A program made the position numbers and the translations under genes. A stretch of 63,053 nt of DNA, filler included, from Pelomyxa schiedti (Eukaryota > Protista > Evosea), in the NCBI GenBank assembly GCA_020536535.1. It is 13 parts of 13 records of this genome, joined end to end, with 100 filler letters (N's around TTAATTAATTAA, not from the genome) between each part and the next. Parts side by side here need not be neighbours in the genome. Positions count along the whole stretch, not along the records: positions 18,388 to 22,745 come from JAHLWZ010001602.1; 12 more parts are not named here. The stretch is one strand, 5' to 3'. The first letter of the stretch is position 1. The number at the start of each line of letters is the position of its first letter. The notes beneath the pieces are model-generated. The model saw only the letters and a program-made list of their open reading frames with translations, was not told where the DNA came from and made no database searches. Of the stretch, positions 1-63,053 are shown piece after piece.

Positions 1-156
1 TTTGAGGCTCCTTTAGCGAAAAATTTGGCACCCGTTGCCTGCCGAAGAGCCTAAAACCGAACAGAGGAAAAAAAACAACAAAAAAAGAAAACCCACAAGG
101 TGCTGCGGCGCTGCTCGACGACAAACGCAACAAGAGGGCGATCTTGACGTACAAAA

Positions 157-2222
157 ATGAGCGGAGAAGTTGTTGAAATGGGTGCTGCGGAGGTGGTTAC
201 TGTGGCGGAAAAAGCCCCGAAACCAACGTTTCCGATAGAAGATTCGACACAAGTTGACGCATTCCTGGCGTATTTAAAAGAGACGCTCATAAAAAGCGAT
301 ATGACAATCAAAGGTATTTGGTACTCCTTTTTTTTGTTTTTTTCCCGCATATTTAACTCTGTGTCACAGTGAACATTAGACCAAAAAAGGCGTGGGCAGC
401 CTTCTCTGGATGCTTTGGACCTGGTCTCCAGGGAGGTGAAGTCGACATACCAGCGGATTTCACTATCCAGGGTCGTGACAACGCCAAAAAGAATCTGACC
501 CACGGTGATATACCTTTCGCTGTGAAAGTGACAGATTCGAATGGCGGTGACGTGGTACCAAAACTCACAGACAATGGGGATGGAACGTACGGTGTATCTT
601 ATATGCCAGTTACCGCCGGACCACATGTAGTTAACGTCACTTTGAATGGCGAACCAGTTGGTGAGGGAACGTGGAAACCACTCATCGACCCTCCTACCCC
701 CGACCCCACAAAATGCAAGCTCCTTGGCAATGGTCTCAACTCTGCAAACGTTGCTATTCCTGCTCTTCTTGAGGTATTGCACTTCTTCAAATTTGTTATA
801 GTTACTTTCTAAGGTACATGCATACAATAAAATTGGAAATCCCCTCAAAGTTGGAGGACATCCATTTAAATTGTCCGTCAACGGTCCACATGAAGCTGCT
901 CCATCTGAGCTTCATGATAACGGCGATGGCACGTACAGTGGGTACGCTCTCACTCCCTTCGGTCCGGCACTAACTTCTAATAAGAAAATACACACCATGT
1001 GATACTGGACGACACGATGTTGCTGTGAAACTTGGTTCTGCAAATGTCCAGGGCAGCCCCTGTGCTGTTATGGTAGCAAAGAATGTTGCCATGGCTGATG
1101 CCGGTCGCAGTTATGCTGACGGTCCTGGTGTTACTGGTGGATGCACAACAGCCGAACCTGCTGTTTTCACAATTCATGCTGTTGCTCCGAGTGGAGATGA
1201 AATGAAGGTAGGGGGCTCACCGTTCGATACTGAAGTTCGTGACCCTGAGGACAACCCCGTCCCTGTAACTTTAGTTGACAACAAAGACGGCACATACACT
1301 GGAAAATATCAGCCACTCAAGCCTGGCCCACATTGTAACTCTTCCTCCTCGATATTTGGATTTATTCTCACCATTTCAACAGCTGTGGAAGTTATCCTGC
1401 GTCATCACCTTGAGCCTCTGTTCTATGAGCACATCAAGAACAGCCCCTTCAAGCCCAAGATATTGCCTGGCATCGATGCCAGTAAGTGTGTTGCTTATGG
1501 ACCCGGGCTGGAGAACAATGTTCTGGATACTGTGTGTAGCAAAGTTTATTGTAAAAACCTGGCTAACATATGAATAGCTTCCCACTGAATTCTTCGTGCA
1601 AGCCAAGGATATTGTGGGCAACAACGTTAAAGAAAAGAATCTTCCGTTCACCGCCAAAGTTACCGGACCTCATGGTGAGGTGCCATGTGAACTTGTTGAC
1701 CAAGGCAACGGCCTTTACCGAGCTACCTATGCTCCAGACACTGCCGGTGATCATACAGTCGAGATCAAACTAGAAGACCAACCAGTTGGAAAGAGTCCCT
1801 ACCACGTGGGTTAACTTATAAATTTCTCCCAACTTAAGTTGACGGCATCCCGCAGGTTGAAGTACACAAAGGCTGCGACTATCACAATTCCCTTATTGGG
1901 GGATACACCTTCATCATCCGAACCAAGACTAAGGATAACCAAGTACTCAAAGTCGGCGGTGAAAATGCCTTTGAGGTATCCAACAGTGTTCTCCTACAAC
2001 AACCTCACACCCAAACAGGTGGGCATTTCGCTGAAAGACACCGGTGTTGCTGTGCCACAGGACTTGATCCACATCAAGGACAACAGCGACGGCAGCTATC
2101 TCGTCACCTACGAAATTCCCGATAACGTTGCAGAGCCAGCGCAGGCCGGCACCTACATTGTTGGATGCAGACTCAACGGCAAGCACATCGTCGGCAGCCC
2201 CTTTGAAATGGCCTTTGCCTAA
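157..2222 (+). CDS. Filamin/ABP280 Ig-like repeat protein (gelation factor-like), multi-exon; no calponin-homology domain visible
   Basis: Repeated filamin motifs across ORFs (GPGL, DNGDGTYGVSY, DNKDGTYTGKY, DQGNGLYRATY, HIVGSPF) separated by short GT..AG introns. Confidence 0.9.
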
Positions 2223-2363
2223 CAACCTACCTCCCAAACATACAATCACCACACCAAACAGAGTAAAAAAGAAAAACCAAGCGATAATCAACAAGGCATT
2301 TCTGCATTTTTTTTTCCTATTGTATTTGAATCCTCATTTCTCATTGTATTCTGAAGGTACTGC

Positions 2364-4060
2364 TCAGAATACTGTTGCCCAGAGAGCAACAATAACGCAT
2401 AATAGGACCACTGAAACAGTGTATGTAGTTGCAGCACAGGTTCCGTCGTCGGTGCAGGTGAGACCACCTATGAAAAAGTCGTTAGATCAGTGAATGTTGA
2501 ATGCGTGAAGGGCTTGATACCTGAACAGGGATAGTATTCCGGGTAGTTGTATACTCCATTGCAACACTCACCGGAATCGCACTCGCTGTCTATGGATACC
2601 GAGTAGACCTGGTACTGAGATTGACATATGTTGCCTCTTTCCATTCGGAAGAAACCCTAATTATGTTGTGAGCTACCAGTTTCGAGTAAAGAAGATGTAC
2701 ATCTTCGCCCCAAGTGGTTCCCCAGCTAGCCAGATACGTAAGTAAACCACTAATTCTAATTGGAAAGAGATATACCTGTTTTTACCAATCCTGAAGGAAA
2801 AGGTTAGGAAGAGAACAGAGGAGTCAGTGGACAAACCAGTAGTCTGTATTTGAAGCTGTATCATGACCCCAGCCAATGAACGCAATGAAGTGGTTAGCGT
2901 CTGTGCCAACACATGCCTCTGTGGCAAATTGAATATCACCAACTAAATGAAGTTAGATACCTGACCCCATGATGCCACCAGTGTAGCCAGAAAAACCATC
3001 TCCCGCAGCAAGGATAGTTACAACTGGGGCTTCTGTAATCATGTCAATCATACTCTGTGTCGTCGGATCCTGCCACATTTCCCAGTTAGAAATCTGCCGG
3101 TACCGGTCAGTGTTCACTCCATTATTAGGACAATCGCACAAAAGTTTCTACTCTGGAACTATTGTACCGGCAAGTCTCTTGAGCCATTTCATATGGATAG
3201 CTGGCTTGGCTTTGAATACCATTGTCACTTACATAAGTCAAGGTATCCTTATTCCAAATTAGACATGGAAAAAAAAACTAACATCTCACCCCAGCATAGC
3301 CACCCTTCGGGCAGTTGTTGTAATCACCATTCGGCGGAACACAATCCAAAGCTTGTTGCTCACTGTACTGCACTACATCTACTCCAGCAATCGCATTTGC
3401 ACTCTATTGTTAGAGTCAACCAAAAAAAAATCTCGGCATAGAGAGCAGAACCTCAACAACAGCTATTGGTCCGAAACACCAGCAGGATCCACAACTGCCT
3501 AAAAAGTGTTACGGCACTACAGAACAGTTTCACTGTACCTTGATTCTTAATGGCCGTGACCACCCCTGGTTCGTCACGCCAGTCGAAATTCGTTGCTGAA
3601 GAGAGCCTATTTCGGGAAAGGAACTCTTTTTGCGATCCGCTGGGACCTTTGTGAAGATCAGACCGAAACAAGAAAAAAGAGATTCGGGGGAGGGACGAAC
3701 TGGAATGAACAGGAATCTGACGGCCGCCGTTCCTTCTGTCGAACTCTTCCTGTGACCAGTCCGCGAACTTGTGGGTGCCAGTTAGGTTCAATGCCATCGG
3801 AACAAGGAAAGTATTTGTTCCATTTTCTTCCCAAACTCGACAAAGTTGTTGTACCTGAGCAATTCTTCGTCGGCTGTGTCAAACTTCCTCCCAAAGTCTG
3901 TTTGAACTTGGCCTAATGTCCAACACAGTTATAAAGGAAAAACACAACAAAAAGAAGAGTTATGGGCCGGTACCCAGTCCGGATCGTGGAGCGGTGAAAG
4001 GGCCGATGCGCCCACAATCGCCAACCAGCACACAACCGCAGCCACCCTTACCATCCGCAT
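2364..4060 (-). CDS. Papain-family (C1A) cysteine protease precursor: signal peptide, I29 propeptide, Cys-rich extension and hydrophobic C-terminus
   Basis: N-terminus MRMVRVAAVVCWLAIVGASA; propeptide KFADWSQEEF; mature NFDWRDEPGVVTAIKNQG; catalytic CGSCW near 3480-3500; WGED and FRMERG exons; C-terminus TVSVVLLCVIVALWATVF*. Confidence 0.9.
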
Positions 4061-4274
4061 CTGCTTGTGTCTTTCTTTTTTTCTCTTTTGGAACAAAGAT
4101 CGGATCCATTCTAGGAAACCCTGTGAACAGATCGCCGGGATTTTACTTTCTCTTTCACACGTGTTTAGGAGATGTGGCACCGGTTTTGAAGTTTCAAAAT
4201 TGGTGGTTGATTAAACAAAAACAAAGACAAAAATACAGGTGCACTTGAATACGGCATTCAATACGAGGGTTTCT

Positions 4275-7200
4275 TCAAGAATATATCCAAAGTGAAGTGC
4301 GGAGCAAGCTTCTGTGGTAGATGTTAGTGTCCCTTGTAATAAACCGGTAAATATAAATTGTCTGTGATTTCCGGTTAATATAAATACCTTGTTTTTTGCC
4401 CCCTTGTCTAGATAAGTCCTGGGGAAAGAGGTTCCACTTACTCCACCACCAACTCCCGATACAAACATGGTGTTGAACCATACAGCAAACATTTCCTTTC
4501 TTCTGCTGCATTGCATCACCTCAACTTTGACATCACCACATACTTCTACTCCATTTTCAACTTGAAGCTCAAAGGGCCTCTCTTGTTCCCCTCCTGGATA
4601 AATCGTGATTGGATTGTCGTTCATCACTTTCTGGAGACCGGAATTAGTTTTGGGTGTTTAGGGTATTTTAGGTTCCTACATTCTTAAGTCTCTTTTTGTG
4701 GAGACTTATGAGCGTTGTCAAATCATCAGCAACGGGTTTGCTGGAGTACACAAGTTTATTACCGGAAAAGACCTTGATACATAAATCTGACAATGATTAA
4801 TATGCGGGAAAATTCGTTCTAAACCTACCATTTTCATCAACAGCCGGTTTGGGGGACAGTGAAACTCCCGTTAATTGGAGTGGAACTTTAGAGTAGGTGA
4901 TATTCCGGCGTAAAAAGTCTGCGTAGTAGCCTACGTAACGAATTTGGCTCGGTATTGTTACACCCTGTGCGTTGAACATTATTAATTAATTAATTCAGCA
5001 TTAAGAGATTAATTTGAACCTTGCTGTCATATGTTCTCTTTGCAGCAAAATAATTAAGAGCTTCTTCTGCTGTACTACATACATGCGAATACAAGAGGTA
5101 GGCGGCCACCATTAAACCAGTTCGACCCTGCATNNNNNNNNNNNNNNNNNNNNNNNNNNNNNNNNNNNNNNNNNNNNNNNNNNNNNNNNNNNNNNNNNNN
5201 NNNNNNNNNNNNNNNNNNNNNNNNNNNNNNNNNTTTGAACCTTGCTGTCATATGTTCTCTTTGCAGCAAAATAATTAAGAGCTTCTTCTGCTGTACTACA
5301 TACATGCGAATACAAGAGGTAGGCGGCCACCATTAAACCAGTTCGACCCTGCATCACTTAGTTTGGGAAAATAAATAATGAGAGAAACCTTCCCGGCCTT
5401 ACAGTGCACCACAATGACATGCTTCTCATTTTCACGGATCCAAGTATCCTATGAATTTAAGAATTCATACACAAGATAGGGAAGTCTTACACAGTTCTTG
5501 CAGAACTGATGAACTAATTCGAAGCTGGGACTATTATGATCGTCAAATGGGAAGAGTTCCACTGGGAATGTGCATTGAGAGTCTCACACAACCCGAGAAG
5601 AACTTACCGCGATTGTTAAATTTCACAGGATCGTATCTTCTCTCTGAACATCTTGACATGGTTAGCGGAGAAAAAAAGGTATGTCAGAGGGTACAAGTTA
5701 TAAACTTTATAATTCTCCCGGTGCCTGGTCTCCAAGAACCTGTTGCATATCAGTATACTCTTCCAAGTTGGTTGCCATACCTGTAGACTTCCCGGTAAGG
5801 ATTCCGAAATGCTGCTTCCACGGACTCAGAAGGAAAGCCCATTGCAATAACTCTTGGAGTAATATCTATAGATATGGAGGGACTGTAAATTTTCTTTTGA
5901 AAGGTAAGAGGTTACATGATAGATCAAGATCAAAGCCGTCTTCTTGAAATCGTCTTTTCTTTTTTGAAACTGCTATACGGAGAGCATTACCTGGAGATGA
6001 CATGCAGTTGTGCTATGTGCTTTTTTTTAGAAAAGATGGGGAGAAAAAGCGTGTAACCAGTGGTGTTGATATCATCTCCAGAGCATTTGAAGTGTTGAAC
6101 TGGCCTGACAATAAGTCATTAAGCATTCCACCCACGCCATTGCCATCAGTGTGAGTAGGACTATCTGGTCTTTCATCATCTTTCCGCTCAGGCTGTTGAA
6201 CAGGGGCCGTTCGAGGCAAGTAGTAGGTTGCACCACTGCCATCTCCATAAGGGACTGCTATCCAGAGTGAACGGTGTGTACTGCGTGGTCTATAAACAGT
6301 AATAACAGGTGGCGGAGGAGGTGGTGGCGGGGGAGGTGGTGTTGCGATTTCTCCGGAAGTTGGTATGGGTGCTTTGGTTGTCGGAGGTGGTGGGGTGTAA
6401 GTGTGAGCTTGTGTAGAAGAATACGAGGGAGTGGGAGACTGAACTACAGGTAGTTTGGGTGAGGCTGGTTGTGTCAAAGCTGACCACAGAGAAGGTGTTT
6501 GCGGAGATTGCGTGGGTGTTTGTTGGGTTGGGGAACCTAGTTGTTGCGCCGCAGATTGACTTACAATAGTGTCCTGCTGTGATTTCAGCTGTACCATGAG
6601 TTGGGCTGCAAAATTACCAGCATTTGTGCAATCCTCTCTTGCCAAGGCGATGGCAGTGCTGCTATGAGGCCTGATAGTAGCCCCACTAGAGCACAGGACA
6701 GAAGACGAGTTAATATTAGCCACACCCCATCCCCCGCTACTAGTCCTTCCACTCACAGCAGGCTGCGCAGAATGCCGCATTTGGTGCATAGTTGCATGCC
6801 CTTGATTCGAAACCGAAGAAGTATGATCGGCACTTACGCTGAGAGGCCGAGGTGAGCCCGGTGAAGAAGATAACAGCGATGGAGACGGAGAGGGTGAGGG
6901 CGAGGGTGACGGGGAAGAAGAAGGAGCGGAAGCGGTCGCGTAAACAGAAATTGTGGGTGAGGGGGACCTCCTTTCGCTCACGACGGAAGTTGGTGTATTC
7001 ACTGACACTGGCGCCGTTCCATTTGGAACATTACAAGTCATCACATTTGGTGCACTTCTGGTCCCGATGAATAGAAACTGTTGCTGTTGTTGCTGAGAGT
7101 GTGAGGACAGAATTGTGGGAGAGGACGCCGGAGAAGACGACAAGGGCCCTTGTTGCGATGCCGACGAGAAGTAGGTACCGTTGTTGCTGCCCCCGGGCGT

Positions 7201-7359
7201 AGTTATGGGTGTGCTTGGGGACATCAACAGCAACATGGACGTGGAAGATGCCGTCGACGAGGACGACGGCGGCGAAGAGTGTTGTTGTTGTTGGGCCGTC
7301 GTTGTTGGCCTGCGGTGGCCGCCCAATCCGCCACCACCGCTGCTGGTTGTTGAAGACAT
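4275..7359 (-). CDS. PTEN: PTEN-like phosphoinositide 3-phosphatase with C2 domain and a ~450-aa low-complexity N-terminal extension; 3' end approximate
   Basis: HCKAGK/GRTG P-loop split by a short GT..AG intron near 5350-5390; GVTIPSQIRYVGYY; CGDVKVE and MFAVWFNTMFV of the C2 domain. Confidence 0.92.
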
Positions 7360-7570
7360 ACACGGATTATGGGACGATGGTACGTTGCGGGGGGAGTGGC
7401 CCTTGAATGGTGCAGGGGAATCACTTACCGAGTCGCTTCCTCTTCAGCGCTGCTCGCTTCTTACGCAACTTCACAGAACGAAAAGTGATTACACCCGATC
7501 TGGGGTTTGTAGAAATCTGAGGTGACACAGCCCGCAACTTTTTTTTGTTTTTTTGGTGTTGAGCTTAAAT

Positions 7571-9079
7571 TCAGTGCATTTTGGCAACATGGGATGGGTT
7601 GGCAAATATTGGTAGACCAAGAACAGCTGCAAAGGCTGTGCACACTTGATACAGGAAGAAGCTGTGTGACTGTTAGAACGGCAACGCTGGAATAGGATTG
7701 AGGTGCACATACAAGAACCATGCTAGGCAGAACAAAACGAATAGTGGAGCTAGTAATGGCATCCAACCCAGCAATGGGGGAACAATGGCTCCAGGGATAA
7801 GCATAGGCAACAAGTTGTGCCACAAAAGTGGCTGAAGGGTTAGCCTGTGTAGTGTAACACAGCCCTGGAAGTAGGAGAATACAATAGATGCCCATACGAG
7901 TGTGTATCTCACGTCTGTGCCATAGAACCACCACTCAAACACCACCAATGGTGTCAGAACAAGCGAAAACACCTCTGAGAATATCGGAAGCAGTGGTTGT
8001 TTCTTTGCAGTGAAGGCCCTTGCTATACGCATTATACAATTGAATATTTGCTGTGCTGACATGACTCCGCAGATAGTAAGTATAACAGCATCACCTATTG
8101 TTGGTACATATGGAAGTAGCCGTCCAAGTGATTGTGGGAGAATGTGGATATTGTATACTGTAGCCCCAAAGATGCCCGGAAGGGCAAATAGGATCATCAT
8201 GACTATCTGTCCTTCTGTGATGCTTGTACCATTATCCATCAACATGACAAGAAGTTTGCTGGCTTCCCAGTGCACAAAATTGGTGTGTAGGCCAACGCAG
8301 CACACACCGATAAAGCAGATAAAAGAAGAAGTTCCGGAACACAGAACAATTGTGCTGGCAATCACCATGAGGCAGATACCGTCAACTAATGCAAAAAAAA
8401 AAAAATGAATTCCAAAACTTACGGCATTTTCAAAAAAATTACCTTGGTGATCCAGGAAATCGCCAATAGGGGAAGAGGTACCCAGTGCTCGCGCTTGTTT
8501 ACCATCAACAGCGTCCATAGTCTTTTCCAGGTGTGAGTGAAAGGGAAAAAGATGGAAAGAGATACCTGGAAGAAGAAAACAGATACAGCAGCACCAAGGT
8601 CCACCCACCTAGGAGGTGGAAAACCGTAACCAACAGCTAGAGCAAAGAAAAACACTGTCGGAAATACAGCGGCAACAGTAATAAAGTTGGCTGAGAGCCA
8701 TGTGGGCTGCAAGGAAACAGGAAAGGGGATTTTCAAAGGAATTAATTAGTACCAGAACTTAACACATCTAAAATTTTACCGTTATTAATTATAAATAAAT
8801 TCACATACCATGAAGCCAGCAACAAAAGTCCACCACACTTGCAATTTGGCTGAAAGCGTGGAATTGTCCTCCATTTTGTATTTCCCTTATCATAGAATTC
8901 TCCGTTGGCAAAAAGATGAAACCAAATACTCAAAATTGCAATGGTTTATAGTTTGTACTCCGGTTTTTTAAATTTGTCTTAGCTATGACACATTAATAAT
9001 TACCGGGATCATTGCGAAGCTTGACGAGGGCCTCGCGTGACAGGAACATATTTGGTAGTATCACCGGCTCACCCTTCAT
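7571..9079 (-). CDS. Choline/ethanolamine phosphotransferase (CDP-alcohol phosphatidyltransferase), multi-exon
   Basis: WLSANFIT; CDP-alcohol motif MDAVDGKQARALGTSSPIGDFLDH; multiple TM segments; ends AAVLGLPIFANPSHVAKMH*. Confidence 0.9.
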
Positions 9080-9225
9080 TGTTGCTGCCGATTCACCAAT
9101 CAAGTGTTTGTGTCTTGATGTTAGCGGAAATATCGTAGCCGCGAAGCGAAACAAAAAAAAGGCTTGGATGAACGAATTTGTGTTGTTGATGATACATACA
9201 GTACTACTGGGTGGTTTTTGGTTCC

Positions 9226-11713
9226 CTAGAGTAGGAGTGACTGGTGGTGGGTTTTTTGACCAAGGGATTTCTTCAGCTTCTCTATTTTCTTCTGCAGTTT
9301 GTTGAGTTTCTTGAGCTTTTTCTTGGTCTTTTTGGACTTGGAAATGGTAAGGGAGCAGTGGGCCGGTTCCTCGTCGTCGCAATTGTATTCATCATCCTCA
9401 TCTTCTTGCATGGGGATATGCTTGTTCTTTTTTGCCTTCTTTTTGGCCTTCTTCTCCTTCTTCTTTGCTTTCTTCTTGCCCTTTTTCCTCGCTTCTTTCT
9501 TGGCTTTCTTTTCTTTTTGCTCGGCTTTTTTTGCTTTCTTGTCCTTCTTCAGCTTTTCTCTGTATACTTGCACAAGGCTCTTGATTGTGGGCCTTGCTTC
9601 TGTCACTTCACTCGCATTGAAATCCTGTGCCCAGACGAAGTCACCAGGATCACTTGTTTTCACTCTTTCCTCTTCACTGCTGTCCTCCTCATAATTCCCC
9701 GTTTTCTTTGCCTTTTTCTTTCTCTTGTGTTGTTCTTGCATTTCCTTGGCCAGAAGTTTGGCCTCCCTCTTCTCTATTTCGAGCTGCGTGTGCATTTCTG
9801 TTTTAGGTTGGTGGAAGTTGTGATAAACTGAGGCAAAAAACCTTGAGCGCATGTCTCTCTTGAAACAATTCCTCCGGCATGGTGCGGTACAGCAAGGAAC
9901 CGCAATATTGCTCTTACCATTGCCTCCTGGAATACGTGAGGCATAATCACTTGAAAAGAAAATAAACCTTTGTACTGTCCTTAGGGAAATTCAAGTTTAG
10001 AAGGCAGATAATGGCTGTTAACGTCTTTTTGCTGATTCCCAGGGTTTGGTGAAATCTGGCACGGGTTTCCTTTTTTCTACTATAAAATTGACGCGCCTAC
10101 TCAGTATCGTACCTCATTAGACTCAGCACTTAATCCAGAGAAGTCCAATAAGTTTTCAACTCGATTAATAGCACCCTGTGGGTAGTCAGAATGCGGAGGT
10201 ACTGAAGGGGTTTTTACCAATTCCGTTTTTCCAAAAATGATCCTGTGTAGCATTGCAACTGCGTGGGGATTCTTGTGAAGTGCCTTCTTTATATTCTTGC
10301 ACACTGATAGGGGTGTTTGGTAAAATACCGAAATCATTCCATTTACCTGCTGGAATATCCCCTAAAGTAACCGTTCCTGGCTTCGGAATGGAAAGTGCCG
10401 ATAGCGGAGCGTTTGGTCTTGAAGTAGGTGCTGCTGCACTTCCCATTGGATGAGACTCCTGGGCAGGAGTAACTCTAGCCGGATGTGAAGGTAAAGTGGA
10501 TCCTTTTTTAAAAAAGATGGGCATTGTGTATTTCAAAGGGTAAACAAACCTGCCATGCGCAGTTTTTTTGATGGTGGTCCAGAATCCACAATACCTGAAG
10601 CGGAAACCAAAGCATCGAAGTTCCTATTGAACTCCGAAATTTCCTCCTGATTGCCATCGTCCATGTTTGCCTCTGAGGCATTGCTGCAGTGGCCGGGCTC
10701 ATCTTCCCCCCCGTCATCGGCTGCCTTTTCGTCATCTCCCTCGTCGCCGTTATCTGTGACTGGCACGCGTCCCACAATGGCGTGGCCGGTGCGTGCCCTG
10801 TGCGGCGTTGTGCCTTGCCGTGCATCNNNNNNNNNNNNNNNNNNNNNNNNNNNNNNNNNNNNNNNNNNNNNNNNNNNNNNNNNNNNNNNNNNNNNNNNNN
10901 NNNNNNNNNNNNNNNNNNNNNNNNNNCCCCCCCGTCATCGGCTGCCTTTTCGTCATCTCCCTCGTCGCCGTTATCTGTGACTGGCACGCGTCCCACAATG
11001 GCGTGGCCGGTGCGTGCCCTGTGCGGCGTTGTGCCTTGCCGTGCATCAGCCCCAACAGCTCCCATAATCAGCGGCAATTGCCCGTCACCTGGCAGATTTG
11101 GTTGTTGTTGTTGCCGCCGTTTCGCGGCAGCTCCCCTCTGGCCACCGGCACCACCAGCCCCCCTGCTTTGCGTTGGGCCTTGCCTTTGCCCAACGTCCTG
11201 CAGTTGATTTTGTGGGCCCCGCCGCGGGCTGTTGCTGCTGCTTGTGGTTGTTGTTGTGGTGGTGGTGGTGGTGGTGGGGTGCTGCCTCTCCGCCTGGGCC
11301 CCCCCTCCCGCCGCTCCCGCTTCTTTCTCTTGCATTTGCTGGTTGGTGGGCTCCTCGGCCTCGGCCTCGCCGCGGTCTCCCACCACGTAGACAGCGTCGG
11401 TTTCTGGTGTGGTGGTACTCCTGGGCTGGTGGGCCAGGAGCGACCCGGTGGCGTCTCGCTTGTGGCCCCCAGCGCCCGGCGCCCCGCGGTTCCGATGCCC
11501 GCCGTCGTCGTCGTCGTGCCCAGGCACGCCCCTCCCCGCCGCCGTCGATTCCCTTCTCCCGCGGGGCAGCCGTGCGACGTGGCGGTGTTGCTGTTGTTGC
11601 TGCCGGTGGTTCCCGCTGCTACCTGGAGGCGGCACTACCGCCGGGGGAGGCGTGTGCTGCCGCGGGGGTATTATTACGGAGGCACCCGTTTCGAGCCGCG
11701 CATCGTCGTTCAT
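9226..11713 (-). CDS. DEK-like chromatin protein (DEK N-terminal-like domain, Lys-rich C-terminus, disordered N-terminus); spans a scaffold gap
   Basis: GTVTLGDIPA..CKNIKK..LHRIIFGK..NLLDFSG resembles the DEK/pseudo-SAP region; long Lys/Glu-rich last exon. Confidence 0.55.
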
Positions 11714-11752
11714 TCCAGCCAAAAAACTTTCTCGTTGGATCGTTGGCGGCGA

Positions 11753-12274
11753 ATGGGAGACCCCGGGGCGGTGCGGCACGTGGTCGGGGACCTTATGGGA
11801 GTGCGCACGGACGTGGTGGTGATGCCGTTCAGCGACACGTTCATGGTGACGGTGTCGCAGACGGGCTCGTTCGGCACGTGGTTCCACGTCGAGCGGGAGA
11901 CCGCCGACGGCGGCGGCGGCGGCGCGTCGTTCTACGACGTGGACACTCTCCTAGGGTCGCGGGACGACGGGCTCGGGCTGGCGTGCGCCCGGTCGCTGGC
12001 GGCGCTGTGCCCCTCCCATTCCCTGCTCGTCTCTGTGGCTCTGGCAAAGCCCCCTTGCAATCACATTCACATTCAACAACAAACAACACAGCAACACCAG
12101 ATGGAAGGAGGAAGTAGCAGCAGCAGCAGCAGCAGCACCAACTGTGGAACAACAAGTAGTACCGATGCTACAGTAACTAGTTGCAGTGGTGGAAGTGACA
12201 TGGTGTGGTGCAGAGCAATGTTGGCTGCTATTGTGGAAATGTTTGTGGGAATGAGGTTGTTGCAGCTGAAGTAA
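11753..12274 (+). CDS. PSMG3: Proteasome assembly chaperone 3 (PAC3)
   Basis: GVRTDVVVMPFSDTFMVTVSQTGSFGT, YDVDTLLG.RD and LLVSVAL match the PAC3 pattern; intronless. Confidence 0.8.
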   Translation: MGDPGAVRHVVGDLMGVRTDVVVMPFSDTFMVTVSQTGSFGTWFHVERETADGGGGGASFYDVDTLLGSRDDGLGLACARSLAALCPSHSLLVSVALAKPPCNHIHIQQQTTQQHQMEGGSSSSSSSSTNCGTTSSTDATVTSCSGGSDMVWCRAMLAAIVEMFVGMRLLQLK

Positions 12275-12329
12275 AAAGTAAAAAAAAAGTATTGGATAGA
12301 ATTGTTGTTCCTCTGTCTATTTGGATGCT

Positions 12330-13849
12330 TCAGTTCTTTTTTTGTTTGGGTGTGGCTTTTGGTGGTGCCTGCTTTTTGGTTTCCTTCTTTGGTTTCTCTG
12401 CTTTGTCTTTGGTAGTCTCTTTTCTGTTGGTTTTGTCTTTTGGGTGTACCTTCTCTTTGGATTCGGTTTTCTTTCTTTTGGGGAGGCTAAACAGAACAAG
12501 CCGCTTGAGTTGCCGGCGAACGAGACCGACGAAAATCGCTGTTAAGAGCACAGCCGGCACAAGGTATAGCAATGCGGGCTGTTTTTTCTGTTTAGGGAGC
12601 TATTTATAAAATGGGGTGAATACCTGAGCTGTCTTGAAGTAATGAACCACAAAGATAGTAACACTTAAGCCGATGCAATAGGCACAATAGGTGGAGGCAA
12701 AGTATGTCTTGTCCATTGACCGGCCTTTTCTGAGGCTGAAATCCACTTTCAGCATCAAGGCAATGAACATTCCTTGTATCGAAGTCAGTAAGCTCGCCCT
12801 GGTATTGGTGGAATTTTTTACCGGGAATAACAATGTCACCGAGGCCGAGAAGGCTGAACTTGGGATCCAGTGAAAATAGCCCATTCTTCGGAATTAGCAG
12901 CTTTATGGGTGCTTTGAATTGCGTTGCCACACTGACCTAAATATCAGCATTAGATGCGGTAGAAATAGAAAATGCTCAGTCTACCATAACATCAGTGCAG
13001 AACACCCAGAAAATATCATAGAAAAATAAAGCCACCTCGAATTGATTGAGTTACACTGATGAATGAGAGGAAATCGGGTACCAGGAGTAAAGCTCCAACC
13101 CCAAAAGATTGCAACGAAAGCAATGACAGAGCCTCAACGGAAAAGGATATTCCCATTATGTCATTAGGAATCCAGTGCCTGGTGACTCCCCACCATGCGG
13201 CAACACCAGCACCAATTATCCACCCTAGTATATCAAAGGCATCGAATTTAAGTTGAAACAGAGGCTCTAGATGGTGAGTGAGTACATGGAAAGAAGAAAA
13301 AAAGTTAGTGCACACCGGCGCCCCATAGTTTTAGTGCAATACAATATTTATATTTTGAATTGTGCTGAGTAGATGGAAAATGCGAAATAAGAATCGGCTT
13401 TAGTGTTTTGCATATTGCAAAGCACCCAATGGCACCGAAATACACTGTTACTACAAGATCAATCAATTCAGTTGAAAGAAGCTGCCGTTACAATTAGTAA
13501 CATATTGCAGCCAAAAGAACGAACCTGTAGTGCCACATATAATCCCAACAGGACTGCACTCCCCAGTGCCGGAAACATGGCAGCATCGCCCATACCCAAT
13601 AGTTCCGACTGTGCAAAGTCATCAAGTTGAACAGGAAAAGGGGCGGGGGGGAAAAAGAAGAACCTCTGTCGAGTCGCGAGATCTGTGGGAGCCAACCCAA
13701 ATGACCCACAGAGAAATCAATATTAATAAAGCGTAACTAGTGACAGCCATCGCGTTGGCCACCAATCCCATATCGTCGACCGCAACTACACCATCTCCGT
13801 TTGTTAGTTTAAGTGGCGCATCTACCGCAGATCCCGTCCCCGGTTCCAT
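12330..13849 (-). CDS. HM13: Signal peptide peptidase (A22B intramembrane aspartyl protease), multi-exon
   Basis: YDIFWVF, APIKLLIP, LGLGDIVIPG, QPALLYLVP motifs; Lys-rich tail ending KQKKN. Confidence 0.93.
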
Positions 13850-14108
13850 GCCCCTCCCACGTTTTTTTTTTTGTGTTGATTCAGGGGGTTTTTGGGGATC
13901 TGGTGCATGGATTCCCTGGTATGATTTCCAGGAAACTCATTTTTGTTTATAACCTCAAGAGAACGAGGTCTTGGGCGGCACGTTTTGGTGTGTGGAAGAA
14001 GAGTGACTCTTCTGAGTGGTGTTTCTGGCAATTGACGTGATGGTTTGTACTGTATACGCCTGCTTGACCTATGCACCATTTATTTCTGTTAACATTTTCT
14101 TTTCACTT

Positions 14109-15413
14109 TCAGATACGTGTAACACTGTGGAGAATGGTGATGTAGTGAGGTTCTGAAAAAACCACTGTGATCCAACATACACCAGTTGAGGCCTCAATCA
14201 CCATGACCCTGTCATACAACTGCACAAGCAAAAACCCAGAGTTTGCCCTCAGTGTCCCAACCATTGAATACCCACCCAGTTCAGAAAACCGGATCACCCT
14301 CACAGTCCAGGGAGCTCCTGAATCCCTGAAATCATTTCCACAGTCCCATATCTCTGCAAATCGGCCTGGTCCGTAAGGGTGCACACAGAACTGTGAGGAT
14401 GACAGCTGTGACAGCCGTGTGTCTGGGGTCACCTTGGTGTAAATAGCATACAGAGAGGGAGTGCCATCACGAATCATGTACAGTTTCCCGGGCTGAGTTC
14501 TGTCAGAGCACTTCTCTATCACAAAGCAGTGGGCACCAGTGCTCTGTGTCAGGCTAAGAACCTCAGAAACAAAGACCTTCTCTGTGTCATCAGTAACCGC
14601 ACACCAGGTCTCAGACACAACCACCAGGCTCCTTGATGTGAATGACATGGCAACATCAACAACCAAAACAAACAGTAGCCCCTCGTTTGGTTTCGGTTTC
14701 GTCAGAATCACCACGGCCCTATCAAGCTCATCCAATACGCAGAAATACACACATTTCACACAACAAGCGAACGGCATTTCAACGCGGCGCTGCTCAAACT
14801 TGAGAGCAGCCAAATCCAGTGCCTTTGTGATTATCATCACGCCGCCACCAACTACTGTTCCATCACCACCACTCTCCTGGATTCCAAACACCACAACCCA
14901 CCTGGGATTGCAGTCATACACTCCATAGTTGTTTGGGTGCACCCTGAAGCTGTTCCTTGTGCATCCTACATCCACAGCGTAGGTTGTGGAGTCGACAACG
15001 CCGAGGTCCAACATGTCAGGACCAGTGTTGGTCAGCAGGTGCCGGTCCACGTCCATCCTTGTGCCGTGGCAGTACTTATGGGTCGTGACAGGCCGCACGA
15101 GGGCCCGCATCGTGGGGGACACGCACACCCGCACCCCGACGTACCGCTGGTCCTTGCCCTCGCGCCGGAGATCGTTCTCGAGCTGGACATCCAGGACGAG
15201 CCGGAGCTGGGAGCGGGCGACGAGGTCGGACCACAGGGCGCGGAGGAAGGCGACCCAGAGGCCGGCGCGCAGGCGGCACCACGGCCCGAGGGTGGTACGG
15301 GCGCCGCATCGGGGGTGCGCCGCCAGTATCAGAGACGCGATTTGGGACTGCACTGCGGTGGTAATGGACGCTGGCCCTGTCACCGTCATTGGGCGCGGAT
15401 CTGCTGCTGTCAT
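14109..15413 (-). CDS. Orphan family A protein, intronless
   Basis: QSQIASL..AHPRCGA, VSPTM, CNPRW, VDVAMSF.SRSLVVV, EIWDC, VIEASTG motifs shared with paralogues in this window. Confidence 0.75.
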   Translation of the reverse strand: MTAADPRPMTVTGPASITTAVQSQIASLILAAHPRCGARTTLGPWCRLRAGLWVAFLRALWSDLVARSQLRLVLDVQLENDLRREGKDQRYVGVRVCVSPTMRALVRPVTTHKYCHGTRMDVDRHLLTNTGPDMLDLGVVDSTTYAVDVGCTRNSFRVHPNNYGVYDCNPRWVVVFGIQESGGDGTVVGGGVMIITKALDLAALKFEQRRVEMPFACCVKCVYFCVLDELDRAVVILTKPKPNEGLLFVLVVDVAMSFTSRSLVVVSETWCAVTDDTEKVFVSEVLSLTQSTGAHCFVIEKCSDRTQPGKLYMIRDGTPSLYAIYTKVTPDTRLSQLSSSQFCVHPYGPGRFAEIWDCGNDFRDSGAPWTVRVIRFSELGGYSMVGTLRANSGFLLVQLYDRVMVIEASTGVCWITVVFSEPHYITILHSVTRI

Positions 15414-15505
15414 TGTGGTTGTTGATTTCCTCTTCGAGGGACACAACGGCACGTTTTGAGTTGAATTCACCTAAATCAAACCCTTGGACGAACAGTACGA
15501 ACCAA

Positions 15506-16978
15506 ATGAGTAATGACCCCAGCCGATACCCCCTGGCAGCCACGGGCCCACCCGCCATCATCGCCACGGTCCAGTCCCGACTAGTTTCCCTGATGCTGGC
15601 AGCGCACCCACGATGCGGCGCCCGCACCACCCTCGGCACGCCTCCTTCGCCGCAGCCGCGCCACCACGCGGGGCTGTGGTCCTCCTTCCTGCACGGCGTG
15701 TGGTCCGACCACATCGCGCCGTCTCAGTGCAGCTTCCTCCTCGAGCTTCCCCTTCGAGCCCAGCGACACGTACTACATGGCCGCGCGGGTGCGCCTGTCC
15801 CCCGCAGTAAGGGCACTGACTGGGCCGGTGACAACGCACAGGTACTGCCACGGGACGAGGATGGACGTGGACCGCCACCTGATCCGCAACACGGGGTCGT
15901 ACTGGCATGACCTTTGCGTTGTGGACTCGACGACCTACNNNNNNNNNNNNNNNNNNNNNNNNNNNNNNNNNNNNNNNNNNNNNNNNNNNNNNNNNNNNNN
16001 NNNNNNNNNNNNNNNNNNNNNNNNNNNNNNNNNNNNNNGACTGGGCCGGTGACAACGCACAGGTACTGCCACGGGACGAGGATGGACGTGGACCGCCACC
16101 TGATCCGCAACACGGGGTCGTACTGGCATGACCTTTGCGTTGTGGACTCGACGACCTACACGCCGGCGGGGTACCCAAGGGGCTGCTTCAGGGTGCACCC
16201 TGACTGGGAAGGCGTTTTCGATTGCAGTCCCAGGTGGGTGGTGGTGTTCCCGCGTGTGCATGGTGGTGATGGGACGAACGACGTGATGATTGTCACCAAG
16301 GCGGTTGACTTGGCAGCTCTCGAGTTCTCGCAGTGCCATGTCAACATGCCGTATCGCTGTTACGCGAAGAGCGTCTCGTTCTGCATTCAGTCTGATCGTG
16401 ACCAGGCCGTTGTGATTCTGACAAAGCCAAACGAGATGTTCCTGTTCTTTCTGGTTGTTGACGTTGCAAAGTCGTTCGCATCAAGGAACCTGGTGGTTGT
16501 GTTTGAGACCCGGTATGCCATGACTGAAAATGTCAGGTATGTTGCTGCTCGGGCCATTATGAGCCTGAGACAGATCACTGGTGCCCGCTGTTTTCTGTAC
16601 CGTAAAGATGCTGGGCTATACATGCTACGAGATGGAGATGGCCCAACATCGGAGTTTGCTATTTCAGCACATGGTAACCTGTCACAGCTGTCTGAGTCAC
16701 AGTTCTGTGCTAGCCACTTCACATGTGTGGAGATATGGGACTGTGGCAACTACTTCAGGGATTCGGGTGCACCATGGAAGGTGAAGGTCATGCAATTCTC
16801 AGAGCTTGGAGGTTCTGTGGCTTATGTTGGCACCGCAGTGGCAAACTCAGGATTCCTGTTTGTGAAGTTGCACAACAGCATCAAGGTTATTGAGGCTTCA
16901 ACAGGGGATTCTTGGATCGCTATTGCTCTTCCACAACCCTACCACATCTTGGGTCTGGACTCCGTCACCCGTCTCTGA
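15506..16978 (+). CDS. Orphan family A paralogue of 14109-15413; apparent +1 frameshift near 15750; spans a gap with duplicated flanks
   Basis: Closely similar to the divergent neighbour (HRYCHGTRMDVDRHL, QFSELGG); removing one C of CTTCCCCTTCG restores ELPFEPSDTYYMAARV. Confidence 0.65.
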
Positions 16979-17327
16979 CAACTGTTAGCTTATGATGAAT
17001 ACTCTCCACATTATTGCCTTCTTTCAAAATTGCCCAAACAATACAAAGTGCACCTAGACCAAACGATGTCCCTGGCTGCAGGTTGGGGATCGGAATTTGG
17101 AAAAGTCTGTCCCAACGCCTAATGTTGGTAGCCTTTATGGCTGCGCCAAACAACTTTTTTGGCTGGGGCGGCCATGAAGGCTGCCTACACAAGGCGTTGG
17201 TGGCCAAAAGTGTTTTTGGTAGAGGGTTTAGGCTGTATCCCTGGTGGAATTGTGAGTCACTGCAGCCTGAAAACCTCACAACCAGTCACAAGTAATTCAG
17301 CTGAAATTAAAATTACATTGACCAGGG

Positions 17328-18260
17328 ATGGAGAAGGCGATAGACACGCACCGGCAGCAACGCGACAAGATCAACGAGATGATGTTACTTACGACGCAGG
17401 CCGCGGTTGAGGCCGCAAACGACCCATCTAATGACCAAGAGCATGTTGGTTTCCCCCATCCTTACATAATAACCCGGTGGTTTTTTGCCGCAGTCAAACC
17501 GCGAGTTGGCGGTACAATAGGCACTCACTAAAAAAAAAAATATACGTTTCAGCTGGACAGGTTTAGAAATGCATTTGTGCAATATTTGGAGGCTGAGCGA
17601 TTGTTGGACTCGCACATCGAGGTTTTGAGCCAGTATCGGCACAATGTAATTTACCCCGCCTTTTTTTCTTCGAGGGCACACAATGTAAATAATGCACAAG
17701 ACAGATGAGCCTGACAAGGTGAAATGGTACAATGAGAAGCTCGCCGAGGCCAATACGTCGCTTTCAACCAAAAATCTCCAAGCAGATGAAAGATATGTTG
17801 ACCTGGAGCAACAATTACAGGTGGGTTCTTTCTCCTCTTTTAGCATTGCGAAATTCATTCAAGAAGTTTCTTATTCTAGAGAGTGAGGCCCACAACTGTC
17901 CAGCCCAGTGCTGCTGATGACGAAGACGTTGTTGCAGCTCCGGCAGTTCGTTCAACAACTTGCCCCATCACAAAAGCAGCTCTTGTCAATCCTTATACAA
18001 GGTAAGAGCACCTACCCTCTTGCCGGTGTCACCTAACCCGTTATCCTTTCAGCAAAACATGTAGACACACCTTTTCTCATGATGCGATCATGGAACTCAT
18101 TGGCAACAAAAAGGTCATTGACTGCCCTGTGGCTGGGTGCTCAGAAAAGATACAAAAATCCACCCTGCAACACGATGAAAATATGGAGTACATCCTCAAG
18201 AGGGACATCCTCGTTCACACACAGCAAGCTGATGACGACGAGGAGTACACCAGGCTGTGA
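17328..18260 (+). CDS. NSMCE2: NSE2/MMS21 SP-RING SUMO E3 ligase (SMC5/6 subunit), multi-exon
   Basis: CPITKAALVNPY..KTCRHTFSHDAI..CPVAGC SP-RING zinc finger after an N-terminal helical region. Confidence 0.85.
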
Positions 18261-18287
18261 TATTATTGCACTCACATGATGCTTGCA

Positions 18288-18387
18288 NNNNNNNNNNNNN
18301 NNNNNNNNNNNNNNNNNNNNNNNNNNNNNNNTTAATTAATTAANNNNNNNNNNNNNNNNNNNNNNNNNNNNNNNNNNNNNNNNNNNN
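18288..18387. other. Artificial contig-joining linker N44-TTAATTAATTAA-N44 (first of 12; others start at 22746, 29787, 33539, 36851, 39327, 40587, 43043, 44250, 52282, 55977, 58264)
   Basis: Identical 100-bp structure each time; TTAATTAATTAA gives stops in all six frames. Confidence 0.98.
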
Positions 18388-18574
18388 AGGGAAGTTGCTC
18401 TCAGCCATGTGCCACGACTCTGTGGTTGTTAGTGTGATTTCTTGTTTTGACTGCACATGGATCCAGGTTTCTGATGGGAACAACCGAATCCCTATCGCAA
18501 CCAAATCCACAATTAAATAATCATTTTTGTCAAAAGACATCTCTTTCCAGGAATCATCAACAGACACATTAATA

Positions 18575-19708
18575 ATGATGGACGAAGCGGCAACAGTCCA
18601 CATCGAACACCAGACCGACGCTCGTGACCAATTCATTGCCCTAGGCGTTGGAGTTATTGTGGGACGGTGCGGACGCTACAATGGCAGCCCAGTGTGGGTC
18701 CTCACTCCTTCGTCGTTGTTGTGGCTCGGACGAGAATGGGTCGTGTACCCCGCCAGGCTCCTCGTCCTGGAGTCGATGTGTTGGGAGTTCAGCAAGTTCA
18801 GCGTGTCGCCGACGCTCGGCCTCGTGCACCATCCCACAATCATCGACTTCGGGCACAACACCGTCAGTTATGTCTACGGCTGGGTTGGGCCCCGGTCCAC
18901 AGGCTACAGGTTTGCCCTGGCCCTGGCCCAGGCCGACGACGCCCAGAAGGTGACGGTGATCGACACGACCAGGCGCAGCAAGGACCTGAGGCTGGCCGAC
19001 TGTCTGAGCCTGAACGGACCCTGGTGCAACAACAGGCGCTGGGTTGCGGCCGTGAAAAGGGGGCCTCCCCAGGAACACCTGACACTGTGGAACTTTGACC
19101 AGGTCGACCGCGGCCGGGTCGGCAAAGTGGACGGCGTTGCCCTGCCATGGAAAGTCAACAGGATCGCCTTTGGAGGAGGCGACGGTTCGTTGCTCGCGAC
19201 GCACGGCGGCGGCCTAGCTGCCATAGACCTCGAGGCCACGTTTTCGCGGAACAAGGCGGTGTGGAAGCCGGTGCCGCTTGTGCCTGCCGTTGACGGGACG
19301 TGCGACATGGAATATGTGGTGTGCTGGAACGGGAGGACGTACGCGTCGATTTATGAGAGAGATGGGAGCCCTTGGCTGCGGTGCCTGACGACTGGCCGGC
19401 GTAGTCTGCTGCGGCACCCAAATACGCGGCCACTTGGTGGGCCTTACATTTCCATGCTGGCCTCCAACAAAAAAGGGCGTCGGCTCGAGGTGTACAGTGT
19501 CCTTGAGCCGACCAAAGTGTGCCGGGTGTACACGGCACAGAGCCCAACTCAAAAGTTGTATTTTGGGCACGAGATGGTTATCAGGGAGACTCTTGGACAA
19601 CAAGTCACCTGCTCTTTTGACGGTAACACCATCGAGGTCATGGATGCAGCGACCGGCTTCCTTGTCTTCAAAATGGTTGTCCACAACTTGCTGGGCCTCC
19701 GTACGTAA
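18575..19708 (+). CDS. Orphan family A protein, intronless
   Basis: ARDQFIAL..GRCG..GREWVV..SVSPTLGLV..CNNRRW..IDLEATF..VMDAATG. Confidence 0.78.
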   Translation: MMDEAATVHIEHQTDARDQFIALGVGVIVGRCGRYNGSPVWVLTPSSLLWLGREWVVYPARLLVLESMCWEFSKFSVSPTLGLVHHPTIIDFGHNTVSYVYGWVGPRSTGYRFALALAQADDAQKVTVIDTTRRSKDLRLADCLSLNGPWCNNRRWVAAVKRGPPQEHLTLWNFDQVDRGRVGKVDGVALPWKVNRIAFGGGDGSLLATHGGGLAAIDLEATFSRNKAVWKPVPLVPAVDGTCDMEYVVCWNGRTYASIYERDGSPWLRCLTTGRRSLLRHPNTRPLGGPYISMLASNKKGRRLEVYSVLEPTKVCRVYTAQSPTQKLYFGHEMVIRETLGQQVTCSFDGNTIEVMDAATGFLVFKMVVHNLLGLRT

Positions 19709-19883
19709 TTGAATCGAGGGTGGAAACTACGTTCGAACGTCTACAAGACGTCGCTGAGCAGAGAGGGACACTGAGACATCTCAGAGGTAGGTTGTTTGCA
19801 ATAATGCTTGCAACGAGGTAATACTTCATGAGTGAGACACCCAAGTCTGTCTGGAAAGGATATCCTCTTACTGAGAAAAAAAA

Positions 19884-21260
19884 ATGTTCATTACCTCCAC
19901 GAGGCCGATGAGTACTTCTGTCACCACGGCGAGGTCGCAAGTGATGGCGATGTGCTGTGCGTCCCTGGTCTCGGTTCGGTCCACTCCCATAATGACAACT
20001 CTGCCGGGCACTGCGCCGACGAAAACAGCCCCCGGTGAACCTTCAGTCGGCATTCCCAAACCAAATCCCCTGTTTTCGATGACGCAGTGGGCGCGATCGA
20101 CGGCGCTGTTCAGGCAGTGGGCCGAAGAGTGGGTACTGTACCCATTGTGGGACGCTTTTTTCACCCTTCCAGTGGTGGGAAAAACCCCTGGGGAGGCTCG
20201 ATGTTCTCTGCTTGCGAGTGTTTCAATCACTCTGGGTGTGGTGAATATCTCTTTGTTCAGCCATGGTTTTTCTGAGATACTATGTGGATGCATTGGGGAC
20301 AACAGGGTTCTGTCAAAGCGTTTCCCTGCAGAACAAACCAGTAGGGATACAGAAGGTCATCCTGGTAATCAGAGAGACTTGCCTGAGGCCTCCCTGGCGG
20401 CCTGGGACCGAAGAAAGGGCATAGTGTGCAACAGGAAGTGGATTTTGGGGCACAGCGATACAGAAGGAGTGCCATTGCTGTTCATTCACAAGGTAGAGAA
20501 TGGCGCACCTGTTGGAAATGATGTGGCCGTCACTAACAAGGACATCAGGATGAATATCGGTGACTTTGTCAATCTCACTGAGTTCACGCCCCTCGGCGAG
20601 GATACTGTGATTGTGCATGGCACAGTTGGTGAGAGAGCAAAAATAAAGAAGTATATTGCTGCGTTTGTTGACTTGGAAGCCACCTTCAACAGCAAGGAGC
20701 TTGTTGTCAAATCAAAGATTGTATGTGACGCACCTGCCAGTGGGTGCACACTGCTCCTTCGGTGTGTGACGTGGCTCCCTGATGGTTCCCCTTCCGTTTT
20801 GATGACTGAATTGGTCCTAGAAGAAGCCGACCTGTTTTTGAAGGGTCACACACTTGTGGATGCATCGTCGGCAACAAGGTTGGAGTGTTTTAATGGCAAA
20901 CTGGTGAACACTCTGAACAAAAGTCATGTGATTGTCCGATCCTTAGATTCATTCAACTCTGGAGTTTCTGACTTCGAGGTTTTCCACATAGGGAACCTCA
21001 CCCAGCCATTACTTTGCCTTCCATGCACTTGGGCATGCTCCAACAGCCAATCAGGCCTCATTCTCTCAACATCATACTTCAACAGTGAAAAAGAGGATAG
21101 GCTCGCACAAGATTTTCCAACCTCTCACCCAAGAAATCAGGGTGGCCACAACAGTGCAACAGACATTGAGTTCTCACTGCATGATGGTGTCACTGGATGT
21201 CACATTGGAGTGTGCACTCTGCCATTGAAGTCGTTCACATTCAAACAAGCCTCCAACTAG
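19884..21260 (+). CDS. Orphan family A protein, intronless
   Basis: ARSQVMAM..EEWVL..SVSITLGVV..CNRKW..VDLEATFNSKELVV..LHDGVTG. Confidence 0.78.
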   Translation: MFITSTRPMSTSVTTARSQVMAMCCASLVSVRSTPIMTTLPGTAPTKTAPGEPSVGIPKPNPLFSMTQWARSTALFRQWAEEWVLYPLWDAFFTLPVVGKTPGEARCSLLASVSITLGVVNISLFSHGFSEILCGCIGDNRVLSKRFPAEQTSRDTEGHPGNQRDLPEASLAAWDRRKGIVCNRKWILGHSDTEGVPLLFIHKVENGAPVGNDVAVTNKDIRMNIGDFVNLTEFTPLGEDTVIVHGTVGERAKIKKYIAAFVDLEATFNSKELVVKSKIVCDAPASGCTLLLRCVTWLPDGSPSVLMTELVLEEADLFLKGHTLVDASSATRLECFNGKLVNTLNKSHVIVRSLDSFNSGVSDFEVFHIGNLTQPLLCLPCTWACSNSQSGLILSTSYFNSEKEDRLAQDFPTSHPRNQGGHNSATDIEFSLHDGVTGCHIGVCTLPLKSFTFKQASN

Positions 21261-21449
21261 AGAAATGTCATCTTGATTTCTTACCAACAGCCTGAATTGG
21301 AGGGTTTCGAAGAAAAAACCAAAAATCACCCATAATTAATCCACAGGAGGGTCTTTTGCTAATAAAAGTTGCCGATACCAGGGAATAACCTCGACGCTTC
21401 TCACTGTGTACTTTGTGCCACTGGGGAGGTCAGCCTGATTTGCTTTGTT

Positions 21450-21809
21450 GGTGTTAGGGCCTTAGTGCTTGTCCCTCGGGGTGCTCGCAGCGGGTACTCC
21501 GGGGGGAGTCACTAGGGTCCGTCCGCCGCCCAGGGGTCGGATACAGGTTCCTGCGGGGGGTGTCCGTGCGGGTCCCGTGCGCAAGCACGGGCAGTGCGGG
21601 TGCCCTCGGCGGGGGGCTGCCCGATGACGGGGCGGATGTGGCCCAAACGCCGCAAGATTTGTCGCCGGGGGTGGCGCAGGCTGCGGGTATTCCGGTCCTG
21701 GGGGGCCTGGCTTCCCTCTCCGGGGGGCGGCTGGGCTGTCCAGGGTCGGGCCCACGGCTAACCATCTCCACTATGGCTGTGCTTGCGCCGGCTGCAGCAG
21801 GTTTTTTTT
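21450..21809 (+). ncRNA. Candidate structured non-coding RNA (~350 nt), class unknown
   Basis: GC-rich island of long helices with many G-U pairs valid only on the + strand; GCAA tetraloop hairpin 21574-21591; terminal hairpin followed by T8. Confidence 0.6.
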
Positions 21810-22845
21810 GTTTTCGTTTTGTAACCAACTGGGCTGTGTGGAAGCTAAGTACGAATTGCCTTACTTCTAGGGGTGGCAAGGAAGTTGTTATTTTGTGTGA
21901 GTTAAAGGGAAGCGAAAATATACGGCAAATTTGAAACGAAAAAAAATAAAATAAATAATGAAACGTGAAACGTAGATTTTTGTGTACCTTCTGAGTTGGT
22001 GAGATGTTAAGAAAGGATTCAGAGTGACTCCTCCGGTTCGAGATATCCAGTGTTTAGTGGAGCCGTTAATTTGGTTGTGGTACAGAACAAAAAAACTTGT
22101 CATGCTTTCGAACCTCAGGGAAGTAAACGTGTATCTGCTCAAGATAATTTTGTATGTAAAAAGGGGAATCAGTGAATATTTTTTCCAGGTTAACGTTGCT
22201 GCACTTTCGACTTCATTCGATGTAATTTGCCGCACTCCATGAATGAAGTGGCAGATACATACCAATATTCCTCTTGAAATGCGCACCACCCATGAAACAT
22301 CATGCCGTACCCCTCAGAGCCTTCACTTGCAGTGCAACTCGGCAACAAGGTGATATATTTTCAGGTTTCCTCAAGAAATGGTGGAGGCGGGGCTATTTCG
22401 GCATACTATGTTGGCCGGGCAGAGAAGAGATTTTGGTGGCAATTCTGGGGTCAATTTTGGTCTTTGATTGATGAGTCTGGTGCATTCCATCTATGTGGGA
22501 AGGAAATTCCACCAGTATGCAACTATCACAGAAGGTTTGATGGCCTCAATTCCAAGTAATCAATAGTAAACCAGGCCGCAAACGCGGTAAATCTTCAGCC
22601 TTCGGTGTGTAAGGAGCATTGGATGGGGAGAACCCCCAGAGTTTGTCTCTGTAATCACGGTAGAATCAGATGAAGATAAGAAATTGCGGCTCAGTTGTTG
22701 TATGAGCTCCCAGTGAGAACAGAGTTCAACTTGAATCTTGTACTGNNNNNNNNNNNNNNNNNNNNNNNNNNNNNNNNNNNNNNNNNNNNTTAATTAATTA
22801 ANNNNNNNNNNNNNNNNNNNNNNNNNNNNNNNNNNNNNNNNNNNN

Positions 22846-23653
22846 CAGCATCAACGGGAGGTGGTGGTGTGGAATTGACGAGTCGAGAGGGCTGCTGCGT
22901 GTCCAGAGTCTCGTGGTGCCATCATCATCACAGCAGGCTCAGGAGCAGGAACGGATGCAATTGCAACCAGCCCCCACGTCGCGGAGTGTTGTTGTCACTG
23001 TTGCAGTGGATCCAGAGAGTGTGGAGTTTCTGGGCATGGGCAAGTCAAACCCTGATGAACTGTTGGTGGTGTTGAGGCCTATTTCGGCGGCAGTTGGGAA
23101 ACACGAAAAGAGGATCCTTGTTGTGGATGCGCAACAGACATTCTCAAGTGGTAACCTGTCTGTGGTGTGCTCTGCGACCAGAAGTTTACCGGCAGGAAGG
23201 ATTCTTGAGGGATTCATTCTGATCACAAAGACCGGTGCGCAGGTTTGTGTGATCCAAGTGTGGGCCCACCACGTGCCTGCCGACAGTGCTCCAACTCATC
23301 AAGTATTCGCTGCGGATATGAGACCCAGTGGCACAGTGAAGGGGCTTTGTGGGGAGTGCTTGGAAAGCTGCGCACTGTCACGTTTGAGTGACTCACTGTT
23401 CTGCGTTTCATACCACAAGCTGCGTTATGAGCTGTGGGATTGTAATGACACCGAGAAACCAATGAGAGTTGTGCAAACAACAGGGTTTGTTGTTGGTGAG
23501 TGTGGTTTCCTGGCTCAAATCACCAATGATGATGATGGACAAAACAAGCAAATGAGCGTGGTTGATGCTCTCTCCGGTTTTGTTATCTTCACCCTTTGTT
23601 ACACTCCCAGTTGGGGTGTGTACCCGCAACAACACTTATTTTTTGTGGATTAA
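22846..23653 (+). CDS. Orphan family A protein, 5'-truncated by contig start
   Basis: VVDAQQTFSSGNLSVV, ELWDCND, VVDALSGFVI C-terminal family motifs. Confidence 0.65.
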
Positions 23654-23712
23654 GTCAAATAAGAAAAGTTCTTGTAGAGTTTTTTTCTTTTTCCAAAAGT
23701 CAAAAGGTGCAA

Positions 23713-25660
23713 TCAACCATCAAGGTTTACATTGAATGAACTGTGGTTGTTGAAGAACTGCAGAATGAGGTTGGACATGTGCCCAATGTCAGCAACTCCA
23801 CAGACCTCTCTTATACTACACAGGGAAATCAGGCGGAATAAAATATTGTTGTGGTTGAAAGTAAAAACCTGTGCATTGAGAGCTGAGGGTTCCCCAGGTC
23901 TACAGTCCTTATTGAAGTTTTGCTGGAGCTAATCGGGCCAATTGTAGTTCCGCAGGGCATGTCTTGCCTTACAACGAATTCTTGAATTGGGATGTTGTGT
24001 TCAGCTGCAAGCTTAAGCATCAGCAAAGCACCTAGGGAGAGTAAATGATTTATAAATATAGAGCGGAAGTTTGGGGAAAATCCTTGTTACCTACGCCCTC
24101 AGTGGCATAACGTGTGCAAACGTTGTATTTTAGAACCGGGCCTTTGTTCATCTGTGGTGCATGCTGGCTTTCATGCTTCCCTCTGTCGGCCAGGATGAGT
24201 ATTGAATAAAAGAAATTCGTACGTACGGGTTATTGGGGTGAACGGCATGTGCATTATCAATTGAAAGTATTAAGCTCTTCCGGAGCATTATATCTACCAG
24301 CTCCTCATGTGATATAGGGGTTGATGGCCGCGGTAGGCAAGTTACGATACGCTCAATCATGCGTAGTACGATTGGGGAATCGGCACCCTGTGGTGACATG
24401 GAGCCCACTTCCTGTATACAAGTTTGGCTTTTGATTGAACGATATGATATTAATATACCTCATGATCAAAGAGAAATATCATGCGGATGTTCTTTTCAGT
24501 TGCAAGACTAGCCGTGCTTTGGAGAAACCCCTGTTTTGAGAAATGAAAAAAGTACTCTGGTCATAGAAATAAACCTGAAGTGCACAGAAAGATCCGTTGA
24601 GGTTGTCCAAACCCTGGGAGAAGATGTAGTCGCCAAGTACTCCACCAATTGTGGCAGGCTGAGAATCGCAAAGAGCCAGTTCAAAATTGCATATAGCTTC
24701 AGCTGGTGGACGGTTAGACCACAAGTAGCGTGAATACTTGGAGTACGTGAACAGCCAATTTCTCTTGCTAGCATGGCTAGCAGCACTGGGTGGTGCTTTG
24801 GGCGACCAGACTTTGTATTGAAGGAACTGATGGCTCCAATGTCAGAGGGAGTACTATTTTAAATATTAATAAGTGCCAATCACGGAAATCAACCTGGCAA
24901 CAGCTGCAATCGCTCTCAAATCATTTTCTTTGTTCGGAGCCCAACCATCGGCATATCTCATATCCAGATGTGTTGCAACTGTGGGAATGCGGAAAAGAGG
25001 CCTGAATAAAAGAAGGTAAGAATTTTGAACCGGGGCCTCCCCCAAATATTACCTGGTGATTCTCACAACCTTCGCTGCATATCCATCACCTTCTTTGACG
25101 AAAACTCTGCCCGCAATGCCAAGATCGCGATCGAACCATGTTTGCCAAATACCGCCGCCATAAACTTCACATGCAATAGACAGGGTTCCACAGGACTCAA
25201 CAGCGGATGAAGGTTTCAGCTTTTGTTTAAGTTAAAACAAAAGGAAAAGTATTTGATTGTGCACCTTGAGGAATGGGCTGTCAATGTGAGCACCAACGAT
25301 AGAACATCCAGATTGCACTGGGGCCTGCAGTTAACTGTTAATTCAATTTCAAAGGTTTCTTACATCATGTTATGTACGCATACATATCGTGCACCAACAG
25401 CGAAAGCAACCACAGAACTTCCGTTTCGAGTAACGAAGTACCTGTCCAGCAAAGTGAGCCAATATGAAAAGGAAAAGGAAAAGGAAAAGGAAAAGGAAAA
25501 GGAAAAGGAAAAGGAAAAGGAAAAGGAAAAGGATAAAAAATTAAACCTGCCACCGGGGGTGAGTGTCCAAGGGGACTCTTCATTCAATTTCGTGAATCCC
25601 GCTGCCAACAATTCCTTTTGCACAGCAACTAAAAACAACGTTGGAATCGCAACATCCCAT
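23713..25660 (-). CDS. DNPEP: Aspartyl aminopeptidase (M18), multi-exon; 5' exons also present in the duplicate at 26400-26807
   Basis: GFTKLNEESPW..YFVTRNGSSVVAFAVG, LDNL, SIDNAHAVHPN, FVVRQDMPCGTTIGP, DLGNPQLSMHSIRE. Confidence 0.92.
25466..25531 (+). repeat. (GAAAAG)11 intronic microsatellite; only 3 units in the duplicate copy near 26556
   Basis: Read directly from both copies. Confidence 0.9.
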
Positions 25661-25774
25661 AACTAACTCATCCCCACACGGGCAGCCCCTCACAGCCCAA
25701 CCAAAACGAACGACAAACAACAACAACTAACCGCAAGCTGCCAACAATTCCTTTTGCACAGCAACAAGCTCAAC

Positions 25775-26299
25775 CAGCTTTCCAAGCACTCCACACAAAG
25801 CCCCTTCACTGTTCCACCGGGTCTCATATCCGCAGCGAATACTTGATGAGTTGGAGCACTGTTGGCAGGCACGTGGTGGGCCCACACTTGGATCACACAA
25901 ACCTGCGCGCCGGTCTTTGTGATCAGAATGAATCCCTCAAGAATCCTTCCTGCCGGTAAACTTCTGGTCGCAGAGCACACCACAGACAGGTTACCACTTG
26001 AGAATGTCTGCTGTGAATCCACAACAAGGATCCTCTTTTCGTGTGTCCCAACTGCTGCCGAATTTGGCCTCAACACCACCAACAGTTCATCTGGGTCTGA
26101 CTTGCCCATGCCCATAAACTCCACACTCTCTGGATCCACTGCAACAGTGACAACAACACTCCGCGACGTGGGGGCTGATTGCAATTGCATCCGTTCCTGC
26201 TCCTGAGCCTGCTGTGATGATGATGGCACCACGAGACTCTGGACACGCAGCAGCCCTCTCGACTCGTCAATTCCACACCACCACCTCCCGTTGATGCTG
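25775..26299 (-). repeat. Inverted near-identical copy of 22846-23370 (family A fragment); probable haplotype or misassembly
   Basis: Translation MVPSSSQQAQEQERM... nearly identical to the 22913 ORF; abuts a 100-N gap. Confidence 0.8.
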
Positions 26300-26399
26300 N
26301 NNNNNNNNNNNNNNNNNNNNNNNNNNNNNNNNNNNNNNNNNNNNNNNNNNNNNNNNNNNNNNNNNNNNNNNNNNNNNNNNNNNNNNNNNNNNNNNNNNN

Positions 26400-26807
26400 A
26401 GATTGCACTGGGGCCTGCAGTTAACTGTTAATTCAATTTCAAAGGTTTCTTACATCATGTTATGTACGCATACATATCGTGCACCAACAGCGAAAGCAAC
26501 CACAGAACTTCCGTTTCGAGCAACGAAGTACCTGTCCAGCAAAGTGAGCCAATATGAAAAGGAAAAGGAAAAGGATAAAAAATTAAACCTGCCACCGGGG
26601 GTGAGTGTCCAGGGGGACTCTTCATTCAATTTCGTGAATCCCGCTGCCAACAATTCCTTTTGCACAGCAACTAAAAACAACGTTGGAATCGCAACATCCC
26701 ATAACTAACTCATCCCCACACGGGCGCAGCCCCTCACAGCCAACCAAAACGAACGACAAACAACAACAACTAACCGCAAGCTGCGAAAGGAGATCCACTG
26801 GCCCCAT
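26400..26807 (-). repeat. Second copy of DNPEP 5' exons including the probable start (MGPVDLLSQL)
   Basis: Near-identical to about 25310-25740. Confidence 0.75.
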
Positions 26808-27087
26808 TCAAAAAATCGACGAACCTGTGCCCCACGCTCGCGGTGGCCATCACTTAGTGAACCAACAAGGTCTGATGGTTTTCCTCCGAGAAATCTTTTG
26901 GAGGTGTGGCCGAGGAGAGTGGAATGGGTGCCCTCGGATCCATTGTGAGAATTGAGTGTTGAGTTGTTTTGGGGCAAACGCGAATCCCCGGGAAACGTCA
27001 ACAAGCTCAACCATCTGTCTAAACGTAAATCACACAGCAAACCGAAATAAACAAAAAAAAGCCAAAGGCAACAACAAACACAGGAGA

Positions 27088-27737
27088 ATGAGGGCAGGAA
27101 TAATAGCAGCGATTGTGGTTGTTGGTGGTGTGATTGGAGTGTTGAGTGCCACTGATTGCACATACACGACCAGCGATGGATCTTACTATTACGACCTGAC
27201 AAACATCACAACATCCCCAAGTGTGCTTCCCTTAAACTCACTTACGTTCCCAGAGGTGATTTTCTAACTGGAACTTTGGATGGCAAGACAACTGTTTCCA
27301 GATAACTGTGCAGGGTGATGTGTTCTACTACGTAAATGTGTGCGGACAGACTCCGATTGTGCAACTCGAGTACTGTCTCGGTAGCAGTGTGTGCCACATG
27401 GGTGAGGATTTACCCCAAATCTATAGTGCCGGCATGACTGACACGCAACAATTCTCTGATGCTGGTTTGTGTTCCCTTTCCTTTTTGATACTGATAAAGA
27501 GTATATGACTGCACCAAATGAAACACCACTAACCGTTAATCCCAAGTCAATCCCGCGAGTGGAGTGATAGTTACATACAAAGCACCAGAGAAGGAAATCA
27601 CGAGTATTATAAACATAGAATGTACTCCGAGCATCACTGGACCAGGCAAGATTGTCAGTGTGAAGGAGTCAGGGAGTGACTATGTGTACTTTGTGATCAA
27701 GAGCCAGTGGGCGTGTCCAATAAAATCTGTCAATTGA
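27088..27737 (+). CDS. Secreted single MRH (mannose-6-phosphate receptor homology)/ATG27-like domain protein
   Basis: Signal peptide; YYYDLT, YYVNVCG, GVIVTY, INIEC, YFVIKSQWACP motifs; no TM segment before the stop. Confidence 0.75.
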
Positions 27738-27994
27738 ATGTTTGTCAGTGCAAAAAAAAAAAAACAAATTAATTTAAATGTTGGGGACATACCTCCTCCA
27801 ATAAGAGCTTATCCCTTCCACACCCCTCAGTCTCATTTTCCTTGAAATGGCCAACGATCTTGAGCGAATTTTTATGTGGAACTAATCAACCAAACATAAG
27901 GCCCGATTACGAGCCTAAAGGAAAAAAATAACTTTGGGCAACCAAGGGCTCACCAACACCTTTGTCAAAGGAAGGAAGCTCACAATTGTGGGAG

Positions 27995-28733
27995 ATGTCA
28001 GTGAGCGAGGACGTTTTGTTGGCTTCGATAGCCGGGGTGCAGGTCGAAATTGACCAAGCAAAGGCGTCCCTGTGTGCTATTTATTTGTTGATTTGTTGGT
28101 TTGACTATGGTGCAATTTTTGACTTGAGTTGTGTTGGTGCTTGTTGTTGGTCTGTTTCGTTTCTCTACGAGAGACTCAATTCTTACGGACTACAACGTTA
28201 CAGGGAGGCAACCGGTGATTCATTGATATACATTACTATAAATGATAAGCAAGAACAACTGGCCGAGCTACAAAAGCAACTTGCAGCACTCAGAGGAAGT
28301 TCCACTACTTCTTCTTCTTCAACACCAACATCAACATCAACACCCACAGCAACAGTGCCAACGGATACGGCAACTGCAACTGCAACAACATCCACTCCGG
28401 AAAGCACGGCATCGTCTTCTGCAGCCGCTTCTTCGTCTCCTGCAATTGCACCAGTAACACCTACGCCAAGTACAAACATTGTGGTTGGAAGTGGAGGGCC
28501 TGGGAAAAGAATCGTGATTGCGTATATGAGTACAACCGGGAATACCAGGTATGTTGCTCAGACACTAGCCGATCTCTGGAAGGACAAGCCAGCAATATCT
28601 CTTATAACACTCGTGGACATCACAGGACCACAGGTTTTCCTCACTTCGTTGTTGACTTCATCTTGCTTAACAGTGTAATTAGCGCCCCGATACTACTCCC
28701 TTCAAAACTGCCGATGTTGTGGGAATTGGTACC
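27995..28733 (+). CDS. Flavodoxin-domain protein with N-terminal coiled coil and S/T-rich linker, 3'-truncated at gap
   Basis: RIVIAYMSTTGNTRYVAQTLA FMN-binding loop; ADVVGIGT. Confidence 0.7.
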
Positions 28734-28833
28734 NNNNNNNNNNNNNNNNNNNNNNNNNNNNNNNNNNNNNNNNNNNNNNNNNNNNNNNNNNNNNNNNNNN
28801 NNNNNNNNNNNNNNNNNNNNNNNNNNNNNNNNN

Positions 28834-29080
28834 TTGATACTGATAAAGAGTATATGACTGCACCAAATGAAACACCACTAACCGTTAATCCCAAGTCAAT
28901 CCCGCGAGTGGAGTGATAGTTACATACAAAGCACCAGAGAAGGAAATCACGAGTGTTATAGGCATAGAATGTGCCCCAACCATCACTGGACCAGGCAAGA
29001 TTGTCAGTGTGAAGGAGTCAGGGAGTGACTATGTGTACTTTGTGATCAAGAGCCAGTGGGCGTGTCCCATTCCATCATGA
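28834..29080 (+). CDS. MRH-domain paralogue, 3' part
   Basis: Near-identical to 27486-27720; ends SQWACPIPS*. Confidence 0.65.
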
Positions 29081-29393
29081 GGTTGTGAACCTAAAAGAGA
29101 AATGTAAAGAGTTGTGCTTGTGACGGGAATCGCTATCGTTCTCTTATTCCTTCCTATCAGAACTTCTTCTGGACAGGGAGGGCTGCGTGTTTCGTTCATC
29201 AGAACACAACTTGGTCCGCACTCTTGCACTCCATCATCAATTAATTGGTGACGTGGCGTTGGGGTTGGCTGTTTTGGGGCAAACGTGATTACCCCGGCAA
29301 ATGTCACAAATGTCAAAACCTCAACCATCTGTCACAAACGCCGCACAACGAATTTATCGGACAAATCAAACACAATAACCAACGCAGGAGAGA

Positions 29394-29786
29394 ATGAGGG
29401 CAGGAATAATAGCAGCGATCGTGGTTGTTGGTGTTTCCATTGGAGTGTTGGGTGCCACTGATTGCACATACACGACCAGCGATGGGTCTTACTATTACGA
29501 CCTGACAAACATCACAACATCCCCAAGTGTGCCTCCCTGTCCGGTTTTTTTTTTTATTTCCAACTGAGTGTTCACTTTCCAGACAATTGTTTCAGGATCA
29601 CTGTGCAGAGCGATGTGTTCTACTACGTAAATGTGTGCGGACAAACTCCAACAGTGAATAATGAATACTGTCTCGGTAGCAGTGTGTGCCACATGGGTGA
29701 GGATTTACCCCAAATCTATAGTGCCGGCATGACTGACACGCAACAATTCTCTGATGCTGGTTTGTGTTCCCTTTCCTTTTTGATAC
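29394..29786 (+). CDS. MRH-domain paralogue, 5' part (truncated by contig end)
   Basis: MRAGIIAAIVVVG..CTYTTSDGSYYYDLT..YYVNVCGQTP. Confidence 0.7.
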
Positions 29787-29886
29787 NNNNNNNNNNNNNN
29801 NNNNNNNNNNNNNNNNNNNNNNNNNNNNNNTTAATTAATTAANNNNNNNNNNNNNNNNNNNNNNNNNNNNNNNNNNNNNNNNNNNN

Positions 29887-31818
29887 AACTCCATCCAAGT
29901 CAGAGAGTTGGTTTTCTCTTTGTCCCTTCTTTTGGTGAGTGCTTGGTTCAGAGTCATCCAAGTTGCAGGAACATCTGATGGAACACCATCATCCCAGGCC
30001 TCACGGTAAATTTCCCGGCACACATCCGTCACACCTTCACAGCCCTTCATTTGAGACTTGTCACACCTCCACCCCTTTCCCTTGTTGAGGTCCACCAGAA
30101 ATACAACATCCTCAAGCATGAATATGTGGATGATGAGATCAGCCAACTTGGGATCATGAGGATTGACTCGGTCCATGTGAGTTCCAACGGGGATTATGCA
30201 CCTCCCTGTCTTGGAGCCCTTGCTTCTGGCAACTGATATCTCGTTCAACCATTTATACACCGCCATGTGCGGCTCCTCCATCATCAATGCCTTGGAGACA
30301 TCAAAGGTCACAATGAATACAGAACGGCTGAGGAGAAACCATTGGTGGAACGGTGAAAGTGAATCCCCTCCTGTGTGTGCGTTGTGTGAGCTGGAGTGGG
30401 AAGAAACGAATCGGTCATACCAAGGTCCCAGATAGTGTATGAACTATCCTCAGCTCCTTTCAACGTCACATTGCCATACACAGCAATTCCTGTGTGAATA
30501 TGTTTTGGTTTCAGTTTTTTCTTGCCCTCCATCATACACCTCAACAGTGTTGTCTTGCCAACACCTGTGTCTCCAACAAACACAATCTTGTGTGTGTTTG
30601 TCTTGACGTGGTTTATTCTGCTGAGCCTGGTTGGATTTAACTCATGAAACCAGCTTCCGAATTTCACATTGGGAACTTCTGCCAACCACTCTGGGAGCTT
30701 TTGCATGGGGTTTTTGGAGAGCTTAAGTGCTCTGCCAGTCAAAGTCTGCAGTGATTCAGGAACATATTTCAAATCCAACCCAGAGAGGTCAATGTTCTCA
30801 GAGTCTGCCAGAAACTTGGCCTGACATACAACACCAACGGCAGGATGGTTCTCTGTTTTCAGCCATGCCCTGAGTGCCATTGACACTGTGAAGAATGGGA
30901 ACTGTGTCCTGTAATTGTGCACGAGCTGCATGATCATGTTGGCTGTTGTTGCATCGGCACAGGTGATGTCAAGGATGGTGGGAATCACAGGCAAGGGCAA
31001 TGGAACTGGATGAAATTCCAGTGGCAAGAAGTTTCTGATGTGGGGTGAAGAAATCAATGTCGAATGGGAAATTTCAGGTGGGATGTTGGAGATGAGTGAT
31101 AGCAGTGCATCCACAGAGCCCAGTTCTGGTTCCCATCTCAACATTTTGTGAGCAGAAATCTGGTCTTTTTGGTGAGTATTGTGAAAACAGACTGGTGGGT
31201 ACACACAAAGAAAGCCATGTGAATGGAGAACAGTGTGTGGAATACTTCCTTCACTGGTGTGCCACCGTGTTGACTGAAATCAACCAAAAGAGCACATGAA
31301 GGCTGTGGTCCAGAATTGTCTTGTAACAGCGTCTTAAATACATCCAAAAGTGGCAGCAACGAATCTGGTTCCTCAGCACAGTACAGGAACATAAATATAA
31401 GTTTGCCATCCCTGGTGAGTATGCAGGCAATTACCAATTTTTTATAAAAAAAACAAAAAAAAAAAACCCAAAAGTAATGAGTTAATACTACTCACGCAGT
31501 TGCCATGTCGAAATCGCCCTTGTCTCGACGGTAGAATACACACTCTTCATCGAGCTCTCTTTTCAGCCTAGTTCCAGCCGAGGAAGAACCGCCGGCGCCG
31601 CCGCCGCGCTCTGGTCCCCCCTTCTTGTTGTACAGCAACCTCAGCGTCGCGCACCCGGCGACGGCCTCGCGGTCGTAATCCAGGACCGGCGCCGATCGGC
31701 TGACGGTGACTGCGCCCCGGGCGTCGAGATCGAGGGGCCCTAGCCTCGCCACCGCCCCAAACAAAGTGTTCACGCGCTCGTCAGAACCAACAACGAAGCA
31801 CTGCGTTCTGTTTGTCAT
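29887..31818 (-). CDS. Roco-family protein (N-terminal domain, short LRR, Roc GTPase, start of COR), 3'-truncated
   Basis: IDLSGLDLKYVPE..LKLSKNP LRR; KIVFVGDTGVGKTTL, TGI, WDLGG, VGTHMD; VPATW..LTW COR start. Confidence 0.82.
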
Positions 31819-32000
31819 TTTCTTTTTTATGGGAAGAATGCTCGGGTTTTGGCAGCAACGGGGCAGAAATGGTTATCTCTACCCTGTGAACGGAAAATTC
31901 TGAAATATCTGGACCACATCTGGACCAGACACCGTTTTCATGGTCTTTCCTGAGGAGCACATGCTCACATGGCCCGAAAAATGAAATACATAGTTTTTAG

Positions 32001-33538
32001 ATGGATCAAGGGCACATAACAATCGACCGGGTGCTCGACGCCCGAGACCAAGCCCTCACCATGTTGCTCGCTTTGTGCCCGCCACCACCCACAATCCGTT
32101 CTCGCGGCGCAATTCGCCTCACAAACGACGCGGCGAGGGACTTAGCCGAGCGCTGGGTGCTCACCCCCGTCCGGCGCTTCATATTCGGCACCGGCATGGA
32201 GTTTTCGACGGTTGTGTCGATCGGGCCCACCCTCGGCGTCGTCAGCACCAGCGAGACCAACTTGTGGACCACACACCACTCGCGTCTGTGCTGGCTGGAT
32301 CCCGACAGGCTGCTGGCCTGCCACAGCATTACCAGAACCACTTGCATCTTCGACTTCTCGCGGGGCCCCCACCCAAGGGTCGACCCCATCCCCTGCCCTC
32401 CTGTGGGGCCCTGCTGGGGCAACCACAAATGGGCTGTGGCGTGGGACAGCAAGCAGCTCTACGTGCAAAGGGTGGATAATAACACAGCAGACGGGGGCCA
32501 GGCGCAGGGGTTTCCATGGGTGCCGGTCACCTTCCCTGCGAGGGACCGGAGATGAGAGACCTCGACGTTGTGTTCTCGCACTCTGAGCCTGCCCTCATCA
32601 AGGGGGAGGGCGACGAGGCCTCGATGGTGTTTGGCTTTGGGGCAGTCCAGCCTAAGACGGACCGGCCCAGGGCCACTTTGCTGACGGTGGACCTGGCCAG
32701 GAGCTTCTCTTCTGGGTCACTTGTCGTTGTGAGGGAGACGGGTTTCTCAGGGGACCCCGAGGGAGTACTGTGGTGCTGCCGCCCGTTAATTTTTATGGAT
32801 GACAGTGGGCACCCCGTGGTGGTGCATGAGGGAGGAAACTGTTCATTCGCTGTGAGCCTCTGGACTGGGAAGAGAACAAAGCTGTGTGACCAAATATACG
32901 CCATGAAGGTGAATGGCCAGCTTGCAAGAATAGGTATGGGCCGTGGCATGGGACAACAAGCAGCTCTACGTGCAAAGGGTGGATAATGATGATAACTGTC
33001 AACAACACAGCAGGCAGGGGCACCAGGAGCAAGATCGTCCATGGGTGCCGGTCACCTTCCCCGCAAGGGACCTGGAGATGAGAGACCTCGACGTTGCGTT
33101 CTCGCACTCTGAGCCTGCCCTCATCAAGGGGGAGGGTGACGAGGCCTCGATGGTGTTTGGCTTTGGGATTTACCAGACGGACCGGCCCAGGGCCACTTTG
33201 CTGACGGTGGACCTGGCCAGGAGCTTCTCTGCTGGGTCACTTGTCGTTGTGAGGGAGAAGGGTTTCTCAGGGGACCCTGTGGGAGTACTGTGGCGCTGCC
33301 ACCCGTTCATTTTTATGGATGACAGTGGGCACCCCGTGGTGGTGCATGAGGGAGGGAACTGTTCATTCGCTGTGGGCCTCTGGACTGGGAAGAGAACCAA
33401 GCTGTGTGACCACATGAACCCCATGAAGGTAAATGGCCAGCTTGCAAGAATAGGTATCAAGATCTATGACGTGTTCACGGGGCAAGTGTCCCCAGTTGTT
33501 CCAGCTTATGTGACCTTACAGCCTCTGATGGACCGTGG
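32001..33538 (+). pseudogene. Orphan family A gene with an internal ~505-bp tandem duplication and frameshifts
   Basis: ARDQALTML..ERWVL..SIGPTLGVV; about 32435-32940 repeated at 32941-33455; GACCGGAGATG vs GACCTGGAGATG (1-bp deletion). Confidence 0.7.
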
Positions 33539-34850
33539 NNNNNNNNNNNNNNNNNNNNNNNNNNNNNNNNNNNNNNNNNNNNTTAATTAATTAANNNNNN
33601 NNNNNNNNNNNNNNNNNNNNNNNNNNNNNNNNNNNNNNTTTAAGTATTAATACACTTAAAATAAATAGGATTTACATGATGCACTAATGGAAAAAAACAC
33701 TCAATGATCAAGAAACCAAAATGGAAAGCCAAACAAATACTCTTCAACTTATTTCACAATAAGTCTGCCTTGAAGCACTTTACTTCACATCATGTGAAGA
33801 GTTGTCTTGCTACCTTGAGCACCTTACATCTTTCCATAAAAAAGGTAAAAAAAAAAGTAACTCTCACAATTTATGTGTTGCATCTAGGTTATTGCTTTAA
33901 CTGGATTTTCTTATACTATCATTTATAACAATCGCAGAAAGTACCACAAGCTCCATAAGGATTGAGGCAACCAACACCACATTCTGGCATGGTGTGGTAC
34001 CACACAGACCCAAGAAGGAAGAAAATAATTAAGAGATTAAAAGGAAAAAATGGTAAAATGAGTGCCCTGGGTGGTCATTACAATTTTTTCTTTATTGTCA
34101 AACAACCACCCTTAAAACGATGGGGTGGTCATTCTACAATTTTCCTGTGGTTTTTCCTCTATGTAAAATGGTAAAAAACAACAAAAAAAAAAACCAAGTG
34201 CTGTAGCATGTGGCCCTGCCCTGCATCAACTACCCCTGTATTCCCTTTTCTCCCTTTTTACCTTGTTCTTTTTCCTCAGTGTGTAGTTGAAATCGGACCA
34301 GTTGTCACCCTTTATGGTGGCTCACAATGTGGTGCATTTCCCTTTTCCCCCTTTTCTTCCTTTTCCTGTTAGTTAACTACTGAACTGCTTAGTTGAATTG
34401 GATCAGTGGTTCCACCAAACTCCCATGTTAAATCTTGATATTCTTGCACATCATGGCTACTTTCCTTTTTGGCGGCTCTTCTCTTGGGTGTTCCCTCAAT
34501 TTGACAAGTTGTTGTTAAGTTCATGATTTTAGTGAGTTTGCTGGTTTGTCCCATTGGCTTTCTGTTTCTAACACCTCCTCAGTTAACCAAGGCACAGATT
34601 CAATTGACATGCTGCTATGTCAGACCTCTGCTAGTTGGCAGCAAACTTGGTTGGTCCGTTTTATTGTCTTTCTGCTTCTAACATCCACACCGATTCAAAC
34701 ATTTGGCCCTGGCAAAGTGCAAGAGACACTGCCTGCAGGTTTGTTCTTTCTGCAGATCTTGCCTGTTTTTTCACAAGGTTCCACATAGGTTGCCACTACC
34801 ATGGTTGTTGTAAAATCAGGTGAATTTTTTTCTTGGGGTGGGAAGTTAAA

Positions 34851-35570
34851 AAGTAATAACACAAAGGGGTAACCACCCAAAAAAGGCTCACGCTGTTTGC
34901 CTTTTTTGGGTGGACCCAGCTCCCACTAGGCAAACAGGAAAAATGATTGGGAAAATCCATTCCAGATTTCGCAAATCCGTTCCAGACTTCGCCAATCCGT
35001 TCCGGATTTTGTGTTAGGTGTTGCTGCTGATGCTGATGTTCCCATTCCGTTCTTCTTTCTTTCAGTTCTGTGTCTGGTGTGTCTTTTGCCACTCTGTTCC
35101 AAGCAACAAACAACAAGAGGTTGAAGTGGTTGGTTGTTGGCCCTTGCCCTCCTGCTTGTTCCGCATCTTCTTTCGCACTGGGTGTTGCCAATCCATTCCA
35201 GATTTCGAAAATCCATTCCAGACTTTGCAAATCCGTTCCGGATTTCGCAAATCCGTTCCAGACTTCGCCAATCCGTTCCGGATTTTGTGTTAGGTGTTGC
35301 TGCTGATGCTGATGTTCCCATTCCGTTCTTCTTTCTTTCAGTTCTGTGTCTGGTGTGTCTTTTGCCACTCTGTTCCAAGCAACAAACAACAAGAGACGAC
35401 ATCCAAAGCGGAATCCGGAATGGATTGACGACATAGAGGTGAAAGAAGATGTGAAACAAACAGGAGGGTACGGGCCCACAACCAACACAACAACCATCCA
35501 CTTGTGGTCCACCCAAAAGTGGCTCACGTTGTTCACCTCTTTTGGGTGGTGACCCCTTTTCTTATTACTT
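34851..35570. mobile_element. Foldback/MITE-like element with hairpin-containing inverted ends, internal 20-bp minisatellite and a 155-bp direct repeat
   Basis: AAGTAATAACACAAAGGGGTAACCACCCAAAA vs TTTTGGGTGGTGACCCCTTTTCTTATTACTT; AATCC[A/G]TTCC[A/G]GA units; 34965-35119 = 35241-35395. Confidence 0.55.
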
Positions 35571-36950
35571 TGACACTGCACCAGTTTAAGTAATTATTCT
35601 AAGGTTGGGATTATAAGAACTCAAAAACAACTTGACTTCAAGGTGAACAATAAGGTAGATTTCCACAAGCTTGATTTCCTAAGATGTTAGGTCCAAGTGC
35701 TGACTCAGTAGGTCAGTCTCAGTGTTACAGAGAGTTTGGGGCAGTTTCCCACCCAAAGAAACACCAGTCAAAGGTCAGAAGCAGGGAATATAAGTGCATT
35801 TTTTCCCAGAAATCCACATTACCATGACTGACTTTGGCCTGGTAACCCTCCAGTCAGTCCCCCACTCAACAATAATAGATGCCAGAACCAATGGAGTGTA
35901 GTGGACTTCCACCTTCACCCACTTCCCTTCTACACTCACACCCTTTGCTCTTGCACACCTACACCCCCACTTGCTGGGCTCCTACACTCCACTCTGCTGG
36001 CCAACTTGGAAGTTGGGTAGGTCCCCTTCTTTTTCCTCTTTCTTCCTCTCACATTTTCCACAGACTTAGAGCATCTGTCCCTAATCTGGACAGGGGCAAA
36101 ACCTGGACCACTTACCAAAACAAGGAGTGGAAGTGTGTTTATCATGGACTGCATACCATATTTGTGTGGAAGGTCCATAGAAGCAGAGAAGGTCCTTCAC
36201 AGTCGGTGAATCACACTTGATTAGGCCTATTCACAACTCATCACAGTGGCACCACTGTGCAATATGTCAGTAGTGCTGGTGGAGCTCTACCTGGTGGTGC
36301 TCGTGGCAGTGCTTGTGGTGGTAGTGCTCGTGGTGGTGTTCATGTCCCCTCCTACACAAGTTCCTACTACCCAGAGGTCCAAGCCGGAGTCGGACTAATC
36401 GATCGATCAAAACAATCCAATAATGCGAACGATTTCATCGAACATCCACCATCCCAAAAAGTCACCCCGTCCCCTTTTGAGAACCTCATCAATAAGTCTA
36501 TGTACTTGAGGCGTGATAGAAATGGGTGCTTATTGCACTTTGTTTTTTACCAATGTTCTGTGCAAATGTTTTTAAGCTCATGTGTTACCATTTTTGGGTT
36601 TTGGAGTAAGTCCAATTTTTGCCACACCTCAACACTGTTGGGTAAGGAATACAACTGTTGTGTAAGATTGATTTTTTCTTCTGGATCCTGCACATGAAGA
36701 ACTATCATCTTCTCAATTCTTTCCATCTATGTGCATGATACACATTTAAGTGGTAGACTTACATAAGCGGAAAGACATACTTCCTGTTGACATAGTCTCT
36801 TTGTTATAAGGTCAATTAGAGTCAATCCTTGTTCCTGGGTGCACTGGTTGNNNNNNNNNNNNNNNNNNNNNNNNNNNNNNNNNNNNNNNNNNNNTTAATT
36901 AATTAANNNNNNNNNNNNNNNNNNNNNNNNNNNNNNNNNNNNNNNNNNNN

Positions 36951-39326
36951 GTGGAAGTCGCCGGATGGCTCGGGTGACATCTACCACGGCCATTGGGACC
37001 ACGGCAAGAAGAGCGGCTATGGTAGGATGCTGTTTGGTGATGATGAAAACGGCCAAGGCGGAGGGAGCTACGCCGGGGGCTGGAAGGACGACATGTTCCA
37101 TGGGAAGGGTGTGCTGGTGTGGCATGCGGGTCCGAAATACAAGGGTGATTGGTCCTGTGGGAGGGAGCACGGAAGTGGCATGAAAACGCGGACACGTGAT
37201 GGAACCCTCTTCACTGGTGAGTGGGAAATGGGGGTGCCAAAGGCGGGCATAAAGATATGGCCAAATGGTGACATGTTCACTGGAACGTTTACAGAAGATG
37301 GTGCCGGGGAAGGAACTCTGATTTTAGAGAGTGAGACACGCCTGTTCAAAGGAACCCTGGAAAATGGTGTTTTCAAAGAACACAGCATTGGGGGCATCTC
37401 CTATACCCTGGGTGGTGCTTCACCGCAGATAACAGAGGTGAGTTCCAGTAATCTCTTTCTTTTTAACAAATAGTTTTGAAGGTTGCCAAAATGAAGGCCA
37501 AAATAAACGAACTAGAACAGAAACTTGGGCAACAAACTAAAAGTGTGGCTTCTCTTTTGTTTTGGTTCAAAACACAGTTTAAAAAACCTCAAGGCTTTGA
37601 ACACACCCTGGCCCACGTTCAACGAGGGGTTTGGATGAAACTTATACCAGATCATCGGAGGTGCAACTGTGTGATGAAGAAAGTTGTCATTACCCTGGGC
37701 AACCACATCATCAAATTTCCGGAGCCAATTTGCACCTTGTGCCCGTTGGATAAGGTTACACACCCGTTTTCTTGTACTTCTATCTGTCCAAAAAAAGGTT
37801 GTGAAGATGGAAATCGACAAGCGGTTCGGACTAGATGAAAGCCAGCAGGTTCTCTCTTTCTCCTCAACTGTAAAGGATGAAAAACTTTCACCCCTGGGGA
37901 CTCCCTTGACACAACTCCCTGATGATGTTCTTCCAGGTTAACACATCCTCCTGGTGATGGACACACATCAATTTACGGAAACCCACAGAAATCAAGGTGA
38001 CACTCACACCAGTTCTGACAATCATAGAGTCCGAACTGAGAAGTATTTCCTCTGTTGGCCGTGGGTCCTATGGAACGGTGGAAAAGTGCGTCCACATTCC
38101 CTCAGGACGAGAAGTTGCTGTGAAAACAATGCATGATGAGATTGCATCAGAGTTCAACATTTCCAGATTTATTCTTGAGGCAGAGGTTTGTATTCCCACC
38201 ATTGTATTTCACCAGCTAAAACTACACCGCACAGATTGTGAGTGGACTGAGGCATCCCAACATTCTGAAATGCATTGGAACCTGCACCACACGCTCTGGA
38301 CGCCTGCAAATTGTGTCTGAGCTGTTGTGCTGCAGTCTCAGGAAACTTCTGACTCATGTTGCTGAAATTATTCACCCTCATTCACACAACAACTCATAAT
38401 ACCAAAAAAGAGACAACTGAGCTTCAATGAAGCCACTGCCATTGCTCTTAATGTTGCCAAGGGAATGGACAGCCTCCACAGGTTTTTACCTGCTACCGTG
38501 GAATGTATTGGATAAAAAAAAATAAAACAGGCAACAATACATGCACCGGGACTTGAGCAGCAACAACATCCTTTTTGATTCCAATGGAATTCCTAAGATT
38601 TGTGACTTTGGTGTGGCAATTATTATTCTCTTTTCTGAGCCATTCTATTCACCAACAAAAACAAGGTGTGTCCCAGAATACAGGCCAAATAAGATCAAAA
38701 GAAGAGATGCCCAGGGTTCCTGGAACCCCAACTTACATGGCCCCACAAATGTTCACAGCTCATTATTCAATTGAAGGTTGAAATGTCTACGGTATTAAAG
38801 AAAACTAACAAACAAAACAACAGGGGACATGTGGAGCTTTGGTGTTCTTCTGGCCGAGATGTTAAATGGTGGCATTGTTTCTAACACAATCACCCCCACT
38901 CAACACCGCACTTTCCTTCAGGAGCAGAAGAGAGTACTTCTACCTCCCGATGATAATGGTATTCTTCTTTCCAAGAAAAACCTATTAACAAATTGGCTCA
39001 CTGTACAGAGGTCAGCAGGCTTTGTGAGGAAATCGGGGAAACAACAGTGGCACACTGCCTCAGCATAAGGAAGGCTTCCCTTGAAGCTGTGAGGCACCTC
39101 ACACACTACACTTATTCCCCACCACAGACAGCAGCGGACTTTATGTGTGATATTGCACAGCTGTGCTTCTCGATCCTTGGTGTGTTTGTCCCCCCCCCCG
39201 AGCAGCAACCTTTGATTTAATTGACAGTGAAACGTCAGAGAGGAACCGGGCACCATTCACAGTTATTGTGAAGTTGTTGTTTTGTTGCAGCACAGTTGTT
39301 GCATCACATTCAAGCACAGGCACAGA
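36951..39326 (+). CDS. MORN-repeat / ubiquitin-like / TKL-type protein kinase, multi-exon, 5'-truncated
   Basis: YAGGWKDDMFHGKG and YKGDWSCGREHGSG MORN repeats; VKMEIDKRFGLDESQQVL Ubl-like segment; GRGSYGTV, VAVK, HRDLSSNN, DFG, GTPTYMAPQ, DMWSFG. Confidence 0.85.
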
Positions 39327-40096
39327 NNNNNNNNNNNNNNNNNNNNNNNNNNNNNNNNNNNNNNNNNNNNTTAATTAATTAANNNNNNNNNNNNNNNNNN
39401 NNNNNNNNNNNNNNNNNNNNNNNNNNGAGTTGTGGGAGGGCCTCTGATGGTGTGTTTGTGATGGATGAATTGGACACCGAACCCACTGCCAGTAGTGGTG
39501 GCGAAATGGTGCCCAGAACCCGGAATGATCCAGAGAGTGACTCTGACACAGATGAAAACAACCAGGTATCGTCCCGCTTCCACTTCAACTGTAACTATTC
39601 ACTGGTGATACTCTCCACACACACAAAAAGGCTTTCATACCTCCACATCTACTTGTGCAAACAAGCCCTGGCTCCACACCACCATTCTCTCTACCAGCAA
39701 GGTGCCTGTTCAACAACCTTACCTAATCAACACCCACACACATCACAAACCTCCGCAAGTACTTGCACAAGTGCAACAAACGCCAAACAAAGCTGCATGC
39801 ACCTCCTTCGCCTTAGGCAAAAAAAAAATCGGGAAATACTTTTGGTCGCCGAACATTTCAGAGACACGTAAAATCAAGAAGGGCAACTCGTGTACTTCTT
39901 GAAAGGAAAACGGCGGCGAACGTTTTTGATTCGGTGATTTTCGGCGCATGCCGTTTGAAAGCGTAGTGAATCAAGAAAGTCAATCAGAAAAAAAAAGAAA
40001 GGCAACGCCGGAGATCTCGGCCAGGAGCGAAAACACAACACAACAGAGAGTGCCGACACAACAGAGTGTGACAAATACAAAAGAAACAGCAATCAT

Positions 40097-40586
40097 ATGT
40101 TGTGGTTTTTCTGCCGTCGGGCGTTTGATCCCGTCAAGTTTTTGACGGACGTGCTTGAAGTTCAAGATCTTCAAGTTTGCGAGCAGTCGCTCGACGACAC
40201 CAAGGGCACCGAGGCGTGGTGGCGCGCCCGTGAAATTACCCTCCAGCTAGTTGCCTCAAAATTGGGGTATGTGTTGTCCGCCTTGTTTCTTTTTGTTTTT
40301 TTCACCCTCCCTCCCGTCGTGGATTTCTTTTTAAATTTTATTATATAAAACCGGGGTATTTAAAGACCCAGTTCTCCGCGGTCTTCAGGCAATTCTAACG
40401 ATTTTTACTTGATTTTAATAAATCTTAATAGTTCTAACTCTCTGTAATCCAGAAACAGAGCTGGTGGTCTGCAAGACCCTCATTTATGGAAATATAACCT
40501 GAAAGATGAGTGGTCTCTTGTTGCATTTTACTTGCCGTATGAAGGAATGACTCCGGCTGACCAGCAGCGTGTTGTAATAGATCTCG
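40097..40586 (+). CDS. Hypothetical protein, 5' exons, truncated
   Basis: ATG-initiated coding-like exon followed by T-rich GT..AG introns; no recognisable domain. Confidence 0.35.
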
Positions 40587-40899
40587 NNNNNNNNNNNNNN
40601 NNNNNNNNNNNNNNNNNNNNNNNNNNNNNNTTAATTAATTAANNNNNNNNNNNNNNNNNNNNNNNNNNNNNNNNNNNNNNNNNNNNCGGAGAACGTGACG
40701 CATCCTCCACCAATTTGTTAGCTTCTGTGGGCTTGAGAATAAGTCCCACAGAGGAAGAAAACGAGTGAGAGTGAAGAGAATAAAGAGTGTTCTCTTGTTT
40801 GTTTGGTTGTTGTTGTAAGGGGGTAAAAAGGGAGTGTGTAAAATCTCGCAGAGCGGTTGTGCGATTGGGTTAAAAGGCTGCGATGTTCAAATGGATTCT

Positions 40900-42819
40900 T
40901 GGACAAGTGTGCATGTGATCAAAACCTCCTGCCACGTTGTTGTTGCTGTATTGTGCGCCCAGCTGCGCTGTGCACTGATCATTACCTTCGCTGTCTCATT
41001 CTGGTAATAGTCCAGATTCGGCTCAGTCCTCAGTCTCTCCAATCCCGCTAAAGTCCACCAGACTTCAGAGTTTGTGTACTTTGTGGAAGTACACACTTGA
41101 ACACCTTACATCTTTCCATAAAAAAGGTAAAAAAAAAAGAAACTCTCAATTTATGTGTTGCATCTAGGTTATTGCTTTAACAAAAAATTGAAACAGGTTA
41201 TTTTTTTAATTTTTGTGTTACTTTTTTAGTTGTTACAACAACAAGATATTCCTAGATGGGAAACTCACTGCAAAGCAATAGCTAAGCAACACCGAAAAAA
41301 TACTCCCTCTGGACAAGTAAAAGCTGCAGCTGAAGAGAATCTTATGGGCTGGCTAAACAATGAACTACACACCCACTTTTTTTCCCATAGCTCAGCTAAC
41401 TCCGCAGCAGGGAAATCTACCAAATTTTTAAGGTGGGGTACTTATTATGCTGCTTTTAAAGCTTGGCATGTTGCTAGTGAAGACCAAGACAAGCCTACAT
41501 TTTCATACCCTAAGTTTTTGGAGATTGTAATATCCTCATTTAAATTCTTTATTTACCACTCCACAGTGTAAAGACAATCATTATTTGCGGACTCTTTTTG
41601 ATAAATACTTGTGCCCATATTGTCTAGAAAAGCTTGATGCTGTATATATACCTTTATTAGTGATTGTTTATAATTTTTGTAGGATAATCCTTCTAGTCGT
41701 TACCAATACCACCGAAAACAGGTCACACAGTTGTCTGAAGCTTATAAGCAATGCAAAGAACATTTAGGCTGGGGTAAAAAACCAGTGACAATATATTCTA
41801 TCTTATTTCAATAGGTGAGGCACTGTTTGTTGCTGACTATAGTAGATTCCATGAGTCTGAAAGTTTCAAGGTTTCCAGGAACATCAAAGGTTTTAAGTTG
41901 ATTTCCCTTGTAGGTGCACTCTTACAACATTGCATGGATACAAAGGGATGTCAGAACTCACCAATATACAACAGTGTATCTGGACTTTGTCGCAAACTAT
42001 CCTCACACCTGGAGGTTCTTAATTGTATTTTCATCACCACTCTAAAACACATTTGAAGGTTTACGCGTGCTGCTTGGGAAACTCTGTTTCTACATAGCCC
42101 ATTCAGTGCAATTTTGAGTCAACTCAAAAAAGTGTACATTTGGCAAGATGGAGGTTTAAAAACAATGCAAAATTTAGGCACTATAAACACTGTATATCCC
42201 CAAGTCAATACTTAAGCTGATTCGTTTTTAGATTATAAATGAAGTTCACCAGCAGTATCCCAACTCTGAATTGAAGGCTTCTATGCATTTTTTTGCTCCA
42301 CATCATGGACACTCCATCTGTGACTCACACTTCAGCAATGTGAAAAAGCATTTGAGAAACAAGCTTTCTGGAAATCTTCTGATGAATAGTAAGATCATAG
42401 TTGACACAATGGCTGACCTTCCCCACAGTACAGCATTTGAGCTTTCACGCACAGAAATTGAGAATGTAAATGCAGATCTCACTCAACTTCAAGGTGTCAA
42501 ACAGTACTTCCTCTTTCAGTTTGGGCATGATAAAAACAACACAGTGTTTGTGAAGAGACTACCTCAAGATCCTTGGACAAAGAAAACACTCAAAATTACT
42601 GGGTCTGCTCAAGTGCACCAACAAGCACAAGCAAGACAGTCTAAGCACCACTTTGAGAAACCTGTACTCATTGTGCTGCGGGAAGCAGGAATTGTGACCT
42701 CAGAACAAAAAAAGTTCACTGTGCAAGACATGAGAGATTGGCTTATATCTGAGCAAATGCCTTCAGAGGGCCTCAGACCAGAGCTGATTGAAAGAATAAG
42801 AAATATGGTTTTGTTTTAG
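40900..42819 (+). mobile_element. Intron-containing DDD transposase gene (Sola2-like) with C-terminal SAP domain; 5' end approximate
   Basis: YLCPYC; candidate triad VADYS / WQDGG / FFAPHHGHSICDSHF (cf. Sola2 HGKxxCD); SAP motif FTVQDMRDWL..PSEGLRPELIERI. Confidence 0.65.
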
Positions 42820-42877
42820 TCGCGGCTTTTACCCCCCACAGACGTGGTTCGATCCCGGCCAAACCAATTTTTTTTTT
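42807..42877 (+). pseudogene. Degenerate tRNA-like remnant (B-box, acceptor-like stem, T-tract)
   Basis: GGTTCGATCCC at 42846-42856; GGTTTTG/CCAAACC 6 of 7 pairs; followed by a T-run of about 10; D-arm missing and T-stem imperfect. Confidence 0.4.
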
Positions 42878-43142
42878 AAATTTGCCTATATCTGAGCGTG
42901 GTTCCTGACGAGGCAAAACGCATTTAGAGCACGCCGCGAGACAGTGCAACCGATGGTACTGTCCTTCGATACCACAATGGGCATGTTTTTGGTCTGAACT
43001 GAGGCTTCCCAGCTCTGTCCCACTGCACACAAGTTTCGGAGCNNNNNNNNNNNNNNNNNNNNNNNNNNNNNNNNNNNNNNNNNNNNTTAATTAATTAANN
43101 NNNNNNNNNNNNNNNNNNNNNNNNNNNNNNNNNNNNNNNNNN

Positions 43143-43795
43143 TTAATGTGGACTGAATCACTCCACCGAGCCGTAACTGTACTATCCGTCGGTGCCACCT
43201 GCTCCACCACACGCCCATTCCCATCCACAACGTCGAAATCTCGCGTTATTGTGTCGTTGCTCACCAGTACAAGCCTTTCACCACAGGAAAACGAATCCTC
43301 CTTCCTTCCTGGAACACCATCCGTTCCAACGTGCCCAATGAGGTCCCTGCAGCCCCCAGTCGTGGCGAACTGTGCCGACCTCACAACCCCAAGTGTTGGT
43401 GACAGTCTCATCCACACATGCGCCTGATGGCACGTCTTTTCCGAGTGTGTAACCAGCTGGTGGATCTCCTCACCCACAACCAGAGATTCGACCACGTCCC
43501 TGCACCCACACACGACCCACTCCCTGCCAAACTGCTCGACTATCGACGGGGATGCGGCGAGGACCCTGGCTGGCGACCGCACGCTAGTCCTGGCCACCAG
43601 TGATCCGCACGCGAACGCAACGAACTGGCCTGTGGCTGGTATTTCGACTTTCAGTGTGACTCGTGGTGGTGAAGACTCTGGTGTTGGTGCCGCCACTTCG
43701 AGTGCGATTTGTGGCTGTGAGTTGTTTGTTGTTGGTGCCTGGAGTTGGGTTTGTAGTTTTTTGTTTTCTGACTGTGTTGGCTGTGACGCGCCCAT
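43143..43795 (-). CDS. Orphan family A protein, 3'-truncated
   Basis: MGASQ..ATGQFVAFACG..QFGREWVV..LSPTLGVV. Confidence 0.7.
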
Positions 43796-43872
43796 TGCGA
43801 CTCAACCGGTTGAACTTATTTTTCAGCGAAGAGTCTTCCGGCGTGTTGATTGTTTTTATCCTCGCGTGGACT

Positions 43873-44249
43873 ATGAGGGTGTCGCGAGTGGTGTGGGACC
43901 ACGTCATAGTGCCCGCGTTGGCCCTGCCGTCCCACAATCGCGGCCGTGTTCGTTTCACCACCCCACAATGCCGTTGGCTGCTGGGCGTCGCCGAGGCGCT
44001 GTGCCCCCTGGTGCCCCGCGCGTGCAAGCTCGTCGCGTACGCGGCCGCGCAAGGCGTGCCGCCCGACAATTCGAATGAGAAGGACGAGAATTGTGGGACG
44101 GCAGTGGTGCAGAGGCACACGTCGCGGTACTTTGTGCTGTCGTGCGCGGGGGCGGCAGGGAGCACGAGGTGCATCACGTGGACGCTGAGGCACAAGGCCA
44201 CGACGAGGAGGAGGAACAACAGGAAGGAGTGCCTCGCTGTGCTCAGGGG
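43873..44249 (+). CDS. Orphan family B protein, 3'-truncated
   Basis: SRVVWDHVIVP..AEALCPLVPRAC..CITW..KECLAVLR shared with 52629 and 55166. Confidence 0.7.
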
Positions 44250-44736
44250 NNNNNNNNNNNNNNNNNNNNNNNNNNNNNNNNNNNNNNNNNNNNTTAATTA
44301 ATTAANNNNNNNNNNNNNNNNNNNNNNNNNNNNNNNNNNNNNNNNNNNNCGTACACCAGTGCCACCACCGGCATAGTCGCGCCCTTGCCCCCGGTTTTTT
44401 TGATGAAAATGGTTTTTTTGGCTTCGCTTATAAAGACACTCCGCAACATTTCCTTTCCTTAAACTTTTTAACTCCGTTCCTTAAACGTTCCTTAAACTCA
44501 TTAACTCCGTTGCCTAAACGCGCCGGAAACTCTACAAGCGGGAATAAAAATTGGTTTTATCCCCGGAGGAGGGTTGAAGGGCGATATTCGGTTTTTCATT
44601 CAACTTGGAAACTATTTTTTTAGGGTTGTTCAAATAATTTTTTCTGCCCATCTTCAAAAAAAAAAAAAAAATACAAGCAAACAAAGAGGCAAACCCGACA
44701 CCCAAAAAAAGGACTCCTCCATAACGCAACAACGGA

Positions 44737-46189
44737 ATGTCTGACTGCTACTTTGTGCTGCTGGGGGACGTTGGGTCTGGAAAATCCACACTGTTTGAGA
44801 AGATCACTGACACAACTGGCCGCAGTTCTTCCTCCTCTACTTCTTTCTCACGTACTTCAAAGGTGTGCACAATCAATGCCTTATTTTGCTCGTTGTGCAA
44901 ACACAACAATAACAAAAAAAAATAATAACAAATAATAACAAACAATATCAAATAACAACCAAACAACAACAAAAAAAATCCAAATCACAAAAAAAAAGGT
45001 TGTACAAATGGCAAAGTACAACGTGGCTGACACCCCTGGACTGAAGTCTGGTGCTGAGAGGGTTGACCATGCCATGCACATACTATCATGCCTGGAATAC
45101 CGCCCAGTGAAGTGCCTCATTGCTGTGTGCTCAATGAAGGATCGCATTGACGGAGTAATAGACTCTGTGTCAGAGCTGATAGTTCCGTTCTGGTCAGATT
45201 TTGCCCAGCACCTTGCATTGATCATCACAAAGCAGGACCTCCAGCCCCACATCTCCAAAGTTGAAGTGCAGCAACGCATGATCGAACTTGGGATCCCAAA
45301 CGTGCTGGTGACTCACAAGGCCACACCTCGACAAGAGCTCCTCCTCTTCCTCGACCAGCTGAAGGCAAGGATTCCAGGCTCTGTGTCATTCAGGGTTGCA
45401 CCCACCCAACTTTACAGGTACTTCAACTTGGCTGAAGCTGACTTTGGATACATGGCTGACATGAAGACGTTTGTTGACTTCTTCAAGGACCTTGTGGCAA
45501 CTGGTGAGAAGCACCTGCTCACACTGCAGGGGAATGCCAGGAGAGACTTTGCGTTCTCCTTCAAGGCGTTCATGTCTGATCTCATGCCTCAGTTCCAGTC
45601 TGAGTTTGCTGGCAAGCATGACGTGAACGCTCCCAAGACACTTCTGTATGCCATGGAACTGCAGAAGAGGTGCCACAGAGAGCTGCTGGCAGTGAGGCGC
45701 CTGTGCAGGGAATATGGGCTTGAGAACGACAACTCCACATACAAGAGCTGCCCTTACTGTGGCACCGTGTACGTGAAGGTGCAAGGCTGTGATGGCACCA
45801 CGACATGCGGCAACAGGCCGTCTGTGGCTGATGGTCACAGCTTCAGCATCTTTGAGTGGACATTTGAAACTGCAAGGGCAACGATATTCAGCTGGTCAAA
45901 CCCAAGGAACACAAGGGCAGTTGAGTGCTCATCTGCAGTGAACACAAGCCAGTAGTGGGGCACTGGCAGGAATGCAGAGCTTGTGAAACCTTGTGGAAGG
46001 CAAGTAGCCTGGAAGGATATGACTCCTGTTCAGCAGCCCGCAGACTGGGCCGTTATTGGTGAAGTGGCTGACACCAGGGCTCTCGAGACCCCCCTCGATG
46101 CCCAGACTGAAAGGATGTTCAAGTCCGGCACAGTTGCTATCCCAAGGACTCTTCCAGGTGTCGAAGTTGAACACAAAGGAAACCTGTGA
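44737..46189 (+). CDS. P-loop GTPase (AIG1/septin/MMR_HSR1-like) with C-terminal Cys-rich domain; in-frame TAG at 45953-45955
   Basis: LLGDVGSGKST, DTPG, TKQD; CPYCG..KVQGCDG.TTCG; frame stays open 77 codons beyond the TAG (PCGRQVAWKDMTPV); one intron about 44863-44998. Confidence 0.75.
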
Positions 46190-46320
46190 AACAAACAAAA
46201 AAACTTTCGGTGAAAAATAGTGAGCTGAATCAAAAAAACACCACGTTTCTAAAGTTTAGCTTCTGTTGGTGAATCGGGCGTAACAACAACAACAACGACA
46301 ACAACAACGACGGGTTCCAG

Positions 46321-48100
46321 ATGGTGGAGATTTGGAACGGCCAATGGAGTTTTCTCGAAAATATTAAACAATTTCTTTCTTTGCACCCCAGGGCTGTCTC
46401 TCCACCGAAGGTCATAAATATACAAATATCGTTGGAAGCGTGGCTTAGAGTCACTTGGGAGAAAACGATCGGGAGTCACCGCAACCAGTTTTACTGTGGG
46501 CACACAATGAGCCAAAGCACTTCCTCTCCAAACAAGAAAGACCACCCAAACCAGCGTCCCGTCTGGTTACCAAAGGAGTTGCATGACACACTTCAAAAAC
46601 TTGTGGGGAAAGGACATGTGCTTTCCCCTCAGCAGTGCTGTATGCAGTTCAACAATCACTCCCCTCTGCATCCAACAACAGTGACTCAACTTGTGACAAG
46701 CTGTTGCAAGCAAGGTGCATTCGCTGGTTGCACAACTGGTAAAGTAATTACTTTGGAGCAACTTCCAAGTAGAAGTGACATACCTAATATCAAGAGACAC
46801 TGTCAGAGCTTCACTCCTGTGTTCATTGCATACCACTCTGCTGTGGAGAATACTACAGTGTGCAGAGTGCTGAGTGTCTCTTTCACTCCACACTGCTCAG
46901 CTGAAGAACTGGCAGAACATGTTGTCTCCATGTTACACAGAGTTGATTTGGCCTCTGTACCTCCTACCACATTTATTGCAGATAATTGCTCTGGGATGCA
47001 AGGAGAAGTAGGAGGTACCATTGAGTTAGTGAGGAAAAAGTTGAGCAAAGGATTTCCCAAATCCAAGGAGTTTTAAAGTATATTAATGACCACTGTGCAA
47101 GCAACCACTGTACTTTGAGGCAGATAGTCTATGCCATGAGAGCTTGGTTACAGAATCCTATACTTTGAGTGCAGCTATCTTTCCTTTCTGAGTTTGCTCC
47201 TTTTCAGATTTCAATGACAGAGTGGGCGGAAGCACCAGATGTTGAGCACAATTTACCAGCATTATTCAAAGCCCATCTTCTCCCTGCACATATGTATTGC
47301 TCTGTGTTACCATCCCTGTGTTAAAAGAGTTTTTAGGTGTACTTTCGGCAAGACCAGTTAAATCAGATGTCTGAGGATTTGTCAACACACTTTCACAAAA
47401 CTGATAAGTTGTCTCCCTTGGATGATGTGACACTTGGTATTGATGTGGCTAAAGCTTTCCTGGGAGCAGAGGTTCAATTGCAATTTTCACCAAGTGGAAT
47501 GGTCTAAAGAAAGACTTGAGGAGGTATGTGCATGATAGCAAAGGAGGGAAGCCTGCTATTGCCCCTTACTGCTCCTTGGATAAATTTGGTAGGGAAGTCT
47601 GCTTTTCACAACCAATTACTACACAAAAGGTGAAAAGTTCTTTTAATGAGCTAGACACAATGTTGGTGCCAGGGCCACAAATCAGCACTAGGTTATTGGA
47701 GGCCAAAGTGTGCTATAAATTGAATTCCATCAACCCCATCAAGAACTCCATTAGTTCTTCATCCAAGAATTTTCCCACACAGAAGAGCAATCTTATTGCC
47801 CTCTCTAAACACCTCTTAGGAAACACTCAATACTCTATGGAGGAATTCACAATTGCCAAGAAATATAGTAGTTGAGCCACAGTTACCTTTCTGAACAAAT
47901 CCCATCACCACTGCTTCCTTACTACAGCCGGATAATTCCCACTTGGATGATGATGCTTCCTTAGAGCCAGGCAATTCGACGTTGGATGAGGTGGAGTATG
48001 GTCCTGATGCAGAAGATCCCTTTTGGCCTCCAGATGAACCTCCTATTGTACCACTTGTAACACTGCTCAAAAAGAAGCTTCACAATACTTGACACCTGAA
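46321..48100 (+). mobile_element. Decayed hAT-like transposase (pseudogene)
   Basis: SAEELAEHV..FIADNCSGMQGEVGGTIEL resembles hAT DGAxxMxGxxxG; downstream frame broken by stops; TIRs not found. Confidence 0.5.
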
Positions 48101-49519
48101 ACTCCCTTTATTGAGGCTCCCCAAGTGCCTCTGCCTGTCCCACAGCCTCAAATGACATCAGCTGTCACACAACCACCTCAAATGACACCAGCTGTCACAC
48201 AGCCACTTCAAATCACACATGCCTCCCAGGTCCAGCTGCCCTTACAACTTGCCACAGTTCAGGCCTCTTCCTTAAGCAGTACAGTAATTCTGCATTGGCC
48301 GTCCCAAATCAGATTGCTGTGATTTGTGTTGGATGTACCACACACCGTCAGTGAACTGGTGTTGGTTTCTGTGGTGTTTAGTACATGGTGCGTTTGTGAT
48401 GAGAATGAGGCCTTCATTCTCAAAGGGCTCTGCCATTGGTATGCACTTTGTCTCCTGCTATTTAAGTTTGTTTTATTTCGTTTTCATATTCGTTTTCGTT
48501 TTTGTTTTGTTTGGTTTTGTTTTGTTTTTTATTCTTGTTCCCACATCCACAGGTCCATGAAGATAATGATGATGAGAAGCTGGCACTATGGTAGGTTTCC
48601 ATTTATCTTCTCTGTTTTTCTTTTTCGACTTCACATTTGATAACCAGGTGGTGTTTTAGATGCTAGTTGAGAGGCAGACAGGAGCAGGGAGATCTGAAGG
48701 CAGAAGCGGGCACGCACCCAGAAGAATGTGTGTGCAGCCCATTCGAGCAGTATTCCTCTTCTTCTTTGAGTTACCCAATATACTCAAGATCCTTTCCCGC
48801 ACTCAACCTGTATGTGAGAGTGCTGGCATCGGAGCCCACTGGTATGTTTCTTCTTTTCCTCGTTTCACCTTGTCCTACATGTACCATGGTAAATCACCCT
48901 CTCCCTTTTCATCGTCACCCCACTCAAACATAATAGGTACCCTCTGACTGACGCCGCCCAGGAGAATGGTGTGCAGCTCTGCTCTGAGTTTTCACTTTCA
49001 GTGTCCCCCCTGTATGCCCTCACTTCCACTCCAATCCTAATAAGCCCGAGGCACTCCAACCTCAGAATCACGACTTAAACCTCATAAATCGAAACAACAA
49101 ACAAACAAGCAACCATACGCTGATGTTGTCTTCTTGCTTGTTTCTGAAGTCTGAGAGTGTATTCGGCTCAGTGCTGGGCAATACTCATCATAAGTTGTTT
49201 TCAAGATTATCTGGATTGCACAGGAAACAGTGGTAGTCAGTGATTCTCAATTTTTTTGCGTCACTTTGGCCTAAACAGGACTTCTAAGAAGAGGGTTCTG
49301 TGAATGGCCATAATTAGCAGCAACTTGGCGCCCAATCATCAAAAAACCGGGCTCCCTGTGGCGAGGTGTCGCGTATGATCAAGGGGAAGCGCTATTCTAT
49401 TATTTTTATCTGTTGTTTAGCACCATAGCGACAATTAGTCACCATTAGTGCTTTAGCTCTTCAAAAGGCACTCGCCACACTCCCTTTCAAGGATTTTTTT
49501 TCATGAGATCAACTTGGTG

Positions 49520-50040
49520 AGGTGGTTTGCTCGGTGCAGTGCTGCGTGCCTGGCATTCTCGGAGGGCTGCAAGCCCTGCCTCAGGTTTGCTCTGGCTACT
49601 ACCTCATTGATGATACTGCATGTCCTTTGTCCTGACTCGGTGTGCTTCAGATGTGTAGTTCTCCAGCAGGAAGAGGTCTTCAGCCTGCATGCCAATAGAG
49701 TGCAACTTTTTGAAGATTCGAAGAAGCAAAGGGGAGCTGGCTTCATTGCAACCAAAGACAGGAGAGAAGTTGCAGACAACAATGGGCTTGTAGCCAGCGT
49801 CTACGGCCGCGTGCACGTGAACGTCAACAAAATGCTCAAAGCTGCAGCTACCTGGCAGGCCCTCCGTGAGGGGGATTATTTAATACGAAAATGACTGCAT
49901 CCATGGGGCACTTGGGCTTCGTTGTTCTCAACCACATTGCTGGGTAAACGTCAACCTTTGGTGTGTTGTTTGGCACTACACCATTGAGGAAGTCCACAAT
50001 CTTAAGCTTGGTGTAGGATCCATCCGACACTCCCCATGAC
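49520..50040 (-). pseudogene. Possible IFI44-like NTPase C-terminal remnant
   Basis: WGVSDGSY..FLNG, DAVIFVL and FLLENYTSE in broken frames; no P-loop seen. Confidence 0.3.
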
Positions 50041-50118
50041 ACAACAATTCGATTTTGAAGAAAAAAGAGGGAGCCGGCCGACAATCACAGTTTTCGTGAA
50101 ATCTGTAAAAAAATTTAA

Positions 50119-51070
50119 TTCCCTATCCCCTTGTAACTGGTCCTCGTACGCAATGCGTTGTGTGGCTTCAATGAAAGTGTGTCCATTGTGTTGTACAAGT
50201 CATTGCCAACAATTCACAGGAGCGAGAAGCCGAATCACTTCCGTTCCTGGGGAGAAAGAGGGTCCGGGAGGTTCATTGAGGTTCACAGAGGAAATCCAAA
50301 AAAAAAGATGGACCTCCTGGAAACCGATCCTGCGCCCTGTGGTTCTTTGGAGGACAAACCACGGCGCAAGTGAGTGAAAATAACCGAAACAAACTTGGTT
50401 GACAGGAAAGCGCAGTTTGTTGGTGGAAGCCCACAGAAACGTACCAAGCGCTTGTTGTGAAGCATTTTTGTTTTACTGGAGTGCAAAAGGGCAGCCCCTC
50501 CCTCATCAGAGAGATGATGAACCGAGTCTGTTAGGCGAAGACAGGACTTTTTTTCCTCCTTCGACACGGGAGCTCAGAAAACCACCGAATTGTGCTCTGT
50601 GACGTGGTGCGTTGTGACCACAGGACCACAAAGAGTTGTTTGCCACCAAGACCGGTGTTGCCGGAAACACGACAGCTGAAGAGGGAAAAAATAGTTTTTT
50701 TTTCGCAATCATCACTATGTCTGCGGCTGTGTGTCGTAAGCCCACCGAGTGTGTCCCATTTGAATGAATAGTACCAAGTGAGGAGGAGGACCCTCCAGCG
50801 AAAGTGCTGCAGACAAGGATTTGGGACTCGGTCCAGCCGGACAGGCTGGGAGGGTCTAGGATCGGTTTCCAGGAGGTCCATCTTTTTTTTTGGATTTCCT
50901 CTGTGAACCTCAATGAACCTCCCGGACCCTCTTTCTCCCCAGGAACGGAAGTGATTCGGCTTCTCGCTCCTGTGTATTGTTGGCAATGACTTGTACAACA
51001 CAATGGACACACTTTCGTTGAAGCCACACAACGCATTGCGTACGAGGACCAGTTACAAGGGGATAGGAAA
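50119..51070. mobile_element. 952-bp non-autonomous DNA transposon (MITE) with 213-bp TIRs and TAA target-site duplication
   Basis: 50119-50331 is the reverse complement of 50858-51070 (about 3 mismatches); TAA at 50116-50118 and 51071-51073. Confidence 0.85.
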
Positions 51071-51281
51071 TAATGCCTTCGTGGCAATTTTATCGGAATT
51101 TGATTTCAAGACGATTGTAATCAAAATTCCTTTTAATCGAATTGTTTTGTCATGTGACAGCTGTACAATGAACAGAAAACTTTTTTTCCCCCTCTGCGAG
51201 AAGAGGAACCACTCACACTTTATTGATTGAATCACACAAACCCACAGTATTTTTTCTGGAGTTGGGTACTCTCTCACATGA

Positions 51282-52281
51282 TCATACATTTGTCTTCTTT
51301 CTTCCGCACAACAGGCGGCGGTTGTCGTTCTTCATCACCAGGGCGTGGTGGCCGCGGAATTTCAACGCCAAAACGCTCAGAAAGCCAGAACACCATGGAG
51401 TTCCAATTCTGTGTGCGTTGTCAATGTCACTCTTGGAAGATATTTGACAAAGAGATATTTCGTAACATACATTGTGGTTTGGGTCGCCCTTTTGCAGTGA
51501 AACAATAAGTCCGGTCACATCAAAATCCTCCTTTGTGATTTTGTATGTGTCCAGGAGGTGTGCAGCCATTTCGGTGCTTTCACCTTCACAGGCATGCCTA
51601 TTAAATGTATATGCATTAGATAATTGAGTTTCGAAAATGCGGGAATTATACCGGAAGAGCGAGAATTCGTCAGAGAGTATCTCCTCCTTGGTGAACGAAA
51701 ATAATCCCTGGAGGTACTGAAGCATTTTGATGCCGTAGACAGAACTGTGAAGCAGATCAGTGTGATTTTTGAACCCCAGAACAAGGCAATACCTCAGGCA
51801 TTTGCACGCAAGGAATTCTTCTTTTGTTATCCCATAACTGGTTATCAGGTATTCTACAATTTCCACGCCACCGCAGAGTGCGTGCCTTTGATTGTGAGTT
51901 ATTATTCGGCAGTAAGTGCTTTGTGTGATGTACTTGAGGGCATCGTTTTGAAGGCAACAAACATCCTCCCTGGTCAGACCGAAAGTGGAAATCAGATATT
52001 CCAAAATCTCGCGGCGGCCGTTGCTGCATGCCAGCCTTTAGGAAATGAAGTGAGAAGTCTAAACTAATAATAGCGATTAGCGGAAAAGTACCTGAAACAC
52101 ATGCAGTCGTCTCTCCGAATGTCATCTGAGGTGATTCCGTAGTTCTGAATCAAAAATTTCAGCGACTTGAACTTGTTCTGAGCACAACATTGTTGGAGGA
52201 CCACGTTGCCATGAGACCGGATGTCTTCGGCAGTGATTCCAAACGTTTTGATTGCCCACTGGGAACAGTTCCAGAATTCCA
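51282..52281 (-). CDS. Ankyrin-like repeat protein, 5'-truncated, multi-exon
   Basis: Recurrent ACxxGxxE(I/M)xxYLxxxFG(I/L)TxE(D/E) repeats. Confidence 0.7.
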
Positions 52282-52381
52282 NNNNNNNNNNNNNNNNNNN
52301 NNNNNNNNNNNNNNNNNNNNNNNNNTTAATTAATTAANNNNNNNNNNNNNNNNNNNNNNNNNNNNNNNNNNNNNNNNNNNN

Positions 52382-52571
52382 CCCTGCCAAACTGCTCGAC
52401 TATCGACGGGGAAACAGAGAGGAGCCGCAGTGGAGACAGCGGCCTCGTCCTGGCCACAACTGATCCACAAGAAAACGCAACGAACTGGTCAGCAGCTGAT
52501 ACCACAACGTCGAGTGTCACTCGTGCTGTCGGTCTTGTAAGTGTTTCTTCCTTGCTTGGCGTTCCTCCCAT
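52382..52571 (-). CDS. Orphan family A protein N-terminus (MGGTPSK myristoylation-like), truncated
   Basis: RVTLDVVVSAADQFVAFSCGS..SPSIVEQFGR, close to the 43795 protein. Confidence 0.65.
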
Positions 52572-52628
52572 AGTTTTTCCGAGAAGTCCCTGACAGGAGT
52601 TTAACCAAGCGGCCCACGTTCCTTTTCG

Positions 52629-55008
52629 ATGGAAACGAACCAAAAAGACGGAGCAACCCACTCGGCAGACACAGAGAACAAACAACAGATCTTGGGGATC
52701 GCACAAGTCGTCTGGGAGCAAGTTGTGGTGCCGTGGGTGCTGCGGCCCGCGGTGGCTCGCCGCGAGTTGGGCAGCGAGCTCCAGCCCACGACTACGTCGT
52801 GCGTGCTGGCCACAGCGGAGGCCATGTTCCCCCTCGTGGCCCTGGCCTCCCGCGCCGTCGCCCTCTCGTCGACCTGCCGCGGGTCCCGGCACTACTCTGC
52901 CATCGAGGCGGCGGCAGCGTCGCTGAGCCCCAAGTGCGTGGCTTGGATGATCTCCCACAGGGACGGTTGGGACGAGAGGGAGGGAGCACTTGCAGGACGA
53001 GGAGACGGAGAAAAGAGGGGTAAGGAGGGGGGCAGGCGAAAGGCCAGGGAGCAGGTGGCTGTGCTGGCCGGCCTGTGTGGGGCTGGACACTTGCAGATGG
53101 CGCAGAGGTTTGTGGAAAGTGGGTTTGAGAGTTATGGGGAAGATACAAGCAAAATCCCACTGTGGTCAACACACAGTGGAGACCATGACCCAGAGACAGA
53201 GAAAGTTTGCTTTGTCCTTATTTCTTCCTTTTTAGAATTCGGTTTGTAGATAATTTAAACAAACAGTACCGATTATTTAGGTGAATATTCAACTCACGTT
53301 TTTTTTTTTCACTTCTCTTTATTAATTACACTATTGTCTGACTGGAGAAAAAGGGCACAATGCAGTTGCGTCCTCACACAGGCCTGGAGGAGGGAACTGA
53401 TCTTGCTGATGAATTTTTGAGTAACAGGGGAATATTCCACATCATGGAACAAGTCTGCAAAAACGGGCACCTGGGTGTGTTGAAGTGGGTTGTGTCTGCA
53501 TTATTCCAAATCCACTACAGTGACAAGATGATGCTGGGATCGTGCCTCTGTACAGCAACAAGAAACGGGCACCTCCACATCATCAAGTGGTTTCTGGACA
53601 CGTTTGGGTTTGAGTTTGGTGCCATTGATGCCAAACTCCAGCTTAAGAATGGTGTGTCTGATGTGAAATCCTTTGTGGAGGGCTTCCCACACTGGAAGTA
53701 TCTTGAGGAGATGGCAAAATGTGTTGCTCTGGCTGAGGGTGCTTCTACTGATGAGATCATCGAAGTCTGCAAGTGGCTGAGCAATCGCTTTTCCATCCCT
53801 GAAGTGGATTTCCTTTCCTGGGAACTGCCAAATCATCACAATTTGATAAAGTGGGCACTCTCTGGCGAAGACAAATGTGAGTATTGGTGGAGGCTTTCAT
53901 GCAGTGACTGCGGGGATGTGGAGCTGGGAAAGTGGTTTGTGGAGGAAAAGGGTGTAGTGCCACAATCAAGGGACTTGGTTTCGGCCTGCTCAGGCAGGCA
54001 TGACAACGTTGTATTTGTTGAGTGGTTGTTTAAGCAAGTGGTGTCCAGTGGATTGCTGAGTTACGAGGATTTGGTGCTCTCTCTCCACAACGCACTGGCA
54101 ACTCAGAAGGAACTGATTTCTCAGTGGTTGGAGAAGTACTTATTCAGCAGTACCAACGCAAGGCCAAAAGTTTCTCTGCTTCGGCTATTCCAATGCAATA
54201 GTAATATCAGGGAAGACTGGTTTGAGTGGCTGTTCACTCACCATTCGTGCTCCTGTGACATTGACTGCAGCCAAGATGAGGTGGTCAATGTGGTTACGTA
54301 TTCACTATACCCAGCCTTCCGCCACCACAACTTGAGTCTCACTCTCGCTGTACTCAAGAAGTTCCCTTTGAACCCTGCTGTTCATCACAATCTTTTTCTC
54401 CGTTTACTCAAGAAATGTGTGGAATCCCAAGTTCTGTACCACGTCAAAGAGGTACTGTCTCTTGCAGATTTCTCCCAGTCAGAAATGGACAAGTGCCTCG
54501 ACATTTGCAGCTCCAATCCACTCTCAAGCAAAGTTGCCAAGTGCTTGACAATTTACTACACCTGCACAATACCACACAGTGTGAAAGCACTGCAACTGAC
54601 CATCAAAATGTTCATTGGGTTGCTTTCCAACAACAAACGTGGTTGTGCAGAGTGGCTCTTCCATTTGTTTGGCAGCTACATCTCACTTCCTCTTGTATGT
54701 CCATTTCCAATTCTTCCAAACTTCAAACAAACACACAGGTACAGGAGCGTGCACCTGATGATTTATCATCTCAAGTTGACTTGGCCACATGGAAAATGAT
54801 GTTGAGGCTGTTCCCAAACATCAACAGGGAAGTAACCATCCAGTTCTTCATGAAAGTTGGAGCAGCAACGGCACTGCACGCCCAGTACACCATGAGCAGG
54901 CTTGGGCTCACTCTTGATGACATTGCACACTTCTGTCACGAGCACTCTGAGACCACACCAGAGGCACTCAGGTGGATACAGGCCCAACGCCTTTTACAGA
55001 TAGACTAG
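52629..55008 (+). CDS. Orphan family B protein with ankyrin-like repeats (two introns)
   Basis: QVVWEQVVVPW..AEAMFPLVALAS..GLCGAGHL..CKNGHLGVLKW..RNGHLHIIKW. Confidence 0.75.
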
Positions 55009-55165
55009 GAAAAAAATTGGGACTTGGGGAAAGAACTAACTTAGTGACAACAAGGAAACACACATGAACACTATCGTGTTGCAGTGGTGTTAGAAGACGT
55101 CTCACTACAGACTGACCAGGCATTTCCGGTGTGTTGATTATTTTTCTTCCTTGATCACTTCAAAA

Positions 55166-55976
55166 ATGAGTACTGACAAGGCTGCCAATGTAGACACTTC
55201 CACAACGTCATCAACGGCAATAATAAAATCGGAAATGAAACAGCGGATCTTGGTGATCTCGCGCGTCGTTTGGGAGCAAGTTGTGGAGCCGTGGGTGCTG
55301 CGCCCGGCCATCGCGCGGCGCAAGACTGACCGCGGGCTCCCGCGCCCCGTGGTGTCGTGCGTGTTCGCCACGGCCGAGGCCATGTTCCCCCTGGTGGCCC
55401 TGGCCTCCCGCGCCATGCTGTCCTCGCTGGCGTGGGGCACCAGGCTGTGCAACTCGGCGCACTACCGCATCGTCGAGGACGCCGCCTCCGCGCCGAGCCC
55501 CAGGTGCCTCGCGTGGATAATCGCGAGGAGGATCAGGTCGTCGTCGTCGCCCTCCCACAATGTGGACTGGGGGGAGCCGTCGACGGGGATAGGGAGGGCA
55601 GCAAGGCTTGCGAGGAAGAAAGCCAGGGAGCAGGTTGCTGTGCTGAGGGGGCTGTGCATGGGCGGGCACCTGGTGATGGCCCAGAGGTTTGTGGAGAATG
55701 GGCTTGAGTGCTGGCCAGTGGATTTAGCAGAAAGGGAAGGGGATAAGTCCGGGGAAACATTGCAAGGAGGAAAAAGGTTTTGGGCCTTGGGGGAAGAAAC
55801 CACATCCACCAAGGAAGATGAAGATGAAGATTCAGAGGTGTGTATATTTGCTTTATTTGTTTTATTTGTTTGTACAAGCAAGCATAACTGGTTGGGGACA
55901 GGTTGAAGCGTCAGTACCAGGTGGCACTTCTAAAAGCCCTTTGGATCAAGGAACAGCACTGGGTGACGAATTCTGG
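55166..55976 (+). CDS. Orphan family B tandem paralogue, 3'-truncated
   Basis: SRVVWEQVVEPW..AEAMFPLVALAS..GLCMGGHL. Confidence 0.72.
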
Positions 55977-56076
55977 NNNNNNNNNNNNNNNNNNNNNNNN
56001 NNNNNNNNNNNNNNNNNNNNTTAATTAATTAANNNNNNNNNNNNNNNNNNNNNNNNNNNNNNNNNNNNNNNNNNNN

Positions 56077-56384
56077 GACTCCACGCGGTACCCGCACGCC
56101 GTGGCGCCGCCGGGGAGCCCCACCGTCATGACACCCCCCACGCACCGCGGCAGAGACACAACCGCTGGGCTCGGAGGGGGAGATGGAGAGGGAGAGGACG
56201 AGGACGAGGATGGGAGGAGGAGCCAGTGGGTCACGAGGGAGGTGTGGGCGACCAGGCACCCGACGACGTGCACGCGGACAGAGGCCCCAACCAGGGAGGG
56301 GGCAGGGCCCGGGCCCGGGCCGCAGCTGCTGTAGTCGCCGTCAGGCACGAGCACCAGTGACACAATACCCCGGCTCTGGTTCAT
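56077..56384 (-). CDS. Hypothetical protein, possibly family A-related, truncated
   Basis: GC-rich ATG-initiated ORF in tandem with family A genes; motif match weak. Confidence 0.3.
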
Positions 56385-56477
56385 GCGAATCTACGCGTTT
56401 TTTTTTTCTTTTTGTGTAAAGAAAAACTGAAGATCATCTCTCATGGAGAAAGGAAAATTCTCTTTTTGGTGGTGTCC

Positions 56478-57668
56478 TCACTCAACAAACACGTTTCCAA
56501 CACAGTGGAGGCGTGACTTGTGAGAAGTGGACTTGAGAGTGAAAATGAACACACCAGAGGCAGGGTCAACCACATGTGTTTGAGAAGCTTCATCCACAAC
56601 AAGGAGGTTTCCACCTTCCTTCAGGTTGACTGGGTTGCAACCATCATACTTTGGAAGTGAGATCACTGTTGGTTGCTCTGCCTTTGCACTCACAGAGAAA
56701 TCCCATGATTCACACTGGTTGGGCTGGTCACGAGTCTGTGAAATCCAGAAGTTTTCAAGGAACAAGTTGTTGGAAGGGTTGCTGCAGAGTAACTTCAACT
56801 CGCCACTCTTCAGAATCTCATAGACAACTCCCCTCGAAAACATCATCACCCTTTTGGACGGCCAGAAGCAATGGGCATAGGACAGTTGTTTTGGGCGCAC
56901 AACCTTCACGGAATCCACAGCAGCCATCACACCACTCTCAAACATCCTCCTCATGTCAAACAGGCGGAAAACGCACCACTCAGCCCCCAGGCTCCGCATG
57001 TCAAAAAACCTGTCACCAACCAACTTCCCAAAATAGAAGGCATCTGCATCGCCCCTCGTTCCCATCCCCCTGAATGGCGTCACAGTCCTGGGCCCAGTCA
57101 CTACCAGCGAGCCACCCCTCCTGTCCCCATCCCTGGCGCCATTCCCACAATCCACCCCCACGCGCCACATCTTCCAATCTCCGGGGTCCAAGATCCACTC
57201 CCCGCGGCACTCGAAGCGCATCAGAGACAGCCCCACGAGCCCCCGCACCTCGGCCCGCTGCCCGGTGCCCACGTCCAGCACCTCCGAGTGCCTGCCGCTC
57301 CCGAGGTCCGGCGGGACCACGCAGCGCGTGCCCGTCATCCACGAGGGAGACGCCCCCATCGCCGTGGCGGGCCCGCCGGGCATCTGGTGCTTGTGCCTCA
57401 GCGGGGGGTCCGTGACGCCCATCGTGGCGAGGGACACTCCCACGGATACCGAGGCGCCGAGGGTGTGGGACTCCAATACCACGAGCCCTGCGGACCACGA
57501 CTCGTGGAGGGACGCCACGAGCAGCGGGGCCGAGGTGGTGAGTGCGGCCGCGGGGCTGAGTCGGCCGCACCTTGCGTGCGATGACACCATCAGTGCAACG
57601 AATTGGTCGCGGTATCGCAAGTGTGGCTCAATCGCCCACACAACAGGCCGGCTCATTCTGTTCATCAC
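56478..57668 (-). CDS. Orphan family A protein, intronless
   Basis: YRDQFVAL..SHARCGRLSP..GVSLATMGV..FDMRRMFESG..ESWDF..VVDPASG. Confidence 0.75.
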   Translation of the reverse strand: MMNRMSRPVVWAIEPHLRYRDQFVALMVSSHARCGRLSPAAALTTSAPLLVASLHESWSAGLVVLESHTLGASVSVGVSLATMGVTDPPLRHKHQMPGGPATAMGASPSWMTGTRCVVPPDLGSGRHSEVLDVGTGQRAEVRGLVGLSLMRFECRGEWILDPGDWKMWRVGVDCGNGARDGDRRGGSLVVTGPRTVTPFRGMGTRGDADAFYFGKLVGDRFFDMRSLGAEWCVFRLFDMRRMFESGVMAAVDSVKVVRPKQLSYAHCFWPSKRVMMFSRGVVYEILKSGELKLLCSNPSNNLFLENFWISQTRDQPNQCESWDFSVSAKAEQPTVISLPKYDGCNPVNLKEGGNLLVVDEASQTHVVDPASGVFIFTLKSTSHKSRLHCVGNVFVE

Positions 57669-57741
57669 GGAGTTTGATCGGTTCTGGGAAAACTTGGAAA
57701 ATGGATGACTGAGGACAGGGACACATCACCATCTTTCCCAA

Positions 57742-58263
57742 CTAATAGAACATATTATTGTGGAGGCAGTGGAGGGGATGTAAAGGGTGAGAAGGGGACC
57801 AGAGAGTGAAAATGAACGCACCAGAGGTAGGGTCTACCACATGAACTTTAGAAGCTTCCTCCACAACGAGGCTGTCACCCACACACCCCAGGTGGACTGG
57901 GTTGTTAACATCACACACTGGAAGTGAGATCACTTGCGGGTGGTCTCCTGTTGCAGTGCAAGAGAAATCCCATGATTCACACTGATTGGGCTGATCCTTG
58001 CTCTGTGAAATCCAGAAGTTTTCAAGGAATAAGTTGTGGTGAGGGTTTTTGCAGAGTAGCTTCAATTCACCACCCTTCAGAAGCTCATAGTAAGCGCCCT
58101 TTGATTGCACCATCACTCTTTTTGACGCCCAGAAGCAGTGGGCAATCGGGGAGACCAAAGCTCTTGGAATAGGAACCCTCACAGTATCCACAGGCACCAT
58201 CACACCGCTGTCAAACATCCTCTCCATGTCAAACAAGTGGAACACACGCACGGCACCCCCCCC
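57742..58263 (-). CDS. Orphan family A tandem paralogue, 5'-truncated
   Basis: Close match to the C-terminal half of the 56478 protein (NLFLENFWISQ..QPNQCESWDFS). Confidence 0.7.
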   Translation of the reverse strand, partial: GGGAVRVFHLFDMERMFDSGVMVPVDTVRVPIPRALVSPIAHCFWASKRVMVQSKGAYYELLKGGELKLLCKNPHHNLFLENFWISQSKDQPNQCESWDFSCTATGDHPQVISLPVCDVNNPVHLGCVGDSLVVEEASKVHVVDPTSGAFIFTLWSPSHPLHPLHCLHNNMFY

Positions 58264-58363
58264 NNNNNNNNNNNNNNNNNNNNNNNNNNNNNNNNNNNNN
58301 NNNNNNNTTAATTAATTAANNNNNNNNNNNNNNNNNNNNNNNNNNNNNNNNNNNNNNNNNNNN

Positions 58364-59437
58364 GCTGGACACCCTGCCGCGCGTCAAGAGCACTTGTGGG
58401 TCCATCCAGGCCACCAAGAGCGGCCTCAATTTCACGGTCAAGGCCTCTGCTTATCTGGTCGACGCCTACGTGGAATCCGACGCGTTGTTGGTTCCAATTT
58501 ACGTGCCTGGAGACGACCAGATAGTATCCATCAACTTGGCAGAATTGATAGAGTCACTAGATGTATGTGCATTGATTAATATGTGTGGTACCACATATTT
58601 TGTTTATGGCCATGCATTGAATTGTGCTGAATTCTCTCTAGATGATGCCGCTCTCTGAGAACGACCCTGAAGTAGTGCTGATCTACCAAATAAAGAAAAG
58701 GGTTCTCATGTCTATAAGGCCAAAGGAATCACCTGCAAGTTGTCACTTCTCGTTCGCTCTCCTGTCTGTCCCGGATGAGGACGCAATGATGCGGGCTCCG
58801 TTCTGTCCAGGCGGCACAGTGAACTCCTTTACCATTCCTGGTTCAACACTGCACAACGCCCTTTCAGGCCTTGATCTCACATGTCCATGTGACATCCAAT
58901 TGCACATCGCTCCGCCCTCAAAATGCTTCCTCACAGAAGAAAGTCCCTCTGGTGCAGCGACTATGAATTTCACCAAGGCAGTTGAGTATGAGCCCGAATT
59001 CACTCAAACGCAAATTTGTACTTACAAAGCTCCGCAAATGAAAGCACTAATCAAGGCATTGCAGGTTTTTTTTCCTCCCCAAAAACACACAAAAAAAAAC
59101 CTCTCTAATAAACACCAAAGATTGCAGGGAAAGTGACAATTTCAACAGATAACAAGGGACTTATGTCAGTTCATATTTCCCTCCTGTGCCAAAACATTCT
59201 CCTTTCCCACATCTACAACACCTTCCATTTGCTGCCATACATTGACGAGAACGATGACATGGCTCCACCATCACACCATTGACTCCATTCCATGCTGCAT
59301 TCACCTCTACGATAAAACCTTTATCATCCTGTGTAAATAGAGACTTTTTCAAAAATTTGATTGAAAACATTTTTATTCTTAGCAACTCTTGGGGCAAGCA
59401 CTGCAAATCCAGTATGTTGGTTTCTTTGAATAAGTAA
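58364..59437 (+). CDS. RAD1: RAD1 (9-1-1 checkpoint clamp subunit), 5'-truncated, multi-exon; 3' end approximate
   Basis: ATKSGLNFTVKA..DAYV; INLAELIESL; KALQ/IAGKVTISTDNKGLMSV matches Rad1 KALxxxxKVxIxTDxxGxLS. Confidence 0.72.
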
Positions 59438-60295
59438 GAGTGTAGTTCCCACTTTAGATCAGGTGGCCATCATATGCACTGGAATTCTGGGTGGAACCTT
59501 TCCAGAATACAGCATGAAGGGAGGTAAAAATTTCTGACCTCTTCACAGAGAATTGTGCGGAAGTACTTGAGAAATCAAGATCTTCTAAGGAGTTCGAGTA
59601 AGAATCAGATGAGTACTGGAAAGGTTCCGCGGAAGTGACTTCAACAGTGGTTTTGCACTGCAGACAATTCCTTTGTTGAATAGTTCGGCTGTTCTTGAAG
59701 TGATGTAGTAGTCATTGACCGAAGTAGGCTCTTTCTAGGTAATGGGCTTTTTCCAGTCGTGAATGCCACCTACATTATTTTTGTAGAAGATCTAGATAAA
59801 TTCCGGCTGTCAGTCTTCACCCTCTTGGGATCTATAAGCGAACAATAAGGAAAGTGTGTATCGAAACGAAATGAGAATCATTCTTGGTTTTTGGCAAAAA
59901 TATAAATAGCCAATGACAAGGGTCTGTAGTGCCTGCCAATGGTCACAATGGTCATCCTTCCAGCAAAAAAAAAAATACCTATGAACTGTATCGCAGAATA
60001 AAGGTACAGGTGTAGCTGCCCAAGTAGTTGTCAGTCCAACGTGGGGGATTGGACAAGAAGTGGGGAGTGTGTGTTGCAGTGTTGCCGACAATCCACCACT
60101 TGTCCATCACCACGGAAGAGACAGTAAAACAACTGTGCGGCTCCAAAGTCTACTTTCGCATTGTTTTGACACGCAACGACCAACCGGCACAATACTCGTT
60201 AACAGATCTTAATTACTTTTAAATTTTAACATTACTGTACTGGTAGTTGGTGTGGCTGAAATGGCACAATGCAACACTCTGCAAGAAAAACCAAG

Positions 60296-61500
60296 ATGAG
60301 TGCGGAAGTCGATGTATCGGGTGAATCTCTGTCGCTTTTTATTAAGTGCCTAATGACCGTCGGGAAGGTGTGCGATGGTGTTTTTACTTGCTAGATTATG
60401 TATTATTCTTACTATTTTTTTTTTGCCTCGTGCACCAGCTGGCCGAGGACCTACAGTTTACCGTCAGTCATGAAGGCATTTCACTTCGCGGCGTGCACCC
60501 TTATCAGACTTGCCATTTCACAATCGACATGATTCCCAGTGCTTTCGATCGTTACGTGATGACTTCAGACGTGCCTGTGGGTACCTACACCTTGAGAGCG
60601 AAGCCAGTCCTTACTGCGTTCAAGAATTACACAAAGGTTGCGACTTGCAACCTTTTCTCAATACTTTTTGTTATTGGACCAACTAACATAATCACTCAGC
60701 TCGTAGATCCAGTGCGTCTCAACTTTTCCCAAGAACTGAAGGTAGATCTGAAACTACGCTACAAGGATGGGCTAAGGTCGAGGCTATCTCTGAACGTACT
60801 TCATTCAGAGGTATACCAAACACACACACCCCTCTTCTGAAACCTTCTCAGCCAGTGACCAGTCCCTCGTCTGATGACTACGCCGTTCGACTGAAATTGT
60901 ACCCACAAGTGCTCCTGAAATCCTTACAGTGGTTTTCTAAAGAAGGAGAGGAAGTTTCTATTGAATTCCGTGCGGAAAGGATTACCATAGACAGGTACAT
61001 ACTTGTGTATACTGTGTCTCATTCCAATGCACAGCTACCTAGGTGATATATCCGCCGAGAAAGCTCAAAAGCTTGTGGCTGGGCACGATACCATTGACTG
61101 TGTTGCAAATGACACTCAGTATTCCAGTCGGGATCCGTCTGTTGGGAGTGTTTCCGTAATTATCCCAGTAAAGGTCTTCTTTCCAGTTTATTCTGGTTTT
61201 TCTCATTGAACGTAGATTTTATGTGCCATTCTTGGTTTTTGTCATAGCATTCAAGTGGAAGTAACGCTTGGAATCGCTGGTGGAGACATGGGGAAGCCAG
61301 TAGTGATATGTGCAAGGAATTCGCGCCTAAGGGCCAGGTTTGTAATTGTTCCTATCTCGGATCATCCCGCCTCCGCTGTTGTAAGTTTTTCCTTTGTTAA
61401 ACCACCCACTGAACCTGCTTTACAGACATCTTCTCCAGAGACAAATAGCTCACCAGGTTCACTTTCCCCAAGGTCCGCAGCCTACAACAGTGATGATTGA
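60296..61500 (+). CDS. RAD9: RAD9 (9-1-1 checkpoint clamp subunit), multi-exon
   Basis: LAEDLQF..GISLRGV..FDRY; KPVLTAFK; LRYKDGLRSRLSL; GKPVVI..FVIVPISD followed by an S/P-rich tail. Confidence 0.72.
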
Positions 61501-61943
61501 CAGCAAGCTACAGCACTTGGCAGATCCGCCCTCTAGAGTGCTTAGTGGTTGCAACTAGGCAAAAACCCACAAGAATGCTCAAAAAAAAAGACTTGCTGAT
61601 TTGAACGTAACAAAGAAAACCATCAACATCCTTGTTCTCGTCGGCTCCATACAACACAGGATAACATAATTATGTTGTGGGTACAATCGCTCATGCTCTT
61701 TTAGAAAAAAAAGGCCTCTTTTTCCAGCATTTTAAGGGAGGGTGAGGGAGTGCCTGAGGATTTTCACGCGATTTTGAACGTGACTGGGAACAGGTTGCAC
61801 GGAGGGATGCTGAAGTAAATCCTGCCAAATGGTCTGTATCAGTNNNNNNNNNNNNNNNNNNNNNNNNNNNNNNNNNNNNNNNNNNNNNNNNNNNNNNNNN
61901 NNNNNNNNNNNNNNNNNNNNNNNNNNNNNNNNNNNNNNNNNNN

Positions 61944-63053
61944 TGCGTCTCAACTTTTCCCAAGAACTGAAGGTAGATCTGAAACTACGCTACAAGGATG
62001 GGCTAAGGTCGAGGCTATCTCTGAACGTACTTCATTCAGAGGTATACCAAACACACACACCCCTTCTCTGAAACCTTCTCAGCCAGTGACCAGTCCCTCG
62101 TCTGATGACTACGCCGTTCGACTGAAATTGTACCCACAAGTGCTCCTAAAATCCTTACAGTGGTTTTCTCAAGAAGGAGAGGAAGTTTCTATTGAATTCA
62201 GTGCGGAAAGGATTACTATAGACAGGTACATACTTGTGTATACTGTGTCTCATTCCAATGCACAGCTACCTAGGTGATATATCCGCCGAGAAAGCTCAAA
62301 AGCTTGTGGCTGGGCACGATACCATTGACTGCGTTGCAAATGACACTCAGTATTCCAGTCGGGATCCGTCTGTTGGGAGTGTTTCCGTAATTGTCCCAGT
62401 AAAGGTCTTCTTCTTTCCCGTTTATTCTGGTTTTTCTCATTGAACGTAGATTTTATGTGCCATTCTTGGTTTTTGTCATAGCATTCAAGTGGAAGTAACG
62501 CTTGGAATCGTTGGTGGAGACATGGGGAAGCCAGTAGTGATATGTGCAAGGAATTCGCGCCTAAGGGCCAGGTTTGTAATTGTAACTATCTCGGATCATC
62601 CCGCCTCCGCTGTTGTAAGTTTTTCCTTTGTTAAACCACCCACTGAACCTGCTTTACAGACATCTTCTCAAGAGACAAATAGCTCACCAGGTTCACTTTC
62701 CCCAAGGTCCGCAGCCTACAACAGTTATGATTGACAGCAAGCTACAGCACCGGGCAGATCCGCCCTCTAGAGTGCTTAGGTTGCAACTAGGCAAAACCCA
62801 CAAGAATGCTCAAAAAAAAAAGACTTGCTGATTTGAACGTAACAAAGAAACCATCAACATCCTTGTTCTCTCCATTATGTTGTGGGCACAATCGCTCCTG
62901 TTCTTTTAGGAAAAAAAAGGCCTCTTTTTCCGTCCAGCATTTTAAGGGAGGGTGAGGGAGTGCCTGAGGATTTTCACGCGATTTTGAACGTGACTGGGAA
63001 CAGGTTGCACGGAGGGATGCTGAAGTAAATCCTGCCAAATGGTCTGTATCAGT
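61944..63053 (+). repeat. Near-identical second copy of the RAD9 3' region (60713-61843), probably an alternative haplotype across a scaffold gap
   Basis: A few SNPs/indels; both copies end at GGTCTGTATCAGT. Confidence 0.85.

Follow-up and report, generated by a model that had tools for sequence, protein, structure and literature searches.

We identified a 411-nt RNA gene on the + strand of the genome of Pelomyxa schiedti, an anaerobic archamoeba whose genome and transcriptome were obtained via single-cell sequencing (PMC8887013, PMC10579272). The unit spans positions 21393 to 21803 of the window, by which we mean the whole stretch of DNA analysed here (63,053 nucleotides), and lies within a 4358-nt piece of it (18388-22745). 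It is a real, discrete and structured RNA gene, probably transcribed by RNA polymerase III (Pol III) and probably lineage-specific. On balance, we consider it rather likely that this is an independent small-RNA gene restricted to the lineage of this member of the Archamoebae, probably made by Pol III, and that its product is an abundant ribonucleoprotein (RNP) scaffold, maybe partly circularised. The solid part of this picture is a new RNA family in a little-studied lineage, of which the head-to-tail form of the transcript is one unusual feature. An earlier note on the same DNA had described a structured RNA of ~350 nt at 21450-21809. The structured RNA stands but its extent does not: the unit starts 57 nt further upstream, at 21393, and includes an additional 5' hairpin (21393-21431), so that the RNA is ~411 nt long rather than ~350 nt. 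The broader proposal of that note, a novel or very divergent non-coding RNA with a Pol III-like terminator, is supported, and none of the checks that were run refuted it.

The GC content is 0.64-0.74 across the island that holds the unit and 0.36-0.48 on both sides of it (piece 18388-22745), in agreement with the GC-rich island in AT-richer surroundings that had been noticed before. There are no tRNA genes within the 4358-nt piece. The two open reading frames (ORFs) upstream of the RNA unit are members of a Pelomyxa-only multigene family; one of them, a 458-aa ORF (19884-21260), matches P. schiedti hypothetical proteins only (best E 3.5e-111), which are encoded on contigs of assembly GCA_020536535.1. 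No Pfam domains were found in the ORFs that neighbour the unit. Three contigs with paralogues of this ORF family (L032-L034) were searched for a second copy of the RNA element, which is missing from all of them. In a DNA-like run from the same organism (X1), the contigs have a depth of ~13-30, equal on element and flanks, and continue past both ends of the element into unique sequence; the RNA element is therefore a single-copy genomic locus. X1 also has a second partial copy, in which 21671-21764 is skipped or replaced. Within the unit itself, the arms are linked by internal partial repeats.

The transcript was traced in P. schiedti single-cell RNA-seq (X3) and in two independent environmental RNA libraries, one from wastewater (X5) and the other a sediment metatranscriptome (X6). 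The evidence from these runs consists of assembled contigs, which are unstranded and whose depth is a weak measure of expression. Contigs of X3 tile 21432-21641, 21616-21723 and 21694-21803, another one begins at 21393, and the contigs break at both ends of the unit. They reach a depth of 63-110, compared with 3-9 for contigs of the flanks, although depth is a poor measure of expression. The relatives in X5 and X6 are ~90-98% identical to the element, varying by part, and 4 kb of flanks had no match in either library except for one 35-nt A-rich stretch. The RNA appears to be abundant, even in environmental RNA. All three studies contain contigs with the same head-to-tail joint, 21803|21393: an X5 contig runs from 21672 to 21803 and continues with 21393-21419 without an intervening letter; an X3 contig opens with the last 11 letters up to 21803 and goes on from 21393; and an X6 contig carries 21625-21675, then 145 unlike letters, then 21393-21461. 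Because the same joint recurs in three studies, we delimit the unit as 21393-21803 (411 nt), and both ends of the gene are thereby defined. Whether it stems from a circle or from jumping of the reverse transcriptase, the joint shows where the full transcript begins and ends. A discrete + strand transcript had been predicted in the earlier note, and contigs do cover exactly the unit in three studies; the contigs are unstranded, and the RNA probably comes from the + strand.

The two ends coincide with candidate transcription signals. A TATA-like box, AATAAAAG, occupies 21361-21368 on the + strand, at -32 to -25 relative to the mapped 5' end, G21393. It differs from TATAWAWR by one mismatch and is among four sites with at most one mismatch on the + strand of the 4358-nt piece; by our own estimate, the chance of finding such a site inside a 10-nt window near -30 is ~1%. 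On the 3' side, a terminator with back-up T runs (21802-21820, + strand) is formed by T8 followed by G-TTTT-CG-TTTT. The T8 run (21802-21809), which had already been recognised 3' of the structure, is the sole T run of at least 7 in the piece. The unit ends at the second T of this run, hence after two U, with the two T4 runs lying downstream. Inside 21393-21801 there are no T runs of 4 or more, the longest being T3. That the ends fall at the TATA-like box and the T run argues strongly for transcription starting at 21393 and for T8 as the terminator. Judging from gene layout alone (type 3: TATA-like box and T run), the polymerase is probably Pol III.

The folding of the locus is markedly different on its two strands. 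For 21440-21812, the + strand has a minimum free energy (MFE) of -224.2 against -187.7 +/- 6.3 for dinucleotide shuffles (z -5.84), compared with a z of -0.29 for the - strand. For 21393-21805 the z-score was -7.07 in a first shuffle set, and separate dinucleotide shuffles of the full unit gave -5.3 for the linear and -6.1 for the circular form. The asymmetry towards the + strand that had previously been deduced from G.U pairs is thus confirmed (z -5.3 to -7.1 on +, -0.3 on -), the scores against dinucleotide shuffles of both strands being strongly negative on the + strand only. The full unit reaches an MFE of -246 kcal/mol with 158 pairs, 40 of which are G.U, and 77% of its bases paired. Part of the predicted pairing is compositional, because G+U-rich shuffles already reach about -207 kcal/mol; the 411-nt unit consists of 40% G, 21% U and 10% A.

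In the predicted structure (all elements on the + strand), the RNA begins with a 5' hairpin (21393-21431) of GAC/GUC, CUUCUCA/UGGGGAG and GUAC/GUGC with a UUU loop and pair probabilities of 0.94-1.00. It is followed by the 5' strand of a terminal helix (21432-21454), made up of AGCCUG, UUGC and GUUGGUGU and containing CUGAUUUGC, which pairs with a 3' strand at 21785-21803 (GCGCCGGC, GCAG, CAGGUU) with a mean pair probability of 0.70-0.93. U21803 is the last paired base and lies directly before the joint. Direct stacking of G21393-C21431 on A21432-U21803 brings the two RNA ends together as at a nick within one long helix, and circularising the sequence leaves the predicted fold unchanged. Arm A (21457-21520) is a 29-bp hairpin of 11 + 3 + 15 bp with a 3-nt loop (probabilities 0.65-0.98). 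Arm B (21526-21635) is a long irregular hairpin of 44 pairs, 10 of them G.U, with probabilities mostly of 0.96-1.00 and a cap, CCCGUGC-GCAA-GCACGGG, whose tetraloop is at 21581-21584. The central core (21637-21663) comprises a small hairpin (21637-21654) and nine unpaired bases, AGAUUUGUC. Arm C (21664-21777) is a long hairpin of 45 pairs with its apex at 21714-21727, an upper part with probabilities of 0.94-0.99, and a base that uses CCAUCUCC at 21762-69. Competing pairings exist for the closing region: GGGGAGG with CUUCUC or AUCUCC, CCAUCUCC also with GGGGGUGG, and GGGGAGGUCAGCC (21423-35) with GGCUAACCAUCUCC (21756-69). The top of Arm B is moreover complementary over 12 bp to 21777-88.

The individual helices proposed in the earlier note could be retraced. 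Pairing is complete for 21457-67/21510-20 (11/11 pairs, 2 G.U), 21473-87/21491-505 (15/15, 4 G.U), 21521-27/21631-37 (7/7), the CCCGUGC-GCAA-GCACGGG hairpin (7/7) and GUUAG/CUAAC (5/5); 21638-44/21749-55 forms 6 of 7 pairs and 21697-710/21731-44 forms 13 of 14, 4 of which are G.U.

The environmental relatives allow a first look at which parts of the RNA are maintained. An X6 relative differs from 21393-21461 by 1 mismatch and 2 gaps in 69 nt, and no stretch is matched more often than 21601-21675, inside which five separate X6 contigs align. In Arm A, one X6 contig loses all similarity immediately past 21461, and one X6 relative has ~145 unlike letters in place of Arm C. As far as these alignments go, it is partly shown that conservation resides in the 5' region and the central core and that Arms A and C are variable or replaceable, a pattern typical of a protein-binding RNP scaffold. 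Three substitutions are visible, and each turns a Watson-Crick pair into G.U on the + strand and would be a mismatch on the - strand: C21527U (X6; C-G to U.G) and A21587G (an RNA run; U-A to U.G), both in Arm B, and A21654G, in which the pair with U21637 is kept as U.G. Roughly one third of random changes at paired sites keep pairing, so that three out of three would occur by chance with a probability of ~0.04. These pairing-preserving substitutions are supportive but thin support for the + strand fold. Exact-pattern scans of other collections yielded no relatives: the scan of JGI metagenomes hit 31 loci, none of which extends beyond 20 nt by BLAST; four patterns gave 13 chance loci or none in IMG/VR, with no true match; and two patterns gave none or 3 chance loci in GTDB genomes.

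The unit was compared with known RNA classes by running cmscan against 4227 Rfam families (E<=10), both on the whole piece and on a 431-nt stretch alone with lax filters. No RNase P, MRP, SRP, U3, 7SK, snRNA, telomerase RNA or ribozyme model matched at E<=10, chance matches being the only ones returned, so the novelty claimed earlier is kept. Hallmark motifs were searched on both strands of the unit, and GNAANNUC, GAAAGUC, RUGAUGA, GAUC, ACAGAGA, GUAGUA, CUGANGA and GAAA are all absent. For RNase P/MRP this means neither a covariance-model match on the 431 nt nor the CR-I-type GNAANNUC/GAAAGUC. No Rfam SRP model matched (E<=10); the GCAA loop fits GNAR but caps a perfect 7-bp stem, and SRP helix 8 has symmetric and asymmetric internal loops near its GNAR loop. 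For 7SK there is no model match, and the paired GAUC motifs are absent anywhere in the unit. A box C/D or U3 assignment finds no RUGAUGA in the unit, where a single GAUGA (21623) lies inside a helix and a single CUGA (21435) lies 5' of it. The spliceosomal snRNAs U1, U2, U4, U5 and U6 gave no model match, and GUAGUA and ACAGAGA are lacking; positions 3-10 of the unit share an 8-nt identity with the U2 5' end, which we take to be a coincidence. No telomerase template (repeat plus 2 nt) was found on either strand for TTAGGG, TTTAGGG, TTGGGG, TTTTGGGG, TTAGG or TAGGG, though the species' own repeat may differ. The CUAACC at 21758, located in a predicted helix, covers a single TTAGGG-type repeat and leaves no bases for alignment; CTAACCATCT, put forward in the earlier note as a possible telomerase template, is not supported for these six common telomere repeats. 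A self-cleaving or viroid-like RNA found no ribozyme model match and neither CUGANGA nor GAAA, the - strand is unstructured (z -0.29), and the locus is nuclear and single-copy. The classes that had been named as examples (RNase P/MRP, telomerase RNA and 7SK) therefore find no support, which leaves the option of a lineage-specific class standing.

Several more specific candidates were considered and rejected. At the joint, a hammerhead would find an NUH site in GUU| and a CUGAU after the 5' hairpin, but GAAA and the core residues G8/A9 are lacking. A group I intron circle has no model match and would require a final G that the unit does not have; a spliceosomal intron circle would need GU..AG ends, which neither strand shows. 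An rDNA expansion segment or spacer does not agree with the single-copy DNA depth and the unique flanking sequence. An 11-nt GNRA receptor (UAUGG / CCUUAG) was dropped, the motif being inexact and CCUUAG being paired in Arm A. Within the conserved core, the heptad AUUUGUC (21657-63) is predicted to be unpaired between two hairpins, and was noticed after the fact. Its context resembles that of an Sm/Lsm-type site, for which a single-stranded AU(3-6)G-type heptad flanked by two stem-loops is expected; this is a candidate lead rather than a finding. A second GAUUUG is present at 21437.

Could the locus be something other than a dedicated gene for a new RNA? GenBank carries a protein model here, Pelo_18035 (P0012; 21339-21765, - strand, 124 aa, exons 21765-21499 and 21440-21339), annotated as "hypothetical protein" and lying antisense over the RNA. 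Since this model exists and long ORFs are open in several frames, the RNA might be the mRNA of Pelo_18035 or of another short ORF, with folding as a by-product of GC-rich coding sequence. We find this scarcely credible. Whichever of the six frames is read, GC content is flat across codon positions 1-3 (0.65-0.70); the minus-strand frames of 141 aa and 97 aa have no relative in 5.8 billion clusters besides the Pelo_18035 model itself, and neighbouring ORFs lack Pfam matches; the model requires one intron and a frame change; the contigs of the RNA libraries end at 21393 and 21803, that is within exon 2 of Pelo_18035 and short of the start of the 141-aa ORF; and the strand asymmetry of the fold favours the + strand. 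The protein-coding check proposed earlier thus speaks for a non-coding RNA, with flat GC1-3 and the contig's own gene model as the only related protein, and Pelo_18035 is most likely a spurious model, an artefact of unstranded RNA-seq hints. Very improbable, too, is that there is no dedicated gene at all and that what happened to be transcribed or captured was a spacer rich in GC, a fragment of a repeat, or a copy of a viral or viroid-like RNA. A G-run-rich composition that folds well even when shuffled, the partial repeats between arms and the second partial copy in X1 would suit such an origin; opposed to it are the single-copy DNA depth, the unique sequence that adjoins the unit at either end, the exact coincidence of the RNA ends with promoter-like and terminator-like signals, the missing ribozyme core and unstructured - strand, the four IMG/VR pattern scans without a true match and the conservation of the core in environmental relatives. 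A less remote alternative, which we still regard as quite unlikely, is that the unit is the Pelomyxa version of a universal RNA (RNase MRP/P, SRP, U3 or telomerase RNA), with GC-rich expansion arms masking its core and a sequence that has diverged too far for Rfam to recognise. Such classes would be compatible with the size, with the Pol III-like layout, with the abundance that the libraries suggest and with a conserved core combined with variable arms. Telomerase RNAs are known to escape homology searches and are Pol III type-3 genes in plants and ciliates (PMC12133305), and LARP7 proteins without a known RNA partner occur in Amoebozoa (PMC7928011). Against a disguised universal RNA stand the lack of any Rfam match at E<=10 and of the hallmark motifs and templates for six common repeats, as well as the possible loss of telomerase in the related Entamoeba. 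The GCAA loop, on its perfect 7-bp stem, is also without the internal loops of SRP helix 8, and a 5' hairpin followed by a strand that pairs with the 3' end is not the P1-P2-P3-P4 order.

Within the preferred reading of a lineage-specific RNA gene, the head-to-tail joint itself can be explained in two ways. The functional form could be a covalently closed circle, for which the full primary transcript, once shortened to ...GGUU, would have its two ends ligated, the linear form being no more than a precursor; we consider this unlikely. Ligation would then take place across a nick inside a continuous helix, CAGGUU|GACGCUUCUC against GGGGAGGUCAGCCUG. In favour of a circle, the joint is clean, identical and without extra letters in three independent RNA studies, including relatives that are ~93% identical. 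The joint-spanning contigs of X5 and X6 have a depth of 5-6, equal to that of other contigs, and assembly retained every word that spans the joint. Provided that k-mers with a single occurrence are removed when such contigs are built, the matching depth suggests that the joint is no rarity in these two runs. The ends also abut in the fold, which is the same for circular (z -6.1) and linear RNA, but this is weak evidence because a random cut in a 77%-paired molecule hits a helix with a chance of ~0.6. Circular non-coding RNAs are documented in the related Entamoeba, as 5'-ETS and intron RNAs (PMC3294279, PMC6085484). On the other hand, one X3 contig stops exactly at 21803, the X3 joint contig reaches just 11 letters into the 3' side, as would be expected if joint-crossing reads were few, and the 5' triphosphate of a Pol III transcript needs processing before a ligase can use the RNA. 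End-to-end template jumping between molecules by reverse transcriptase yields the same joint on very abundant RNAs, and the X3 contig pattern favours this explanation. For a substantial circular fraction in vivo, our estimate ranges from unlikely to somewhat short of an even chance. The fuller claim, that pelobionts ligate the complete ~411-nt Pol III-type primary transcript into a circle at the helix nick and that this circle, with its conserved core, is the working RNP RNA, we hold to be unlikely as well.

Our favoured account of a lineage-specific RNA gene would then read as follows. Transcription would start at G21393, ~30 nt downstream of the TATA-like box, and stop in T8, a layout resembling that of RNA polymerase III 'type 3' genes such as those for U6, 7SK, RNase P/MRP and plant or ciliate telomerase RNA. 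In the folded product, the 5' hairpin would be followed by a terminal helix that holds the 3' UU terminus right next to the 5' terminus; three long arms rich in G.U pairs and a small central core, in which AUUUG motifs stay single-stranded, would complete the structure. As a putative role, wholly inferred, we propose a stable, abundant, lineage-specific ribonucleoprotein RNA. The single-stranded conserved core and the juxtaposed ends would be its putative protein-binding sites, in our model probably of the La/LARP or Sm/Lsm type. A fraction of the full-length transcripts would appear joined head to tail, either through sealing of the nick into a circle or through reverse-transcriptase jumping.

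Archamoebae have almost no catalogued non-coding RNAs beyond Rfam finds. Here, an RNA apparently abundant enough to surface in wastewater and sediment libraries that show nothing else from the locus matches no family and has been filed as a protein; the GenBank gene Pelo_18035 calls for re-annotation. Should the RNA prove to be a new RNP scaffold, it might supply the partner that an orphan amoebozoan RNA-binding protein lacks; LARP7 is known in Amoebozoa, where neither 7SK nor a Pol III telomerase RNA is known to accompany it. A head-to-tail form that turned out to be a real circle would represent a new route to circular RNA in eukaryotes and a kind of eukaryotic circular non-coding RNA that is not derived from an intron, exon, spacer or ribozyme. 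The conserved 5' and central cores are also a possible marker for pelobiont amoebae in environmental RNA data.

Among known systems, the nearest in working principle are 7SK and the Pol III telomerase RNAs, membership in either being unsupported. 7SK, a metazoan scaffold bound by MePCE and LARP7, measures ~330 nt against 411 nt here. The two have in common a TATA box near -30, a T-run terminator, a 5' hairpin, a conserved core surrounded by several arms, and a 3' U end kept close to the 5' terminus; unlike 7SK, the Pelomyxa unit has no Rfam 7SK match and no GAUC. Outside animals, no 7SK is known. Among Pol III telomerase RNAs, those of ciliates, plants and some insects share the type-3 promoter logic and the U-tail at the 3' end, and they keep their structure while sequence homology becomes undetectable (PMC12133305). 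The Pelomyxa unit differs from them in having no repeat-plus-2 template for six common telomere repeats. Nuclear RNase P/MRP RNA resembles it in length, in GC-rich variable arms, in a likely Pol III origin and in a long-range helix joining distant parts, but has a different domain order, and the unit has no covariance-model match to it. Precedents for circular RNA come from Entamoeba, which belongs to the same amoebal order as Pelomyxa. Unlike those circles, the joined Pelomyxa molecule is the full primary transcript of a stand-alone gene rather than a spacer or intron, its circularity being inferred from contigs only. Archaeal RNase P, SRP and C/D RNAs are circularised by RNA ligase, and with the circularised non-coding RNAs of archaea and Entamoeba the Pelomyxa RNA would share a whole functional molecule joined head to tail, its ends lying side by side in a helix.

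Direct repeats connect arm C of the structured RNA unit (21393-21803, + strand) with its other two long arms. A direct repeat of 23 nt with 78% identity links arm A with arm C (21480-21502 and 21673-21695), and another of the same length and identity links arm B with arm C (21598-21620 and 21709-21731), with GCGGGUAYUCCGG and CCCUC..CGGGGGGC as common motifs. Judging from these repeats, the arms may have originated by internal duplication. Furthermore, the top of the GCAA-capped hairpin in arm B (21579-21590) is complementary to 21777-21788 in the 3' region, over 12 bp with one G.U and a duplex energy of -32 kcal/mol. Because this pairing competes with the local folds at both sites, it is possible that the two segments would form a pseudoknot or a conformational switch.

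Position 21587, in the tetraloop stem, is an A in the DNA-like run of the same organism, whereas the sole contig at this site from the P. schiedti single-cell RNA-seq run has a G, turning U-A into U.G. This could reflect a cell-to-cell or strain difference, or a change in the RNA. Additionally, 21600-21800 has a second, partial counterpart in the DNA-like run (depth ~11), which carries A21654G and a joint from 21670 to 21765, so that arm C is skipped or replaced. Given that the G variant is found in the RNA run too, a paralogue may be expressed.

Antisense to the RNA unit, GenBank places 'hypothetical protein Pelo_18035' (21339-21765, - strand; 124 aa, two exons). GC is flat across its codon positions and a search for relatives found none; therefore, this model is probably an annotation artefact. 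Low-complexity chance probably accounts for an inverted repeat of 18 nt (89%) between the T-rich terminator stretch (21802-21819) and an A-rich stretch 114 nt downstream (21934-21951). Upstream lie two tandem + strand ORFs of 393 aa (18527-19708) and 458 aa (19884-21260), members of a multigene family that is restricted to P. schiedti and contains no Pfam domain. In the DNA-like run, portions of these ORFs are covered 100-450 deep and show numerous alternative joints; the genome therefore contains many diverged copies.
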